DNA from: a bacterium
GTDB lineage: Bacteria; UBP15; UBA6099; JAJRTR01
Reading direction: 5' to 3'
Length of the DNA stretch: 64,000 nt
Assembly (NCBI GenBank): GCA_024278215.1
Contig: JAJRTR010000011.1
Location: 25,583 to 89,582 of the forward strand
Positions 1 through 64,000 of this stretch are shown here, piece after piece. How positions within the stretch are numbered: the stretch's first letter is position 1; every line of letters begins with the position of its first letter. A program made the translations under genes and the position numbers. The notes below the pieces were generated by a model. That model had not been told where the DNA came from. It saw only the letters and a program-made list of their open reading frames with translations, and did no database searches.

Positions 1-389
1 ATGAGATTCGAGTGAGAAAATATGTCGGAAATCGCGTGTGAAGAACGCCCCAGCGTTCTGAATATTTTTTCCGGATCGGCAAGTGGATATTTTGCGTCAT
101 CCGCGACATCCATAATCCATTGTATGTGGTCGTGCCAGACGCCGAGCGCCTCGTCTTTGTTCATCTGGTCGAAGTGGTCGAGAGGCTTATACCAGTAATG
201 CGCGGCGGGGTAGAGAGGAAATATTTTATATTGCAGTATCTTCCACGCGATGACACCATAGAAGTCGACACCGAAGTTGTACCTGAAAACACGGTCTATG
301 CCGGCGGGCGTCATGTGTTTGCCGAGAGCATTTTTGAGTTCCGTAAAGTGGTAGTATGTTCGCATAGATAATCTCCGAAGTAGTTATCC

Positions 390-412
390 CCCGCATTTGT
401 GAAATATGCGGG
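390..412. repeat. REP-like palindrome CCCGCATTTGTGAAATATGCGGG (copy 1)
   Basis: 7-bp stem with a 9-nt loop, immediately 3' of the cheB stop. Further copies at 1765-1787, 19610-19632, 28231-28253 and 58510-58532, with variants at 29487-29505 and 33310-33338. Confidence 0.75.
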
Positions 413-427
413 TTATGAGACACCCAT

Positions 428-1564
428 TTAAGTTTTAGGCGACTCGAACATGTGGCGGTAAATCTCAGAAGCTATTCTTTTGAGCGGCACAACATGGTCG
501 ATAAGTTGCGCGTCCACAGCAGCGCGCGCCATGCCGTATATAGCGCTCGAGTGTTTGTCCTGCGCGATTGTTGTTCCCCCTGCTTCTTTTATGCGACGAA
601 GCCCCTTGAGACCGTCCTGTCCCATACCTGTCATCATTACGGCGAGGCTGCGGGATTTGCAGGTGGCCGAGATCGTTTCGAAGAGAATGTCGGCGCTCGG
701 GCGGTATAGAACATTATCAGGCTTGTCGTCGAGTTCCGCACACAGGCGACCGTTTATCCAAGCCGCTTTCAGGTGAAACTTATCGGGCGAGAAATATACA
801 GTGCCGCTTGCGAGGGGCTCCCCGTCTTCGGCTATTTTTACATTCACGGCACAAGTGCTGTCGAGTCGTTGCGCGATGCCGCTGATGAAACCGGGTATGA
901 TGTGCTGCACCACCAGCATCGGTGCGGGGAACTCCTCGGGCAACTGAGGTACGAATTGGCTCAGAGCGCTGGGACCGCCTGTCGATATGGCGACGCCCAC
1001 GATGTCGAAACTTCTGCCCAGCGTGTTTCTTACGTCGCTGTTGTTTTCCCCGGCTGATTGGATTATCTCTGTTTCAATCTGCTGATCCGGCGATCTTTCC
1101 CGCAGAACGGCGAGAATGTCTTTGAGGGAAACGGGAGCGGTCTTTTTAATGGAGCCTGCACTGACAAGTCTTTTCAGTCTTTGTTCCCTGATGCTGTTTG
1201 TGCCGTTCGATGTTTCGGGAATCTCGATAAGGTCGAGTGCGCCGAGTTTTATACCTTTTTCAATAATATCCTCACAACTTTCGGGCCTTGCGGAAACAAG
1301 GAGAACAGGGATTCTGTACCTGACAAGCAACCTGCAAAGTGTAACGAGCGGGGCGGTTTCCGTGGTGTCGACCGAGAGAAGAATGATATGCGGAGACAGC
1401 CGTGAAACCGTGTCCGCAGCTTTATCCGCCGACCTTTCGTGATGGAGGTCGAAATCAGGGTCGCTGAACAGCGCATCAAAGAACGAAATGATTTTTTCGC
1501 TCTTTGACACCAGTAAAATTATTATCTGTTCCCTGACGTTCAACTTTTCCTCACTGTATTTCAC
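428..1564 (-). CDS. cheB: Chemotaxis response regulator protein-glutamate methylesterase CheB (REC + methylesterase)
   Basis: N-terminal receiver domain; C-terminal methylesterase motifs (ISTGGPSAL, VVQHIIPGF, MTGMGQDG). 378 aa. Confidence 0.85.
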   Translation of the reverse strand: MKYSEEKLNVREQIIILLVSKSEKIISFFDALFSDPDFDLHHERSADKAADTVSRLSPHIILLSVDTTETAPLVTLCRLLVRYRIPVLLVSARPESCEDIIEKGIKLGALDLIEIPETSNGTNSIREQRLKRLVSAGSIKKTAPVSLKDILAVLRERSPDQQIETEIIQSAGENNSDVRNTLGRSFDIVGVAISTGGPSALSQFVPQLPEEFPAPMLVVQHIIPGFISGIAQRLDSTCAVNVKIAEDGEPLASGTVYFSPDKFHLKAAWINGRLCAELDDKPDNVLYRPSADILFETISATCKSRSLAVMMTGMGQDGLKGLRRIKEAGGTTIAQDKHSSAIYGMARAAVDAQLIDHVVPLKRIASEIYRHMFESPKT

Positions 1565-1764
1565 TCTATATATAACGAACTTTTCGCCCGGGTTGCTTCA
1601 CAAAGAAATCCGGGAAATCGTGATAACGTCCATTCTACTTCCGTTGCGGCGGTGGCTCGGGACCGGTCTCCTGAGAATTCAGCTCGACCTCGCCACGAAC
1701 ATAATTTGTAATTGGCTCAACTGAGAAAAGCGGGATTGGTGATTTCCCGCCAGCCACTATTTAG

Positions 1765-1787
1765 CCCGTATTTGTGAGATATGCGGG
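1765..1787. repeat. REP-like palindrome (copy 2)
   Basis: cccgtatttgtgagatatgcggg, between the MCP stop and the cheB start. Confidence 0.7.
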
Positions 1788-1878
1788 TCAGCGCTATATC
1801 CCGGAGCCCCCATGTGGCCGCACTGATGCGGCATACGAAATGCTGGATGCGGCATCGTTAAATAAACATGCGGTGTTA

Positions 1879-4428
1879 TCAGTCCTCTTCGACGAGCGAA
1901 AGCCCTTTCGACGCCGGAACAGTTGTTTCTGTGACGGTAAACTGGTCTATCATGGTTTCCAGAGCGCCGACTGTCTCGCCAAGATGAGTCGCGTTCTGGT
2001 TCACAAGTTCCGAAACAGTGGAGGTCTCTTCAGTGATCTTGGAGATATTGTTCATCTTTTCGACGATCCTGTGACTGGACTGCGACTGGAGCAGTGTAGA
2101 GTCGGTGACCTTCTGGGTGAGTTCTTTCATTTTGCCGATCTGTTCTTTGACCCGGTCGCCCTCGTTCTTTTGTTTGCTTGTAGCGTCCTGAATCTCGTGG
2201 GCAAGGACATTTATATTTTCCATGGCGAGTTCCATCTGGTTGCTGCCCTTATCCTGTTCGCTGGTGGCGGAAGTGAGTTGAGTGGAGATGCCGTTGAGGG
2301 TTTCAATGGCCTGCGATATCTGATTTCCGGCTTTACTCTGTTCTATAGTCGAGTTCTTCACCTGCTGAGCTATTTCGCTGAGCTGGTCGAAAGCTCCCTT
2401 GACTCTACTGATGCCTTCCTGCTGGTTCCTGGTGATGACAGTGACCTGGTCGGCGACATCCTTAAGCGAAGTCATGGTTTGTTTGACGGAGTCGCTGCTT
2501 GCAGTCTGTTTGTCGGTCGCGACGGAAATCTGCTGCATGTAAGTGCCGGTCTTATCAACGCTGGAGACAATGCCGAGAAGAGCGGAGCCCGCCTGGTCGG
2601 CAAGGTGAGTGCCTTTTTCGACTTCCTTGACGCCTTCGTCCATCGCGAGGACGGCCTTCTCGGTTTCCTTCTGGATGTTCCTGATGAGGCGCTCGATTTC
2701 CTTGGTCGCTTCGGTAGACCTTTCCGCGAGTTTTTTAATAGAGGCGGCTACTACGTTGAAGCCGCGCCCTTCTTCGCCCGCACGTGCGGCCTCGATTGCC
2801 GCGTTGAGGGCGAGAAGGTTGGTCTGGTCCGCGATCTCCCGGATGACATTTATAATGTCGCCGATTTGCGCCGAGCTTTCGCCCAGTTCACGGATCTTTC
2901 TTGCTGTATCGCTGACGGTGGTTTTGATGCTCTTCATCCCTTCTATGCTCTGCTGGATGAGTTTACCCCCTGATTTCGCGACTTTGGATGTTTCTTCCGA
3001 CGACTGGAATGCTTCTTTCGCATCGTGTGCCACTTCGGACACGGATTCGATGAGTTCTTCGATGTTTTCCGAAGCGCCCTGCATCGAGTCGTTCATCGTA
3101 TCGATGCTTGTAGACATGTGGCCGATGGAGGTGAGCATTTCATCGACAATGGACGATGCGTCGGAGGCGGACGTCGCCATTTCTTTGGCGTTGAGAGAAA
3201 CCTCTTCAATGGAGGCGAGCATTTCCTGGATGGTGGATGAAGTTTCCTGGACCGCTTCGGACATGACGGTGGAACTGTTGTGGACCTGCGCGGTGGAGGC
3301 GGACATTTGCGCGATAACGGCAGTTGTGTTGGAGACCTGGCTTGTCAGGTCGGCGACTGATTCGTCGATTTTATAGATCGAACTGATCATGGTGTCGACT
3401 GAGCTCGCTGTGTTGAAAACTGATTCGTTCATGACTTTGGAGTTTTCGGCGATCGAGTCGATGGCCTGGGTAAGTTGCTGGACGCTGTTGGAGGCGTCGT
3501 CGATGGAATGAGCCTGTTCTCTCGAACCGTCGAGGATATTCCTGCTGCTGGATTCGATTTCGTTGGCGCAGTTGTTTACATGCGACGCCGACGAGTTTAC
3601 CTGGCTGATCATGGTGTTGAGATTGGAAGCCATAACTTCGAGAGTAGCGCACAGATGTCCGATCTCGCTGTTTTTGCCGACCATCCTGTTGGGCTTGAAG
3701 TTGAGCTTGCGCGTGAGGTCGCCATCGGCCATGGCGCGTGCAAAGTTCACACACTGGAAGAGCGGTTTGCTCACGCTGCTGGTAATGTATGTAATCAGCA
3801 AAATGGTGAGAACAAGTACCGCGACAATGGTGAGGGCTGTAATCATCACAATAAATGTTTTGCTTTCACGGCGTTCACGGTTAAGAGTCTGCTCGTCTAC
3901 CATGTTGTTTTTCTGGATAGTGGTGAGCAACTCCTGTATTTTGCCAAGGTCGTTGGAAAAACCGCTTTTTTCGTTAAATTCGGAAGCCTCGTCCGTTTTC
4001 CCCTTATCCTTCAGAGCGAGGATATTATCGCCCTTACTTTTATACTGGTTAAAAAGCGTCGTGAGTTTTGTCGCCAGCACTTTGTCTTTATCGCTTTGCA
4101 GCGCGGCCAGGAGGATAGAGAGTTGTTTCTCGAAATCGTTTCTGGCGGCGATATACTCTTCGGGCGCATCCTCTGGAACCCCGACATAATCGACGAAAGT
4201 TTTATCAAGCGAAAGGATAACCGGCCCCTGTTTACTCTCGAGTTCGTCTTTCGCCCTTTCCGCATCCTTTGCCTTGCTGACCGCGAGGGCCTTGTACAGC
4301 TTGGCAGTTATGCTTTCGACATTCCTGCTGTTCATTATTCCGCTGATCACAATAACTCCGGTAATCAGGAAGATGAGACCGAGAAACCAGAACATCATTT
4401 TCCTTCGAAGGCTCTGTCTCCTGTCCAT
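1879..4428 (-). CDS. Methyl-accepting chemotaxis protein, long class, with two TM segments and a HAMP domain
   Basis: N-terminal TM, ~170-aa periplasmic region, second TM. Highly conserved MCP signalling core ([34 protein letters not shown]). 849 aa. Confidence 0.85.
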
Positions 4429-4526
4429 GTGTTGTCCTCCTCATTTTCTTTAACTGTTTTGTTTATATTCCCTTAAAATAAAAGGCGGAAACAACCTGTT
4501 GCGTAGCCAGGGGAGCTTAACGTCCC

Positions 4527-5045
4527 CTACGCATATTTTTGAACCATTTCCCTTGCGATCTGTATTACTCGTACCATGTCGACAACGATCAGTACGTTCG
4601 ATGCTGTTTTGTGCATACCGACGACATATTCAGCGCCCAGCCCCGACAGGGACGGGGGAGGGTCCTGAAGCGAGGAAAAATCTATGTCCAGAACTTCGTT
4701 GACTTTATCCACGATGATGCCCACGTCGATATTATCCAGTTCGGGAACATGCAGTACGACAATCATGTAGCTTTCGTCTTCATTGCGCGGCATCTGGAAC
4801 ATCTGCTTGAGATCGATAATAGGAATGATCGTGCCGCGCAGATTCAAAATACCATGTACGAAACGGGGAACATTCGGCATCGGCGTTATCGTGAATTCGT
4901 CGATTACGGTTTTGACTTCGTCGACTTTTATCGCGTACTGTTCCGACCCGAGCGTGAACCACAGGACACTCTGAAGATTGAAGTCGGTGTAAATCTGGTC
5001 GTCGCTGTCAGTGCTGAAACCTACATTGAAAAGGTTAACATTCAT
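4527..5045 (-). CDS. cheW: Chemotaxis coupling protein CheW
   Basis: 172 aa with a CheW-like domain (GILNLRGTIIPIIDL). Confidence 0.8.
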   Translation of the reverse strand: MNVNLFNVGFSTDSDDQIYTDFNLQSVLWFTLGSEQYAIKVDEVKTVIDEFTITPMPNVPRFVHGILNLRGTIIPIIDLKQMFQMPRNEDESYMIVVLHVPELDNIDVGIIVDKVNEVLDIDFSSLQDPPPSLSGLGAEYVVGMHKTASNVLIVVDMVRVIQIAREMVQKYA

Positions 5046-5064
5046 ATTGCCGGCGCCTCATTTC

Positions 5065-8000
5065 TTAAAATACCCTGAGGTGTTTATCAATAGCGGTTCT
5101 CAAGTCGTCTTCAGAAAACGGTTTTGCCAGGAATTCATTTATGCCGACCTCGAACGCTTTGTTCCTGTCGGCGCTTTTAACATCCGATGTCACCATGATT
5201 ATAGGTATCCTGCTGGTGTCGGGTTTTGATCTGACTTTCTGTGTAAACTCATAGCCGTCCATGCGCGGCATGTTTATGTCAGTGACGATTACGTCGAATT
5301 TTCTTTCGGTAAGTTTCGTCAGCGCCTGCATCCCCGAGGAGGCGACATCTACGAAGTATCCGATTCGCTCGAGCATCTCGCGCTGTGCGATACGGCCCGA
5401 AAGGGAGTCGTCGACAAGCAGCACCTGTTTTGCTTCGGACATGGCGTCGAAGGCACCCCTGTCTTCCACCTTTTTCGATATATATGGTATTGAAGATACG
5501 ATGCCGGCCACATCAAGTATGAGAGCGATCGAGCCGTCACCGAATATCGTGGCACCGGACATGTGCTTTACGTCCCCGAGAAACGAGCCAAGGTTCTTGA
5601 TTACCACCTGCTGTTTTTCCAATACTTCGTCTACAATCAGCCCGAACTTCTTCTCCGCCTGGCCGAGTATTACGACGGGGAACGACCCTGTGCGTTTTTC
5701 CAGTTCGGGAAGGTCGTAGACATCACGCAGGTGCACGAGAGGTATCACCATTTCCTGGTGACGGTAGACCTCCTTGCCCTCGACGAAGGAAAGCTCATAT
5801 CTCGATACCTGCGCGGTGGATTCGATCGGGTCCATGGGGATGACGAATTTCTGGTTGTTGCATTTAACAATCATGGCCTGGATAATGGCAAGAGTCAGCG
5901 GCAGTTTGAGTTTGAGAGTCGATCCCATGCCGACTTCGGATAGTATATCGACAGTGCCTTTTAGTTTCGTGATGCTGTTTTTGACAACGTCCATACCGAC
6001 CCCCCGGCCCGAGAGGTCGGAAACCTTGTCTGTGGTGCTGAAGCCGGGTATGAATATCAGGTTCATCTTGTCGCGCGGCCCCATCGCGTCTGCCTCTTCC
6101 TGCGAGATCAATCTTTTTTCTATACATTTGCGGGCTATCATTTCAGGGTCTATACCCTTGCCGTCGTCCTGCACTTCGATCACGACGGAGTTGCCTTCGT
6201 GGTAGGCGCGCGCCCATATCGTTCCGTTTTCCTTTTTGCCGGACTCGCGGCGCCGTTCGCGTGTCTCTATGCCGTGGTCCACCGCATTTCGTATTATGTG
6301 CAGAAGCGGCTCTTCGATCTCTTCGATAAGTGTTTTGTCCAGCTCGGTGTCTTCGCCCTCGATGATAAAGTCGATTCGTTTTCCGAGGCTTTTCGCGATG
6401 TCCCTGACCCTGCGTGGAAATTTACTGAAAACGCCTGAAATCGGGAGCATCCGCAGCCGCATCGTTTCTTCCTGCAACTCTTCTATCATTCTTCCGATAT
6501 TCAGGGCATCGTCCTGGAACTCCGTGCTGAGGTGTTCGAACTCGGCTTTGAGTAAACTTACTTTTGTGAGCATATCCTTCAGGAGCGATTCCTGCTCGAG
6601 TTCCATATCAAAAAGCTGCGTGGTATTCTCGCGGATGATGCGAAGTTCCTTCATGTTCTCGAGAGTGCTTCGCTCGATGGCGCCCGCGCCGAGGTCGATC
6701 ATTTCCGGTTGCAGCGTCTGGAACGGTTTCATAATATCTTCGCGCGTGAGATTCCTCTCCTCGAGACCGGTGGACTTACTGCTGAACTTGAGATTGTCGT
6801 ACATTTCTCCCACGAGATTGACACCCTGTTTGAGTCTTTTTGTTTCCTGTTCCAGCTTATTGTGGTTGATGACGAGTTCGGCGATAAGGTTTACCAGCAC
6901 ATCGAGTTTTTCGGTGTCGACCCTTACGGTGGAGCGGGGAGCGGCCTTATCGGCTTTTTTCCGGGGCCTGCGCCCAGGCTTTCCCTGCGTCTGCCCCTGC
7001 GAAACTGCCGGATGTTCTTCTTCCGGCGCTTCAGCTTCAAGCGCAAGTTCGATTTCTTCGAATTCGACATCGCCGATTTTGAAAAGGTAAGAATACTTTT
7101 TATGGAATTCGTCGAAAGAAAGTTCCGTGGCGAACAGCAGGAAAAAGTCGTAGGCTGTAGCTTTTTTGCCCTTCTCGCCGAGTGCGATGATAAGAGCGGA
7201 AAGGTATTCGCCTTCTTCGGTGAGCGGTTTGAAGAATTCCGACATACTGGCAATGTCGCTCAGCTCGTTGAGTTTGTAAGCCATCTTGATCTGGAACACA
7301 TTTTTCGAATCGATGAGTGATTTTGCCAGAGTGCGTTTTTCATAGGGGGTGAAGAATTCGCCGGCCTCGTGATCGACGCTGAGATGTTTGAATATCTCGA
7401 CGGCGGCCTCCGCCGAGACATAATCTTTTTGTTTTCTCAGCGGCGCCATTATCGTATGGATTTTTTTCAGCAGTGAGTTTATGTCGGGCGGAGGCCCCGA
7501 TTTTCCGCGTGTGAGCCTGTATTCTATCAGGATTCCGGCATGTGACACGCTTTTGAAAATGCAATCGAGTGTGTCCATGTTTTGTTGGATCAGGCCCTCG
7601 CGCATTGCGTCGCGCAGGACGAGTATCCGGGTGAGTATCTCATTTACCGCCGGTTCGCCGTAACAGGTCAGTGTCCGGTGCAGGTAGGTAATGGAATCGA
7701 AGAGTTTATTTATGAAATTTTCGTTGTCCACGTTTTCGTCGGCAAGAATATATTTGCCGTCGATATCGTTAAAAATCTTGTGGCAGCGTTCGAGAGCAGT
7801 GCGGAGTTCTTCGCCGACTATTTCAAACAGGTTTGCTCTTGTGCCGGCGTCTGGAACTGCGATATTGGGGCCAGTGGGTTTTTCTTTCTTTTTCTCATGT
7901 TTTTTCGCGAATTTTTTTTCGGGTTTTTTGACCGTTACGTTTTGAGTTTCCGCCGCAGTGTCGTCTGCCGCGTCTTTTGCCTCGACGGGTTCAGGGGCGG

Positions 8001-8493
8001 ATTCTTCGGAGGGCGGTGGTTCCTGCGCGGGAGTGGGAGTGGGAGTGGGAGGTTCCTGCGCGGAAGGCTCTACGACCGGCTCGGGTTTTTCCGCATTTGG
8101 GGCGGGTTTCTGTTTTTGCGCTGCCGATATTGCGCCGGGCACGTAGGAGTCGTTCTCGATGCTGTCGAGAATAGCCTTAATGACATCGGCAAGGTCGAAA
8201 AACTGGTCCAGCAGGTCGCTGTCGATCTCCGGGAGTTTGTTTTTGAATTCCTCGAATATATCTTCTATGTGGTGGGCTATTTCGCTGATGTCCATGAATT
8301 CGACCATAGCCGACGAGCCCTTGATAGTGTGTACGTTTCGGGATATCCGGTTGAGAATCTCCTCGTCTGCTTCTCCCTGTTCGAGTGAGACGAGGTCCTG
8401 GTCAAGACTATCCATATATTCCTTGCATTCATCAAGGAACAGTTTGACGATTTTCGCGGTTTTGAACGATTTAGCCATTGTTTTCGCTGTCAC
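5065..8493 (-). CDS. cheA: Hybrid chemotaxis histidine kinase CheA with C-terminal receiver domain (WspE-like)
   Basis: HPt motif HTIKGSSAM; dimerisation domain; HATPase (IIRNAVDHGIE, DDGKGID); CheW-like P5; C-terminal REC (LLVDDSL...DINMPRMDGYEF). 1142 aa with a low-complexity P/T/K-rich linker. Confidence 0.85.
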   Translation of the reverse strand: MTAKTMAKSFKTAKIVKLFLDECKEYMDSLDQDLVSLEQGEADEEILNRISRNVHTIKGSSAMVEFMDISEIAHHIEDIFEEFKNKLPEIDSDLLDQFFDLADVIKAILDSIENDSYVPGAISAAQKQKPAPNAEKPEPVVEPSAQEPPTPTPTPAQEPPPSEESAPEPVEAKDAADDTAAETQNVTVKKPEKKFAKKHEKKKEKPTGPNIAVPDAGTRANLFEIVGEELRTALERCHKIFNDIDGKYILADENVDNENFINKLFDSITYLHRTLTCYGEPAVNEILTRILVLRDAMREGLIQQNMDTLDCIFKSVSHAGILIEYRLTRGKSGPPPDINSLLKKIHTIMAPLRKQKDYVSAEAAVEIFKHLSVDHEAGEFFTPYEKRTLAKSLIDSKNVFQIKMAYKLNELSDIASMSEFFKPLTEEGEYLSALIIALGEKGKKATAYDFFLLFATELSFDEFHKKYSYLFKIGDVEFEEIELALEAEAPEEEHPAVSQGQTQGKPGRRPRKKADKAAPRSTVRVDTEKLDVLVNLIAELVINHNKLEQETKRLKQGVNLVGEMYDNLKFSSKSTGLEERNLTREDIMKPFQTLQPEMIDLGAGAIERSTLENMKELRIIRENTTQLFDMELEQESLLKDMLTKVSLLKAEFEHLSTEFQDDALNIGRMIEELQEETMRLRMLPISGVFSKFPRRVRDIAKSLGKRIDFIIEGEDTELDKTLIEEIEEPLLHIIRNAVDHGIETRERRRESGKKENGTIWARAYHEGNSVVIEVQDDGKGIDPEMIARKCIEKRLISQEEADAMGPRDKMNLIFIPGFSTTDKVSDLSGRGVGMDVVKNSITKLKGTVDILSEVGMGSTLKLKLPLTLAIIQAMIVKCNNQKFVIPMDPIESTAQVSRYELSFVEGKEVYRHQEMVIPLVHLRDVYDLPELEKRTGSFPVVILGQAEKKFGLIVDEVLEKQQVVIKNLGSFLGDVKHMSGATIFGDGSIALILDVAGIVSSIPYISKKVEDRGAFDAMSEAKQVLLVDDSLSGRIAQREMLERIGYFVDVASSGMQALTKLTERKFDVIVTDINMPRMDGYEFTQKVRSKPDTSRIPIIMVTSDVKSADRNKAFEVGINEFLAKPFSEDDLRTAIDKHLRVF

Positions 8494-9320
8494 CTCGGCA
8501 CTTTTTGAAATGCCACAGAATCCTTGAGTGTAATCATTTTGAAACCGTCGGTGAGTCCCCTGATCATCTCGGTGGGGCCGAGAAAGAGATAGCCGCCGTC
8601 TTTCAAAGAGTCGTAAAACCTGTTCAGGATATCCGCTTTGGTTTCATCCCTGAAATATATCATCACATTTCTGCAGAAAATAATGTCGAAGTCTTTCTGA
8701 AAATAAGAGTCGGTAAGATTCGAATACTCGAACTCGACATATTTTTTTATTGATTCCCTGATAGCATAGTTGCCGTCACTGGGGGTAAAGTATTTTTGCA
8801 GGTATTCTTCGGGCAGGTTTTCGACGGAGCGTTTGGAATAGATACCCTGGAAGGCTCGCGCGAGCACCTCCGTCGATATGTCGGTCGCAAGGATTTCGAT
8901 GTCCCATATCGAGTGAAACTTCAGTGTTTCGAGGACACATATTGCGAGTGTGTAAGGTTCTTCGCCGGTCGAGCAGCCCGCGCTCCATATATTGAGGTTC
9001 CGGTTGTTCTGCGCGACTTTTTTATCTGTTATCTCAGGGAGGATGATTTTTCTGAAGCTGTCCATTTGAGAGTTGCTTCGATAGAAATATGTTTCATTTG
9101 TGGTAACGAGATTTATGAGTGTCGACAGTTCCGACCTGTCGTCTTCCGAGGCGATAACCAGCAGGTATTTGCCCAGGTCCGATATCCCCGACTCTTTGAG
9201 GCGTGTGTTGATCCTGTTGGAGAGAATGGGCAGCTTCGATTCGTTGAACCACAATCCGCAGGCGCGGAAAATAACGTCTCTGACCTTCAATATCTGGGAT
9301 TGTTCGAGTTGCTGCATCAT
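8490..9320 (-). CDS. cheR: Chemotaxis protein methyltransferase CheR
   Basis: CheR N-terminal domain plus SAM-dependent methyltransferase domain. 4-nt overlap with cheA. Confidence 0.8.
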   Translation of the reverse strand: MMQQLEQSQILKVRDVIFRACGLWFNESKLPILSNRINTRLKESGISDLGKYLLVIASEDDRSELSTLINLVTTNETYFYRSNSQMDSFRKIILPEITDKKVAQNNRNLNIWSAGCSTGEEPYTLAICVLETLKFHSIWDIEILATDISTEVLARAFQGIYSKRSVENLPEEYLQKYFTPSDGNYAIRESIKKYVEFEYSNLTDSYFQKDFDIIFCRNVMIYFRDETKADILNRFYDSLKDGGYLFLGPTEMIRGLTDGFKMITLKDSVAFQKVPR

Positions 9321-9329
9321 TGTTTTGGT

Positions 9330-9698
9330 TTACAGGAACCTTTTTATGACTTCTTTGACTTTCTGGTAGTTGAAAGGCTTTGTCAGGTATTCGTTGGAGC
9401 CCGCCTTGAGTCCCCATATACGGTCGGTCTCCGCGCTTTTTGCCGTAAGCATGATAATCGGAATATGTTTATAATTGCTGTCTTTTTTAAGCAGTTTGCA
9501 GAGCTGATAGCCGTTCATCCTGGGCATATCGATGTCAAGAAGTATCAGGTCGACATGATGCCTTTTGATAACTTCCAGCGCCTCGATTCCGTCCGTGCCC
9601 ACCAGCACGGAGTAGCCGTCTCCGGTCAATGCTTCGCGGACGGCTTCGACTACAACCGGGCTGTCATCAACAACGAGAATAGTAGTGCCGCTCGCCAT
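9330..9698 (-). CDS. cheY: Single-domain response regulator CheY
   Basis: 122 aa REC domain (ILVVDDSPVV...DIDMPRMNGY...TKPF). Confidence 0.8.
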   Translation of the reverse strand: MASGTTILVVDDSPVVVEAVREALTGDGYSVLVGTDGIEALEVIKRHHVDLILLDIDMPRMNGYQLCKLLKKDSNYKHIPIIMLTAKSAETDRIWGLKAGSNEYLTKPFNYQKVKEVIKRFL

Positions 9699-11188
9699 CA
9701 GTACTCACTCCCTTCGGTCGAATAGAGGCAGACCTTATTGCGACCCTCGGCTTTTGCTTTGTACAGCGCCTCGTCGGCCTTTGCTATCAGGTCAAGTCTA
9801 TTTGCGATGTCGTCGTCAGGGTGCCCGGCGACTCCCAGGCTTGCCTTTACGTGCAGTATTTCGTCTTTGTGTTTAAACTCGAAGCTCTCCAGAGAACTCC
9901 TTATTCTTTCCGCGACAACAGTTGCGTTTTTCTTGGGTGTTTCAGGCAGGATCACGGCAAATTCCTCGCCGCCGTACCTTGCCGCCAGGTCGATGTCCCT
10001 TACACATCTTTTCAGTATAAGAGCGATACCTTTCAAAATCATGTCTCCCTGCTGGTGTCCATAAGTATCGTTGAAATTTTTAAAATGATCTATATCGAGC
10101 AGGATCAGCGAAAGCGAGAGGTTGAATCGCCTTGCGCGGCTGTACTCTTTTTCGAGTTGTTCCTGGAAATACCGGTGGTTATGCAGTCCGGTCAGGCCGT
10201 CGGCTATTGCGTATCTTTTTATTCTTTCATACATTCTCAAATTGTCGAGGACAATCTGCGACTGGCCTGTGATGATATTGCACATTTCGATTTCGTCGTC
10301 CGAGAAAGGCCCCTGTTTGCCGCGGGCCATGGTATACATGCCGTACTTCTCTCCCTGCGATTCCAGCATAGCCATCTTGAGTCCGCGTATGGTGGTGCTG
10401 CCGTCGTCTTTGAGCATGTTGTGGTCCGGGTCATTCACCTCCACCTCGACATTGTCCCATTGTATATTGGTGATGCCGGAATTCTTTTTGTATTCGTTGA
10501 TCATGCTTTTTCTTGCTTCTTTGAAAAACTCTCTTGCCAGGGGGTTCTTGATGAAAACGAAAAGTTTGATCCTGTCCTCGTCGGTGATCAGGAAAATAGC
10601 GAGGTCGAAGTCGATGACGGAGGCGTAGAGGTCCGCGAGATAGCCACAGGTCGTGGGCAGGTCGTCGCGTCCTATTGCTATCTGATGAATCCTGTTTATC
10701 AGAGACATTTTGAAGAGTTGCGTTTCCTGAAGTTCACCCGCTTTGAAAATGACATCTTTTTCCTCGTCCAGTTCGATTTCAGGTAACGGTTTCGCGGGTT
10801 TCGGCTTTATTACCGCCACTTTTTTCACGCTTTCGAGAAGTTCTTCAACTTTATCCAGCAGGTCGTCGGGGTCGAACGGTTTGGTGAGATACTCGGTGGC
10901 GCCTGTTTCCATGCCCCAGTACTGGTCTTTCTTCTGGTCCCTTGCCGTGAGCATGACAATAGGCAACTCGGCGAAGTTCGGATCATTGCGCAGCATGCGG
11001 CAGACCTGCAAACCGCTGAGGTTCGGCATGTCGATGTCGAGAAAAAGGAGATCAAAATCCTTTTCCCGTATGACCTCCAGCCCCTGCACTCCGTCCGGAG
11101 CCGTCGTCACGCTGTAGCCGGCGCTCACAAGCACTTCCTCGAGCGATTTTCTTATTACCGGACTGTCGTCAACTACCAGTATATTCAT
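9698..11188 (-). CDS. Response-regulator diguanylate cyclase (REC + GAF-like + GGDEF), WspR-like
   Basis: N-terminal REC (ILVVDDSPVIRK...DIDMPNLSG). C-terminal GGDEF domain with an intact active site (RYGGEEFAV). Central GAF-like region. Confidence 0.8.
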   Translation of the reverse strand: MNILVVDDSPVIRKSLEEVLVSAGYSVTTAPDGVQGLEVIREKDFDLLFLDIDMPNLSGLQVCRMLRNDPNFAELPIVMLTARDQKKDQYWGMETGATEYLTKPFDPDDLLDKVEELLESVKKVAVIKPKPAKPLPEIELDEEKDVIFKAGELQETQLFKMSLINRIHQIAIGRDDLPTTCGYLADLYASVIDFDLAIFLITDEDRIKLFVFIKNPLAREFFKEARKSMINEYKKNSGITNIQWDNVEVEVNDPDHNMLKDDGSTTIRGLKMAMLESQGEKYGMYTMARGKQGPFSDDEIEMCNIITGQSQIVLDNLRMYERIKRYAIADGLTGLHNHRYFQEQLEKEYSRARRFNLSLSLILLDIDHFKNFNDTYGHQQGDMILKGIALILKRCVRDIDLAARYGGEEFAVILPETPKKNATVVAERIRSSLESFEFKHKDEILHVKASLGVAGHPDDDIANRLDLIAKADEALYKAKAEGRNKVCLYSTEGSEY

Positions 11189-11294
11189 TTGTCCCCAATA
11201 TAATATCCAGTGATATTACAACCCCTGCGATGTATGCACGAAGAAAAATCATTTCTTCCTTCGCCCACATGCAGTTATTCCTGCTTGTGCGTAT

Positions 11295-11474
11295 GAGCCA
11301 ATTGCAAAATTCTGATTCGGCTGCGGTCGGCTGCAATTGTCCATAGCTGCGTTGTCGGCGCAAAATCATCCTCAACGTACTCCACGAGTACGCCTGCGGG
11401 GATTTTGCACTTCCGCCTTGCTTCTGAATAATTTCGTTCGACCTCGCTTCGAACATAATTTTGCAATTGGCTCG
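11295..11474 (-). mobile_element. MITE-like repeat, full copy A (~180 bp) with terminal inverted repeats GAGCCAATTGCAAAATT
   Basis: Near-identical to copies at 18101-18278 and 32940-33118, in opposite orientation. Flanked by a GTAT/GTAT direct repeat. Nested internal palindromes. Confidence 0.8.
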
Positions 11475-11507
11475 TATAAGTTCGCTTTTCGTTTGCTGTT
11501 TCCCCCA

Positions 11508-11780
11508 TCAATCCGCAGTTGCAGTCGCCTCTTCAGGTTCGATCGTATAGCCGCAATAGGGGCAGAACGGTTCATACTCACTGACGGGCTTTCCACATTT
11601 CACGCAGTCGAACTTTGCGATTTTTGTGGACTCGTGTTTCCCCTTTGCGTCGTCCACGCAGGTTCCGGATTCGTCTGCCGTATTCTCTCTCTTCGCTTTC
11701 AGATACCTGTTTGCCCCATAACCGATACCAAGAGCGGCGGCTGTTCCTGCGATGACAGCGAGCCAGGTGCGGTTCATCAT
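11508..11780 (-). CDS. Small membrane-anchored zinc-ribbon protein
   Basis: N-terminal hydrophobic segment; C4 ribbon CVKCGKPV...CPYCGY. ATGA overlap with the upstream TPR protein gene. Confidence 0.55.
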   Translation of the reverse strand: MMNRTWLAVIAGTAAALGIGYGANRYLKAKRENTADESGTCVDDAKGKHESTKIAKFDCVKCGKPVSEYEPFCPYCGYTIEPEEATATAD

Positions 11781-14700
11781 TCTCTCCTTCCCCTGCCCCG
11801 TTTGTTTTTAGCGCCCTGCATCAGCCTGCATTTTTCCCGGAGCACATTCCTTTTCGCCGCCGCCGCCTGGTAACTCGGGTCATGTTCAAGAATCCGCTCG
11901 AACTGCTTCATCGCCGAGCAATAGTCCTGCTTCTGTTCGAACGCCTGCCCGTATGAGAACAGGGCGTCCGTGTCGCTTGGTTTAATCACAAGCAGTTTCT
12001 CGAGATCACTTATCGCCTGGTTTATTTCCGATTCCGCTGTCTGCAGATCGTTCCTTTTCTCGGCGCGTTCCGAGTTCTGGATGTGTATGTTCGCCATCTT
12101 ATTGAGAATTCCAGGCCTTTCCGGGTCGACAGCGTGTGCTTTCATGCCGGCTTCGATAGCTTTTGCGTAATTGTTGTTGTTCTCATATTGTAATGCCTGC
12201 CGGTAGTACCACTGGTATATAACGATCTTATGTGTGAATATGTATAATATTCCCATGCCCATCAGAAATACTACGAGCAACCCGATTTTAATTATCTTGG
12301 GCATGAGTTGCTCCATTTCGACCATGGCCTTCTTTCCGACCTCTATCTCGAATGTTGGGATTGCATAAGGATTATCTTCTCCGTCATCAATATATGTCTC
12401 AATGTCTTCTTCATAAGTATCTTCAGCAGTGGTATTTTCAACAGCGTATTGATCGTCCGTCATGGTCTGATCGTCCATAGCTGCTCCTTCCTGTGAGTAG
12501 TCCGGCAGCGCTGCTTCAGGCTGGTAATCAGGCTGTTCCCCGGGCATAGGCGGCGGACCGTCCGGCTGCGTAGAATCCGGTTCCTCGAAAGCGGGAGCAG
12601 GCGCGACCGGCATTTGCGGCGCGAAGTCCTCGCCTGCCGTTGTATAGTCCGGCCCGGCGGCGGGAGGCGGCGCGAAATCGTCAGCAGGCATAGCAGGCGC
12701 TTCCGGATAATCCGCCGGTTCGGTATAGTCTCCCGCGGGCACCGGGGGCGGCGGTTCGTCGGGGCCGCCGCCTGTTTGACTCGCGAGAAACGCCTGCGGG
12801 TCCTCTATGCCGCCGGGCGCGGAGACATAGTCGTTGTCAACCGCCGGTGCGACAGGTTCCGTGTAGCTCTCTTCGCTGTATTCTTCCTGGTATTCCGGTG
12901 CCGGCTCTTCATATATTTCCGCCGGCTGATCGCCATACACCGCAGGGTCGGTATATTCAGGCTCGTAGTCCGCACCGGCATCCTGCGCATGCTGCGCCGC
13001 ATATCCGGCGGATGAATCTATTGTTGTCAGTATTGCTTTTCTGATAGAGAAATCTCCGACGTTTGGATTCGACGCCGTAATCGTTATCGAGTCGCCGATC
13101 GATGACGGCGCTGTATATGATGTCGTAACTTCTCCGTTATCGTCGCTAAGGGTCTGCGCCTGCTCGCCGAGTGCGCCGGGAGCGCCTGTGTATCCATCCA
13201 TCGAGATCGCAACGAATTCGCCGGGTACGGGATTATCGAATGTATCGGTTATTCTTGCAGCAATATCTATTGTTTCGCCGGGTTCGAGTTCGAGTTTCGG
13301 CGCGATTATTTCTATCATTTCGGGTGCGCCGGGCGCGACATTTATTGTTATACTGTCAGCGGTCGCGCCCGATGAAATATTTACCGTAAAGCTGCCGCAT
13401 GTGCCGGAGGTTTTTACATGTGCCACGGCTTCTCCCGAAAGATCGGGCTCGACATCCACGAAGCGTCCGCTTTCCACGCCGCCCGGCGCGAGCATGACTG
13501 CCGCCGCACCCGGGCCTATATCTTCGATCAGTTCAAACCTTACTATGTCCGACGACGGCGCTCCGTCACTGTGCTTCGCGGTTATTTTGATCGGTACTAC
13601 CTCTCCCGCACAGCAGGCAAGAGATTCATCGGGTTTTATGAAATATATATCGCCGCCCGTAGCCTGTACCTGCTCCTGCGGCGGAGAAAACATATCCGGT
13701 TCAGAATAGTCTTTTGTCGGCTCGAACGCCGGTTCCGAATCATCGGGCAGCGGGAATGAATTGTCGAATTGCGCGGTCGGCTGCGGTTCGTCGAATGAAG
13801 GTTCTTCAACTGCGGTTGAATATTGGTCTTCGCCGGGCTGTGTGTCGTCAGGGAGTACGAACAAGTCATCAGGCGCAGCATCGGCAACCGGTTCCGTATA
13901 GGTATTTGACGGGGCGGTCAGCTCATCCGCACCGGCATCAACAACGTCGAATTGATCCTGTGGCGGCGCAGCTTCCTCGTCGAGCATCGAGCCGAGCACA
14001 TCGAGAGTGCTGCCGCCGGGCACCGGTTCAGCATGTGCGGGAGGGGCGACAGGTGGAGACTCCGGAACGTCCGTATCGTCCGTATATGAGGACGCAGCGC
14101 CGGCGGCATCGTAGTCGAGGCTGTCGAACCCGCCTGCTTCTTCGTTTTCAGGCGCGAATTCATCGACAGTGGCGGGTTGGTCCGCGGGTGCGTAATCCTG
14201 CGAGGCGGTTTCTCCCGCCATATCCGGCAGTCCTGCGAGGCTGTCACCGCTCAGTTCCACATCGAGAAGATGTGGGTCGTGCGATGCGGGTGGCTCGTCG
14301 TCGAACTCACCGCCGAACTCGTCATATACGACTTCATCGGCTGTTTGCGAACTCTCTGCCCCGACTGTTTCCACACGGGACCGCGCTGTAATCGTTGCAG
14401 GCAGGTATTCGGACCGGGGCGCGAACACGGCGGTCGCCCCGGCAGTGCCGGGCGCTGTCACATTTACCGTAATTCCGCCGTCCATTCCCGTAGTTGCCGA
14501 AGATGCTTCTGAAAGCAGCCATTCGCCGCCACTGGATTCTTCTATTATGATCGTTGCCGGGACGCCGTCTATCGGGTTGTCGTACTCGTCTAGCAGTCTC
14601 ATCTTTATCGCGAATTGTTGTCCGGGCACAACCGTTGTTTCGGCAGGGATGAACATCGCAAAGTTCGCTTGTCCGGGTACAACATTGAATTCGACATTGT

Positions 14701-15781
14701 CTTCAAAACCGGTTGTTTTGCACGCTACTTCGAATCTGCACCTGGTGTGTCCGCGTGTCGGCATGCGGAATACGCGCGTGAGCCGGCCGGTACCGTCGGT
14801 TTTTATATTATCATTATCTACGACTTCCCACTCGGTCTTTGTCTGCATCTGCAACGACAACGCCAGTTCGGTATCCGCAACCGGATTATCGAATTCATCG
14901 TAAGCCTCGATGCGGAATTCGACTTCCTGCGCTGTCCGGTACTGGTTGCCGCGCGGTGAAATCTCCACCCTTGCAATATCCGCCGCGTGTGTATTGTCTT
15001 CGAAAAACTGAGGCGGAAGTTCATCGGTTTTTATTTCTATTTTGTTCGAGCCTGCAATCTTTGATCTTCTGAAGAATATCTTTGCTTTTCCGTCGTTGTC
15101 GGTTTTCAGGTGGAGTTCGTCGGGGCCCTGTTCGGCGTTCGCGCGCTCGGGAGTCAGGGCGATGAAGGCATCCTGAAGTCCCTGGTCGCAAACCAGTTTG
15201 AAGCATACAGTTGCCTGGGCGACGGGGATGTCCCTGTCGCCCAGAACAGTTGCGGACACGGAGTCATAGGACCATACACGTGAGGAAATGTTTTCCAGGG
15301 CAGGTTCGATGATAAGTTTTACAGGCTTAAGGCCGACCTGGCCGCGCGGCCTGTCGATGGCGGGCCTTGTGGCAAGGTCCACCGGGGAACCTTCCGCCGG
15401 TGCGGCTATTCCTGATGCGGCGGTGATTCCCGGGTCGAGATTCTGATCGTTGCCGGTGGCGCCGTCTTTGTCTGAAGCGGATTTCTTGTATTCCGCTACT
15501 GCCTTGCCCAGCGGTCCCGAAAGGAGCGAATCGAGTCCGGCATCAATATGTTGTGTCGCATAAGATGTGTTCAGTTCGATCGCTTTCTTGTACATCTGAT
15601 AAGCTTCGTCTTCGAGTTTTTTTTCTTCGAGGGTTTCAGCAAGATGATAATAGGCAGCCGAATACTCCGGCTCGAGGTTGATCGCCTTCCGGAAATTGGC
15701 TATAGCCTCGTTGTATTTCTGATCCTTGGTCAATGTGTTGCCAAGTGTGTGAAATTTTACTGCCCGTGGGTCAAGAGACAT
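11777..15781 (-). CDS. Giant TPR-repeat membrane protein with Ig-like (Big) domains and a ~400-aa acidic Pro/Tyr-rich disordered region
   Basis: 1334 aa. N- and C-terminal TPR motifs, several Big-like beta domains, a single TM near the C-terminal TPR block, and an extreme D/E/P/Y-rich low-complexity core. Confidence 0.7.
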   Translation of the reverse strand: MSLDPRAVKFHTLGNTLTKDQKYNEAIANFRKAINLEPEYSAAYYHLAETLEEKKLEDEAYQMYKKAIELNTSYATQHIDAGLDSLLSGPLGKAVAEYKKSASDKDGATGNDQNLDPGITAASGIAAPAEGSPVDLATRPAIDRPRGQVGLKPVKLIIEPALENISSRVWSYDSVSATVLGDRDIPVAQATVCFKLVCDQGLQDAFIALTPERANAEQGPDELHLKTDNDGKAKIFFRRSKIAGSNKIEIKTDELPPQFFEDNTHAADIARVEISPRGNQYRTAQEVEFRIEAYDEFDNPVADTELALSLQMQTKTEWEVVDNDNIKTDGTGRLTRVFRMPTRGHTRCRFEVACKTTGFEDNVEFNVVPGQANFAMFIPAETTVVPGQQFAIKMRLLDEYDNPIDGVPATIIIEESSGGEWLLSEASSATTGMDGGITVNVTAPGTAGATAVFAPRSEYLPATITARSRVETVGAESSQTADEVVYDEFGGEFDDEPPASHDPHLLDVELSGDSLAGLPDMAGETASQDYAPADQPATVDEFAPENEEAGGFDSLDYDAAGAASSYTDDTDVPESPPVAPPAHAEPVPGGSTLDVLGSMLDEEAAPPQDQFDVVDAGADELTAPSNTYTEPVADAAPDDLFVLPDDTQPGEDQYSTAVEEPSFDEPQPTAQFDNSFPLPDDSEPAFEPTKDYSEPDMFSPPQEQVQATGGDIYFIKPDESLACCAGEVVPIKITAKHSDGAPSSDIVRFELIEDIGPGAAAVMLAPGGVESGRFVDVEPDLSGEAVAHVKTSGTCGSFTVNISSGATADSITINVAPGAPEMIEIIAPKLELEPGETIDIAARITDTFDNPVPGEFVAISMDGYTGAPGALGEQAQTLSDDNGEVTTSYTAPSSIGDSITITASNPNVGDFSIRKAILTTIDSSAGYAAQHAQDAGADYEPEYTDPAVYGDQPAEIYEEPAPEYQEEYSEESYTEPVAPAVDNDYVSAPGGIEDPQAFLASQTGGGPDEPPPPVPAGDYTEPADYPEAPAMPADDFAPPPAAGPDYTTAGEDFAPQMPVAPAPAFEEPDSTQPDGPPPMPGEQPDYQPEAALPDYSQEGAAMDDQTMTDDQYAVENTTAEDTYEEDIETYIDDGEDNPYAIPTFEIEVGKKAMVEMEQLMPKIIKIGLLVVFLMGMGILYIFTHKIVIYQWYYRQALQYENNNNYAKAIEAGMKAHAVDPERPGILNKMANIHIQNSERAEKRNDLQTAESEINQAISDLEKLLVIKPSDTDALFSYGQAFEQKQDYCSAMKQFERILEHDPSYQAAAAKRNVLREKCRLMQGAKNKRGRGRRE

Positions 15782-15789
15782 GTTCTGTT

Positions 15790-17220
15790 TTACGCCCTCC
15801 TGCGTTCATACGATGATGGAATTCTCAGTTCTTCTCTGTACTTTGCGACAGTTCTTCGGGCAAGTTTGATGCCTTTCTCAAGCAAAATATCGCGTATGCG
15901 ATTATCTGAAATAGGCTTCTTCGCATCCTCGTTGAAGATGAGGTTTTTTATATATTCCTTAGGCCGGATGGAAGAGTCGAAAAAGAAATCGAAACTGAAT
16001 ATTTCGCCCGATGGAACCCGGATGAATTTTCCCGACATTGCCCTTGAAACCGTCGATTCGTGCAGTTCGATTTTTTCCGCGAGCCGTCCTTGCGTCAGTT
16101 CAGTATTGAAATTGGGTAATCCCTTAATGAGGAATTCCGCCTGCTCCTCACATATCGCTTTTGCTATTTTGTCGAGTGTCTGCTTCCTCTGCTCGATGCT
16201 GTCCTGGTAGAACTTTGCGCGCCTGAAATATTCTCGGACATGGCTCATGTCTTTTCGAGTTATCTCTGTATTGCCCTGCTTGTATGACCTGTACATGTCG
16301 AGATATGTGCTGTTTATCCTGAGCCTGAAATCCGCAAGTTCGAGAACTTCATAGCTGAGCGCCTTTCCGTCATACCGTATCTCTATCGCCGGTTTTGCCA
16401 GTTGCACAGCATCGGTGCTGCGGCCCATATAAGCACGGCCCGGATAAGGGTTCAGGTTTCTGCGTATGAAATCAAGTGTTTCCCTGACACGGCTGACGGG
16501 CACTTCAAGTTCCGTGGCGATTCTCTCATATCTATTTTTTCCGAGGTTTTCGAAGTGCTGATCGATTATCCTTTCCGCGAGTTCGCAGCCTTTTCCTTCC
16601 TCGGCCAGTACGTTCAACTGTATCAGAAGCGCTTCGCGTGCGTCGCGCGCCCCGACACCCGCAGGCTCCAGCGTCTGGATCACTTTCACCACTTCATCAA
16701 TCACCTCGGGCGTGGTCTCAAACATATCGGCAATTGCTGTTTCATCATACGTGAGGAACCCGTCTTCGCTGATCGAGTGCACCAGGAATTCGCCTAGTTC
16801 TTTTGTGCCTTCAGGATATTCGGACGCAAGGAAATTGAGTGTGAGATAATCTCTGAATGAAGTCTCGCGCGATGTGAAACTGGTAAAAGATGTCGCGTCT
16901 TCTCTCTCGCCGATCGGCCCCTCGTAGGGTGCGCTGTCGCCGTCATATTCCATAATTCTCTGCTGGATGAATTGCTCTGTCTGTTCCTCCTCCAGATTGT
17001 CTTTCCTTCCGCAATGTTCGCATCGTGTGCCGTTCATGGGTCTTCCGCAGTGAGGGCATGTAACGATATTTTCGATCTCGAGGGCCGGGTTCTCGCTCAG
17101 TTCCTTCTGTATCTCCTGCACAAGCTCGATTACCGGCATCTGCAAAAGCTGCTGCGATTGGATAAACTGCGGACTAAGGGTTTGTATCTGCTTAAGCGAT
17201 GTGACCAGCTTGATTTCCAA
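15790..17220 (-). CDS. rpoN: RNA polymerase sigma-54 factor RpoN
   Basis: Gln-rich region I; region III; C-terminal RpoN box ARRTVAKYRE. Contains an unusual C4 zinc-ribbon (CPHC...CEHC) in region II. Confidence 0.85.
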   Translation of the reverse strand: MEIKLVTSLKQIQTLSPQFIQSQQLLQMPVIELVQEIQKELSENPALEIENIVTCPHCGRPMNGTRCEHCGRKDNLEEEQTEQFIQQRIMEYDGDSAPYEGPIGEREDATSFTSFTSRETSFRDYLTLNFLASEYPEGTKELGEFLVHSISEDGFLTYDETAIADMFETTPEVIDEVVKVIQTLEPAGVGARDAREALLIQLNVLAEEGKGCELAERIIDQHFENLGKNRYERIATELEVPVSRVRETLDFIRRNLNPYPGRAYMGRSTDAVQLAKPAIEIRYDGKALSYEVLELADFRLRINSTYLDMYRSYKQGNTEITRKDMSHVREYFRRAKFYQDSIEQRKQTLDKIAKAICEEQAEFLIKGLPNFNTELTQGRLAEKIELHESTVSRAMSGKFIRVPSGEIFSFDFFFDSSIRPKEYIKNLIFNEDAKKPISDNRIRDILLEKGIKLARRTVAKYREELRIPSSYERRRA

Positions 17221-17512
17221 GACGCCTGCTCCGGTTCCCTTACATGCAAAACTAATTAAGTTTTATGAACTTAATCATTAGATATATATACACACATCAT
17301 GCTGTCGGCTAAACATAATTCTACAAAACACATGCCATCCGATCAAGCTTTATTATGATTTATACATACGGAATTACTGTATTTTCCCTGCATTCAGGAT
17401 GATCTTTCGTTATGTTACGTCGCCTCCGCGCTGTAATCCGGGAAATCATTTATACGAATCGGATTGCCCCGGTATCGGGAAAAAGATAAAATATATGTGA
17501 CACAATTGTCGA

Positions 17513-17558
17513 CAATTGCAGCCGACCGCAGCCGAATCAGAATATTGCAATCGGCTCA
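17513..17558 (+). mobile_element. Solo 3'-end fragment of the MITE-like repeat
   Basis: caattgcagccgaccgcagccgaatcagaatattgcaatcggctc matches the last ~45 bp of the full copies. Confidence 0.65.
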
Positions 17559-17578
17559 AGGAAAATGAGGCACGATCT

Positions 17579-17995
17579 ATGGATGGAGTTTCCAGGTTCA
17601 GCGTTTCAATACCGCATGATCTTCTCGGGAAGTTTGACATGTACCTGAAGGAAAAAAGGTATCAGACACGGTCCGAGGGCATCAGGGACCTGATGCGTAA
17701 TGCCCTGATTGCAGAAGAATGGGATGACCCCGCGGCGGAAGTAATGGGTACGATATCAATTGTATACGATCATCACACGAGAGAACTTGATGAAAAATTG
17801 AAAGAGATACAACACGCCCATTATGAAGGGATAATTTCCACGACGCATGTGCATGTGGATCATCATAACTGTTTCGAGGTCATGCTGGTTCGCGGCCGGG
17901 CGGATGCCATCCGCAAGATCGGCAATATGCTCATCAGCGCCAGGGGCGTCAAGGTGGGCAGGATCACACTTTTAAGCACTGGAAAGAACATTTAA
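17579..17995 (+). CDS. nikR: Nickel-responsive transcriptional regulator NikR (RHH + C-terminal metal-binding domain)
   Basis: RHH motif FSVSIPHDLLGKFD; C-terminal His/Cys motifs (HHTREL, HAHYEG, HVHVDHHNCFEV). The ORF-track start at 17516 lies inside the MITE fragment, so the start is more likely the Met at 17579. Confidence 0.75.
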   Translation: MDGVSRFSVSIPHDLLGKFDMYLKEKRYQTRSEGIRDLMRNALIAEEWDDPAAEVMGTISIVYDHHTRELDEKLKEIQHAHYEGIISTTHVHVDHHNCFEVMLVRGRADAIRKIGNMLISARGVKVGRITLLSTGKNI

Positions 17996-18100
17996 AGAGA
18001 AAAAATCTTCAAACACGTTAAAATAGCATACTTTAGCGCACAATAGGATATTTATTTTACTCGACTATTTCGAACTTTCATAGTATTATATAGTCTAATA

Positions 18101-18278
18101 GAGCCAGTTGCAAAATTATGTTCGTAGCGAGGTCGAGCGAAATTGTTCAGAGCAAGGCGGAGGTGCAAAATCCTCGCAGGCGTACTTGTAAAGTACGTCG
18201 AGGACGATTTTATGCCGACAACGCAGCTATGGACAATAGCAGCCGACCGCAGCAGAACCAGAATTTTGCAATTGGCTC
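18101..18278 (+). mobile_element. MITE-like repeat, full copy B
   Basis: Terminal inverted repeats GAGCCAGTTGCAAAATT ... AATTTTGCAATTGGCTC. Flanked by a TAATA/TAATA direct repeat. Confidence 0.8.
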
Positions 18279-18352
18279 TAATAATATGTAAGATTTGCAA
18301 TGTGCTCGAAAGTGTGATGTTTGAATTATACGTTTTTCCGGGAGGATTCGGC

Positions 18353-19300
18353 ATGAAGAGAAACATCTGTATATCAATATTGATTATTTCATTATTGCTG
18401 GTTTTCGGGGCAAAATCGGCCAGGGTGTGTGCGACGGAATTCGAGGTGGCCACGGCCCCGGTTTCCGTAGCGGTGATCGACACCCGGACAGCAGTCGAAG
18501 ATATCACAAGAGCAAAAACAATGATCGAGTCGGAAAACGCGGGAGCAGATGAATTGAAAATGCTCATCGGACATGCAATGCACGTCCTGAGAGGTCCGTT
18601 GCCCAATGGAAAGGGCTATCATCTCGCTACGGTCGATATGGGCGACGATGTCGAGAACACGAACCTTATGAGCGTAAAGATCGACGCAATATGGGAACTC
18701 GGACAGAAGAAAACCATAACTGCCGAGTTGTCTTCGGTATATAAATTTATTATTTATTCACCGCTTCACAGGGGATTCTTCAAGAATAACGGTAACTTCT
18801 ACCTGGACTCCTACACTGTGGAATATACGATAAATGGAATCACCGAATCGAAGACTGTCGAGTACAAGGACTGGATTACAAGAGACAGCACACTTGAGGT
18901 TCCGCTTCCGGGAATAGCGGAATGGGCGAAGCTCGAACTGGTAGTCGGTGTCGAACCGGCGGACGTAAACAACGCGATTTTACAGATTTATGCCAGACAG
19001 CCTGTCGTGGACGATGACCCCAAGAATCCATTTTCGTATTCCATTTCGATGCTTGCCGAAGCGAAAGATAGAATCGAGATCGGCAGACGCCTCAAAGAAA
19101 TCGAGAAATTTCTCGACGAAGCCCTGCTCGGCATAAAAGTCGCAAAGACTTATGCCGCAGATGCGTCTGTTGTCGCCGGGGGACGTGGAATCTCCGTGCA
19201 GGAACTCGAACGTATCCTCTACTTGCTTGAAGGCAACGCGCTCGAAAACGATGAAGGTGTAGAGGAATTAAAAACACTGCTTGAGAAACAAAAGAAGTAA
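18353..19300 (+). CDS. Secreted hypothetical protein (signal peptide)
   Basis: Met at 18353 preceded by a GGAGGA RBS; N-terminal MKRNICISILIISLLLVFGA signal sequence. No recognisable domain. The upstream ORF-track extension runs through the MITE. Confidence 0.55.
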   Translation: MKRNICISILIISLLLVFGAKSARVCATEFEVATAPVSVAVIDTRTAVEDITRAKTMIESENAGADELKMLIGHAMHVLRGPLPNGKGYHLATVDMGDDVENTNLMSVKIDAIWELGQKKTITAELSSVYKFIIYSPLHRGFFKNNGNFYLDSYTVEYTINGITESKTVEYKDWITRDSTLEVPLPGIAEWAKLELVVGVEPADVNNAILQIYARQPVVDDDPKNPFSYSISMLAEAKDRIEIGRRLKEIEKFLDEALLGIKVAKTYAADASVVAGGRGISVQELERILYLLEGNALENDEGVEELKTLLEKQKK

Positions 19301-19609
19301 GAGCGGATTGAAAAAAAATGGTTTCCGGAGCCGATCGCGGCGAAAACAGGATATTGCAGCCGGCTCACCGGTAATCTTTTTTCAGACAAAAAAAATCCTG
19401 CCTTGCTTTTACCCGGATAAGGCAGGAGGAAACCGCGCTCAAAATTGACGAACGCGACATATTTGACGGTTCTCCGGACAACATGCCCGGAGTCCCGGTC
19501 GACTCTATAAATTTCAGGTTTTAAAGTGTTTTTTTGTAGGCCGTACATTTATACTATCCACGCGTTCCGCAATTTTTTCACTTGTTTTAAAAAATCTTTT
19601 CACGCATAA

Positions 19610-19632
19610 CCCGCATATTTCACTAATGCGGG
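19610..19632. repeat. REP-like palindrome (copy 3, inverted orientation)
   Basis: cccgcatatttcactaatgcggg, just 3' of the enoyl-CoA hydratase stop. Confidence 0.7.
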
Positions 19633-19656
19633 CCAAAAAACCATTCGTTCAGCAAT

Positions 19657-20367
19657 TCAGCTCTTCGCGAGAAACTTTCTGAAGACGTCATCATGTTCTA
19701 CGGCAAATGAATCTTCAAAATTTTTATCGACATTTCCTGTCATATAGCTTTTTGTCGTCGCCAGTGTTTCGGACGGCGCCTGGAGAATAGTTTTGGCAAT
19801 ATCAACAGCTTTTCCGATCAATTTTTCAGGTTCTACAACATAGCTGACAAGGCCGATGCGGAGTGCTTCCGCGGCGTCTATTTTTCTTCCCGTCAGGCAC
19901 AAGTCGCGAGCTGTTCCGTGGCCTACGATCCAGCGCAGCGGCGTAAAGAGCGGCGGCCCGCCGAATTTTATTTCAGGATGCGCAAATACTGCTCCGGTCG
20001 CGCAGATACGGATGTCGCACAATACCGCGAGGTCGAAACCACCCCCCATTGCCGCGCCGCCTATCGCCGCGACAACAGGTTTCGGGAAGTTCCACAGGTC
20101 GCGGTGATAGCGTGCCGACGACTCGAACAATTCCTCGCGGCGGTCGGTCCGCCCGAACTCTGTAAGGTCGAAACCCGCGCAGAACACCTTTCCCTCGCCT
20201 GAGAATATGACAGCTTTCGCGTCCGCATTATCCCTGAGTTCGCCAAGTGCGTCGGAAATCTCCCTGCGCATCATTATCGACAGTGCGTTTCTCGCCTCCG
20301 GCCTGTCGAGGACGATCATCACTACTCCATCGGCTTTTTCTTCGATACGTATTGTCTTATATTCCAT
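19657..20367 (-). CDS. Enoyl-CoA hydratase/isomerase (crotonase family)
   Basis: Crotonase-fold signature AVIFSGEGKVFCAGFDL. 236 aa. Confidence 0.8.
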   Translation of the reverse strand: MEYKTIRIEEKADGVVMIVLDRPEARNALSIMMRREISDALGELRDNADAKAVIFSGEGKVFCAGFDLTEFGRTDRREELFESSARYHRDLWNFPKPVVAAIGGAAMGGGFDLAVLCDIRICATGAVFAHPEIKFGGPPLFTPLRWIVGHGTARDLCLTGRKIDAAEALRIGLVSYVVEPEKLIGKAVDIAKTILQAPSETLATTKSYMTGNVDKNFEDSFAVEHDDVFRKFLAKS

Positions 20368-20666
20368 ATTCGGCCCACTTCCTTTGTATGCGTATTTTTT
20401 CTTCTCAGCTGATCCCGGGGAAAATCACTTTGTTATCTGCAACGGTAAGCTTCTGCTCAATTGTATCAGATTATTCACAGCAGGAAACTTGTTCGCGCAA
20501 TTTCGATTTGCGGACCCTTCGCGGAAATTTGACTCTGATATGTCCCTGAACTAAACTGGATCAGCAAGCCGGTATTATATCGACGCAAAGTACAGGGTGG
20601 TGTCACCTCTTCAGGGCGAAGGCCCGGACGAGGCGCAGGATTTTATAATTAAATGAGGATACATTT

Positions 20667-23483
20667 ATGAGAAAAAATACATTTATTCCTATTATCGTGT
20701 CGCTTATCATCGGCGCTTTCATGGTCGGCACATGGCTCATCGGTATATGGACGGATTACCTGTGGTTCGACAACCTGGGCTATAATTCCGTCTTCCTGTC
20801 CATTATACAGACAAAGATAATTCTGGGATTACTTGTCGGCTCCGTATTCTTTGTTGTGCTGTATGCCAACTTCATTATCGCCGACCACCTGAGCAAGGTG
20901 GGTTATATCAAAACCGGCGACAATGCCATCGAACTGCCCGGACTTGAGACGCTGGGCGCAAATTCAAAGTTCATTTTTCTCGGCACGGCAGCCTTCTTCG
21001 CACTCATAATAGGACTCGACGCGTCAAGCAACTGGTCCGCTTTTCTCAAGTTTATGAATGCCGTCAAATTCGGCGCGAACGATCCTGTGTTCGGACTCGA
21101 CATTTCATTCTTTGTATTCCATCTTTCATTTCTTCAGAGCGCCTACCGATGGGTCCTTATGGGATTGATCTTCAGTATCGCAATCTCATTCTCCGTCTAT
21201 GTCACAAAGCGCGGCCTGATAATCACAGAGAATGGAATACATTACCGTGCGACATTGATTTCGCATCTTTCGGTTCTCGCGGCGGCGGCATTTGTGCTCA
21301 AGGCGGTCGGCTACAGGCTGACGGCCTACAGCCTGCTGGTGTCGTCGCGTGGTTTTGTCACAGGAGCGGGCTACACGGATGTTATAGTGCGGCTGCCTGT
21401 GTTGAACATTCTGTATCTTCTGTGTCTCGTGATCGCGGTGATTTTTCTCGCCAACGCATTCTTCAGAACGTGGAAAGTGCCTGTGGGTGCGCTGTTGTTT
21501 TTCGTGCTTGCCGCGGGGCTGGGCGCCGCATATCCCGAGCTGATACAGCGCCTGCGTGTCGAGCCCAACGAAATCTCGATGGAAACGCCCTACATCAAGC
21601 GGCAGATCGACTACACACGCGCGGCTTATGATCTCAACAATGTCACGGTGAAACAGTTCGAAGTCGATGAAAAACTCACTCCCGACGACATCGAGAACAA
21701 CGAACTGACTATTAAAAATGTACGGCTGTGGGACACGCGCCCCCTGTTGCTGACATTCCAGCAACTCCAGGAAATACGCACCTACTACAGCTTCGCGAGC
21801 GTGGACATCGACCGCTACTATATCAACGGCGAATATCGCCAGGTGATGCTGTCGCCGCGCGAGTTGTCCTATGCGCAGCTTCCGAGCAAAATCTGGATCA
21901 ACGAACACCTCTCTTTCACACACGGCTACGGTTTGGTGATGTCGCCTGTCAACAAATTTACACGCGAGGGCATGCCCGAGTTTTTTATCAAGGACATTCC
22001 GCCTGTGTTCGACACAAACATAAAAGTCGACAGGCCGCAGATTTATTACGGCGAACTTTCCAATGATTATGTTTTTACCAGAACAAAATCGGACGAATTC
22101 GACTATCCGCAGGGCGAGCAGAATGTTTTCGCCGACTACACAGGCAAGGGCGGCGTCAAGCTGGATTCCTTATTTAAAAAGGCGGCGTTCGCGCTGAAAT
22201 TCTCGTCGCTTGCTATCCTGCTCAACACAGACATCACGACAGACAGCAGGATAATGATAAACAGGCGGATAACCCCCGGCGCGGGGCGCAGCTCGCGCGC
22301 GGAACGCATTATGCCGCTGCTCGCTTATGACAGCGACCCATACATTGTCGTGGCCGATGGGAAACTCAAGTGGATGATCGACGCCTACACGCTCACTTCT
22401 GCTTATCCTTATTCAGAACATTACCCTCTCGGCGGCAACGGTTCCGGTTTCAACTATATCCGCAACTCGGTTAAAGTAATTATCGACGCCTACGACGGTT
22501 CGGTCGATTTCTATATCTACGATGAGGACGACCCGATTATAAAAACTTATGCGAAAATGTTTCCCACTCTTTTCAAGCCGCGCTCCGAGATGCCCGAAGC
22601 GTTCCGAAGCCATGTGCGATACCCGGATGACCTCTTCAGGGTGCAGACCGACGTCTACACTGTATACCAGATGATGGAACCACAGATTTTCTACAACAAG
22701 GAAGACCTCTGGACTTATCCGCGCGAGCTCTTCTACCAGGCCGAGCAGGAGATGTCGCCATACTATACGATCATGAGACTGCCGGGCGAAAAGAGAGAGG
22801 AGTTTATCCTCATGCTGCCCTTCACTCCAAAGAACAAGGACAACCTTTCAGCCTGGATGTGCGCGCGCAACGACGGCGACAACTACGGTCGCCTGATGGT
22901 CTACAAATTCCCGAAAAAGAAACTGATCTTCGGGCCGTTCCAGGTTGAAGCGCGGATCGACCAGGACCCGGAAATATCGAGACAATTTACGCTCTGGAGC
23001 CAGAAGGGTTCGCAGATAATCCGCGGCAACATGCTGGTGATTCCTATCAGCGATTCGCTGCTGTATGTCGAGCCTGTGTTCCTTAAATCTGATAAGGGCG
23101 AGATACCCGAACTTAAACGAGTGATCGTGTCCACAGGCAGCAGGGTCGTGATGGAACAAACGCTCGAACTCGCCCTCGAGGAACTCATCGGCGAATACAC
23201 AAGTGAGGTCGAAAGACTCGAAAAAGAAGAGGAAGTTAAGTCCGCCGCCGCGACGCCCGGAACGGCGAATAGATCCGATGCTGAACTCGTGAAGCGCAGC
23301 AGGGAATATCTCGATGCCGCGAAACAGAGCCTTCGACAACTCGACTGGCAGGGCTTCGGCGACAATCTCAACAATCTCGAAAAAACACTCGAAGCGCTCG
23401 AAGCGCAAACCGAACAGGAAACTGCGGAACCGCCAGCCGCCGCGCCGGCTGATGGCGAACCAGGCGCGGCATCGGGCAAATAG
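20667..23483 (+). CDS. UPF0182-family large polytopic membrane protein
   Basis: 938 aa; N-terminal multi-TM region (TWLIGIWTDYLWFDNLGY) followed by a large soluble region, characteristic of UPF0182. Confidence 0.65.
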   Translation: MRKNTFIPIIVSLIIGAFMVGTWLIGIWTDYLWFDNLGYNSVFLSIIQTKIILGLLVGSVFFVVLYANFIIADHLSKVGYIKTGDNAIELPGLETLGANSKFIFLGTAAFFALIIGLDASSNWSAFLKFMNAVKFGANDPVFGLDISFFVFHLSFLQSAYRWVLMGLIFSIAISFSVYVTKRGLIITENGIHYRATLISHLSVLAAAAFVLKAVGYRLTAYSLLVSSRGFVTGAGYTDVIVRLPVLNILYLLCLVIAVIFLANAFFRTWKVPVGALLFFVLAAGLGAAYPELIQRLRVEPNEISMETPYIKRQIDYTRAAYDLNNVTVKQFEVDEKLTPDDIENNELTIKNVRLWDTRPLLLTFQQLQEIRTYYSFASVDIDRYYINGEYRQVMLSPRELSYAQLPSKIWINEHLSFTHGYGLVMSPVNKFTREGMPEFFIKDIPPVFDTNIKVDRPQIYYGELSNDYVFTRTKSDEFDYPQGEQNVFADYTGKGGVKLDSLFKKAAFALKFSSLAILLNTDITTDSRIMINRRITPGAGRSSRAERIMPLLAYDSDPYIVVADGKLKWMIDAYTLTSAYPYSEHYPLGGNGSGFNYIRNSVKVIIDAYDGSVDFYIYDEDDPIIKTYAKMFPTLFKPRSEMPEAFRSHVRYPDDLFRVQTDVYTVYQMMEPQIFYNKEDLWTYPRELFYQAEQEMSPYYTIMRLPGEKREEFILMLPFTPKNKDNLSAWMCARNDGDNYGRLMVYKFPKKKLIFGPFQVEARIDQDPEISRQFTLWSQKGSQIIRGNMLVIPISDSLLYVEPVFLKSDKGEIPELKRVIVSTGSRVVMEQTLELALEELIGEYTSEVERLEKEEEVKSAAATPGTANRSDAELVKRSREYLDAAKQSLRQLDWQGFGDNLNNLEKTLEALEAQTEQETAEPPAAAPADGEPGAASGK

Positions 23484-23522
23484 ACTGCCGCCCCTGCGCA
23501 GAACAAAAGAAAGCGCCGGCTC

Positions 23523-24953
23523 ATGAACATTCTGCTCGTAAGGCCTCCCACGATAATGGGCGCGGAACACGCACACGCTTTCCAGCACCCGGTAAATCTG
23601 TGCCTGCTCGCCGCCTGCGCCGCCGCGGCCGGTTTCAAACCTTCCATAATAGATTATGAAATTTTCCCATACTCGCACAAAGCCTTCGGCGACACTGTCC
23701 GCGCAAAGAATCCATCGCTGATCGGCTACACCGCAATGACGCCGTCTATAGACTTCGCCGCCGAAATGGCCGCAACAGCGAAGCAGGCCGCGCCGGATGT
23801 GATAAATGTTGTCGGCGGCCCGCACACTTCCATTCTCCCCATAGAAACGCTGGAGCGATACCCGCAATTCGATGTGGCCGTGATGGGAGAAGGCGAGAAG
23901 GTTTTCGTCGATATATGCAGGACCGCCGAAGACGGCATGCTCGGTGCCGACGCCCTGCCCTCGGCTGTTATACGCAATGAAGACGGCGAACTTGTCGGCA
24001 GCGCCGGTTCGAGAATGACGCCGATGAACCTCGACGAATTGCCGTTCCCGGCTCGCGAACTGCTCGACCTTAAAAAATATCGTGGCGTCTCCACACCGGG
24101 TGTGCCGGGCGGCAGGGGCGGCGCGACCCAGTTGTTCACAGCGCGCGGCTGCCCCGGCAAATGCATCTTCTGCTGCTCGGAGCATGTTTTCGGTCGCAGG
24201 GTACGCTCGCGCAGCGTCGATCACGTCATGGCGGAAGTCGAGGACTGCATCGCGCGCTTCGGCTTCACTCATTTCACTATCGACAACGACACTTTCACAT
24301 ACCGGCGCGGCGACGTAATGGAATTCTGCGAGCGTATCGCCGCGCTCGGCGTCACATGGGACTGCGACACCCGCGTTGACCGGGTCGATGAAGAAATGAT
24401 ACACGCTATGGCACAGTCGGGTTGTCTCAAAATCGCCTTCGGCGTCGAAACCGGCAGTCCGGAGATTTTAAAACTCATAAAAAAGGGAATCACCATCGAG
24501 CAGATAAAAACGGCATTTGCGGCGGCCTCGAAAGCGGGGATGCTCACATGCGCGTTTCTCATGGTGGGCAATCATCCGGAAGAAACAGAATCGGACATCG
24601 AAATGACGGGAAAACTTGTGCGGGAAATAAGACCGGACCTGGTATCCGTCGCCATCGCGACACCCTATCCGGGCACACAGCTCGAAAGGCTGATGAAAGA
24701 AGAAGGGCTTCTCGAAAACAGCCTGCCCTGGCACGCCTGCGGCCAGTCGTTTCACGGAAAACCCATCACACGCACAAAAACAATATCGCCCACTCGCCTG
24801 CTCGAACTCCAGACCCGAATGTTGCGCTCCTTCTATCTCGACCCCGGCTACATCCTCCGCCGCCTCGCCCGGCTGCGCTCACCCGGTGAAATACGCTACT
24901 GGTTCGGCGCAGGCATCGAATTCGTCAAGTACCTTGCAGCAAGGAAAAAGTGA
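23523..24953 (+). CDS. B12-binding-domain radical SAM enzyme (class B)
   Basis: N-terminal cobalamin-binding-like domain; CxxxCxxC cluster motif CPGKCIFC; radical SAM core. Confidence 0.7.
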   Translation: MNILLVRPPTIMGAEHAHAFQHPVNLCLLAACAAAAGFKPSIIDYEIFPYSHKAFGDTVRAKNPSLIGYTAMTPSIDFAAEMAATAKQAAPDVINVVGGPHTSILPIETLERYPQFDVAVMGEGEKVFVDICRTAEDGMLGADALPSAVIRNEDGELVGSAGSRMTPMNLDELPFPARELLDLKKYRGVSTPGVPGGRGGATQLFTARGCPGKCIFCCSEHVFGRRVRSRSVDHVMAEVEDCIARFGFTHFTIDNDTFTYRRGDVMEFCERIAALGVTWDCDTRVDRVDEEMIHAMAQSGCLKIAFGVETGSPEILKLIKKGITIEQIKTAFAAASKAGMLTCAFLMVGNHPEETESDIEMTGKLVREIRPDLVSVAIATPYPGTQLERLMKEEGLLENSLPWHACGQSFHGKPITRTKTISPTRLLELQTRMLRSFYLDPGYILRRLARLRSPGEIRYWFGAGIEFVKYLAARKK

Positions 24954-25033
24954 ATTATACGGTTCTTCGCTGAATTGTGTGGGGAATCCGGATTTCTCAA
25001 AAAAAATCCTGAAAAGGGATCTCTTTCATCGAG

Positions 25034-26530
25034 TTATGAACTGAAGAGTGGCAGGATGCGGCCTTCACTGCCGAGTACGGGCAGGTCGTAGATGGCGGCG
25101 ATTGTGGGAACGACATCTATGATGCTGGACATGCCCGGCAGAGTGCCCTCCCTGATACCGGGCCCGGCGAACATGAGTGTTGTAAGAGAGTCTTCCCGGT
25201 GAAGCCCCCCGTGTTGCCCTTTATATTTGAAATCGGAGAAATGGAATCCTTCGTCACAATTCGAGAGAAGTATCAGGTCTGAGGAACGCTTGCTGCGCAG
25301 ATTGGCGATCCGGCCGGAAGCGCCGGGATATTTTTCCCGGTTGACCTGAAGCGAGAAGAATTCCTTTCTTCCATAAAGTTCGCCGTCTTTCATCACATTG
25401 TAGGTACTGTTTGCATAGTCATTTATGAGAATGAGGTCCAGCCAGCCCGGCGGCAGTGGCCCTCTCTGTCTTTTGCTGAGTTCCATGAGTTTTTCCGCAA
25501 TGTCCACAAGGTCTTCGCGCAAACGCGGTGGATCATACCAGCGTTCCGTACTGCGGTTTCTTATATAAATGTTGGCGCAATTGCCGTGCGCGAGAATGAC
25601 AGCGGAAGTTTTTTTTACTTTTTTGTGTTCGGCGGGATTGTAGCAAATGCAGCCGAAAGAATCGAAAATGGATTTGAGCCTGTTTTCGGTAATTCTCCTA
25701 TTGTCCATGGCGGAAACAGCCGTCTGGGCGTATGAAGATGTCAGTACAAAAAAGCACTCTTTTTCGCCATGGCGCTTATCTATCGCGTTGATAATATTCG
25801 ACAGGATATTATCCAGCGTATTAGTTAAATAGCCGGCCTGTGATGCCGGGCCGTGCAGATGTGAATGGCCGTCGCAACCCGGTAGATTAAAGAGAATCAC
25901 TCGCTGGAGATGTTCTTCATCTTCTATGAGATAGAGAATTTTTTTCAAAACAGCCTTGTCTAAAACGGAGAATGGCAGCTTGTTGGTTTGGCAGAGTTTA
26001 TATTTTATGAGGTCCGAGCGAGCAGGCCGCACCCACTCGTTGACACTGCGGCTGAAAGGATTAAAAACACAGGCAGTACGCACATTTCTTGCCTTCAGCG
26101 AATCGAAGAGAGTTTGTGTGGAACCACTGAGATCGGCCTCGCCGAGTGGGTGATCGTCCCTGTTCGGGAGAATCACGGTAGGCAGGCCATACGGCCTGTA
26201 GCCGAAGAGATGCAATCCGTCTTTAGGAGCTCTGTAGTCGCGAAACAGAGGAAATTTGCCGTAGCGGTCGAACCATGCGTCGGCAAAGATGAGATTGCCG
26301 GCGGGCATGGCCCCCGTGATAAGCGACGCCTGGCAGGGAATCGTCGAAGTGGGAAAGATGCTGACACATTTATCGGCGCGTCTCGCTTCGGAGAAAAGCC
26401 TGCTGAACCCCTCAAGCCGGCCGGAATCGAGCAGATTATAGAAAATATCGGGACGCAAACCATCTATATTGAACCATATAACGCGCGGCCTTTTCATCCC
26501 GTTATTCACCATTGTTCCTTTGACAATCAA
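25034..26530 (-). CDS. Alkaline-phosphatase superfamily protein (type I phosphodiesterase/nucleotide pyrophosphatase-like)
   Basis: The N-terminal motif NIDGLRPD and the ST...GxMP pattern are typical of the AlkP-core/NPP family. Confidence 0.55.
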   Translation of the reverse strand: MIVKGTMVNNGMKRPRVIWFNIDGLRPDIFYNLLDSGRLEGFSRLFSEARRADKCVSIFPTSTIPCQASLITGAMPAGNLIFADAWFDRYGKFPLFRDYRAPKDGLHLFGYRPYGLPTVILPNRDDHPLGEADLSGSTQTLFDSLKARNVRTACVFNPFSRSVNEWVRPARSDLIKYKLCQTNKLPFSVLDKAVLKKILYLIEDEEHLQRVILFNLPGCDGHSHLHGPASQAGYLTNTLDNILSNIINAIDKRHGEKECFFVLTSSYAQTAVSAMDNRRITENRLKSIFDSFGCICYNPAEHKKVKKTSAVILAHGNCANIYIRNRSTERWYDPPRLREDLVDIAEKLMELSKRQRGPLPPGWLDLILINDYANSTYNVMKDGELYGRKEFFSLQVNREKYPGASGRIANLRSKRSSDLILLSNCDEGFHFSDFKYKGQHGGLHREDSLTTLMFAGPGIREGTLPGMSSIIDVVPTIAAIYDLPVLGSEGRILPLFSS

Positions 26531-26803
26531 TTCCTTTTTTCAGCAATGCGATTTTGTCCCTGAATCGCACTTCAGAAACGAATTCCTCTGTAAGGATTCT
26601 AACAGTTTTACTTGATTATTAAAGTTGTTTCCGTTAAAAGTACTACAAAGGCGACTATATTCGTTTGGAATTCGGCGCTATCGCGATTTCCTCAAATGGA
26701 TAATCCGGGAAAGATTATATTTTTCCTTATTATAAGTGAAAGGTTGAAGACAAAAACACAGTTGATAATAAAGCGGGAAAATGAGAAAATTAAGGAGCGG
26801 AAA

Positions 26804-27844
26804 ATGAGAAATGTAAAAGAACAGATTCTTGCGGCAATAATAATTGTGGCTTTGCTTACGATTGCACATACGGCGTGGGCGGAGATAATTCCGGGCCAGA
26901 GTGTGGGCAAGCTTGTCGTGGAAAGCGCGAGCGGCGAAGAGGTGAATCTTGGAGATTACGGTAAACCTTTTATCCTCGCTTTTTTTGTGCCGAATAAGGA
27001 GGAAGACACGAAGCAGATGAAAGCGCTCAAAGAAATTCTTGTCAAGAAGAAACATAATAAATATACCGTTTTTGCAATCACGCGGGGAAAAAACGATGCT
27101 GAGAAGGCGGTTGCGGTAAACTTCATGAAACAGAACGGGCTTGATTTCGAGTTGCTGTTCGACTCTCGCGCAAAGGCCGCGCGAAAGTTTGAAAACAGGG
27201 TCTTTCCCACGTTCTATGTTTTTGACGAAAGAGGTATCATGAAGGCTGCTTCTTTGAATACTGTTACAGAACCCAACCGAAGACTGACGTTCGAGGACTT
27301 CCTTGATTATGTGACCGAAGGCCGTGAAATACCGTTTGTCGATTTCATACCGTACCCGCCGGAAAACCGCCGGAGCAAGACCGCTCACGGACTGCTGGGA
27401 AAAACCGCTCCGGATTTTACTCTGCCGGACACCTATGGACGTATGCACGCGCTGTCTGATTACAGGGGTGAGAAGAATGTCATACTTATCTTCTGGAGCA
27501 CGACCTGCCCGCACTGTCTGAAAGAGTTGCCGCTGGTCCAGAGTTTCTACCTGACTCACAGGCTGAAAGACAATTTCGAGGTTCTCGCCGTGACAACTGT
27601 CAAGGGCGAGAGCGGACTAAAAAAGCTGAAATCCCTGATAAAGAAAAATATGTTTACTTTTATCACGCTCAACGACGAACAGAATGTGTCGGAAATGTAC
27701 GGAGTACGCTATGTGCCGATGGCTTTTTTCATAAACAAGGATGGCGTAATAGTGGATTACCTGTCGGGAGAGAACAAGTATTTCGGGCAGGTTTACAACT
27801 CTATATTCGCGGACCCCAACAGGCTCGGCGAGAAAAAAAAGTGA
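26804..27844 (+). CDS. Exported tandem thioredoxin-like (TlpA/redoxin) protein
   Basis: Start at 26804 (RBS AAGGAG). Signal peptide. Two redoxin-like domains; the second carries CPHC, the first lacks a CxxC. Confidence 0.65.
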   Translation: MRNVKEQILAAIIIVALLTIAHTAWAEIIPGQSVGKLVVESASGEEVNLGDYGKPFILAFFVPNKEEDTKQMKALKEILVKKKHNKYTVFAITRGKNDAEKAVAVNFMKQNGLDFELLFDSRAKAARKFENRVFPTFYVFDERGIMKAASLNTVTEPNRRLTFEDFLDYVTEGREIPFVDFIPYPPENRRSKTAHGLLGKTAPDFTLPDTYGRMHALSDYRGEKNVILIFWSTTCPHCLKELPLVQSFYLTHRLKDNFEVLAVTTVKGESGLKKLKSLIKKNMFTFITLNDEQNVSEMYGVRYVPMAFFINKDGVIVDYLSGENKYFGQVYNSIFADPNRLGEKKK

Positions 27845-27873
27845 AGAATAGTGATTTGTAAGGGAGAAAGATA

Positions 27874-28170
27874 TTGAGAAGCTTTAAAATAGTTTTTTAT
27901 AAATCCGAGAGTGGAGAACTCGTCAAGATGAAGGAGTTTTTTCGGGAAGTCGACGGTCTCCAGGAACTGATTGCAGACCCCCCGGATGAATTTTTCGAGA
28001 TGCTCGGCTCATTCTTCCCAGTGCATGGCTGGGCGGAAATGGACAGGGAGCGGTCTACGGTGTTCGTGGTCTTCGCGCCGCGAGAGAGTGATCTGGACGA
28101 GATAGATAACGACGAGTTCAAAGACTGGCTGAACAGCGTAAGTCCCGGCGACATAAAAGACTTCCTCTGA
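27874..28170 (+). CDS. Hypothetical small acidic protein
   Basis: 98-aa ORF with a TTG start and an AGGGAG RBS. No recognisable domain. Confidence 0.35.
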   Translation: MRSFKIVFYKSESGELVKMKEFFREVDGLQELIADPPDEFFEMLGSFFPVHGWAEMDRERSTVFVVFAPRESDLDEIDNDEFKDWLNSVSPGDIKDFL

Positions 28171-28230
28171 TTCTTCAAATGCGATTCCAACACGGAGATT
28201 GTGTATTCCCGACGCGCAAAGGATTTTCGG

Positions 28231-28253
28231 CCCGCACTTGTGAAATATGCGGG
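28231..28253. repeat. REP-like palindrome (copy 4)
   Basis: cccgcacttgtgaaatatgcggg, just 3' of the stop of the MetE-like gene. Confidence 0.75.
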
Positions 28254-28263
28254 CTACCCCATC

Positions 28264-29313
28264 TTACGTCTTTTCTTTGTTGCCTCTCAACACCCTTGAA
28301 AGCCGCGCCGTCAGGTCCAGCATCTTAACCGCCTGTCCGGGTGTCAGCGAGCCGGCCCCGCAGGTTGGTGTGATAAGCGCCTGCTCGAGAATCACATTCT
28401 CTTTTATGCCCTTCTTTTCAAGCAGTCTGACTCCATCCTTGAAAATGCCGGTCAGTTTGTTTATGTCCTGCGAATCTATCGCAACGGTGCTGGGCACAAC
28501 ACCCCAGGCCAGCAGGCCGCCGCGTTCGAGATAATCGAATATCTGCTTTGCATAAAGAGACAGCGATTCAGCATATTCGAAAGCGTCGAAATTTATTATG
28601 TCGACATTCGTGGACGCGATCAGCGACCAGTCCGTGTTCCCGCAGCAATGGATACCGGCGGAAGCGCCGGCGGCGTGAATATCGGCGATAACTTCATCGA
28701 GGCTTTTCACGACATCGTCGTACAGCAGCGGCACAGTAGCCGAACCGAAACTCTGCAAGTAGGGCTCGTCGATGAAAATAATAACTTCCGGGTTAAGTCG
28801 CTTCAGGAGCTGAGCCTGACGCCGCGCCTTGCGTCCGAGCCCCTTGACGACTCCATCCTTGAGCATATCGTCGTAGTATGACGCCCTGCCGTTCTGGTCG
28901 CACACGGTAAGACCGAAAGTTATGGGACCTGTGACATGTCCTTTAACAGCAAAATAATCTGTTCCCTTTTCCTTATATTGTCTAATGAATTCATAAAATC
29001 CCGGCGCGTAATCTTCGGATATGTCGAACGGTTCGAGCGCTTCAGACATATAAGTTTCGTAGAACTTTTCCATCACCCCCGGCAGCGCGTCGCCGGTGTC
29101 GGAACTGATCTTCTCATTTTTCGTATCCACTTTCACTGCCGGGATTCCCTCGCTGTACTGCGGGCACATCCCTTCGACAAAAGCGCGCGCCGGAAGCTGC
29201 GGCCACACGGGTATATCCACGAGGCACCTGAAGATATCTTCGAGTGCTTCTCCAGGTGTTTTATAAGGGAAGCTGCCTATAGCAGTCGCTCTGCAAGCGG
29301 GTTGAATATTCAT
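28264..29313 (-). CDS. Cobalamin-independent methionine synthase-like (MetE C-terminal/URO-D-like) protein
   Basis: 349 aa with the N-terminal AIGSFPY motif and the HCCGNTD zinc-binding motif typical of the MetE-like family. Confidence 0.5.
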   Translation of the reverse strand: MNIQPACRATAIGSFPYKTPGEALEDIFRCLVDIPVWPQLPARAFVEGMCPQYSEGIPAVKVDTKNEKISSDTGDALPGVMEKFYETYMSEALEPFDISEDYAPGFYEFIRQYKEKGTDYFAVKGHVTGPITFGLTVCDQNGRASYYDDMLKDGVVKGLGRKARRQAQLLKRLNPEVIIFIDEPYLQSFGSATVPLLYDDVVKSLDEVIADIHAAGASAGIHCCGNTDWSLIASTNVDIINFDAFEYAESLSLYAKQIFDYLERGGLLAWGVVPSTVAIDSQDINKLTGIFKDGVRLLEKKGIKENVILEQALITPTCGAGSLTPGQAVKMLDLTARLSRVLRGNKEKT

Positions 29314-29534
29314 TGCCGTTTGTTCCGTTCTCGTGTTTCAGATCGATTCGATCACAACAAAAAGCGGCTTGCAAAATCGCAGCGTACCGCTCGATTACAT
29401 TTTATTCAGGGTACATGAAAATACAAACAACTATTGGTTGATCGGTTTAAACTTTGTGGTATGAACACTGCAAAATACAGATAGCACGCATATTTAACAG
29501 ATGCGGGTGAAAAATAGAAAGTCAGATGCCGGAT

Positions 29535-30671
29535 TTATTGTTTCTCGATTGTTATCTTGTTCATTTCATCGAGTGCGTCATTGACCGCTTCCTGTCCGGA
29601 CAGGGGGGAGAGTTCTTTTTCCGGGGAAAATGTACGGTGGCCTCCGATGCCGCGCGCACCGGCCCAGAGGTTCAGCAACTGGTTGAGTGTTGCCGCCTGG
29701 ATTTCCACGCCTGTATATCCGCTGCCTCGGTATGTTTTGTGTAGATCGTTCAGTGAGTTATCTGTTGGCCCGATGAGCACTATCTTTCCTTCGAAATACT
29801 CACGCATCCTTTTCCTGTGTTCTTCCATCTTCCCGGTCTTGAACGAGTCCTCCACATAGACGACGTCGAGAAAAGAATAGTGTTTGAACACTTTTCTCTG
29901 CGGAGGAAGCACGAGCGGCAGCGAATCCCCGGCGGCGAGTTTTATCTGGAGTCCGCGAATCTTCATATAGCGCGCTCCGTATCCGGAAACAGTGATCTCG
30001 CCGGGAGAGACGCCCGCGGCTTTCATGAAAATCTGCATCGGGAACGAGGGCAGCACATAGCGGTCGTATTTCGTGAGCAGAAGCCCGCGCCGCACGATGC
30101 CGTCGGTGTCGGTGAGTATCTTCATGCAGCCGATGCGCGCGCCCGAGCCGACGAGTTCCGCATAGGGCAATGCGAGAGCGGCTGCTTTCGGAGCGAGTGT
30201 CGAGGTGGTCGTGATATTGGGAAAAGTGAACTGCCTGAGGTTTATCGCCTGCTTGTCTTTTTGTGGTCTCGGTATCATCTCGAAGCCGAAAACAATCGGT
30301 GGCGGGCCGGCCGCGACTGTTTTCGCCACGGTAATATCTTCAGTGGTGGGAGGCACCCTGGCCGTCAGCAGAAGGTCCACGGCGATTGTGTGCGCCTTCG
30401 CCTCGCGCAGTACGTTTATCACTTTCGAATACCATACGCGCGGAATCGGGAAATTGCCCGTGTAAGCATAATTCGCCATTGGATTTCTGCCGATGTAGTA
30501 GAGCGTATCGGAATCGATACCCACAATGACGACATCCGCGATCGGGTTCATCGTCGCGGGCCATTCGACATTCTCGCTACGCACCGGCTGCGCCCACAAA
30601 CAGCACAGGGCCAGCGCGGCAAGCAGGACAATTGCATTATTCGATAACTTCATCATTAAGCATTTCCTCAT
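29535..30671 (-). CDS. Secreted standalone CHASE2-domain protein
   Basis: Signal peptide. CHASE2 pattern (VVIVGIDSDTL...IAVDLLL). No TM or output domain follows. Confidence 0.5.
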   Translation of the reverse strand: MRKCLMMKLSNNAIVLLAALALCCLWAQPVRSENVEWPATMNPIADVVIVGIDSDTLYYIGRNPMANYAYTGNFPIPRVWYSKVINVLREAKAHTIAVDLLLTARVPPTTEDITVAKTVAAGPPPIVFGFEMIPRPQKDKQAINLRQFTFPNITTTSTLAPKAAALALPYAELVGSGARIGCMKILTDTDGIVRRGLLLTKYDRYVLPSFPMQIFMKAAGVSPGEITVSGYGARYMKIRGLQIKLAAGDSLPLVLPPQRKVFKHYSFLDVVYVEDSFKTGKMEEHRKRMREYFEGKIVLIGPTDNSLNDLHKTYRGSGYTGVEIQAATLNQLLNLWAGARGIGGHRTFSPEKELSPLSGQEAVNDALDEMNKITIEKQ

Positions 30672-30987
30672 TTATTGAATGGCGTATGTTGACGTTATCT
30701 TACCCCAGCAGACGAAAAACTGTCAAAGGAAATGAAGACGGAGCATAAAACCGGGCGGTGATGGATTCCCGCATTGCCATGTGGAACGCACTGTTGATTT
30801 CAAGCAGGATTATTTCGGTCATGATGAAAAAATCGTTGGAATGCAAGCCGCGTGAGTAGAAATAATCTTGAAACTGGAGATCAAATACTTAAGAATTAAG
30901 GATATAATTGTTAAGATGTGAAGAAACCTACAGGAAGAACTGAAGAAGACATGCCGATATAAGGCGGCAGCGGTGGAGGTGCAGGAC

Positions 30988-31740
30988 ATGTCCGGCCATT
31001 CGAAATGGAGTACGATCAAACGCAAGAAAGGCGCGGCCGACCAGAAACGCGGGAAAGAGTTTTCCAAACTGATCCGTGTTATAACCCAGGCTGCGAAAGA
31101 AGGCGGAGGCGATCCCGAACAGAACGCACAATTGAGGTCTGTTCTCGATAAGGCCAAGTCCATCAACATGCCCAAGGACACAATCCAGAACGCCATCAAA
31201 CGCGGCACGGGCGAGATCGAGGGCGCGGACTATATCGAGTTGACTTACGAGGGCTACGGACCCGGCGGCATTGCGTTTGTCGTCGAGACTGTGACGGATA
31301 ACAAGAACCGCACAACCGCCGACATCCGCTATGTGCTTTCGCGGCACGGCGGCACACTCGGCGAATCGAATTGCGTGCAGTGGATGTTCGACAGAGTTGG
31401 CCTTGTGCTGGTGCCGTCGGAGGGTATCGACGAGGACGACATCATGGAAGTAGGCATCGAGGCGGGAGCTGAAGAAGTCGTCGAGGACGGCGGTTTCTAC
31501 AGGATAACATGCAGTCCCCAGGATTTTGAGAACCTGAAAAAAGCGATAGCGGACGCCGGATATACTATAGATACGGCAGAGCTGTCGATGGAGCCGCAGA
31601 CAACAGTCGAGGTGGATGAAAAAAAGGTCGGCTCGGTGCTCAAACTCATCGGACTGCTCGAAGAGCTCGACGACGTGCAGAACGTCTACTCGAATTTCGA
31701 CATATCCGACGAAATACTTGAGAAACTTGCCGCCGAATGA
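30988..31740 (+). CDS. yebC: YebC/PmpR-family transcriptional regulator
   Basis: MSGHSKWSTIKRKKGAADQKRGKEFSKL canonical YebC N-terminus. Confidence 0.85.
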   Translation: MSGHSKWSTIKRKKGAADQKRGKEFSKLIRVITQAAKEGGGDPEQNAQLRSVLDKAKSINMPKDTIQNAIKRGTGEIEGADYIELTYEGYGPGGIAFVVETVTDNKNRTTADIRYVLSRHGGTLGESNCVQWMFDRVGLVLVPSEGIDEDDIMEVGIEAGAEEVVEDGGFYRITCSPQDFENLKKAIADAGYTIDTAELSMEPQTTVEVDEKKVGSVLKLIGLLEELDDVQNVYSNFDISDEILEKLAAE

Positions 31741-31765
31741 CATCATATCAGTTCGGAGATTTTAA

Positions 31766-32290
31766 GTGCGAATAATAGGAGTTGATCCCGGACTTGCCAA
31801 CTCGGGAATCGGAATTGTCGAACAGGACGGCGGCGGCATCACGCTGGTCGGATCGAAATGTATCACCACGCAACCTTCAACATCTTTCCCGGAAAGGCTC
31901 ATGAGCATATACGGCGAGTTAGAGGACGCGCTCGACGAGTATCAGCCCGAGGCGTGCGCAATCGAATCGATATTCTTTGCGAAAAACGCGAAGAGCGCGT
32001 TCCAGGTGGGACACGCACGCGGGGTCTTCATCCTTTCGGCGGGCATTCGCGGCATACCGGTCTTCGAGTACACACCGCCGCAGATAAAGAAAGCGCTGGT
32101 GGGCAAAGGCCGCGCGGATAAATCACAGGTGCAGTACATGACAAAAATGATCCTGAACCTGCCGGAGATACCGAAACCCGACCATGTCGCCGACGCGCTT
32201 GCCGCCGCCATCTGCCATTTGAACTCCATCAAGTTCATGAGTCTCACCGGCTCCGAACAGCTGGTATATAAAAGGAAACGGAAACGCTGA
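31766..32290 (+). CDS. ruvC: Holliday junction resolvase RuvC
   Basis: MRIIGVDPGLANSGIGIVE; RNase H-like fold, 174 aa. Confidence 0.85.
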   Translation: MRIIGVDPGLANSGIGIVEQDGGGITLVGSKCITTQPSTSFPERLMSIYGELEDALDEYQPEACAIESIFFAKNAKSAFQVGHARGVFILSAGIRGIPVFEYTPPQIKKALVGKGRADKSQVQYMTKMILNLPEIPKPDHVADALAAAICHLNSIKFMSLTGSEQLVYKRKRKR

Positions 32291-32292
32291 AA

Positions 32293-32895
32293 ATGATATC
32301 TTTCGTCAGGGGCGATATAACAGAAGTGTCGGAGAACAGCACGGTAGTGGATGTCGGGGGCGTCGGCTATCTCGTCTATATCCCCACGTCGCTTGCGGCA
32401 TCGCTCGAACTCTACGCGAAGGATGTTACAATCCACACATTATTGATTCCGGGCGACGACAAAATGAGCTTGTATGGATTTGCGACACCCGACGACAGAG
32501 CCGTGTTCGAGCTTCTTATCTCAGTGTCGGGGATAGGCCCCAAGGCCGCGGTGAAATTGCTGTCGATGCCGCGCGAACGGCTGACCGACGCCATAGCGGG
32601 CGGAGATGTCGCCGTACTGACGACTGTGCCGGGTGTCGGGCCGAAAACCGCAAAAAGGGTGATACTCGAATTGAAGGACAAAGTCGGCAAACTATACGGT
32701 GGAAGCAAAAGTTATGTGACGTTGCCTGAGACTGCCGGCGGAGAGGCCGAAGCGGCGGTGCAGGGGCTCCAGGCGCTTGGCTACACCGCTTCCGAGATAC
32801 GCGCCATGATGAAAGCGCTCGGCACTGAAGACCTGAAGACAAAGAGCGCGTCCGAACTAATCGGGCTCTGCCTCAAACATAAAAAGGGCGGTTGA
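32293..32895 (+). CDS. ruvA: Holliday junction branch-migration protein RuvA
   Basis: MISFVRGDI...GVGYLVYIP...GIGPKAAVKLLS HhH motifs. No ruvB follows. Confidence 0.85.
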   Translation: MISFVRGDITEVSENSTVVDVGGVGYLVYIPTSLAASLELYAKDVTIHTLLIPGDDKMSLYGFATPDDRAVFELLISVSGIGPKAAVKLLSMPRERLTDAIAGGDVAVLTTVPGVGPKTAKRVILELKDKVGKLYGGSKSYVTLPETAGGEAEAAVQGLQALGYTASEIRAMMKALGTEDLKTKSASELIGLCLKHKKGG

Positions 32896-32939
32896 CTTCG
32901 TCAATAAAACGCCACTCCCGCGAAAGCGGAAGTCTATTT

Positions 32940-33118
32940 GAGCCAGTTGCAAAATTATGTTGGAAGTGAGGTCGAGCGAAATTGGTCTAAAGCAAGGCGG
33001 AGGTGCAAAATCCCCGCAGACGTACTTGTAGAGTACGTCGAGGAAGATTTTGCGCCGACAACGAAGCTGTTAACAATTGCAGCCGACCGCAGCCGAATCA
33101 GAATTTTGCAATTGGCTC
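32940..33118 (+). mobile_element. MITE-like repeat, full copy C
   Basis: Same terminal inverted repeats; flanked by an ATTT/ATTT direct repeat. Internal palindrome CGTACTTGTAGAGTACG. Confidence 0.8.
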
Positions 33119-33309
33119 ATTTAAATATCCCGGTTTTCTTTTTTAGTATCTTACGACTGAAATGCTACGCAGGATGGTAAAGAAATGCTGAAAAGAGATC
33201 GGGGAAAGCTGGAGCTTCCAGTAACAGGCGTTTCCAAGGTAAACCTTGGAAACGATGAAACTCTGTGTGCCGTGCTCAAACCGTAGACCGTGCGTGTGCC
33301 GTGCTCAAA

Positions 33310-33338
33310 CCGCATTTGTTTGGGCACGAAAATGCGGC
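33310..33338. repeat. REP-related palindrome variant with a longer loop
   Basis: ccgcatttgtTTGGGCACGAaaatgcgg upstream of argG; same stem as the REP family. Preceded by two 19-bp direct repeats gtgtgccgtgctcaaaccg (33265-33283 and 33294-33312). Confidence 0.5.
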
Positions 33339-33415
33339 CTGTTTGGTTCCGGCTACGCCGGGTTAGGTACTGATCAAGTAGATATTAACATAATCAGAGA
33401 AGGAGCAGCAATACC

Positions 33416-34621
33416 ATGAAAAAAGACAAAGTTGTTCTGGCATATTCAGGCGGAGTCGACACATCTGTCGGAGTCAGGTGGCTGCAGGAGGAAAAAGGGC
33501 TGGATGTTATCGCGCTTACAGTGGACATCGGGCAGGGCGCGGAGCTTGCGGCCATCAAGAAAAAAGCGGACAGGCTCGGCGCGGTGAAGAGCCTGGTCGT
33601 GGACGCTAAAGACAAGTTCTGCAACGAATATCTCTCGAAAGCTATCAAAGCTAACGCCATGTATGAGGGAAGATATGTGCATTCGACATCGCTGAACAGG
33701 CCGTGCATTGTCGAGATAATGGTCGATGTAGCACGCAAAGAAGGCGCGAAATACATCGCCCACGGCTCGACCGGCAAAGGAAACGACCAAGTACGTTTCG
33801 AAGTGTCGGCAATGGCGCTCGCGCCCGAACTCGAGACAATAGCCTTCGCCCGCGAGTGGGGAATGACGCGCGACGAAGAAATCGAGTACGCGAAAAAGCA
33901 TAATATCCCCATTCCCGTGACGGCCGAAAACCCTTACAGCATCGACCTCGCCGTATGGGGCAAAAGCACGGAATGCGGCATTCTCGAAGACCCGTGGGCC
34001 GAGCCGCCCGAAGACGCTCACACATGGGTGACGCCGCTACATAAAACGCCCGACGAACCTGAATATATCGTGTTGACATTCAAACTCGGTGTTCCCGTGG
34101 CGCTTGACGGTCGCCGCATGAAACTGTTCACAATAATCAGTAAACTGAACGACGTCGCCGCCAGACACGGTATAGGACTGACCGACATGGTGGAAAACAG
34201 GCTTGTCGGCATAAAAAGCAGGGAAACTTACGAAGCGCCCGCGGCCGCCGTCATTCTCAGGGCGCACTCCGATCTCGAATCACTCGTTCTTACTCGCGAC
34301 GCCGCACACTACAAAAGGCTCATCGAAGAAAGATACTCGGAACTGATCTATGACGGACTCTGGTTCTCCGAACTTCGCGAATATCTCGACGCTTTTATCG
34401 ACGCCTCACAGGAAAAAGTGAACGGCAAAGTGCGGATGAAATTGTTTAAAGGCAATGCTGTCGTCGTAGGCCGGAAATCCCCGCAGGCTCTCTACAGCCA
34501 CGGGCTGGCGACCTACGACAGGGGCGATGAGTTCGACCACACCGCAGCGAAAGGCTTCATTTCTATCTGGGGACTGCCTCATAAAGTAGACGCCGTGGTG
34601 CGCGGAAAGAAGAGAAAATAA
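33416..34621 (+). CDS. argG: Argininosuccinate synthase
   Basis: VVLAYSGGVDTSV PP-loop; full-length ArgG similarity. Confidence 0.9.
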   Translation: MKKDKVVLAYSGGVDTSVGVRWLQEEKGLDVIALTVDIGQGAELAAIKKKADRLGAVKSLVVDAKDKFCNEYLSKAIKANAMYEGRYVHSTSLNRPCIVEIMVDVARKEGAKYIAHGSTGKGNDQVRFEVSAMALAPELETIAFAREWGMTRDEEIEYAKKHNIPIPVTAENPYSIDLAVWGKSTECGILEDPWAEPPEDAHTWVTPLHKTPDEPEYIVLTFKLGVPVALDGRRMKLFTIISKLNDVAARHGIGLTDMVENRLVGIKSRETYEAPAAAVILRAHSDLESLVLTRDAAHYKRLIEERYSELIYDGLWFSELREYLDAFIDASQEKVNGKVRMKLFKGNAVVVGRKSPQALYSHGLATYDRGDEFDHTAAKGFISIWGLPHKVDAVVRGKKRK

Positions 34622-34863
34622 TCGTTCACAGGCGCATTGTAATCGGCGTAAGCAGCTTCGAGCGCCGGGAGTTTTCTGTTGCTTGAACATATTTCTTATA
34701 GAACTTGTGCGATTTTATAAAAGGTAGTGCCATGTCAACAAAGAAAAGATGTAAGATGGGGTAGCGTAAAAACTGTAAAAGTGTAGAGCGGGGTCACCCT
34801 GCACGTTCGTGCGACATTACATGCCTGACGTGACAGTAGTAGAATTTATGGCGACACGATCCG

Positions 34864-35178
34864 GAACAAAAGGTCAAATTTCAGTCATGCCGAACTTCTT
34901 CAACACCTTAAGGAGTGTCTCTTTGACTTGTATGGCGGTCGGTTCCGCAGGCTGGTGCTGTACGGCAGCGTGGCGCATACCCCCTCATGATAGAGGCTAA
35001 AAAAGAGGGAGCCCGGTCTGACTCTATGGAACAATCGAGCACGCGGAACATGAGGAGGCGGAAGACGATGTCGGAGCTTCCGGAAGAATACTCCGAGCCA
35101 TTCACAAAGCACATACGGATATTTTTCCTCTGGATGCGTTGGCGGTCGAAAGCGACAAAAGCGAATAAAAAAACATAA
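34864..35178 (+). pseudogene. Possible degraded nucleotidyltransferase (MNT-type antitoxin-like) remnant
   Basis: One frame reads AELLQHLKECLFDLYGGRFRRLVLYGSVAHTPS* (LFGS-like NTase motif) and continues out of frame. No intact ORF. Confidence 0.25.
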
Positions 35179-35304
35179 ATTTCATTTCTTCAGAAATATT
35201 CTTTACCCTGACATTGATATTATTAGTACTGGAATTCTGTGCGGGATATTTGTTGCGTTTTTTCAAGTGCCGAACATTCGCACAGAACTTGAAAAGGAAC
35301 AGGG

Positions 35305-36729
35305 ATGTCGAAAAAAAAGACGGACAACAGAAAAACCGGCGAATCAACAAAACTATGGGGCGGTCGCTTCGAGGAATCGACAAACCGCGCCGTGGAGGCC
35401 TTCTCGGCATCGGTGCATTTCGACTGTGAACTCGCTCTCTTCGACATAATGCAGTCTAAAGCGCACGCGACGATGCTGTGCGAGTGCGGCCTGATAAACA
35501 AGACGGAACTGAAGTCGATTCTGAAAGGACTCGACACGATCCGGGCCGACATCGACAGCGGCGAGTTCGTGTTCTCGCCCGCACTCGAGGATGTGCACAT
35601 GAACATCGAGTCGAGGCTCGCGCAGATTGCGGGCCCGGCCGCGGGCAAGCTCCACACCGCCCGCAGCCGCAACGACCAGGTTGTCACCGACCTGAAGATG
35701 TATATAAAACACGCTGTGGAAAAAATAATCGGCGGTGTGAGGGATGTGCAGGCGGCGCTTGTCGAGCAGGCGCGGCGCCACGAGTCGACGGTGATGCCCG
35801 GATACACGCATTTGCAGAGGGCGCAGGCTGTGCCGCTGGGTCATCACCTGATGGCGTATTTCTGGATGCTGGAGCGTGACGCCGGCAGGTTCGCCGATTG
35901 CGCGGTGCGGATGGACACCCTGCCGCTGGGCGCGTGTGCGCTGGCAGGCTCGGCCCTGAAGACGGACCCGGGAATTGTCGCGCGCGAACTCGGCTTCAAA
36001 TCCATCGCCGAGAACAGTATGGACGCAGTCGCCGACCGCGACTTCCTCGTCGAATATCTCTCGGCTTGCGCGATCCTGATGATACACCTGGGCAGGAGTT
36101 GCGAGGAATTTATTATCTGGATGAGCACGGAATTCGATTTCGTGACTTTCCCCGATTCGCTCTGCACCGGCAGCAGCATCATGCCGCAGAAAAAGAACCC
36201 GGATGTTGCCGAACTCATCAGGGGCAGGAACGGTCGTGTGACCGGCGCGCTCGTATCACTGCTGACAACGCTCAAGGGGCTGCCGCTCACTTACAACAGG
36301 GACCTTCAGGAAGACAAGGAGCCTGCGTTCGACGCGACAAAAACAATATTGACATCGCTGGAAGTCTACGCGCTGCTCGTGCGCGGCGCGGCGTTCAATA
36401 CCGCGCGACTCGCGGAATCTACGGCGGACGGTTTTCTCAATGCCGTGGACATAACCGATTATCTCGTGAAAAAAGGGATGCCGTTCAGGGAAACGCATCA
36501 TGTGGTGGGACGGCTCGTAAAGAGGGCGACGGATGCCGGGCGCAGGAATTTCAATGATTTTACACTGAAAGATTTCCGGGCCGAGTCGGATAAGTTCGAT
36601 GAAGATGTTTTTAAAATTCTCGATCCCGCCAAAGGCGTCAAAAGCAGACGCGGTCGCGGCGCGGCGAGCCCGGCGGATGTTCGCAGGCAGATAAAAAAAG
36701 CGGAAAAGATACTGGCACGGAATAAATGA
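35305..36729 (+). CDS. argH: Argininosuccinate lyase
   Basis: TKLWGGRF...; fumarase/aspartase-family signature region. 474 aa. Confidence 0.9.
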   Translation: MSKKKTDNRKTGESTKLWGGRFEESTNRAVEAFSASVHFDCELALFDIMQSKAHATMLCECGLINKTELKSILKGLDTIRADIDSGEFVFSPALEDVHMNIESRLAQIAGPAAGKLHTARSRNDQVVTDLKMYIKHAVEKIIGGVRDVQAALVEQARRHESTVMPGYTHLQRAQAVPLGHHLMAYFWMLERDAGRFADCAVRMDTLPLGACALAGSALKTDPGIVARELGFKSIAENSMDAVADRDFLVEYLSACAILMIHLGRSCEEFIIWMSTEFDFVTFPDSLCTGSSIMPQKKNPDVAELIRGRNGRVTGALVSLLTTLKGLPLTYNRDLQEDKEPAFDATKTILTSLEVYALLVRGAAFNTARLAESTADGFLNAVDITDYLVKKGMPFRETHHVVGRLVKRATDAGRRNFNDFTLKDFRAESDKFDEDVFKILDPAKGVKSRRGRGAASPADVRRQIKKAEKILARNK

Positions 36730-37559
36730 TTGATTTTACAAATCTCATAAGTTTCTTTGAAAACTTCACCGTCTGGGACGGCGTGCGCTCTGTTATCGAG
36801 ATCACGATCATCAGCCTCGGCATATACTACCTTCTGCTGTTCCTTCAGAGGACGCGCGCCGTGGCGATCTTAAGAGGACTCGCGCTGCTGTTCCTTTTCG
36901 CCGCGGCGTCTTATGTCCTGCAACTCAACACGATTTTTTTCATCCTGAAGGGACTCGGCGCGGTCACGATCATCATCCTTCCGATTATATTCCAGCCCGA
37001 ACTTCGCCGCGGCCTCGAACAGATGGGCCAGCGCGGCCTGTGGCAGCGCAGGTTCGGCGGACTCGAAAAGGAACAGATAATAAAACTTATTCATTCGCTC
37101 GTGCTTACGCTCGAGGACCTTTCGATTGTGAAAATGGGTGCGCTGATTGTGCTCGAACAGGAATCGAAACTCGATGAATATTCGCGTTCGGGTACAAAAC
37201 TCGACGCCCTGCTTACGCCGGAACTTCTGAAAACAATCTTCTTCCCGCACACGTTCCTTCACGATGGGGCCGTGCTGGTGCGGGGCGACCGTGTGATGGC
37301 CGCCGGTTGTTTCCTGCCTCTGTCGGAGAATCCGAATCTGCCACAGGATGTAGGCTCGCGACACAGGGCCGCGCTCGGCATATCGGAAGTGACCGATGCC
37401 GTCGCGCTCACTGTTTCCGAGGAGACCGGCCGCATCTCTCTATCCCACAACGGGAAACTCATCCAGGACATCAAACCCGATGCCCTGCGCGAACTGCTTT
37501 ATTCGATTTGCTTCCCGCAGGGAACGACATTTTCTTCGCCCATTGGGAGTGACGATTGA
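36726..37559 (+). CDS. cdaA: Diadenylate cyclase CdaA (DAC domain, membrane-anchored)
   Basis: 3 N-terminal TMs; DAC motifs LHDGAVLVRGD, GSRHRAALGISEVTDA, VSEETGRIS. ATGA overlap with argH. Confidence 0.85.
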   Translation: MIDFTNLISFFENFTVWDGVRSVIEITIISLGIYYLLLFLQRTRAVAILRGLALLFLFAAASYVLQLNTIFFILKGLGAVTIIILPIIFQPELRRGLEQMGQRGLWQRRFGGLEKEQIIKLIHSLVLTLEDLSIVKMGALIVLEQESKLDEYSRSGTKLDALLTPELLKTIFFPHTFLHDGAVLVRGDRVMAAGCFLPLSENPNLPQDVGSRHRAALGISEVTDAVALTVSEETGRISLSHNGKLIQDIKPDALRELLYSICFPQGTTFSSPIGSDD

Positions 37560-38746
37560 GAAAAAAGATACTGAACAACTGGCGCTACAAAGTTTCCGCA
37601 ATAGTGATATCCACATTGCTGTGGCTCTTCATATATTCCGAACATCAGCCCCGCTTCAGGGCGGATTATCCCGTGAATATTCAATATCTGAACCTGCCGA
37701 TTTCGCTCCGGCTCGTCGACAGGGAAGACGTATTGAGAATAAGACTTCAGGGTGAACCGGCAGCACTCAATAACGTGAATAATGAAACCCTGAAAGCCAC
37801 TGTCGACCTGGCCGGGCTGGGCGAGGGAATCCACCGCGTGCAGGTCAAAGTCTTCAACAGCACCGGCGCGCGGCTCGTTCGTCGAAACCATAATGTGCAG
37901 GTCGAACTCGAAAAGCTCAACAGCATCGAAATGCCTGTCAAACTGGGCTTCTTCGGCTCTCTTCCGGTAGGCATGCGGCTCGGCCACGTTACCTTTACTC
38001 CTGAAAAAGTCGTCATCTACGGCCAGACCGACGAACTGGCGCTTGTCCATCTCGTTGTCGCGAATATCGACCTGACGGAAAAGCAAAAGACTTTTCGTGT
38101 TAATGTGCGCCTGTCGGCGGTCGACGACCAGGGCGTTCCGCTCGACGATACTGTGAAGATCGATCCTGAAAGGATTACCGCCGTTGTTCCGGTGAAAAAA
38201 GAATTCGTCAAGGTTGTGCCCATTACGCCCAGGTTTAAAAAGGGGTCCGGGAAAGGCGGGTTCTCGGAGGCGGATTTCTACCCGACTGTCGTCAATCTCG
38301 TCGGCAACGAAGACGCGCTACGGGATATTAAAACTATAGAGACCGAAGAGTTCGACCTTTCGCGCTGCGAAGAGGGCGGCGTCTTCCCGCTCAGGCTGGA
38401 TACACCCAGAAATGTATTCGCAAATGTCGATCGTGTTACTCTCTCATGCAGGTCCGGTCAGGAAATAACACTATCCTTCCTCGTGAATATAAAAGTACTC
38501 AATCTGTGCGAAAACTGCACGTATCAATTAATTCCGAAAAAAATGAAAGTGACTATTACGGGACCTGACAACAAAGTTAATCAGATAAATATCTCGCAGA
38601 TATCCGCGGTTGTCGATGCGCTGGGACTCAAAGAGGGCACACACGACGTGCGATTGCATGTGGAACTCTCGCCGGGTGTCGAAAACGCACAGCTCGACTT
38701 CAATCGGGATAAAGTGAAACTGGTGATTTCGAAGAAAGAGGAATAG
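37556..38746 (+). CDS. cdaR: CdaA regulatory protein CdaR (YbbR-like repeats)
   Basis: N-terminal TM plus repeated YbbR-like beta domains; conserved position between cdaA and glmM. Confidence 0.75.
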   Translation: MRKKILNNWRYKVSAIVISTLLWLFIYSEHQPRFRADYPVNIQYLNLPISLRLVDREDVLRIRLQGEPAALNNVNNETLKATVDLAGLGEGIHRVQVKVFNSTGARLVRRNHNVQVELEKLNSIEMPVKLGFFGSLPVGMRLGHVTFTPEKVVIYGQTDELALVHLVVANIDLTEKQKTFRVNVRLSAVDDQGVPLDDTVKIDPERITAVVPVKKEFVKVVPITPRFKKGSGKGGFSEADFYPTVVNLVGNEDALRDIKTIETEEFDLSRCEEGGVFPLRLDTPRNVFANVDRVTLSCRSGQEITLSFLVNIKVLNLCENCTYQLIPKKMKVTITGPDNKVNQINISQISAVVDALGLKEGTHDVRLHVELSPGVENAQLDFNRDKVKLVISKKEE

Positions 38747-38751
38747 CATCA

Positions 38752-40113
38752 ATGGGAAATGGTAAAACCCGCAAGAAGATATGTTTCGGCACGGACGGCA
38801 TAAGAGGAGTAGCCAACAGCGAACTCACGCCGGAAGTGGCCCTGCTGATAGGAAAATGCACGGCGCACCAGTTGTGCAATGGCGCGGAGGGCCGCGTGAT
38901 GGTGGCAAAAGACACACGTGTTTCCGGCGACATGCTCGAAGCCGCGCTCGTCGCCGGTATCCTCTCCACCGGCGCGGATGTCTGGCGCATCGGCATCGCC
39001 CCCACCCCGGCACTTGCCTATCTCACAAACATTCGCAATTGTGATTGCGGGCTCATGATCTCCGCCTCTCACAATCCCGTCGAAGACAACGGCATAAAAG
39101 TTTTTTCAGGGAAAGGCTACAAGCTCGATCAATCCGTCGAAGACTGCATCGAGTCGCTTATGTGTGATTGCGGTGCCTCGTGCCGCGCGGTCGGCGGCGA
39201 CGGTGTCGGATATTCGATCAATAAATCTAATATCACCGGAGAATATGTCGACTTTGTGCGCGGTCTGCTCGAAGGTGTCCATTTCGACAAACCTGTTGTT
39301 GTCGATTGCGCCTATGGCGCCGCGTCGCGCTCAGCAAAACGTATCTTTAAAAATGTTTCCGCTGAAATGATTTTCATGCACAGCGATGAAGACGGAAAGA
39401 AAATAAATGTCGATTGCGGCTCGACCCGGCCCGGGTCGCTACAGAAGAAAGTGCTCAAACACGGCGCGGCGCTCGGTTTCGCGTTCGACGGCGACGGCGA
39501 CAGGGTGATTTTCGTAAACGAAAAGGGAGAAGTCGTCGACGGCGACCAGGTCATGCTCCTGTGCGGACGCAAGTTCATCAAAGACGGGAGGCTCAAGGGC
39601 AACACCGTCGTCTCAACCGTAATGAGCAACATGTCGCTTGAAAAAGAGATAGCAAAACTCGGCGGAAAAATGCTGCGCACTCCTGTGGGCGACAAATATG
39701 TCCTGAGGGAAATGAAAAGAAATGGCTATATACTCGGCGGCGAGCAGTCGGGCCACATAATTTTTCTCGACCGCTCGACCACCGGCGACGGGCTTCTCAC
39801 TGCCGCCGAAGTCCTCAAAATCGTCACAGAAGACGGTCGCCCTTTCTCCGAGCAGACACTGCTCGAACGCTCGGCGCAGTTCCTGAAAAATGTCCGTGTG
39901 CCCGACAAAGAATCATTCTATGAAAGCAAAGTTATCTCCGCGAAAGTCAGCGAAATCGAGAACCGGCTTGGAGAAAGCGGCAGGGTGGTTGTCCGCCCTT
40001 CGGGCACCGAACCGCTGATTCGCGTCATGGTCGAGTCATGGGACAAAACCGTCGCGGAAGCATACACCGACGAAATAATTGATACAGTAAAAAACGTGTT
40101 TGAATTGAGTTGA
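38752..40113 (+). CDS. glmM: Phosphoglucosamine mutase GlmM
   Basis: GTDGIRG; active-site loop SASHNPVEDNGIK. 453 aa. Confidence 0.9.
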   Translation: MGNGKTRKKICFGTDGIRGVANSELTPEVALLIGKCTAHQLCNGAEGRVMVAKDTRVSGDMLEAALVAGILSTGADVWRIGIAPTPALAYLTNIRNCDCGLMISASHNPVEDNGIKVFSGKGYKLDQSVEDCIESLMCDCGASCRAVGGDGVGYSINKSNITGEYVDFVRGLLEGVHFDKPVVVDCAYGAASRSAKRIFKNVSAEMIFMHSDEDGKKINVDCGSTRPGSLQKKVLKHGAALGFAFDGDGDRVIFVNEKGEVVDGDQVMLLCGRKFIKDGRLKGNTVVSTVMSNMSLEKEIAKLGGKMLRTPVGDKYVLREMKRNGYILGGEQSGHIIFLDRSTTGDGLLTAAEVLKIVTEDGRPFSEQTLLERSAQFLKNVRVPDKESFYESKVISAKVSEIENRLGESGRVVVRPSGTEPLIRVMVESWDKTVAEAYTDEIIDTVKNVFELS

Positions 40114-40171
40114 ATCGAAGGTATTGACGGCGACCGGCTGAAGCGCCATGGAATCCGCGATGTCGTAACAA

Positions 40172-41095
40172 TCACTTTTGTGCAAAATCAATTATCGCTT
40201 CAGCAGTTTTTTCAGGTTTCTGCATCGGGAACATGTGACCGACATTCTTAAATTCAACGAACTCGGCTTCCGGTCGTATCTTCTTGAGCAAACGCCATGA
40301 TTTATCAGTCACGACATCGGAGTGCTCGCCTCTCACGATAAGTGTCGGCGTTTTTATCTTCTTTATCCATTTCCATATATCCGTCGGTACCGACTCGAAC
40401 AGCACCGCCTCGATTTCCGGTGGGCAGGAAAGTTCCACACCGCCGGGAACATCAGCCAGATCGTAGTCTATATAGCTGCGCAGCATCGTTTCCGACCAGC
40501 CTCTGAACAACTTCTTGTCATGAAAATACGCGAATGCCTCGTCGCGCGACTTCCATCCGTTACACCGTTTGCGGGCTCCGGCGGAGAGGGGGAACCTGTG
40601 TTTCTGTCCCGCCAATGTCGCAACTTTTATCAACGCGATAGTTTTCGGTTCGAGAAATACCGGGTCCAGAAGTATAAGCTTCCTGAAAAGCGCCGGTCTC
40701 TTCACCGATGCGATCGCCGCCAGGGCACCGCCCATCGAATGGCCCACTCCGACTACCGGTTCCCTGACCACCACTTCCAGGAACTCTATCAGTTCGTCTA
40801 CAAGCTGGAACCAGTTTTTTATCTCCGGTTTGTTCAATCCACAATCGTAGCGGCACCGCGAAAGATGACAGGCGTTCAAGCCGAATGTGTGGAAACGATC
40901 GCCGAGAAGATTGAATATGTATTGATAAGTTCCGGCTCCGAACCCGTTTGCATGGCCGAAGTGCAGCCGAGCGCCACTGCCGGTTTCGATATAGTTGAGG
41001 CAGGTATTGCCTGTCTGAAATTTCTTCAGTTCCATCGTTATGCTTACACACAGATGCAACGACACAGTCGTTGCATTCCAGGTATTTTCAAACAC
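40172..41095 (-). CDS. Alpha/beta-fold hydrolase
   Basis: Nucleophile elbow GHSMGG; 307 aa. Confidence 0.7.
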   Translation of the reverse strand: MFENTWNATTVSLHLCVSITMELKKFQTGNTCLNYIETGSGARLHFGHANGFGAGTYQYIFNLLGDRFHTFGLNACHLSRCRYDCGLNKPEIKNWFQLVDELIEFLEVVVREPVVGVGHSMGGALAAIASVKRPALFRKLILLDPVFLEPKTIALIKVATLAGQKHRFPLSAGARKRCNGWKSRDEAFAYFHDKKLFRGWSETMLRSYIDYDLADVPGGVELSCPPEIEAVLFESVPTDIWKWIKKIKTPTLIVRGEHSDVVTDKSWRLLKKIRPEAEFVEFKNVGHMFPMQKPEKTAEAIIDFAQK

Positions 41096-41135
41096 CTTAT
41101 TTAAATACTCTCCAGTGAACGGTGATAAATAAGGG

Positions 41136-41282
41136 TGTTAGCGTCAATACTGTTTACTTAAGGTCACGCCCGGCCACAGGCGGGACGCCTGTGCTACTGT
41201 ATCTCACAGCATCGCAGCAGTACGACAGGCGTCTCGCCTGTCGTAAAAAGCATTAAGTAAACGGTATTGGTGTTAGCGTACA
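41136..41282. ncRNA. Candidate structured element: long closing inverted repeat enclosing two similar GC-rich hairpins
   Basis: AATACTGTTTACTTAAG (41146-41162) pairs with CTTAAGTAAACGGTATT (41255-41271). Internal hairpins acaggcgGGACgcctgt and gacaggcgTCTCgcctgtc. Direct repeat GGTGTTAGCGT at both ends. Confidence 0.35.
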
Positions 41283-41395
41283 AAACAACAAAAAAGACGC
41301 TGGAATCCGTGTCTTAACTTTTTTTGCAATCAAACTTTTCAAAAAACAGTTTTCACTTAATTTGGACACTACCAAAATAAATCCTTGAACGATGA

Positions 41396-42043
41396 TCACC
41401 GGAGGATACCGATTCTACCCGGTGGCCAGAAACGGAAGAAGGCCTTTGCCTGTATATTTTTCTCCGGCAGCAAACCCCATATACGGCTGTCCAGACTGTT
41501 GTTCCTGTTGTCTCCCATCATGAAAAGATACCCCTTGGGAATCTTTCTCATCGGATAGTCCCTGCGAGGCGGCGCTTTTATATACGGCTCGTCCAGCGGC
41601 ACTCCGTTCAAAATCACTTTCCCGTCTTTTACGGCAATCGTATCACCGCCGACCGCCACCACTCTTTTGAGAAACGAAGTTATTTTACCGTGTTCGCTTT
41701 CCGCGACCACATCCGGCGGCCTGAAAGCAATAATGTCACCGTGCTTCGGCTCATGCAGCCTGTACACGAATCTGTTGCCGAACACCCTGTCGCGCGGTAT
41801 TATCGTCGGCTCCATCGAGCCTGTCGGGATCATGTATGCCTGTATGAAAAACGACTTTATTATCAGCGCCAGTATCAGCGCGATGACAATAGATTTCACC
41901 CACTCGATTATTTCGTCGACCATTCCCGGTTTTTCTTTGCCGCTTTTCGCGGCGGGCGCCGCACCCGGCCCGCCGACCGGTTCTTCGCTTCCGCCGAATC
42001 CGGTATTCTCTGTTTCGTTAATGTCCAACTCGCTTGCCTCCAT
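41396..42043 (-). CDS. lepB: Signal peptidase I
   Basis: Catalytic-Ser box IPTGSMEPT; motifs GDNRNNSLDSR and GDIIAF. N-terminal G/P/A-rich extension and a TM. Confidence 0.85.
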   Translation of the reverse strand: MEASELDINETENTGFGGSEEPVGGPGAAPAAKSGKEKPGMVDEIIEWVKSIVIALILALIIKSFFIQAYMIPTGSMEPTIIPRDRVFGNRFVYRLHEPKHGDIIAFRPPDVVAESEHGKITSFLKRVVAVGGDTIAVKDGKVILNGVPLDEPYIKAPPRRDYPMRKIPKGYLFMMGDNRNNSLDSRIWGLLPEKNIQAKAFFRFWPPGRIGILR

Positions 42044-42131
42044 TCGACTGTCTCGATATCGCTTACGGCCTCATCCTATCGCTCGGATTACATTCGTTTC
42101 GACAGACGACTACAGATTTTATATCACATAA

Positions 42132-42190
42132 GAGCCAATTGCAAAATTCCGGTTCCGCCGCGGCAGGCGGCAATTGTCCCTGGCCCCGTT
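42132..42190 (-). mobile_element. MITE-like repeat end fragment
   Basis: gagccaattgcaaaattccggttccgccgcggcaggcggcaattgtcc matches the terminal inverted repeat plus subterminal region of copy A. Confidence 0.6.
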
Positions 42191-42270
42191 GCCGGTAAGA
42201 TTACATCGCCTGAAGTGATTATCCATAACCTGATCGCGGGATGCCGCTTTTGCATATAATGTAAAAATAT

Positions 42271-43374
42271 GTGTGTTATCCTTTATATTATAATATGATG
42301 GTAGATCTCGCTGTCAGGTCATTGAGCTACAGGCTCTTCTACTACACGGGCATGCCGCCGCTGCTGCCTGTGACGCTTGCGGTCAGTGTCACCCGAAGAT
42401 GCAACGCGCGATGCAGGACATGCCGGGTTTACACACGCAAAAGCGAAGAATTAACGATCGGTGAATACGAAAAAATATTCGAATCGCTTTCAAGGGTTCC
42501 GCGGTGGATCACTTTTACAGGCGGCGAACCGTTCATGCGCAAAGACCTCTGCGGTATCATAGACGCCGCGGCCCGATATATACGACCCGACGCTATTACA
42601 ATTCCCACAAATGGCTGGTATACGGAACGAGTTCTGAAATTCGTGGGCGACACAGTGAAAAAAAATCCCGGGATAAAATTCATAATAAATATTTCACTCG
42701 ATGGGATCGGTGCGGCGCATGATGCCAACAGAGGACTTGAGGGCTGTTTTGAACATGTGCGCGAGACTTTTTTCGAGTTGCGGGAACTGAACGATGTGCC
42801 GAACCTGCACCTCGGAATAAACACTGTAATATCAAGGTATAACATTGACGGAATCCCGGACCTGATTAAATATGTGGGTACAATGGAACCGGACACACAT
42901 ATTTTTGAACCCGCCCAGCAGCGCAAAGAACTTCGCGTCAACACGCTGGACCTCGAACCTCCACTCGACAAATACACAAAGCTGTTGCCGTTGCTGTCAG
43001 AAGCCGGACAGCCCGGCAACAACAACCGTTTCACACAGGCAATCGGCAGCTTCAGACGTGAATATTACAGGCTGAGCCTGAAGATAATGAAACGCAGCGA
43101 GCAGGTCATTCCCTGTTTCGCGGGAATAGTCTCAGCGCACATATCGCCGGGCGGGAACGTGTGGCCTTGCTGCACACTCGCGAGTCCCATGGGCAATCTG
43201 CGCGACAATCGATACCGGTTCGACCGTGTGTGGGACAGCAGGGAAGCCTCACAAATCAGGAAATACATCAGGGCGAGACGCTGCTACTGCGCAATGGCCA
43301 ATGCTTCATACTCCAACATCGCTATGAATTTCGCTTCGATGCTGCGCATAGCCGCACGTTTTGCTGTTGGATAA
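42271..43374 (+). CDS. Radical SAM enzyme with C-terminal SPASM-like Cys-rich domain
   Basis: Cluster motif CNARCRTC (CxxxCxxC). C-terminal CFAG...GNVWPCC...C...C auxiliary-cluster cysteines. Confidence 0.7.
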   Translation: MCYPLYYNMMVDLAVRSLSYRLFYYTGMPPLLPVTLAVSVTRRCNARCRTCRVYTRKSEELTIGEYEKIFESLSRVPRWITFTGGEPFMRKDLCGIIDAAARYIRPDAITIPTNGWYTERVLKFVGDTVKKNPGIKFIINISLDGIGAAHDANRGLEGCFEHVRETFFELRELNDVPNLHLGINTVISRYNIDGIPDLIKYVGTMEPDTHIFEPAQQRKELRVNTLDLEPPLDKYTKLLPLLSEAGQPGNNNRFTQAIGSFRREYYRLSLKIMKRSEQVIPCFAGIVSAHISPGGNVWPCCTLASPMGNLRDNRYRFDRVWDSREASQIRKYIRARRCYCAMANASYSNIAMNFASMLRIAARFAVG

Positions 43375-43393
43375 ACAGCGCCGGAAGTCATTT

Positions 43394-43456
43394 GAGCCAT
43401 TTGCAACATTCTGATTCCGCTGCGGCCTCGCTACGAACATAATTTTGCAATCGGCT
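43394..43456 (-). mobile_element. Internally deleted mini-copy of the MITE-like repeat (both ends retained, ~63 bp)
   Basis: gagccatttgcaacattctgattccgctgcgg joined to cctcgctacgaacataattttgcaatcggctc; this matches the 5' and 3' ends of copy A. Confidence 0.6.
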
Positions 43457-43565
43457 CGTATATTGAAATCGCAATGAAGTAACTATATAATTTACGCGAT
43501 CCCTGCTCAGAACAATGACATAAACATAATATTGCAGGAAATCCAACATACAGACGTGGTGCTAT

Positions 43566-44534
43566 ATGGCAAAGCGGAAATTTTATGTAATACTGAATGG
43601 GAAAGCCGGCAGGCGAGGGCTCGATTTCTCGAAGGCCGAGATCGAGAAATACTTCAAGAAGCACGACCCGGAGGCGGATGTGGAGTTCGGGGTGACCGAG
43701 CGCCCGATGCACGCCGCCGAACTGGCCCGGCAGGCTGCGCAGAGGGGCGGCTATTACGCCGTTGTCGCTGTCGGCGGCGACGGCACAGTCAACGAAGTCG
43801 TCAACGGCATGGCCGATACCGGCGTCACGATGGGCGTGATACCGAACGGGAGTACAAACATTTTCTGCACGACGGAAATGAAGATGTCTGCTGATTTCGA
43901 CGAGGCCATCAAGCTGCTGATCGAAGGGATACCGGTGAAGATCGACGCGGGCAAAGTAGGCGACAGGTATTTTATATGGATGCTCGGTGTGGGCCTCGAG
44001 GCGAAAATCGCAAACGAAGTCAACCCGAAGATAAAGAAGTATTTCGGTGTCCTTTCGTATGTCCTCGCCGCGCTCAAGCAGCTTCCCAACATAGGTTTCC
44101 AGGTGATGAAAATAGTCATGGATGACGAAAAGCAACTGACGTTTTCATCTTTGAATACGATAATCGGGAACGCTACAAGTTTCGAGGGCATATTCGGCAT
44201 CAAATCCCGGTTCAGCATCAAGGACGGTTTTCTCGACATTTGCGTGTTCCAGCGATGGACGATAATAGGAGTGATCCAGCTAATAAAGAATTTTATTATG
44301 GGGCGCCGGGACTACTATCGTTTCACCGACAGGTTCGGCGCGGCGCATGTAAGGACGAAAAGGCTTACATTGGATACAGTACCGAATGCCTGGTACCACG
44401 TGGACGGCGAAGTCATGGGGCAGACGCCGATAGAAGTGCACGTCTGCGAGAAGGCGATAACAATGATTGTCCCCGAGAAAGTTGCCGGTAAAAAGGCAAC
44501 GGAGAAATGGCGGAACGAAGGGGTTATTATTTGA
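43566..44534 (+). CDS. Diacylglycerol kinase-family lipid kinase (YegS/DagK-like)
   Basis: DAGK catalytic motif VAVGGDGTVNEVVNGM; 322 aa. Confidence 0.8.
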   Translation: MAKRKFYVILNGKAGRRGLDFSKAEIEKYFKKHDPEADVEFGVTERPMHAAELARQAAQRGGYYAVVAVGGDGTVNEVVNGMADTGVTMGVIPNGSTNIFCTTEMKMSADFDEAIKLLIEGIPVKIDAGKVGDRYFIWMLGVGLEAKIANEVNPKIKKYFGVLSYVLAALKQLPNIGFQVMKIVMDDEKQLTFSSLNTIIGNATSFEGIFGIKSRFSIKDGFLDICVFQRWTIIGVIQLIKNFIMGRRDYYRFTDRFGAAHVRTKRLTLDTVPNAWYHVDGEVMGQTPIEVHVCEKAITMIVPEKVAGKKATEKWRNEGVII

Positions 44535-44698
44535 GCGGAAGGCCGGTTCCTGCGCATTACACTTGAAAGCGGGGGGGCTGATAGTTCAGAATACTGTGGC
44601 CGCGGGCGGAGAACGCGAGACGGGCGGCAGGAATTATTTTGATTATTATGTTTTGAATGAAAGTACACGTGGTACAAACACAGAGAGGATGAAGAGGA

Positions 44699-45001
44699 AT
44701 GGATATTTCTGTTAAAAAAGAGGGGTCGGTTGTGTATATCACACCGGAAGAGGAAATCCACTTCGATAATTATAAACAACTCGAAGAAGAGATTCTCAAG
44801 GAGATAGAAGAAGGTGCCAGGGAGATAGTGCTGGATTTGACCAACGTGGAAACCCTTTACAGCATGACGCTTGGGATGTTCAACAACATAGCAACGCTGA
44901 TAGCGAGGAAGGGCGGGGATTTCGCGCTGACCAACATAAATAAAGACATTAGAAAAGTCATGAAAGCCACGAGGCTTGATAAGATTATTACTGTAAAATA
45001 A
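44699..45001 (+). CDS. STAS-domain anti-sigma-factor antagonist (SpoIIAA/RsbV-like)
   Basis: 100 aa with STAS fold features, including a conserved Ser/Thr region (TLYSMTLG). Confidence 0.65.
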   Translation: MDISVKKEGSVVYITPEEEIHFDNYKQLEEEILKEIEEGAREIVLDLTNVETLYSMTLGMFNNIATLIARKGGDFALTNINKDIRKVMKATRLDKIITVK

Positions 45002-45092
45002 TATTCAAAACCGGACTCTAATTGCATACCGACCCGAAAATTTCTGTTGCGATATATAAACGGCAATCGACTTTTCTGAAAGACAGGAAAAA

Positions 45093-46010
45093 ATGGGATT
45101 GAAAAAGTATCACATTCTGGTAGCCGACGATTCGCGTTCGGTTCGCGCATTTTTCGAGGATGTTTTCGCAAAGAAGGATAACTACGAATCGCAGTTTGCG
45201 GCTTCGGGAGAGGAAGCTGTCGAAATCTTCAGAAAAAGCATCAGCGGCGAGATAAAACCTTTCGATTTCGTTCTTTCCGACATCAGCATGCCCGGCATGA
45301 ATGGATTTGAAACACTCGAAGAGATAAAGAAACTCGATCCCAACGTCAAGACAGGAATGATCACAGGATTCAATGTCGATGATTACATAAAAATGGCGCT
45401 CGACAAGGGCGTATATAATATTATTTGCAAGATGGACAGTCCGGCGGAGATTGTCAGAACTGTAGACAATCTCATCACAGGCGAGAACTTGATGGGAATT
45501 GAAAATTACCTCGCACCCGGAACAGAAATTAAAAAAGTCAAGGTAAACCATACCTCTGAATTGAAAGTTGTGGTAGGTGAAATACTGGATTTCTGCAGCG
45601 ACATGCTTGACGAAGAAAAACAGTACGGGCTCAAGACCGGCCTTGTCGAAATGGGCACAAACGCTATTTATCATGCCTACGGTTACGAAAAAGGCTCCCA
45701 GGTGGAGCTGAAGTCTACAGAGGAAGTATATATCCAGTACGGCGCGGACGACGACTGCCTGGTTGTCGTGATTGCCGACACGAGCGGAACACTGACCAGG
45801 GAAAAAGTGTTGTCGCAACTCAACAAGTGCATAAATCCGAGTCAGGAAGACCTTGTCGCATCCGGCGGAAGGGGCCTGTACCTGACCCGCTATCTTTGCG
45901 ACAAAGTCATTGTCAACCTCGAAAAGAAAAAACGTACCGAAATGGTTCTGATCATGAATTTTAATAACGACCAGATCGAAAACAAGCCTCTTCTTGTCAA
46001 TCAGTTCTGA
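45093..46010 (+). CDS. Response regulator fused to an anti-sigma regulatory factor-type Ser kinase (REC + HATPase_c_2, RsbW/SpoIIAB-like)
   Basis: REC (ILVADDSRSV...DISMPGMNGF). The C-terminal GHKL region (EMGTNAIYHAY...VVIADTSG...GGRGLYL) resembles RsbW-type kinases. Confidence 0.6.
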   Translation: MGLKKYHILVADDSRSVRAFFEDVFAKKDNYESQFAASGEEAVEIFRKSISGEIKPFDFVLSDISMPGMNGFETLEEIKKLDPNVKTGMITGFNVDDYIKMALDKGVYNIICKMDSPAEIVRTVDNLITGENLMGIENYLAPGTEIKKVKVNHTSELKVVVGEILDFCSDMLDEEKQYGLKTGLVEMGTNAIYHAYGYEKGSQVELKSTEEVYIQYGADDDCLVVVIADTSGTLTREKVLSQLNKCINPSQEDLVASGGRGLYLTRYLCDKVIVNLEKKKRTEMVLIMNFNNDQIENKPLLVNQF

Positions 46011-46086
46011 TTCCACTCCCCACTCAGTTTCGGACACTGTGTTTCATTGCATCGTGTTTTTATTGCGTTGAATATACAACAGAGTT

Positions 46087-48252
46087 ATGATTGTGTTGGA
46101 TACCGTGCGGCGGCGGATGGCGACAATGAGCACAAGACATTTTATTCGCATTGTTATTATCACCGTATTTGCGGTGTCTATATGCCGGTGCGCGAAAAGC
46201 ATCGTCACCAACGAACCGCGTCCGGAGATATACTGGGAATTCTCAGACAGGAATAATCCTGTTGCCATCGAGAAAGTAATAGTGCGTTTTGACGGCGAAG
46301 ATGTAAGCGAGTACGCGGACACGGAATCGTGGCGGATAAGCTACAGGCCACTCGAACCGCTCGCGCCGGGCGAACACGATGCGGTAATCGTGATCTACGA
46401 CAACTTCGGGAAGAGAGCGGAGCGAGCGTGGAAGATCGTGGTCGATCCCGATGCGCCGGACACCATCAGTCCTCGCGTTGAATTCGTCGAACCGTCCCCG
46501 GCATACGGCGCTGTGCTGAATTCCGGGAGCGGTATTGCCATAGCCGCTGAAATAACGGACATGGGCGGCAGCGGGGTGGTCGAAGACACTGTTTCCATCA
46601 GAACATTTAAAGACGGTTATCTTAATAAAGAAATATGCAATTTCCCGAGGTATCTCGACGGGAAGATAAGTTGCAGCCTGTGTCGCCTGCACACGGGAAT
46701 ATACAGGATTTTCATATCCGCCCGTGATCATGCCGGCAACAAATCGGCTGAAAAAGAACTCTTTTTCTCCGTAGATTCCACAAAGCCTTCGATGGTCGAC
46801 TTTAAGCTTGAACCGGAAACGGTGGGACCCGATGACGAGATCGTCGTTGCCGCGAATCTTTATGACATACCCCCTGAAAATCTGTCGCAGTGGTTTGTTC
46901 GTGTTCTGAACCCGGAAGGTAAGACGGTGAAAGAATTCGGCGCGCCCGCAATAGAAGGGGAAAACACCCTTCGGTTCAGAGGTTTCGAGATAGAGGATAA
47001 TCCGCGCGGATCGTACAGGATAAAGGCTTATGTCGAGGACAGCGCGGGCAACATGACCGAATCCCCTTTTACGGCTGATATTGTCGTCCGGCCGGGAGAT
47101 GTTGCCGATAAGCATCCCACCGGTGCCGGCGCGGACAAAACGGGACCGGAAGCCATAGTGCCGGTGCCGCCTGATATGCCGGGCCCGCTGCCCGAACCGA
47201 ATATTGAACCTTATGCAGGCAGTGAACATGCCGCCGCCGGTATTTTCCCCGATCCGACATCCTGGGCCGGTGATACCGGTGATTCAAATAAACTGCCCGA
47301 AGACGACAAATCCAAATACAAGACCGAAAAGGAGATCGTGATCCTGCGCACGGACGCCGCACTGCCGGAATCGTCACATGAACCGTCGAACGATACCGCG
47401 CCGCCTTCGATAATTTCCATTTCTCCCCGGGACGGACTTACCACCGACAACATGTCGCCGGACATATCGTTCGGGTTCGAGGACATCGGCGGCGCGGGAG
47501 TAGACATTGCTTCTGTCCGGCTGGTGCTCGACGGAGAAGATCATTCTGAAGAAATCGAGATTAAAAAGAACAGTGCGATATACCGTCCGCCGGAACCGCT
47601 TGCGCCGGGGAGGCATATTGCCGAAGCCGGTGTCTCGGATTCCATCGGTAATGTCGCCTCAAAGAAATGGTCGTTCACCATAGCGCCCCGGTCAATAGTG
47701 GACTTATCGCCGCCTTCGGTTTCCTTCGTCTACCCGCCTCAAAATTTCATTACGAACAACAGGGTGGTGATGCTCAAGGCTGATCTGCGGGATAATGTTT
47801 CCGTGGATATGGACAGCATCACACTGACATTGGATATGAAAGATGTGTCTGTGGACGGGTTGTGCGTCGTAGACAAAAAAAACAAACTTATATGCCGTCT
47901 TGTGCTCGATGAAGGGAAACACAGGGTGTCGGTCTCGTGCTCGGACGATGAAGGCAACAGAAGCTCGGCGGCGCTCGCGCTTACTGTGGATGTCACAGCG
48001 CCCGAGACGATCATCACCAGCCATTTCGAGGGGCAGAAAGTTGCCGGGGATAAGATCGAACTTTCGGGCCGCATCTACGATATGTACGGTCATCCCGTGA
48101 AGGTCACAGTGGACGGACTGCCCGCGGAAGTCGACGCTAATTACTGGACCGTCGACAAACTGCCGATCAAACCGGGAGTGAATAATATTCAGATAATATC
48201 GAAAGATTCCGCGGGCAATATCGGCGAATCATCTATCACCCTTTATCACTAG
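46087..48252 (+). CDS. Exported multi-domain Ig-like (Big/cadherin-like) repeat protein
   Basis: N-terminal hydrophobic/lipoprotein-like segment ending in Cys; 721 aa of repeated beta-sandwich-like modules (motif ...RDHAGN / SDSIGN / KDSAGN repeated). Confidence 0.5.
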   Translation: MIVLDTVRRRMATMSTRHFIRIVIITVFAVSICRCAKSIVTNEPRPEIYWEFSDRNNPVAIEKVIVRFDGEDVSEYADTESWRISYRPLEPLAPGEHDAVIVIYDNFGKRAERAWKIVVDPDAPDTISPRVEFVEPSPAYGAVLNSGSGIAIAAEITDMGGSGVVEDTVSIRTFKDGYLNKEICNFPRYLDGKISCSLCRLHTGIYRIFISARDHAGNKSAEKELFFSVDSTKPSMVDFKLEPETVGPDDEIVVAANLYDIPPENLSQWFVRVLNPEGKTVKEFGAPAIEGENTLRFRGFEIEDNPRGSYRIKAYVEDSAGNMTESPFTADIVVRPGDVADKHPTGAGADKTGPEAIVPVPPDMPGPLPEPNIEPYAGSEHAAAGIFPDPTSWAGDTGDSNKLPEDDKSKYKTEKEIVILRTDAALPESSHEPSNDTAPPSIISISPRDGLTTDNMSPDISFGFEDIGGAGVDIASVRLVLDGEDHSEEIEIKKNSAIYRPPEPLAPGRHIAEAGVSDSIGNVASKKWSFTIAPRSIVDLSPPSVSFVYPPQNFITNNRVVMLKADLRDNVSVDMDSITLTLDMKDVSVDGLCVVDKKNKLICRLVLDEGKHRVSVSCSDDEGNRSSAALALTVDVTAPETIITSHFEGQKVAGDKIELSGRIYDMYGHPVKVTVDGLPAEVDANYWTVDKLPIKPGVNNIQIISKDSAGNIGESSITLYH

Positions 48253-48465
48253 CCCGCGTGAAAACATGACGTTTCACCTCCACTCTTTGCCATTTTCATG
48301 TGCTGAATATAGAATGTATTTCTCGAAACATAACGGTATGCGCATGTTTTGTTGCAATACCGGGAAATGTTCGCGGAGAGCGGCCTCCGGTCCGTGTCGC
48401 AAGGGAAACTGCCTCGCGGGATCACAGCCGGTCCCGCCTGTGGAAACAATTACGCGAAAGCTGGA

Positions 48466-49143
48466 ATGAACATGGTAGACCTTTTCATAAAAGGCGGCTT
48501 CATGATGTACCCGATAGTCGCCTGTTCGCTGATCGCCCTGACGATAACCTTCGAGAGAATATTTTACATCATTAGCGCCACGTCGAAAAACAATAAATTC
48601 ATCGACGAAGCGCGCCGCATAAGTGACGACGATCCGGACCGTCTGACGAAAATAAGGGAAATCGCCGGGCGCGTACAGTGCCCGGTGTCCATGCTCGTCG
48701 CGGCGGCAATAGACAACAGGTGCGAACCGGAAGGTAAAAGAAACACAATCCTGTGGCGTGTCGGCTCGAACCTGAGGCGCGACCTCGAACGTTTCGTCAA
48801 CACGCTCGGCATCATCGCGCATATCACCCCGCTGATGGGACTTCTCGGCACGGTAATCGGCATGATACGCGCTTTCATGATTATACAGGCGCTCGGCGGC
48901 CAGGTGGACGCTTCCGATCTCGCGGGCGGCATCTCCGAGGCGCTCATCACCACCGCCGCGGGGCTCGCGGTAGCGATTCCCGCTATGATCTTCTACCACT
49001 TTGTCGATGGCCGTGTTGATAAAATCGAAGCGACCATGAAGGATTCGGCAGTAATATTCCCGGAAATAATGGGCTACTATTCCGTCGGCGGCGGGGACGA
49101 TAAAAACAGGGCGAAACAGGATAAGGACAGCAGCGCGAACTGA
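48466..49143 (+). CDS. exbB: MotA/TolQ/ExbB proton-channel protein
   Basis: 3-TM MotA/TolQ/ExbB pattern (GLLGTVIGMIRAF...AGGISEALITTAAGLAVAIPA). Start taken at the internal Met at 48466. Confidence 0.8.
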   Translation: MNMVDLFIKGGFMMYPIVACSLIALTITFERIFYIISATSKNNKFIDEARRISDDDPDRLTKIREIAGRVQCPVSMLVAAAIDNRCEPEGKRNTILWRVGSNLRRDLERFVNTLGIIAHITPLMGLLGTVIGMIRAFMIIQALGGQVDASDLAGGISEALITTAAGLAVAIPAMIFYHFVDGRVDKIEATMKDSAVIFPEIMGYYSVGGGDDKNRAKQDKDSSAN

Positions 49144-49562
49144 TGGAATTCGAAGGCAGAAAAAAAATTGATATGCACGTCGACATCGCGCCTCTTGTCG
49201 ACATAGTTTTCCTGTTGCTGCTTTTCTTCCTGCTAACATCGAAGTTCATCAAGCAGCCGGGCATGAAGATAGACCTGCCCAGGGCACAGGCGGCACGACA
49301 ACAGGACAGGCAGGACATCATCGTTTCCATCACCCGCGACGAAAGATATTTTCTCAACGGCGCACCGCTCGATGTGATGGATGTACGCTCCGCACTGTGC
49401 GAAAAGATAAAGGCAAACGAGCGAAAGATCGTCATTATAAAAGCGGACAAAAAAACACCGCTTCAGCCTGTGGTGTCGGTGATGGATTACTCGAAGCAGT
49501 GCAGCGCGAACGGAGTCACTATTTCCACAAAACTTAATTCCGGCGCTGCTCCTGGTCCATGA
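49143..49562 (+). CDS. exbD: Biopolymer transport protein ExbD/TolR
   Basis: 139 aa with an N-terminal TM (VDIAPLVDIVFLLLLFFLL) and an ExbD periplasmic domain. Confidence 0.8.
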   Translation: MEFEGRKKIDMHVDIAPLVDIVFLLLLFFLLTSKFIKQPGMKIDLPRAQAARQQDRQDIIVSITRDERYFLNGAPLDVMDVRSALCEKIKANERKIVIIKADKKTPLQPVVSVMDYSKQCSANGVTISTKLNSGAAPGP

Positions 49563-49584
49563 TGCCGTGATGGATGTGAGTTGA

Positions 49585-50472
49585 TTGAAAGAATATCTCC
49601 CCAGAAAAAGTTTCCTGACGAAATCCGGTGTTGTCCTTTCCATCGTTTTGCATATTCTCGTGTTCTCGATCCCGGTAGCGCTTGTCGTCAGGCCGCCCGA
49701 CCCGAATAAGGAGAGAAAAGTCGAACTCATCTTCGAAAAACCCCGGCAACAGGCACCAAAACCAAAGCCCGCGCCTCCGAAACCAAAGCCAAAACCGAAA
49801 CCCGTGCGAAAAATCAAACCGCGACCAAAACCGCCGCCTGAGCCGCCTGAGCCGAAACAGCAAGCCGCCGAGCCGAAATCGCCCATCGAGGCCGCTGTAG
49901 CCGACGCAGGCGGCATCGACATCCCCACCGGACCCGCTTATGAAGAAGTGTATGTGCCGCCGCCTTATGTTCCCGCATGTGGAAACGGCGTGCTCGACGA
50001 CGGCGAAGAATGCGACGATGGCAACACCACAGACGGCGACGGCTGCGCTGCCGGGTGCGCACTGGAATATACCCCCGGTTGCGGCAACGGTGTGCTGGAC
50101 GCGGGCGAAGAATGCGACGACGGCAACAACGCAGACGGCGATGGCTGCTCCGCCGGGTGCCTCGATGAAGTCTATAGGCAAAACCTGCTTGCCGAATATC
50201 AGAAAAGCATACTTCTGACAATTGAACGGAATAAGAAATACCCGCCGGCGGCGCGGCGGCGCGGCATACAGGGAGCGGCGAAAGTTAGATTCGACATCGC
50301 GGCAGACGGAGCAGTCAGCGGCGTCGCGCTCGACAAAACTTCCGGGTACGACATACTCGATCGTGAAGCCCTCGCCACCATCACTCGCATAGGCCGCTTC
50401 GCCCCCATTCCCGAACCGCTCGATATGCCGCGGATGGAGATTTCCGTTGCCATCGTTTTCCGGCTCCAGTAA
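49585..50472 (+). CDS. tonB: TonB-like energy transducer with two inserted cysteine-rich ([16 protein letters not shown]..DGDGC) repeats
   Basis: N-terminal TM; Pro/Lys-rich spacer; C-terminal TonB domain ([22 protein letters not shown]...). Between them, two tandem ~31-aa Cys-rich repeats. Confidence 0.7.
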
Positions 50473-50653
50473 GATATAATTATCCTGAGGGTGCCATGTA
50501 CAAAATTCTTTTTCCGGCAATGACAAATGGCTGCCGAATAGGTGATGGAAATTGTGTTTTTCAGGATTTTATGGTATCCTGAATTCTTGTGAAACAACAA
50601 AAACGACACTGTGAATAATACCTGATGACAACTTATATAATGGGGGCTTGTAA

Positions 50654-53227
50654 ATGAGTGTAAAACCTGTGAATGTGCTATACGTTTCGCCTTCGCTGCC
50701 TGATAAGCTTAAGCCTGCGCTGGAGATAGCGATGAATATGCGCTGGTGCTGGAGTCACGAGGCTACGGACCTGTTCCGAAGGCTCGACCGGGAGTTGTGG
50801 GATAAAGTGAACAAGAATCCTGTGTTTATGCTGGGGCAGATAAAACAGGAGCGGCTAAACGAGATTCTCGACGACGACGCTATCATGGCGCATCTGGATC
50901 GTGTGTATGAAGACCTGCAGGAGTATCTCAATGATAAGAAGACCTGGTACGACGAAGAGATCAAGCCGAAACACATATTAAAGGTGGCGTATTTTTCGCT
51001 GGAGTTCGGACTGAACGAGACGATACCGATATATTCCGGCGGTCTGGGGATGCTGGCGGGCGACCATCTCAAGTCCGCGAGCGACCTGGGTATTCCGCTC
51101 ACGGGCGTCGGCCTGCTATACCAGGAAGGCTATTTCAGGCAGTATCTCAATGCCGACGGCTGGCAGCAGGAAGAGTATATCGGAAACGATTTTTACAATA
51201 TGCCTATCGAGCAGGTGCGCGGCGAGGACGGCAACCAGTTGTCGGTGACTGTCGAGTATCCCACCGGGCCTGTGAAGGCAATGATATGGAAAGTCACAGT
51301 GGGCAGGATCACACTCTACCTGCTGGACACGAATACGCAGGACAACAGTCCCGAGGACCGGGACATTACATCCGCGCTGTACGGCGGCGGCCTGGACATG
51401 AGGATACGCCAGGAGATGCTGCTGGGCATCGGCGGAGTGCGTTTGCTGAAGGCTCTCGACATCAATCCGAATGTCTACCACATGAACGAAGGCCACTCGG
51501 CGTTCCTGGCGCTCGAGCGCAGCAGGCAGTACATGGAGCGGCAGGGGCTCAGTTTCTGGGAAGGGCACTCACTTGTGAGGTCCAGCAATGTGTTTACGAC
51601 ACATACGCCTGTCCCCGCGGGCAACGACGTTTTTCCGCCGGATATGGTGCTGAATTATTTTTCGCCGTATCTTGACCAATACGGCCTGAGTCCGAAAGAT
51701 TTCCTTGGCCTGGGACGCCAGAACCCGGCTGACGATAACGAAGGATTCTGTATGACGGTGCTGGCGATCAAGGAGGCGGCTTTTATCAACGGCGTGAGCC
51801 GCCTGCACGGAGAGGTGTCGCGCAAGATGTGGCGAAATATATGGGAGTCGGTGCCGCTCGAGGAGATTCCCATAGATCATGTGACGAACGGAGTGCATCT
51901 CACATCGTGGGTTTCAAAAGAGATGTCGGACCTGCTGAGCCGATACCTGGGACCGCGCTGGATGCGTGACCCGTCGAATGTCGAGTTGTGGGAACGCATA
52001 GAGAAAATGCCGGCGGAGGAACTGTGGCAGACACACGAGCGGCGCAGGGAACGGCTTGTGGCTTTCGCGCGGCGCAGGCTGGCCGAGCAGTTCCGCAGCC
52101 GCGGCGCGGCGGAGGTGGATGTGCGGCGGGCGGAGGAGGTGCTCAACCCGGAGGCGCTCACTATCGGATTCGCGCGCAGATTCGCCACCTACAAACGCGG
52201 CACGCTCCTTTTTAAAAATCTCGAACGACTTGTGAATATTATAGACAACAAGGACCGGCCTGTGCAGATTATTTTTGCCGGGAAAGCGCATCCGCGCGAC
52301 AACTCGGGCAAGGAACTTATCAGGCAGATAGTCCACTTCGGCCGCAAGCCGCGGCTCAGAAGCCATATCGTGTTCATGGAAAACTACGACATGCACCTTG
52401 CAAGATACATGCTGCAGGGCGTCGATGTCTGGCTGAACACACCGAGGCGTCCCCTCGAGGCCAGCGGCACAAGCGGTATGAAAGCAAGCGCCAACGGTGT
52501 CATCAACCTGAGCATACTCGACGGCTGGTGGTGTGAGGCCTTCGAGAGCAATTCCAATGTCGGATGGGCGATCGGTCACGGCGAGGAATATGAAGACACC
52601 GAATACCAGGACGACATCGAAGCGGATTCGCTCTACGATCTGCTCGAGAAGGAAGTGGTCCCGCTGTTCTATGACCGCGGCAGCGACAATCTACCTCGCG
52701 GCTGGATCAAATACATGAAAGAAAACATGCACGAGATATGCCCGCAGTTCAACACCAACAGAATGGTGAAGGAGTACACAAAGAAAGCTTATGCGCCCTG
52801 CATGGAACGGCACAATTTCATGTCGCTCGAAGACTGCGAAGAGGCGAAGATATTTACCGACTGGAAACAATACGTGCGGCGAGTATGGAAGGATGTCAGG
52901 ATCACCAACATTGATTGTTCATCATGTGACAATGCTAAGGTGGGAGAGGAGATCGTCATACAGGCTGCGATAAATATGGCCGGTCTGACGCCTGAAGATG
53001 TTGTTGTGCAGATAGTGCATGGCCCGCTGGACTCCGGGGGCGGAATAATAGAACCCGAGGCGGTAGAGATGGCGCCCGTCGTTACAAACAGCGACGGAGA
53101 TATGTTGTTCAAGGGCTCGTTCGTGCTCACAAGCAGCGGGCGGCGCGGCCAGACAGTGCGGGTCATGCCGCGCAATCCCATGCTTGACGATCCGTTCAAG
53201 ATGGGCCTCATTAAATGGGGCGCGTAA
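50654..53227 (+). CDS. glgP: Alpha-glucan (glycogen/maltodextrin) phosphorylase, GT35 family
   Basis: LEFGLNETIPIYSGGLGMLAGDHLKSASDLG signature of the alpha-glucan phosphorylase subfamily; 857 aa. Confidence 0.85.
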   Translation: MSVKPVNVLYVSPSLPDKLKPALEIAMNMRWCWSHEATDLFRRLDRELWDKVNKNPVFMLGQIKQERLNEILDDDAIMAHLDRVYEDLQEYLNDKKTWYDEEIKPKHILKVAYFSLEFGLNETIPIYSGGLGMLAGDHLKSASDLGIPLTGVGLLYQEGYFRQYLNADGWQQEEYIGNDFYNMPIEQVRGEDGNQLSVTVEYPTGPVKAMIWKVTVGRITLYLLDTNTQDNSPEDRDITSALYGGGLDMRIRQEMLLGIGGVRLLKALDINPNVYHMNEGHSAFLALERSRQYMERQGLSFWEGHSLVRSSNVFTTHTPVPAGNDVFPPDMVLNYFSPYLDQYGLSPKDFLGLGRQNPADDNEGFCMTVLAIKEAAFINGVSRLHGEVSRKMWRNIWESVPLEEIPIDHVTNGVHLTSWVSKEMSDLLSRYLGPRWMRDPSNVELWERIEKMPAEELWQTHERRRERLVAFARRRLAEQFRSRGAAEVDVRRAEEVLNPEALTIGFARRFATYKRGTLLFKNLERLVNIIDNKDRPVQIIFAGKAHPRDNSGKELIRQIVHFGRKPRLRSHIVFMENYDMHLARYMLQGVDVWLNTPRRPLEASGTSGMKASANGVINLSILDGWWCEAFESNSNVGWAIGHGEEYEDTEYQDDIEADSLYDLLEKEVVPLFYDRGSDNLPRGWIKYMKENMHEICPQFNTNRMVKEYTKKAYAPCMERHNFMSLEDCEEAKIFTDWKQYVRRVWKDVRITNIDCSSCDNAKVGEEIVIQAAINMAGLTPEDVVVQIVHGPLDSGGGIIEPEAVEMAPVVTNSDGDMLFKGSFVLTSSGRRGQTVRVMPRNPMLDDPFKMGLIKWGA

Positions 53228-53274
53228 GGGATTCGGATTGAACCGTAACTTGTGCGAAACTCGAAAGCAATAAC

Positions 53275-53745
53275 ATGTTGAACGGTTGCGTATCAGCGAT
53301 GGACTACGACCAGAGGGAAGACAACGAAAAACGATTCGACGGGCGACCTGTCGGCAGGATAAAACCTGTACAGAAGATTAATCGCACCCGCGGGGCAGCG
53401 CCGGCCTCAGGCTGCGACCGTGAAGACATGCGCATCAAAGCATGGGACGCGCAACGGTCGGCACAGCTTGGCCGCAAGTGGAATTACAAACTAACACGGC
53501 AGATGTTGTACAGCACTGTGGCGGAGATCGACCTCGAAATGGCGGCGACCGGCTCACCATACGCGCTTAAAGTACGCGAGGGTGAGGACGGCGTTTTTAT
53601 CGAGTTGAGCATGGTGGAAGGCGGTGCCGCCACCCGCAGGTCCGAAAAATTGCAACTCCGGGGAATCACACACGACGGAATAGATGATATTATTAAAGAG
53701 TTCCTCAAAAAACACGGTGTCAGGCTCCCAAGCACAAAGGAATGA
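53275..53745 (+). CDS. Hypothetical protein
   Basis: 156-aa ORF in an otherwise unassigned gap. No recognisable domain. Confidence 0.3.
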   Translation: MLNGCVSAMDYDQREDNEKRFDGRPVGRIKPVQKINRTRGAAPASGCDREDMRIKAWDAQRSAQLGRKWNYKLTRQMLYSTVAEIDLEMAATGSPYALKVREGEDGVFIELSMVEGGAATRRSEKLQLRGITHDGIDDIIKEFLKKHGVRLPSTKE

Positions 53746-53797
53746 AAGGAAAAACACGTGTCTTTCTCAATATATAGAAAAACGCACGAGTTTAGTT

Positions 53798-54865
53798 ATG
53801 AAAACAGATAAGCCGTATAGAATCGTCATGACATTCGCCATACTGTTCATCACAGTATTCGCATCAGTCATTTCAGCTTTCGGCGCAGAAGAAAAACCAT
53901 ATTTCGCCGCGGAAAACATCTTCGCAAGAAACGCAGATGAACACCCTCAGAACCATGCGTCAAGCATAGCCGAGTTGCCGAACGGCGACTTGCTCGTATC
54001 GTGGTTCGGCGGTTCGCGCGAGGGCATGCCCGATGTGGCCGTGTGGGTAAGCAGGCGTCCCGCAGGGTCGAGAGAATGGGCCAGACCGGAAAAACTCGTC
54101 GACGATCCTGATTATGCGGCCGGCAACTCGATTGTTTTCGCCGACTCGTCGGGCAAAGTGTGGTTATTTTATCTTATTAAATATGCCGAACGATGGGATG
54201 CCTGGGAAGAATGCAAAGTATTCGCCGTCACTTCGGACGACAATGGGAAAACATGGTCGGAACCTCGAGTGATACAGGACGGGAAGGGCTGGGTAATAAG
54301 GAATAATCCTGTCGAGATTGAACCGGGTAGAATCCTGTTGCCGGTCTATACCGAAGACCCGCCTGACTCGTGGATGTGGATAAGCGACGATGGTTTCAAA
54401 ACAAAAGAGGTCGTCGAGGTCCCCGCCGTCGCGCCCGGCCACTACCAGCCCGCGGTCGCGCCTCTGGGAGGCGACAAAATGATAATGCTGGCACGCCATT
54501 ACACTGTGCCGGGTAAAATATGGGTTTCAATTTCAAAAGATAAAGGCCGTTCGTGGTTCAAACCAAAACTGACTGGCCTGCCGAACCCGGACAGCGGTAT
54601 CAGCCTCATCATGCTCGAATCCGGCGCGCTGCTTCTCGCGTACAACAACAGCAAATGGGTGCGCACACCCCTGACAGTAGCGATTTCCGACAACGGAGGC
54701 AGGTCCTGGCCCTGGAAGAAAAACCTCGAAACCGCATCCGCCGAATTCTCCTATCCCTATCTTATTCAGGACAGAAACGGGATCATCCATATTACGTATA
54801 CAAGCGACAGCCGCAAATATATAAAACATGCCGAATTCAATGAAGCATGGCTGCGAAGCAAGTAG
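53798..54865 (+). CDS. Exported BNR-repeat (sialidase-fold) protein
   Basis: Start at 53798 with a signal peptide. Three SxDxGxTW-like BNR motifs (SDDNGKTW, SKDKGRSW, SDNGGRSW). Confidence 0.6.
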   Translation: MKTDKPYRIVMTFAILFITVFASVISAFGAEEKPYFAAENIFARNADEHPQNHASSIAELPNGDLLVSWFGGSREGMPDVAVWVSRRPAGSREWARPEKLVDDPDYAAGNSIVFADSSGKVWLFYLIKYAERWDAWEECKVFAVTSDDNGKTWSEPRVIQDGKGWVIRNNPVEIEPGRILLPVYTEDPPDSWMWISDDGFKTKEVVEVPAVAPGHYQPAVAPLGGDKMIMLARHYTVPGKIWVSISKDKGRSWFKPKLTGLPNPDSGISLIMLESGALLLAYNNSKWVRTPLTVAISDNGGRSWPWKKNLETASAEFSYPYLIQDRNGIIHITYTSDSRKYIKHAEFNEAWLRSK

Positions 54866-55042
54866 TCATTTCAAGGCAGTATAACTTATCCCGGATTGGT
54901 AATATATGCAGACTAATGGCAATAGCGTTAAGTTAAGGATGCGAAGATTACAAATATCTGTAACTGTTCACAGCGCTGTGAAGGGAAACACATCCTGTGA
55001 ACAGTTACGATAATATGTTGCTGCCGACAATGCGATAAGGTG

Positions 55043-56314
55043 CTACTCGTAGACTTTTTCATCTGTCAAGTCGGCATTGACGGCGTCGTCCTCGATGTCG
55101 CGGCCCGCCGGGCCGTTCTTCTCGAGTTCTTTATAGTATTCATGCTGTATCAGTGCGTTCATTATCTGGTTTGTGCCGGTCCATATCATGGAAAGCCGCA
55201 TGTCGCGCAGCATTTTCTCGACCGGGTAAACGTCCGTGTAGCCGATGCCGCCCATGATCTGCATCGCATTGTTGACGGCCATCCAGGCGGCTTCCGTACT
55301 TTTCTTCTTTGCCTCGGAGACCAGCCTTCGCGCGTCTTCGCCCGCATCCTGTTTCCGGGCAGCGGCGTACACCAGTCCGCGTGCGGCGTCGAGTTCCGTG
55401 AGCGCGTCGGCCACCATGAAGTTGACCGCCTGGAACTTGCGAATCTTTCTGCCGAAAGCTTTGCGCCGGTTCGAGTAGCGCGCCGCCACCTCGAGCGCCA
55501 CCCGGCCGCTGCCCACCGCGCCCGCCGCGCTCGTCAATCGCTCGGGCACCATCATCGTGTTGAATATCATGCCACCGCCGTTGAGCGGCCCCACAAGGTT
55601 GCTCTCCGGCACTTTCACATCGCGGAACACCAGCCTGCCCGTGCCGCCGCCGCGTGTGCCCATCAGCCCGTATACCTCCTGCACTTCCACGCCCATGTCG
55701 CGCTCGACTATGAACACACTGATCGAGTTGCGCGGGTCGCCGTCGAAGCCCGTGCGCACGTATACGAGAAAATAGTCCGCGCCTTCCGCGCCGACGATGA
55801 ATCGCTTCTGGCCGTTGAGAATAAAATAGTCGCCCTGCTTCTCGGCCTTTGTCGTCGCACCGAAAAAGTCGGACCCGCCGCGTGGTTCCGTCAGCGCCTC
55901 GGCGCATTTCAACTTACCCTGCAACATCGGCTTAAGGTATTTCTCCTTCTGCGCGTCTGTGCCGAAACTGTTTATCGCCTCGCCGATGATCGACGGTAGC
56001 GAGTAGAGGCACGCGAGCGCCCCGCCGAGCGAGCCGATCTCTTCGAGGGCCACAACTTCGGAGCTCCAGTCGAGGCCGCGCCCACCCCATTCTTTCGGAA
56101 ACCGCAATCCAATCAGGTTCTTTTCTGCAAGCTCCTCGACATATTCGTGGGGATATTTAACTTCTTCCCTGTCCATTTTCCGCAGGAGTTCTTTCGGTAC
56201 GCCCCTGACAAATTCTATGATTTCTTTCCTCAGCTCTTTTTGCTCTTCTGTAAGCATGAATTCAAACATGACTGGTACCCCTTTGTTTTGGCATTTACCA
56301 TTATTCTCGTTCAT
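55043..56314 (-). CDS. Acyl-CoA dehydrogenase
   Basis: ACAD N-terminal, middle and C-terminal domain pattern; 423 aa. Confidence 0.8.
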
Positions 56315-56491
56315 TATACATTATCGCTGCACTTTGTAAAAGTTGCTGCACAGCATTTTTGTATGCGATTTACAGGTCTGAATATTCCGAAAAATATTTG
56401 CTTATCGAGTGGGTCGTCAATAAAGTTATGTGTTTGTGGTTTCAGGAGATGGGAGGTTTCGGTTCCGGCGGTACCGGGCAGGAAAAATAAA

Positions 56492-58495
56492 TTGATAAAT
56501 TTCAACGCGTTGAACAGAGAACAGAGGGACGCTGTCAGGTGCGTAAAAGGCCCGGTGGTGGTCGTGGCGGGCGCGGGCACCGGCAAGACACGCACAATCG
56601 CCTATCGCACGGCACACATGCTCGAGGTCGGCATCGAGCCGGGCGCGATTCTCGCCATTACATTCACAAACAAAGCAGCCCGTGAGATGCGCGAGCGCAT
56701 ATCTGCGATGGTCGGCTTCGATACCTGCACAGATATAACGATTTCGACAATCCACTCGCTCTGTGCCCGCATCCTTCGCGACGACATAGATAAAGTCGGG
56801 CGCGACACAAGCTTCACGATATTCGACACTTCCGACCAGGTCGGTATTATCAGAAAAGCACTCGCCAAACATGGATTCGACCCCCGCAAGAATGAACCGC
56901 GCGCGCTTCAGTTCGGTATCAGTACGTTAAAAAATATTTATCCGCCGGTGGATGTCGACGACATTGCGGACCCGGTGATGAGCCGTGTGTTCCCGACCTA
57001 CAACAAAATGCTCGAGGACAATAACGCGCTGGATTTCGACGATCTTCTCCTTTTCGCGATACGCGTGCTGGACATACCCGAGTGTCGCGACAGGTACCGC
57101 GAGCGGTTCCGGTATGTGATGGTCGATGAGTTTCAGGACATAAACGACATCCAGTACGGTATCGTGCGCCGTCTTGTGGGCAAGCGGAGCAACATATATG
57201 TGGTGGGCGACGATGACCAGAGCATATACGGCTGGCGGGGCGCAGTGGTGGACAACTTTCTGAATTTCGAGGAGGACTTCGCCGGAGCCCGCGAGGTCAA
57301 GCTCGAACGCAATTACCGCTCGACCGGCGTAATACTCGAAGCATCGGGCGCGGTGATAGAAAACAACGAGAAGCGCCGCAGGAAGAAACTCTGGACGTCC
57401 GGCAAAGCAGGCGACCCTATCGGCATGATCGAAGCCCTGGACGAGCAGGACGAGGCAACTCTCGTCATCGACTGCATCGTAGGCGACAAGCAGCGGCTGA
57501 ACATGAAGTACGGCGACTTCGCTATCCTGTACCGCACAAACGCGCAGTCGCGGGTTTTTGAAGAGAAGCTGGTGCGAATGGGCATATCTTATATCCTCAT
57601 CGGCGGCACTCGCTTCTTCGAGCGCAAAGAGATCAAGGACATGACGGCGTTCCTGCGTGTGATGCACAATCCGGAGGACGAGACGGCGCTGCTGCGCGTG
57701 ATAAATTATCCGCCGCGCGGCATCGGCGCGACATCGCTGGACCGCATCCGTGACGCAGCCCTCGAAGCGCGCCGACCGTTGTTCCACTGTCTCGAATATG
57801 CCGTCCACAGTGACAATATACCGAAAAAAGCGCGAAAAGGCGTCGCCCGTTTCCTCGAAGTCATAGAGGCGGCAAGGCAGAAACTTAAGGCGGGCGGCCT
57901 CGCCACTGCCGGAAAGTTTATCGTCGACGAACTCGACATCGAGAATGCCGTCCGGAAATCGTATTCCGACCGCAACGAGGCGGACAGGCGTTTCATGAAC
58001 GTCGAGGAATGGATCAACTCGCTCATTGAATACGAATCCAACGAGCCGAAACCGACAATCGAAGGGTACCTCGAGAACGTGGCGCTCATGACCGACGAGC
58101 AGGAAGTCGACACGGAACTTAAGGAAGACTCGATCACGATGATGACCGTGCACAGCGCGAAAGGGCTCGAGTTCCACACAGTGTTCATCGTCGGCGCGGA
58201 AGAAAAGCTGCTGCCGCATGAGAAATCCATTCAGGACGGCAGCATCGACGAAGAACGCCGCCTGTTCTATGTGGCCATGACGCGCGCGCGCCGCAAACTC
58301 TATATCAGCTATGCCGCCGAGCGCAGAAGATACGGCGAGACGCAGCCGCGCATCACATCGCGCTTCGTCGGCGAGATACCGGAAGAACTTTTCTCGTATC
58401 AAAGCGTTAAGGATATCGAAGAGCGCAGACTCGAGTCCGGCAAAAAACTTGCATCCACTTCGCTCAAACGAATAGCCATGATGCTGGAAGACTGA
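56492..58495 (+). CDS. uvrD: ATP-dependent DNA helicase UvrD/PcrA family
   Basis: LNREQRDAV; Walker A AGAGTGKTRT; helicase motifs through VHSAKGLEF and YVAMTRAR. The ORF-track start at 56147 overlaps the ACAD gene, so an in-frame TTG at 56492 is the more plausible start. Confidence 0.75.
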   Translation: MINFNALNREQRDAVRCVKGPVVVVAGAGTGKTRTIAYRTAHMLEVGIEPGAILAITFTNKAAREMRERISAMVGFDTCTDITISTIHSLCARILRDDIDKVGRDTSFTIFDTSDQVGIIRKALAKHGFDPRKNEPRALQFGISTLKNIYPPVDVDDIADPVMSRVFPTYNKMLEDNNALDFDDLLLFAIRVLDIPECRDRYRERFRYVMVDEFQDINDIQYGIVRRLVGKRSNIYVVGDDDQSIYGWRGAVVDNFLNFEEDFAGAREVKLERNYRSTGVILEASGAVIENNEKRRRKKLWTSGKAGDPIGMIEALDEQDEATLVIDCIVGDKQRLNMKYGDFAILYRTNAQSRVFEEKLVRMGISYILIGGTRFFERKEIKDMTAFLRVMHNPEDETALLRVINYPPRGIGATSLDRIRDAALEARRPLFHCLEYAVHSDNIPKKARKGVARFLEVIEAARQKLKAGGLATAGKFIVDELDIENAVRKSYSDRNEADRRFMNVEEWINSLIEYESNEPKPTIEGYLENVALMTDEQEVDTELKEDSITMMTVHSAKGLEFHTVFIVGAEEKLLPHEKSIQDGSIDEERRLFYVAMTRARRKLYISYAAERRRYGETQPRITSRFVGEIPEELFSYQSVKDIEERRLESGKKLASTSLKRIAMMLED

Positions 58496-58509
58496 CATCA
58501 TGCTGTTAG

Positions 58510-58532
58510 CCCGCATTGGTGAAATATACGGG
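58510..58532. repeat. REP-like palindrome (copy 5)
   Basis: cccgcattggtgaaatatacggg, 15 bp after the uvrD stop. Confidence 0.7.
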
Positions 58533-58737
58533 TTATCAGGCCCTTAAGAATAAAATCCCGCGCAAGGCGTCCCAGGAAATACCGGCAAAAAAACACATGG
58601 ACAAATATTCCAATTGGAATATTTGTGTGTTATAATCACAGTAGAAATAAATTGTCGGGAACTTCAATTCGCATATGTCAATATTTGATATATACAAAAT
58701 CACTACAGACTGAATCAAAGAAAGGGGATTATTTATT

Positions 58738-59337
58738 ATGGCAAGAAGACAGAAAATCAGAATCCTTATCGTTGACGACAACAAGCCGTTCACCAACGTA
58801 GCCCAGTCGTTTCTGGAACAGAAGAATCACATTGTGAAAGTTCTGAACCATCCTGGGAAAGCGCTGGATATGCTGAAAAAGGAAAACTTCCACATCCTGC
58901 TTCTCGACCTTAAGATGCCTGACCAGAGCGGCGAGGAACTCCTCGATAAAATCCGCAAGCAGGATCCACACCTGTGTGTGATCGTTGTCACCGGATATCC
59001 TTCTGTTGAATCCGCACTGTCAACAATGAAACTGAAGGCGTTCGATTATCTACAGAAACCGTTCGACATGAACGTCCTGGCGGAAGTGATCGACAAGGCG
59101 GTCTACGAACTGGGCATATACACGGACCCGGAAGAAGAGTTGAAGAGAGCGATCGGCACAAAGCTGAGGCAACTTCGCAAAGATGCCAGCTACACGTTAA
59201 AGAACCTGTCCACAAAAACCAGTCTTTCACAGAGCCTGATCTCGAAGATCGAACTGGGGAACACCTCGGCTTCAATCGCCACACTGCTCAAGCTGGCCAA
59301 TGCGCTCAATGTGCCAATCAAAGTTTTCTTCGAGTAA
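58738..59337 (+). CDS. Response regulator with C-terminal XRE-family helix-turn-helix (REC + HTH_XRE)
   Basis: REC ([10 protein letters not shown]...DLKMPDQSG...QKPF). Cro/C1-type HTH ([37 protein letters not shown]). Confidence 0.7.
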
Positions 59338-59360
59338 TAACCGAGCGGGTTTTATATCGC

Positions 59361-59394
59361 CGACAAACCCACAAACCTGTTTGTGGGTTTGTCG
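59361..59394. terminator. Bidirectional intrinsic-terminator-like hairpin between convergent genes
   Basis: Perfect 16-bp inverted repeat cgacaaacccacaaac / gtttgtgggtttgtcg with flanking T/A runs. Confidence 0.6.
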
Positions 59395-59397
59395 CAA

Positions 59398-60945
59398 TTA
59401 TGAAGCGCGGTCGGCCTGCCGCCGGCCGGTTGCGCATGACATGATCTTTTCCTGGGTGGCGTCCTCGCGTGAGAATTCGCCGGTTATCGTGCCCTCGTGC
59501 ATGACGAGTATACGGTCGCTCATGCCCAGCACTTCGGGCAAGTCGGATGAAATCATAATGATGCAGACACCCTGCTCGACAAGCTTGTTCATTATCTGGT
59601 ATATCTCGAACCTCGCGCCTACATCCACGCCGCGAGTGGGTTCGTCGAGTATCAGGATTTTCGGTTTGTTGGCGAGCCATTTGCTTATAACGACCTTCTG
59701 CTGATTGCCCCCGCTGAGCGTATTGACAATCACGTTCTGCCCGCTGGTTTTTATATTCAGTTCGTGTATATATTTGTCGACGAGTTTTTTTTCCTCTCCG
59801 GGTTTTATTATTTGCGAAGCGGAGACTTTGTCGAGCGCGGCGAGCGATGTGTTCTCTTTCACGCTCATAATGAGAACGAGCCCGAAGCGCTTGCGGTCTT
59901 CCGTGACGAGTCCGATGCCGCTTCTGATGGCATGTTGCGGATTTTTTATGTCGACCTGTTTCCCCTCGATAAAAAGCTTGCCTGCCGTGTTTGCGGGGAA
60001 AGCGCCGAACATGGCGGTCACAATCTCCGAGCGGCCCGACCCCATGAGGCCGGCCATGCCGAGTATCTCACCTTTGTGTGCTGTGAACGATACATTCTCG
60101 ACGATCTTTTCGCCGGGAAGGAACGGATTCGCGACATACATGTTTTCGACCCGGACGGCCTCTTCGCCGATTTCGGCATTTCTGTCGGGATAAAGTTGTG
60201 TGAGTTCGCGCCCGACCATGAGCGAAACAAGTCGGTCGTTGTCCAGTTCGCTCACTGGTAATGTCGCGACCGTTTCTCCATCGCGCAGCACAGTGGCGCT
60301 GTCGCATATCTCGAAAATCTCGTCGAGTTTGTGGGAGATATAGATCATGGTGACACCGCGTTTTTTCAAGTCGCGGATAATTTCAAAAAGGGTCTTGATC
60401 TCCATTTCCGTCAGGGCGCTGGTGGGTTCGTCGAGCACAAGTATGTCCGAGCTCACCGAGAGAGCTTTTGCGATCTCGACCATCTGCTGCCTGCCCACCG
60501 AAAGATCTTTTATGAGCGCGGAGGTCGAAATATCTATGTTAAAGGAAGAGATGAGTCCGGCTGCTTCCTCGTTCATTTTTTTTCTGTCGATGAAGCTGAG
60601 CGGTGGTTTTACCGGTTCACGACCAAGGAAAATATTTTCCGCGACAGTGAGTTCCGGTATCAGGTTTAGTTCCTGGTGGATGATCGAAACGCCTGCTTTC
60701 TCTGCTTCGCGTGTGCCGGAAAAGCGGCGTAGTTCGCCTTTGATTATCAGTTCGCCATCATAAGACGGGTACGGATGCACGCCGGAGAGCACTTTCATAA
60801 GAGTGGATTTGCCTGCGCCGTTTTCGCCCACGAGCGCGTGCACCTCGGCTTTCACCGCGCTGAAAGTCACATTTTTCAGCGCGATCACACCCGGAAACTT
60901 TTTCACAATTCCCTTCATTTCGAGAACTGTATCCTGCTGTGCCAT
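59398..60945 (-). CDS. Sugar-type (CUT2-like) ABC transporter ATP-binding protein with duplicated NBDs
   Basis: Two nucleotide-binding domains (GENGAGKST Walker A; LSGGNQQK signature). 515 aa. No permease or binding-protein gene adjacent in the window. Confidence 0.75.
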
Positions 60946-60973
60946 TTTCCCTCCGTGTAAAACGGTGTCGAAT

Positions 60974-61402
60974 TCAGGGTTTAAAATTGGGGCTTGTGCC
61001 CACCTGCTCCTGGACGATTTGATATATGTCCGCGATCAGGCCGCCGATGAGCGGGAGGTTGACCATGTGTGCCAGAAGGTACATTGTGAGTCCGAGCAGC
61101 ACTGTCATACCGAGCCCGAAACCCAGCCCGCGCGCCAGGCCCCACAGAAAGTTAGTGTACCATATACGGCCCGGCCGGGTCACCATATCGAGATATTCGA
61201 CAAACCGCATTCTTTCCATCATCATCGCCAGTTTGTGCAGGTTGCGCACAGTGTCTGTGTCGAGTTGTACAATCTCCCGGGGCTCCGGAATGGAAAAAGT
61301 GCGTGTCTCGGTGTTCTGGTTTCTATCGCTGTTGTCCGGTATGTGATCAGACAAAAAAATCATCTCCATGCTGAATATATAGTGAACCGGTTGCAAAATC
61401 AA
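60974..61402 (-). CDS. Small hypothetical membrane protein
   Basis: 142 aa with a hydrophobic C-terminal half containing NFLWGLARGLGFGLG. TTG start overlapping the stop of the upstream gene. Confidence 0.4.
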   Translation of the reverse strand: MILQPVHYIFSMEMIFLSDHIPDNSDRNQNTETRTFSIPEPREIVQLDTDTVRNLHKLAMMMERMRFVEYLDMVTRPGRIWYTNFLWGLARGLGFGLGMTVLLGLTMYLLAHMVNLPLIGGLIADIYQIVQEQVGTSPNFKP

Positions 61403-63993
61403 AATATTCCGTGTCCGTTCATAACAGCAGTATATTTCTTATCAACAACCAGGGTGTGGTTGACAAGCCAGTCTTTGAGGAAATCCAGGAACTCCATGCC
61501 GGTAACCGCTGTCCCGGATGAGAACCTTTTCCCGAAACTGTCAATATCCTGCATAAGCCTTTTGTGTTCTTTCGCGTGATAATCCAGGTCGTGGTAGCCG
61601 CATTTTTTCATGAGCGTTTCTTCCCTGCTGAAAAGGAAGCCGGCATATTCGGTGAGTTCGCCGAGCTTACCTATAAAAAAAGACTTGTCGCTCAGGTGTG
61701 TGAAAGCCTCACAGAGATTGTTTACCATCTCGAACAGAACTTTGTGCTGTTCGTCGAGTTCACGGACATTTACACTGTAATCTTTTTTCCAGGCAAAAGC
61801 GAAATGTGCGCCGAAAGCACGCATCCTTTTTTCGAAAGTCTCGAAAAGCTTCCACTGAATATTCGGTATCTCGGCGAGCGCCTCACCGGGAATCCTGAAG
61901 CAGGCGGAGTCCTGCGTTGCCCTGGCCTTGAAAAAACTCGCTGTATCGAAGAGCACACTCTCCTCGCCGACAAAACCGCCGCGGCCAAGTGTTTCGATAA
62001 TCTTGTTTTCGGAATAAACCTGTATCTCACCTTCAGCGATCAGGATCAGTTCCGCGCCGTTGCCGTCGGGCAGCAACTCGCCTTCGCGGAAAACAGTTTT
62101 CTCCATCAGGCGGGCGATCCGGTTCTGCATCGGGTAGGAAACCATTTCGCCGAAGAGCCAGGTGCCGAGCAGGAAGCGCCTGTTCTCGTGTGCCCTCATG
62201 ATGTCGTAGTACATATTGTTGCGCTTCACGAATTCCAGGTAGATGTCGCGCGGTATCTCGATAGCCTGGACATAGCTGTCCGCGCGGAAAGTGCCGCCGG
62301 ACTTATCGCCTCTCATGCCTGAAATTTCACCGGCGAGTGTGCCCGCGGAGAGCATGTTTTTTATAGTTGTCTCCGATTCGATGTACTCGACAACACCCGT
62401 GAGAATAAGATAAATGCGTTTATTGACGGCACCGCGTTTGAGAAGAATCGTGCCGGGATTGAGGTTTATTATCGGGAAGTTAAGGATCGTTCTCAGCTCG
62501 TGGTCGGGCGCTGTGGGGAAGTATGAACGCAGGAAACGAAAAGCAGCCTGCATCTTGTAGTCCTGCCGGGCGGCAATGAGGACATCCTGCGTGCCGAAAG
62601 ATGTGCTCGATCCGATTTCCTTTTCCCTGTCGGTGAGTTCGCGCGCAGTGTGGCTCAACAAGATTTTACCCGATGTATCGTCGATAAAATCTTCGGCCGC
62701 GCCGTGCACAAGACCGCCGCCGATGTCAATCTTCTTGAGGTCGACCGGTACAAGGTACTGCTCTTTGACGCTGTCGAAATATTCCTGCGTTATCCCGCTT
62801 TCGGAGTCATCGCCCGTGATCATGTCGCCAAGTACTTTAAATGAAGCGATGTCGGCCATGTGCGCATAAGTTTTATATCCGTTCTCCCAGAACGAGCGGA
62901 AAAAGAAAATGTTGGTTTCAACAGGATGGGGCGAAAGAACGGGTTTCACTTCGAGCCCGTCGATGTTGTTCCAGACGTCGAACTCCAGGTCGTGTATCTC
63001 GAAATACCTCGAGAAGCGTTCTTCGCTCATGGACATGAGCGCTGATAGCTTTTTAGCAACGGATTCGCGAACAAGCGGAGTAGCGAAATATTTTATCATG
63101 TGGTCGGAACGAACAATCGAAGTGAGACTGGCGAAATGGTCGTCGTGGCAATGGGTATGAAATATGCCGTCGATCTCGCTGACACTGATACCGAGAGCCG
63201 TGAGGCTGTGCATGATATTCGGGCCTGCGTCTATAAGATAAAGCTTTCCCTGAAACGAAATTATACTGCCCATGCAAGGACGTGTGAAGTCCCAGCCGTT
63301 GCCCTCTCCAATGTGTATTACCGAAAAGTACTCTTTTCGTATTTTGTGAAACCCGAGAATGTATGCGGATTCGTATCGCTCACCGCGGGCAAGGTTGAGG
63401 TCCACGGTCATGGACCTGTTGCCGTAATATATTTCGTATACGTTGAACCTTCTTCTGCGTATGAACGCGCCGTCCCTGAGTTCCACTTTTTCTTTGTCTA
63501 CGATTCTCACGTCGAGCAGGTCTTCAGTGCGGCTGATCCTGTCGAATGCAAACTTGATCTTTATGCGCATCATGTCGCGAGCGGCAGGCTCGTGTATGCC
63601 GGTCTTCATTATTTCATCTTTGGAAGTAAGGCCGTAGTTGCCGCGAAAGATGTAAGTGCTCTGCGCTTCGACCTGGTTTTTAATGCCGATCAGCATCGGT
63701 TTGCGGCCCGTGTTATTGGGATGATCCGGAATTATCAACCCCTGCCTGTAGAACATCTGGAGAACCGGGAATTCAGCGAGATTGGAGAAATCGCCTTTCT
63801 GCACCGACACATCCGACAGCAGTATTGCGTTGGGACCTGTTTCGAAGCTGGTGCCGTCTTTTTCTTTCCCCGTGATCAGCCCGCGTTTCATCATATGCTT
63901 CACTATATCCGCCGGGCAACCGCACAGCACAAAAAGATCGATCTCCGGGATGCCGATCCAGTATACACCTGCTGTAAGTTTTATCTTTTCCAT
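61399..63993 (-). CDS. Multi-domain sensor: metallo-beta-lactamase fold + two cyclic-nucleotide-binding domains + C-terminal hemerythrin-like domain
   Basis: MBL motif HTHCHDDH; two cNMP-binding-like segments (one with LAGEISGM, one with GGFVGEESVL); hemerythrin HHE-type His/Glu motifs (DEQHKVLFE, HAKEHKRL). The N-terminus lies at the window edge. Confidence 0.6.
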   Translation of the reverse strand: MEKIKLTAGVYWIGIPEIDLFVLCGCPADIVKHMMKRGLITGKEKDGTSFETGPNAILLSDVSVQKGDFSNLAEFPVLQMFYRQGLIIPDHPNNTGRKPMLIGIKNQVEAQSTYIFRGNYGLTSKDEIMKTGIHEPAARDMMRIKIKFAFDRISRTEDLLDVRIVDKEKVELRDGAFIRRRRFNVYEIYYGNRSMTVDLNLARGERYESAYILGFHKIRKEYFSVIHIGEGNGWDFTRPCMGSIISFQGKLYLIDAGPNIMHSLTALGISVSEIDGIFHTHCHDDHFASLTSIVRSDHMIKYFATPLVRESVAKKLSALMSMSEERFSRYFEIHDLEFDVWNNIDGLEVKPVLSPHPVETNIFFFRSFWENGYKTYAHMADIASFKVLGDMITGDDSESGITQEYFDSVKEQYLVPVDLKKIDIGGGLVHGAAEDFIDDTSGKILLSHTARELTDREKEIGSSTSFGTQDVLIAARQDYKMQAAFRFLRSYFPTAPDHELRTILNFPIINLNPGTILLKRGAVNKRIYLILTGVVEYIESETTIKNMLSAGTLAGEISGMRGDKSGGTFRADSYVQAIEIPRDIYLEFVKRNNMYYDIMRAHENRRFLLGTWLFGEMVSYPMQNRIARLMEKTVFREGELLPDGNGAELILIAEGEIQVYSENKIIETLGRGGFVGEESVLFDTASFFKARATQDSACFRIPGEALAEIPNIQWKLFETFEKRMRAFGAHFAFAWKKDYSVNVRELDEQHKVLFEMVNNLCEAFTHLSDKSFFIGKLGELTEYAGFLFSREETLMKKCGYHDLDYHAKEHKRLMQDIDSFGKRFSSGTAVTGMEFLDFLKDWLVNHTLVVDKKYTAVMNGHGIF

Positions 63994-64000
63994 ATCTGCC

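Follow-up and report, generated by a model that had tools for sequence, protein, structure and literature searches.

The linker of TonB tends to be regarded as a proline rod without features of its own, and how force passes along it is still debated. The window analyzed here, a 64-kb stretch of DNA taken as a whole (64,000 nucleotides), contains a tonB gene whose product carries two cysteine-rich units within this linker, which raises the question of what such units could do in an energy transducer. The best explanation, held at a probability of roughly 55%, is that the protein is a conventional TonB driven by ExbB–ExbD, the linker of which includes one or two Ca2+-binding, disulfide-locked modules acting as rigid spacers. 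The gene and its parts are as follows:

49585..50472, forward strand: tonB, 295 amino acids, TTG start, stop codon included
49621..49686, forward strand: membrane anchor, residues 13-34, a helix in the AF2 model, with the S19-x3-H23 motif
49738..49878, forward strand: extended spacer, Pro/Lys-rich and then Pro/Glu-rich, residues 52-98, read from the sequence
49879..49965, forward strand: clade-specific conserved motif SPIEA-x6..., residues 99-127, with many invariant columns across the clade
49978..50058, forward strand: cysteine-rich unit 1, C132-C158, matching TIGR02232 and PF13948
50059..50079, forward strand: inter-unit linker of seven residues, ALEYTPG, similar to MLEYVPA in the JGI orthologue P0002
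50080..50160, forward strand: cysteine-rich unit 2, C166-C192, matching TIGR02232 and PF13948
50161..50469, forward strand: C-terminal domain, residues 193-295, a long helix (192-216) followed by a globular alpha/beta domain

The product of this ORF is a TonB family protein, as the preliminary description had proposed, but not an equivalog of enterobacterial TonB. Residues 216-294 match Pfam TonB_C (PF03544; E 4.8e-17, 62.6 bits against a cut-off of 24.6), and NCBIfam TIGR01352 tonB_Cterm is matched at 56.4 bits (cut-off 27.1), whereas the best score on the enterobacterial equivalog models NF008081-NF008084, which have cut-offs of 265-448 bits, is 31.4 against 265. The other hallmarks of the family are also present: a single anchor with the Ser-x3-His motif, a proline-rich spacer and an association with ExbB and ExbD. 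The Ser-x3-His motif of the TonB anchor corresponds to S16 and H20 of E. coli; S19 and H23 are invariant in all seven sequences of alignment A3. The N-terminus ahead of the anchor is basic (K2, R7, K8 and K13), and the remainder of the protein should therefore be periplasmic, a topology deduced from the residues themselves. In the AF2 model of the full protein, spacer residues 52-98 have no predicted secondary structure and the C-terminal domain is modeled at pLDDT >90. Foldseek matches this domain to the H. pylori TonB C-terminal domain (E 1.8e-7, 32% identity, TM 0.74, rmsd 1.8) and also to TonB domains solved in complex with BtuB, FhuA, FoxA and TbpA. TonB C-terminal domains rank first in this comparison, and TolA domain III comes lower with a worse rmsd.

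Two genes for a proton motor lie immediately upstream of tonB:

48466..49143, forward strand: exbB, proton-channel subunit (MotA/TolQ/ExbB family; Pfam MotA_ExbB, E 2.9e-28)
49143..49562, forward strand: exbD (ExbD/TolR family; Pfam ExbD, E 1.7e-31), its start overlapping the exbB stop

The likely start of exbB is the ATG at 48466 or 48472, within a longer ORF (48349-49143), as inferred from the orthologue at the related locus L002, which begins MIELFQKGGFMMYP. ExbB is 55-83% identical to the gene adjoining tonB in related loci, and ExbD is 71-77% identical to the orthologues directly upstream of tonB in L001-L008. The order exbB-exbD-tonB is contiguous in the window and in L001, L002, L003-L005 and L006. 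Among the closer relatives, exbB and exbD adjoin tonB in all five, and every other flanking gene differs; the linkage of this TonB is thus conserved with exbB and exbD and with no other gene. A promoter-like site precedes exbB (48287-48315) and a terminator-like hairpin follows tonB (50560-50583), which would agree with a unit of three genes, but sites of these kinds are no commoner here than in shuffled sequence. The gene downstream of tonB encodes an alpha-glucan phosphorylase, for which tblastn finds no match in any of ten related loci. Two distant members with one unit each, P0077 and P0134, are orphans with no adjoining exbB-exbD; the former lies beside a Tad pilus locus and the latter directly after a cobA/btuR-type gene.

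An alternative view of this gene set is that it encodes a Tol-like or motility-type (Glt/Agl-like) envelope motor, the protein being an analogue of TolA or GltJ. The ExbB and ExbD proteins do score slightly higher on TolQ/TolR models than on ExbB/ExbD models, all below the cut-offs. The protein itself gives weak matches to tolA_full (E 2e-7) and GltJ (E 0.006), and the Tad-linked position of P0077 and the lack of a nearby TonB-dependent receptor gene (none is found in the 64-kb window or among the listed genes of related loci) would suit the same view. However, both matches are confined to the low-complexity Pro/Lys region and fall far below cut-off: 30.6 bits against 59.45 for tolA_full, and 15.7 bits against 450 for GltJ (NF033761), the latter in the Pro-rich region only. 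Neither tolB nor pal is located downstream, where the phosphorylase gene is found instead, and the C-terminal domain is nearer to that of TonB than to TolA domain III both by sequence and by fold. A Tol-like or motility-type motor is therefore considered very improbable.

The neighborhood also bears on the proposal of the preliminary description that this TonB docks to an unusual partner, for which the Big-repeat protein encoded directly upstream of exbB (46087-48252; Big_13 Ig-like repeats) was a candidate. In general form, the units would be a binding surface that recruits TonB to this protein or to another surface protein. The adjacency of the two genes in the window speaks for such a pairing, but it is not retained: tblastn with the Big_13 protein finds no match in any of the ten related loci, the flanks differ at every locus while exbB and exbD stay adjacent to tonB in the five closer ones, and the promoter-like site lies between the Big gene and exbB, although such sites are no commoner than chance. 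The Big-repeat protein is accordingly not a plausible partner. The wider question of docking depends on the units themselves.

The units occupy residues 132-192, that is, between the Pro/Lys-rich spacer and the C-terminal domain, where they had been placed at the outset, and with the intervening linker they amount to 61 residues with eight cysteines. Each has the pattern C-x10-C-x10-C-x3-C, and 23 of the 27 residues are identical between the two. Their assignment to the Myxococcus-type cysteine-rich repeats is borne out by profile searches: NCBIfam TIGR02232 (myxo_disulf_rpt) matches two stretches with E 4.6e-19 and 67.9 bits against a cut-off of 20.8, and Pfam DUF4215 (PF13948) likewise matches two stretches with E 3e-12 and 47.1 bits against a cut-off of 27. 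A six-frame scan of the window and of all related loci detects no further unit of the TIGR02232 type.

The corresponding DNA is a genuine direct repeat of 87 nucleotides (49972-50058 and 50074-50160; 84% identical), but its start-to-start spacing is 102 nucleotides, or 34 amino acids, rather than the approximately 93 bp and 31 amino acids given previously, and the conserved core of each near-identical unit is 27 amino acids. Tandem Repeats Finder makes no call on this repeat because only two copies are present and the linker has diverged. The possibility that the duplication was introduced during assembly, raised in the preliminary description, is rejected. Copies created by an assembly error would be identical and would be missing from other assemblies, whereas about 15% of bases differ between these two and the same layout is found in independent assemblies: the orthologues from JGI 3300033148 and GCA_042565665.1 likewise carry a pair of units at this position, joined by a similar linker.

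The two-unit state appears in several genomes, and its history can be read in part from the copies. Comparison of unit 1 with unit 2 of the same gene gives nucleotide identities of 0.85 (window), 0.86 (L001) and 0.65 (L002), and comparison of units between genomes gives 0.67-0.78; the pattern also holds at third codon positions. Also, the first units of P0002 and P0003 both contain EVEE.EQC, and the second units contain VLD.GE.C. These relationships indicate that the two-unit state is old. Since then the copies have either been homogenized in part by gene conversion or been formed anew by duplication in some lineages.

The preliminary description regarded the repeat as EGF-like. This assignment is not supported, as each unit has four cysteines in comparison with six in the EGF pattern, no EGF family is included among the Pfam and NCBIfam matches, and no EGF structure is included among the PDB matches by sequence or by fold. 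The nearest solved relatives are instead the M3 domains of the human metalloproteases PAPP-A and PAPP-A2 and the N-terminal Ca2+ site of ADAM disintegrin domains. A single-sequence PDB search already yields pappalysin-1 and pappalysin-2 at about E 1e-3, with ADAM17 and a disintegrin matched weakly. A profile of 73 units gives PAPP-A2 at E 1.9e-7 and PAPP-A at E 3.5e-6, the whole unit being covered and the matched region being residues 947-976, in M3; the same profile matches the ADAM17 disintegrin domain at E 1.3e-3 over its first 16 positions. The acidic and cysteine core is invariant across the 73 aligned units, part of this core having been imposed by the pattern used for selection.

Structure prediction is consistent with these relationships. 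When the full protein is modeled by AF2 with eight sequences, the units remain at pLDDT <50; with a 114-sequence alignment of multi-repeat proteins they rise to a pLDDT of about 90 and show almost no secondary structure. A Foldseek search of the PDB using the unit model (pLDDT 84) finds PAPP-A and PAPP-A2 with a probability of 0.99, 44-46% identity and rmsd of 2.6-2.7 over 39 columns. ADAM and snake-venom disintegrin domains come next at E 0.5-7, values that are non-significant alone, and no PDB fold beyond these two groups is matched. The unit is thus homologous to PAPP-A M3.

In PAPP-A, residues 944-995 constitute M3, a small connector of coil and strands that joins large domains, has intradomain disulfides and shows evidence for two Ca2+ ions (PMC9579167). 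In the shoulder of ADAM proteins, Ca2+ site II, which is buried and structural, is made up by the consensus XCGN(X)3EXGEXCD, and the ADAM arm is rigid owing to disulfides and Ca2+ (PMC4885070). This consensus is matched in the TonB protein by A131-D144 in unit 1 and by G165-D178 in unit 2, with Asp for the first Glu; most other clade members have Glu at this position. The M3 matches and the ADAM-type motif together suggest that the unit is a small knot, with bound Ca2+ and disulfide cross-links most probable by analogy with these solved domains.

The distribution of the unit was assessed in a search of 5.8 billion protein clusters with the window TonB, which yielded, besides the protein itself, full-length relatives that are 39-49% identical to it and come from independent assemblies. 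In the alignment of these relatives the unit occurs at the same position in every one, including P0008, P0012 and P0077, in which Pfam does not flag it; relatives of 44-49% identity carry one or two units there. The number of units varies as follows:

Two units: the window protein, P0002, P0003 and P0008 (in which the units are shortened)
One unit: P0011, P0012, P0052 and P0077
One unit, found with the C-terminal domain as query: P0127 and P0134
No unit: P0269, which keeps the GIDIPTG..YEE motif and has PKPKPKPEPKPK in place of the units

Total length is 233 residues with no unit, 246-254 with one and 274-295 with two. As linker length is not constant among these members, a strict role as a length ruler is not supported. 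In P0269, an extra PKPKPEPKPK stretch stands at the unit position.

Among the TonB proteins listed by further searches the unit is rare, in agreement with the original remark that it is not expected there. With only the C-terminal domain (residues 193-295) as query against 1.84 billion representatives, the unit was found in only 4 of the best 150 TonB C-terminal-domain representatives, and these four are the closest single-domain matches. A further 60 TonB proteins, retrieved with a repeat-free clade profile, include none with the unit, and most of them have zero to two cysteines. The patterns GGIDIP[TS]GP and [AV]YEE[VIA]Y[VL]PP retrieve clade members only from the genome and metagenome collections. 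Among 185,579 GTDB species genomes, the clade motif patterns, derived from the four-sequence alignment A4, match a single contig, that of P0008, and in JGI metagenomes they match the same contig and no other, which indicates that the clade is rare. The combination of TonB with the cysteine-rich repeat is rare as well; literature searches on DUF4215/TIGR02232 and TonB located no study of this architecture, and in the papers found the function of the repeat is called unknown or left unaddressed.

These distributions bear on docking in its wider form. The repeat class is otherwise known from large proteins that are secreted or lie at the surface, a diatom adhesive-trail protein has been reported to contain it, and the unit-bearing TonBs fall in at least four clusters at 50% identity, so that the units have been kept over some divergence; all of this could be expected of a binding module. 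However, clade members have anywhere from 0 to 2 units, and no position specific to the TonB clade is conserved beyond the family-wide core. Recruitment of an unusual partner is thus rather unlikely. A spacer explains the same observations better because a Pro/Lys stretch takes the place of the units in P0269 and because the family-wide cysteines, glycines and acidic core are all that is invariant in the TonB units. In addition, the closest solved relative, PAPP-A M3, is an inter-domain connector, and in other proteins the unit forms arrays of three to nine copies, both of which favor a spacer function.

Variation in unit number could also be read to mean that the linker tolerates almost any insertion and that the units, as products of domain shuffling, have no selected function. 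TonB linkers differ greatly in length and composition among the retrieved homologues, and the absence of any unit from P0269 would pose no difficulty for such neutral passengers. The Pro-rich region of E. coli TonB can reportedly be deleted with activity kept under standard conditions. Still, the units keep their cysteine and acidic core even though the C-terminal domains are 45-54% identical over the matched stretch, and the two-copy state has been maintained, or homogenized, in three lineages. The persistence of both the core and the two-copy state indicates purifying selection on the fold, and a role as neutral passengers is unlikely.

A spacer might also be adjustable. Occupancy by Ca2+ or the redox state of the eight cysteines could set the stiffness or length of the linker and thereby gate transport. 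Ligand motifs for Ca2+ are present in both units, PAPP-A M3 binds two Ca2+ ions, and all eight cysteines, which lie in a periplasmic segment, are invariant. The lineage is apparently derived from anaerobic digesters, and among the proteins encoded in the window is an exported one with a thioredoxin fold and a CPHC motif. By contrast, the homologous Ca2+ of the ADAM site is buried, permanent and not removed by EDTA, and so structural rather than regulatory (PMC4885070), and in P0008 the second acidic loop of the unit is gone. Such an environmental switch is quite improbable. A broader version, in which periplasmic Ca2+ or disulfide oxidation sets linker stiffness, reach or the choice of partner and so makes the protein a conditional force transducer, is given a similarly low probability. 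If it were true, outer-membrane transport would be coupled to the environment, or the motor would be directed to some substrate that is not a TonB-dependent transporter.

Judging from genome and isolate names only (ADurb.Bin236 and AMR_MDS_2097), the related contigs seem to originate from metagenomes of anaerobic digesters. Given this apparent origin, disulfide formation in the periplasm cannot be assumed. The best named relative of the argininosuccinate synthase encoded in the window is that of bacterium ADurb.Bin236 (70% identity). The exported protein mentioned above (26801-27844) has two thioredoxin folds and shows that the neighborhood at least contains a gene for thiol-disulfide chemistry in the periplasm.

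With a rigid spacer as the preferred reading, the mode of action might be as follows. The N-terminal helix with S19-x3-H23 would couple the protein to the ExbB/ExbD proton motor encoded just upstream, and the Pro/Lys rod would cross the periplasm. Between this rod and the C-terminal domain the linker would have gained units, two of them in this genome. Each 27-residue unit, with four cysteines and the CGN-x3-[DE]-x-G-E-x-C-D site, would form a compact knot with scarcely any secondary structure, and the knots would make a stiff spacer that resists unfolding and provides extra reach. The spacer would relay the pulling force to the C-terminal domain, which would attach to the TonB box of outer-membrane receptors through strand addition.

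A natural TonB with folded modules in series with the rod would be a test case for the contribution of linker stiffness and length to energy transduction, and DUF4215/TIGR02232, a widespread repeat family, gains here a first concrete context and a structural assignment. This is a rare, undescribed combination of domains in an uncultured lineage. Its practical value is modest because the clade is rare, the organisms are uncultured and the role is most likely structural; its importance would grow if energy transduction turned out to be gated or redirected by the units.

In comparison with known systems, the protein shares with canonical TonB of E. coli and H. pylori the S-x3-H anchor, the Pro-rich spacer, the C-terminal fold and the gene order exbB-exbD-tonB, and differs from it in the cysteine-rich modules and in the clade-specific motif ahead of the C-terminal domain. 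Other proteins also combine a TonB C-terminal domain with further modules, as in those with multiple TonB_C copies (three to six copies in proteins among the top matches of the representative search) and in GltJ and GltG of Myxococcus, but none of these contains the cysteine-rich unit.

Both units pass the cut-offs for the Myxococcus repeat (TIGR02232/DUF4215, IPR011936) and have the same cysteine spacing and the same core. The usual form of this repeat is an array of three to nine units within a large secreted protein, in Myxococcota, other Deltaproteobacteria, Nitrospirota and others, whereas here one or two units are inserted in the linker of a membrane-anchored energy transducer. The M3 domain of human PAPP-A and PAPP-A2 (cryo-EM structures 8a7d, 7ufg and 8sl1) is the best structural match and is also matched by the profile over the whole unit. 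It is a small, disulfide-bonded, Ca2+-binding connector, properties predicted by homology for the window units; unlike these, it occurs as a single copy in a eukaryotic secreted metalloprotease, where it links beta-sandwich domains and has no force-transmitting role. The shoulder (Ds) of ADAM and P-III snake-venom metalloproteinases resembles both units in the XCGN(X)3EXGEXCD sequence of Ca2+ site II, but only the first half of the unit can be aligned with it, the second half (DDGN..GDGC..C) being unlike the disintegrin fold.

The two cysteine-rich units (TIGR02232/DUF4215) of TonB were compared in three genomes, covering 49972-50160 in the window and, at two related loci, 10367-10549 of L001 and 8759-8935 of L002. 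In two of the three, unit 1 and unit 2 of a single gene share 85-86% of bases, and 70-78% at third codon positions, and resemble each other more closely than units at orthologous positions do; in the third genome, the likeness between the units falls to 65%. These base comparisons suggest that the units have undergone gene conversion or repeated re-duplication.

In P0008, a TonB orthologue, only part of each unit is maintained:
L003 1208-1333, both units of P0008, shortened
These units retain the CGNG..GEECD half, which corresponds to the Ca2+-binding site II motif of the ADAM disintegrin shoulder, and are devoid of the DGN...GDG loop, the loss of which explains why they are not detected by Pfam. 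The CGNG..GEECD half-site seems to be the part of the unit under the strongest constraint. Immediately N-terminal to the units lies a further conserved element:
49879-49965, SPIEA-x6... motif, TonB residues 99-127
This motif is strongly conserved and clade-specific; when used as a search pattern against genome and metagenome collections, it matched essentially clade members only. As a guess, it might be where TonB contacts ExbD or peptidoglycan.

Neither of two distant one-unit TonB relatives (L010 7451-8897 and L009 5765-7177) is adjacent to exbBD. One comes after a corrinoid adenosyltransferase gene of the cobA/cobO/btuR type, a position that may point to a connection with B12 uptake; the other is divergent and located beside a Tad/Flp pilus locus. 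Among the matches listed, those scoring highest against the C-terminal domain of the window TonB (P0121-P0126; 490-890 aa) each contain 3-5 tandem TonB_C domains, another unusual TonB-family architecture that is unrelated to the cysteine-rich units.

As for lineage, the window organism has bacterium ADurb.Bin236 as its nearest relative with a name, and PMC5424206 notes in that bacterium a fusion of SepRS to a tRNA-Thr_ED-type domain. The same domain occurs near a TonB orthologue:
L002 10008-10433, minus strand, stand-alone tRNA-Thr_ED (ThrRS editing domain) gene
Occurrence of this domain in both places is consistent with a single lineage for these genomes.

Several other genes of the window are of note:
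26801-27844, plus strand, exported protein with two AhpC/TSA-Redoxin thioredoxin-fold regions
36726-40113, plus strand, cdaA (DAC domain)-ybbR-glmM, after argininosuccinate lyase
44699-46010, plus strand, STAS-domain protein, then receiver plus HATPase_c_2 protein, just upstream of the Big_13 gene
46087-48252, plus strand, Big_13 protein, 721 aa, four Big_13 Ig-like domains, C-terminal domain Glucodextran_B-like
The Big_13 protein, proposed in the preliminary description as a candidate TonB partner, begins with a hydrophobic segment, a signal or anchor that lacks a canonical lipobox, and no homologue was found near tonB in any related locus. The STAS protein is of the anti-sigma-antagonist type and the following protein combines a response-regulator receiver with an RsbW-like HATPase_c_2 domain; the pair resembles a partner-switching module. 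The cdaA-ybbR-glmM trio is a classic c-di-AMP cyclase operon. The N-terminus of the thioredoxin-fold protein resembles a signal peptide (MRNVKEQILAAIIIVALLTIAHTAWA), and its second thioredoxin-fold region carries a CPHC motif, the active-site dipeptide of which is identical to that of E. coli DsbA. As a candidate thiol-disulfide oxidoreductase of the periplasm, this protein could serve the TonB linker with its eight Cys.

Follow-up and report, generated by a model that had tools for sequence, protein, structure and literature searches.

In GbpA and GbpB of Dictyostelium, two cNBDs come after an MBL catalytic domain, and hydrolysis is activated when they bind a cNMP (PMC11988041). A second point of reference is the group of 'atypical class-II PDEs' within Pfam family PF12706, which includes Rv1339, CpdA, and YfhI, is related to RNase Z, and carries the signature [T/S]HXHXDH (PMC9293780). 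A third is the phage enzyme Apyc1, which has an MBL fold and breaks down cyclic mononucleotides. Rv1339, CpdA, and YfhI are MBL proteins that are not known to carry fused sensor domains. As for hemerythrin-coupled signaling, Bhr-DGC of Vibrio cholerae has a terminal bacteriohemerythrin that serves as an O2 or redox input.

The window analyzed here, a 64-kb stretch of bacterial DNA, carries three ORFs at the coordinates given in an earlier sequence-only reading, all of them on the minus strand. These encode a putative 864-aa multidomain signaling hydrolase (61399..63993; in the order N-domain, MBL, CNB-A, CNB-B, hemerythrin), a small DUF5665 membrane protein (60974..61369), and a tandem-NBD CUT2 (XylG/RbsA-type) ABC ATPase of 515 aa (59398..60945). 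For the 864-aa protein, the MBL, dual cNMP-binding, and hemerythrin assignments made in that reading are all borne out by curated profiles, as each exceeds its cut-off: Lactamase_B_2 (PF12706; 31.3 bits against 27) and Lactamase_B (PF00753; 27.9 against 22.7), cNMP_binding (PF00027; 67.8 against 27.5, in two stretches), and Hemerythrin (PF01814; 34.8 against 25.3), together with the NCBIfam bacteriohemerythrin model NF033749 (116.2 against 84). An AF2 model of the protein gave a pLDDT of 82.6 and a pTM of 0.80. Alignments with full-length homologs of 860-875 aa begin at residue 1 and cover 99-100%, so nothing of the protein is missing past the window end, where its true N-terminus had been suspected to lie; it is already complete.

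Rather than being novel in the sense of unseen, as had been proposed, the 864-aa protein already has hundreds of full-length homologs on record, which go by no other name than 'bacteriohemerythrin' or 'cyclic nucleotide-binding domain-containing protein'. Going by these relatives, it is a member of a rare, uncharacterized family that is nonetheless widespread, with members in several phyla (268 clusters at 50% identity among 1.84 billion representatives), and our literature search found no biochemical data on any member. A core of about 475 aa, made up of the N-domain and the MBL domain, stands alone in one homolog (P0266, 483 aa long, aligning without gaps over 473 aa at 47% identity), and elsewhere is fused to CNB, CNB plus hemerythrin, REC, GAF, CHASE2, or SBP_bac_3 domains. 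Being found alone or joined to such varied sensors, the core appears to behave as a signaling output enzyme.

The catalytic MBL-fold domain (aa 218-482; 62548..63342, minus strand) has the HTHCHDDH motif at aa 279-286, which contains the T280-H-C-H-D-D-H286 sequence. No substitution of H281, H283, D285, H286, H356, H378, D381, H430, or H448 occurs in any of 200 family members, and T280 is conserved in at least 90% of the homolog alignment. Such invariance of the metal ligands points to an active enzyme. The PF12706 profile scores above its cut-off in all 21 members checked. In a search of PDB profiles, the best match of the MBL region was Apyc1 (PDB ID: 7u2s; E 3.7e-6 over about 128 positions), though the Apyc1 Pfam model PF23023 reached only 20 bits in the 864-aa protein against a gathering threshold of 50, and its matches in 20 of 21 members have a best E-value of only 9e-6.

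No Pfam or NCBIfam model covers the N-terminal domain (aa 1-217; 63343..63993, minus strand), where conservation is higher than anywhere else in the protein. In a census of 200 members, the residues C24, C26, D29, K32, H33, S60, D61, Q65, N71, E74, Y82, Q84, H91, N94, Q111, Y114, K145, and N184 are near-invariant, and in 11 of 11 domain-checked sequences the N-domain directly precedes the MBL domain. Its Foldseek matches are weak (E 0.013-0.1; TM 0.3-0.4) and all to MBL-fold proteins, while hhalign detected no sequence similarity between the N-domain and the catalytic MBL domain.

Downstream of the core are the regulatory domains. The two cNMP-binding domains, CNB-A (aa ~497-609; 62167..62505, minus strand; Pfam stretch aa 510-592) and CNB-B (aa ~620-729; 61807..62136, minus strand; the second Pfam stretch), together match the tandem CNB of PKA-R/PKG in Foldseek (E 1.8e-15), and PDB phmmer matches cover aa 491-718. 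Both retain the glutamate and arginine of the phosphate-binding cassette, which comprises G555, E556, T568, R570, and A571 in CNB-A and G676, E677, R691, and A692 in CNB-B. Among the 200 members, E556 is kept in 169 (with an aspartate in 27 more) and R570 in 191, while CNB-B is less well conserved (E677 in 171; R691 in 136). The C-terminal four-helix bundle (aa 733-860; 61414..61797, minus strand), a feature present in 173 of the 200 members, is a bacteriohemerythrin domain by NF033749 and matches bacteriohemerythrin 4xpx (E 2.7e-17) and DcrH (E 8e-12) in the PDB. Its ligand positions are H750, L787, E791, H806, H810, H846, and D851. Here, L787 (codon CTT) takes the place of the histidine in the HFxxEE motif, an iron ligand in 169 of 173 relatives, and so only six of the seven di-iron ligands (in full, five His, one Glu, and one Asp) are present. 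Given this replacement, hemerythrin sensing in the window copy may be altered or lost.

Considered jointly, the THxHxDH motif, affiliation with PF12706, the Apyc1 match in the PDB, and a domain architecture like that of GbpA/GbpB suggest a cNMP-regulated phosphodiesterase, and the MBL core most likely hydrolyzes a 3',5'-cyclic nucleotide. That the protein is a signal-controlled phosphodiesterase or nuclease, as first proposed, is still its best reading. An alternative that we consider unlikely is that the core hydrolyzes another small molecule, with candidates being cyclic dinucleotides, 2',3'-cNMP, other phosphodiesters, sulfate esters, lactones, and thioesters, and that the CNB and hemerythrin domains merely tune this activity. 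MBL-fold enzymes are indeed chemically diverse, the next PDB matches include the arylsulfatase 8gyg, the PhnP-family diphosphatase 6b9v, and beta-lactamase-like proteins, and the strongly conserved polar N-domain could shape a putative substrate site. However, the THxHxDH motif and the affinity for PF12706 suit the phosphodiesterase group, cNMP phosphodiesterases offer a direct precedent for joining such a domain to CNB domains, and no conserved metabolic neighbors occur at the best 80 of 546 loci encoding relatives.

It is quite improbable, in our estimation, that the core is instead an RNase Z-like ribonuclease or nuclease switched by cNMP and hemerythrin, and hence messenger-controlled rather than messenger-degrading. 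In this regard, NCBIfam RNase Z models do match aa 239-300, with TIGR02651 reaching an E-value of 6e-10 over this segment only, but at 38.6 bits missing its equivalog threshold of 292.95. Moreover, ELAC1 and RNase Z are among the PDB profile matches, Foldseek weakly matches the N-domain to RNase Z and ZipD, among others, and the arrangement of this domain recalls long-form RNase Z with its degenerate N-terminal MBL half. As the Apyc1 score is sub-threshold and the RNase Z models fall on the same motif region, sequence alone cannot separate the phosphodiesterase from the nuclease.

Turning to the neighboring genes, the ORF of 142 aa at 60974-61402 (minus strand) is, as had been supposed, a small membrane protein, matching DUF5665 (PF18910; 63.9 bits against a gathering threshold of 27) and having one clear hydrophobic helix. 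The reported TTGA overlap between the stop of the 864-aa gene and this ORF is present in the sequence as TTG/TGA, but the coupling read from it is probably a longest-ORF artifact: the DUF5665 homologs are shorter (121-126 aa) and start near window residue 17, which makes ATG 61369 (131 aa) or 61363 a likelier start than TTG 61402. With the start at ATG 61369, the gap from the 864-aa gene is 29 nt, and that from DUF5665 to the ATPase is 28 nt. On account of the shared strand, these short gaps, and no terminator-like site on scanning either one, the three genes may well be co-transcribed in the window, where no defense or phage context was found.

The ATPase has two ABC_tran (PF00005) stretches (177 bits), with its motifs intact in both halves (GENGAGKS and GLMGSGRS; LSVGRQQ and LSGGNQQ; ILVLDEP and ILILDEP). 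Its best NCBIfam model, the xylose-type PRK13549, falls 8 bits short of the cut-off (690.9 against 699), and it is 55-60% identical to annotated XylG proteins. By these motifs and relationships, it is a normal sugar-importer ATPase. The observation that it lacks a cognate permease or binding protein was upheld throughout the 64-kb window, in which no ORF of about 320 aa with 8-10 TM segments was found for a CUT2 permease, nor did tblastn give a match when the queries were the permease and binding protein from the nearest complete operons. Its suggested role as an 'energy-coupling' partner of the sensor is unsupported; relatives with 68-70% identity belong to ordinary sugar-importer operons (ATPase/Peripla_BP_4/BPD_transp_2). 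An ATPase with 75% identity (P0132) is itself an orphan and has no DUF5665 beside it.

For the synteny comparison, we used the best 80 of 546 genome loci encoding relatives (species representatives, with homologs of 46-63% identity), searching for DUF5665 with phmmer (E<=1e-3) and, up to three genes away from the MBL gene, for a CUT2 ATPase. Neither occurred at any of these 80 loci, and all-vs-all clustering of the neighbors at the same best 80 revealed no conserved partner, the largest cluster being found at 10 of 80 loci, never within two genes, and consisting of generic families. The MBL gene of the closest relative (P0002; 78%; locus L081) shares neither contig nor neighbors with the DUF5665-ATPase pair (L082, L083), and the 129 bp past its stop contain no DUF5665. 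In the same sample, DUF5665 (81%) and the ATPase (86%) are instead on L082, where a divergent Oxidored_q6 gene precedes them. This pair recurs only in close relatives (L082-L086), and elsewhere DUF5665 occurs in ileS-lspA-rluD clusters or other settings without the ATPase. The three-gene arrangement is therefore not a conserved one, and with gene order not maintained elsewhere the presumed functional coupling of the 864-aa protein to the membrane protein and ATPase loses its footing; the 864-aa gene is stand-alone, and its neighbors, an unrelated DUF5665/sugar-ABC-ATPase pair, are not part of a conserved unit with it. That all three form one module coupling signal-controlled hydrolysis to a membrane ATPase is highly improbable, since the common strand, close spacing, and missing local permease are outweighed by the 0 of 80 loci, the separate contigs of the nearest relative, and the independent occurrences of DUF5665 and of the orphan ATPase.

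The explanation that we favor, with a little better than even confidence, is that two unrelated units abut in the window, namely a cNMP-phosphodiesterase-like signaling enzyme and a DUF5665 protein with a CUT2 sugar-transporter ATPase. The first would be a self-contained cytoplasmic enzyme and the bacterial equivalent of MBL-type phosphodiesterases ('class IIb' or 'atypical class II'). Its catalytic output would come from the core of conserved N-domain and binuclear-metal MBL hydrolase domain, and its inputs from the two CNB domains and the hemerythrin. Presumably, the enzyme is switched on when cNMP occupies the tandem CNB domains, with the direction of regulation taken from Dictyostelium GbpA/GbpB, and the hemerythrin may add control by O2, NO, redox state, or iron. 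Membrane and binding-protein partners of the second unit, if any, would be encoded elsewhere, and the adjacency of the two units, with any co-transcription, would be a lineage-specific rearrangement showing no sign of functional coupling. More tentatively, and at somewhat less than even chances, the core may represent a previously unrecognized bacterial signaling output domain, the prokaryotic equivalent of the Dictyostelium class IIb phosphodiesterases and perhaps their ancestor. If so, it would take its inputs in bacteria from CNB, hemerythrin, REC, GAF, CHASE2, and periplasmic-binding domains, the form with CNB and hemerythrin would provide O2/NO-gated, feed-forward degradation of cAMP/cGMP in such bacteria as sulfate reducers, anammox bacteria, spirochetes, and magnetotactic bacteria, and the N-domain, invariant and rich in Cys, His, and Asp, would supply a new element that binds the substrate or serves as a second metal site.

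In comparison with known systems, the ATPase resembles the CUT2 importer ATPases XylG, RbsA, and GguA in its length of 515 aa, two fused NBDs, and complete motifs, but differs in having no adjoining permease or binding protein and, in this lineage only, DUF5665 upstream. Like the Desulfovibrio chemoreceptor DcrH, whose hemerythrin domain is a direct PDB sequence match, the 864-aa protein has a bacteriohemerythrin fused to a signaling module, though its output is an MBL hydrolase in place of the MCP or GGDEF of DcrH and Bhr-DGC, and its hemerythrin lacks one His ligand (L787). Phage anti-Pycsar Apyc1 is the best solved-structure sequence match to the MBL region, but is a 250-aa protein without regulatory domains, and its PF23023 threshold is not reached here. 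With Rv1339 of M. tuberculosis, CpdA of C. glutamicum, and YfhI of B. subtilis, the protein shares the signature (as T280-H-C-H-D-D-H286), PF12706 membership, and the RNase Z relationship, while its MBL domain differs in being fused to an N-domain and sensors; YfhI (PDB ID: 6KNS) was absent from the PDB profile matches at E<=1, so the relationship to the atypical class-II PDEs is not a close one. By architecture, the protein resembles GbpA/GbpB (PdeD/PdeE, class IIb) in that its MBL-type catalytic domain, bearing the HxHxDH metal site, precedes a pair of cNMP-binding domains, and in a presumed cytosolic location; to this, the bacterial protein of the window adds a C-terminal hemerythrin and a conserved 217-aa N-domain.

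All three ORFs lie on the minus strand within window positions 59398–63993, as the sequence-only reading had placed them. The first (61399–63993) encodes the 864-aa protein, for which cNMP_binding (67.8 bits, over two stretches), Hemerythrin, Lactamase_B_2, and Lactamase_B all scored above the curated Pfam cut-offs, and the NCBIfam bacteriohemerythrin model reached 116.2 bits where 84 are required; residues 279–286 read HTHCHDDH. Such profile scores bear out the combination of an MBL domain, two cNMP-binding domains, and a hemerythrin that had been proposed for this ORF. Moreover, since more than 100 homologs of 860–875 aa match the protein from residue 1 with 99–100% coverage, its N-terminus can be considered complete. 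The second ORF is a DUF5665 membrane protein (63.9 bits, cut-off 27), with a TTG start that overlaps the TGA of the upstream gene. While this overlap had been remarked upon earlier and is indeed present in the sequence, the homologs are 121–126 aa long and their first residue corresponds to about residue 17 of the window protein, and so the real start is more likely the ATG at 61369, which lies 29 nt past the upstream stop. The third ORF, beginning 28 nt further downstream, encodes a tandem-NBD ABC ATPase with every Walker and signature motif intact, its nearest model being the xylose-type PRK13549 (690.9 bits, just short of its 699-bit cut-off). As had been supposed for this ATPase, no CUT2 permease or binding protein is encoded in the 64-kb window. 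Convergent with the ATPase gene is a response regulator gene on the plus strand (58738–59337), whose product joins REC to an HTH_3 (Cro/C1-type) output, an uncommon pairing for REC.

The AF2 model of the 864-aa protein is a confident one (pLDDT 82.6, pTM 0.80), and the bulk of its Foldseek matches in the PDB were to the tandem CNB domains found in PKA-R and PKG (E 1.8e-15). Sequence matches to the hemerythrin domain included the Methylococcus bacteriohemerythrin (E 2.7e-17) and DcrH (E 8e-12). Here, conservation peaks in residues 1–217 (the N-domain), for which there is no Pfam or NCBIfam model, and in the MBL domain, and not in the sensors. In a residue census of 200 family members, the MBL metal ligands (H281, H283, D285, H286, H356, H378, D381, H430, and H448) are invariant, and about 20 polar residues in the N-domain are near-invariant, among them C24, C26, D29, K32, H33, S60, D61, E74, H91, N94, and Y114; motifs of this domain are CGCPADxVKH, GPNAILLSD, HPNNTG, and YIYRGNYGL. 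Between the two cNMP-binding domains, CNB-A retains E556 in 169 of the 200 members (a further 27 have Asp) and R570 in 191, and CNB-B is less strictly conserved (R691 at 68%). A hemerythrin is found in 173 members and is missing from 26. At position 787, the window protein has a leucine (codon CTT at 61633–61635, a single substitution away from CAT) at the place of an iron ligand, the histidine of the HFxxEE motif, which 169 of the 173 relatives have. The only other family members without it are those denoted L004, P0010, and P0039, and it is kept in P0002, the closest relative. Because Leu787 takes the place of this ligand, the di-iron site of the window hemerythrin can be regarded as atypical.

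A search of 1.84 billion representative proteins with residues 1–240 matched only 268 clusters (50% identity), and in 10 of 10 Pfam-scanned representatives, and in the window protein too, the N-domain directly precedes the MBL domain. This two-domain core of about 475 aa occurs alone (P0266, a homolog of 483 aa on contigs up to 383 kb, with 47% identity and no gaps over 473 residues), together with two CNB domains (about 730 aa), and with both of these and a hemerythrin (the window type, about 865 aa). It is also joined to REC, GAF, CHASE2, or SBP_bac_3. The stand-alone and fused forms together are exemplified by P0248, P0254, P0260, P0261, P0264, P0273, P0266, and P0326. The pairing of one catalytic unit with many sensor types is a habit of second-messenger enzymes, and, judging from its domain partners, the core appears to behave as a signaling output module. 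A pattern scan in which each species was represented by a single genome turned up 546 loci encoding relatives of the 864-aa protein, and the best 80 (46–63% identical) were analyzed. These belong to Spirochaetota, Desulfobacterales, anammox Planctomycetota, Nitrospinota, SAR324, Syntrophomonas, Magnetospirillum, and Magnetococcales, and among them there is no conserved metabolic neighbor that would point to another role. The family is widespread, strongly constrained, and modular. As for the N-domain itself (pLDDT 78 in the model), its Foldseek matches were weak (E 0.013–0.1, TM 0.3–0.4), though nearly all of those with a probability above 0.2 were MBL-fold proteins, which offers a low-confidence hint that it may be a degenerate MBL-like half. 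With hhalign finding no sequence relationship between the N-domain and the catalytic MBL domain (probability 0.3%), and given the weakness of the structural matches, an internal duplication was set aside.

For the catalytic chemistry, the likeliest mechanism, to which we lend slightly more than even credence, would be that of a cNMP-activated and hemerythrin-modulated MBL phosphodiesterase for a cyclic nucleotide. The defining signature of Rv1339, CpdA, and YfhI, which are PF12706 'atypical class-II' cAMP phosphodiesterases and are related to RNase Z, is [T/S]HXHXDH (PMC9293780). In favor of such an activity, the T280-H-C-H-D-D-H286 stretch fits this signature, PF12706 is above cut-off in 21 of 21 members, and the best solved relative of the MBL-region profile is the cyclic-mononucleotide phosphodiesterase Apyc1 (PDB ID: 7u2s, E 3.7e-6). 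Counting against certainty, the Apyc1 model scored under the Pfam gathering threshold (20 vs 50 bits), and an arylsulfatase and a PhnP-type enzyme come close behind Apyc1 in the PDB list; that the MBL core hydrolyzes another substrate is unlikely in our estimation. RNase Z models match the same motif stretch, which likewise lessens certainty, but fall far under their cut-off, and we judge a regulated nuclease to be quite unlikely. PADLOC made no defense-system assignment, with generic CNB and ABC similarities only. Literature searches found no experiments on any family member and nothing relevant on the domain combination of the 864-aa protein.

The earlier proposal had further tied this signal-controlled phosphodiesterase or nuclease to the two downstream genes, and here its signal-controlled hydrolase and domains stand, but the proposed tie with DUF5665 and with the ATPase is not upheld. 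Among the best 80 of the 546 loci, phmmer (E≤1e-3) found no DUF5665 homolog, and a relaxed search (--max, E≤100) returned noise (best E 0.55). No CUT2 ATPase gene adjoins at any of these loci, and at three of them one is found 3–5 genes off on the opposite strand. All-against-all clustering of adjacent ORFs gave no conserved neighbor partner, the clusters shared by a few loci being generic (LivG-type ABC, class-III aminotransferase, REC-HD_5, SDR, and sigma-54 activators). In the closest relative (P0002 on locus L081, 78% identical), the 129 bp lying 3' of the gene are without a DUF5665 start, and the DUF5665 (81% identity) and ATPase (86%) pair from the same sample is on other contigs (L082 and L083), with a divergent Oxidored_q6 gene in front of it across a gap of 540 bp. 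As the three-gene order is not seen in these relatives, the very outcome that the earlier proposal had named as refuting it, the window juxtaposes two independent units. A true three-gene module is highly improbable, the tight spacing in one genome having turned out to be no evidence for it. Co-transcription in the source organism is possible, given the short gaps without a terminator-like site; taken as a whole, the search for promoters and terminators did no better than chance (7 sites vs 5.0±1.8; 8 vs 6.4±2.8) and so says nothing on this point.

The DUF5665 and ATPase pair also occurs on loci L084–L086, where DUF5665 is 58% identical, with an Amidohydro_2 gene upstream of the pair on L084. 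Among 38 loci with DUF5665, the ATPase is present at only these five (L082–L086), which are all from close relatives, and we rejected DUF5665 as a general CUT2 ATPase partner. Many other DUF5665 loci show the cluster ileS, DUF5665, zf-dksA/traR, lspA, and rluD. A metagenome scan placed more distant DUF5665 members (L087–L104) in this ileS cluster, where ileS is preceded by a gene for a DivIVA-like coiled-coil protein and there is no tie to any ABC ATPase. At five loci (L106, L110, L113, L114, and L115, e.g. L115:361-1194), DUF5665 is immediately followed by a 250–277-aa Lactamase_B_3 protein and then an ORF of about 65 aa, and on L082 a Lactamase_B gene lies two genes downstream. By phmmer, the Lactamase_B_3 gene at those five loci is unrelated to the 864-aa family, and so its adjacency to DUF5665 is probably coincidence; a general partnership with MBL proteins was rejected as well. 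Nothing relevant on DUF5665 was found in the literature. ATPases 68–70% identical to the window ATPase reside in ordinary ATPase/Peripla_BP_4/BPD_transp_2 operons, and the 75% identical P0132 (L120/L121) is an orphan without DUF5665, permease, or binding protein. Since P0132 is an orphan too, local transporter partners seem to have been lost repeatedly in this ATPase clade. Flanking P0132 are Zn-ribbon and radical-SAM genes, with uvrB/uvrA nearby.

Elsewhere in the window, a 319-aa ORF (55040–55999, plus strand) is wholly antisense to a 423-aa ORF (55043–56314, minus strand) that by eye is acyl-CoA dehydrogenase-like; given its unusual Arg/His/Ala-rich composition, the former is almost certainly spurious. 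Judged by eye from N-terminal sequences, there are also a cdaA-like/YbbR-like/glmM-like trio (36726–40113, plus strand), a sigma-54-like gene (15790–17220, minus strand), and ruvC/ruvA-like genes (31766–32895, plus strand).

To our knowledge, few enzymes for the removal of cAMP or cGMP have been described in bacteria, and fewer still that are regulated. Were its substrate a cyclic nucleotide, the 864-aa family would represent a regulated cNMP 'off switch' in many anaerobic and microaerophilic lineages, would join hemerythrin oxygen/iron sensing to second-messenger turnover, and would give the unusual Dictyostelium phosphodiesterases GbpA and GbpB a relative among bacteria. Moreover, the N-domain, being conserved about as strongly as the catalytic site, merits a family definition. 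In GbpA and GbpB, an MBL catalytic domain is followed by two cNBDs that activate it (PMC11988041). The 864-aa protein has the same domain order, a likeness of architecture which we counted as a further point for a phosphodiesterase. Compared with the class IIb and atypical class II phosphodiesterases, it shares their architecture and adds to this a hemerythrin as input and an N-domain that is conserved and carries no annotation.
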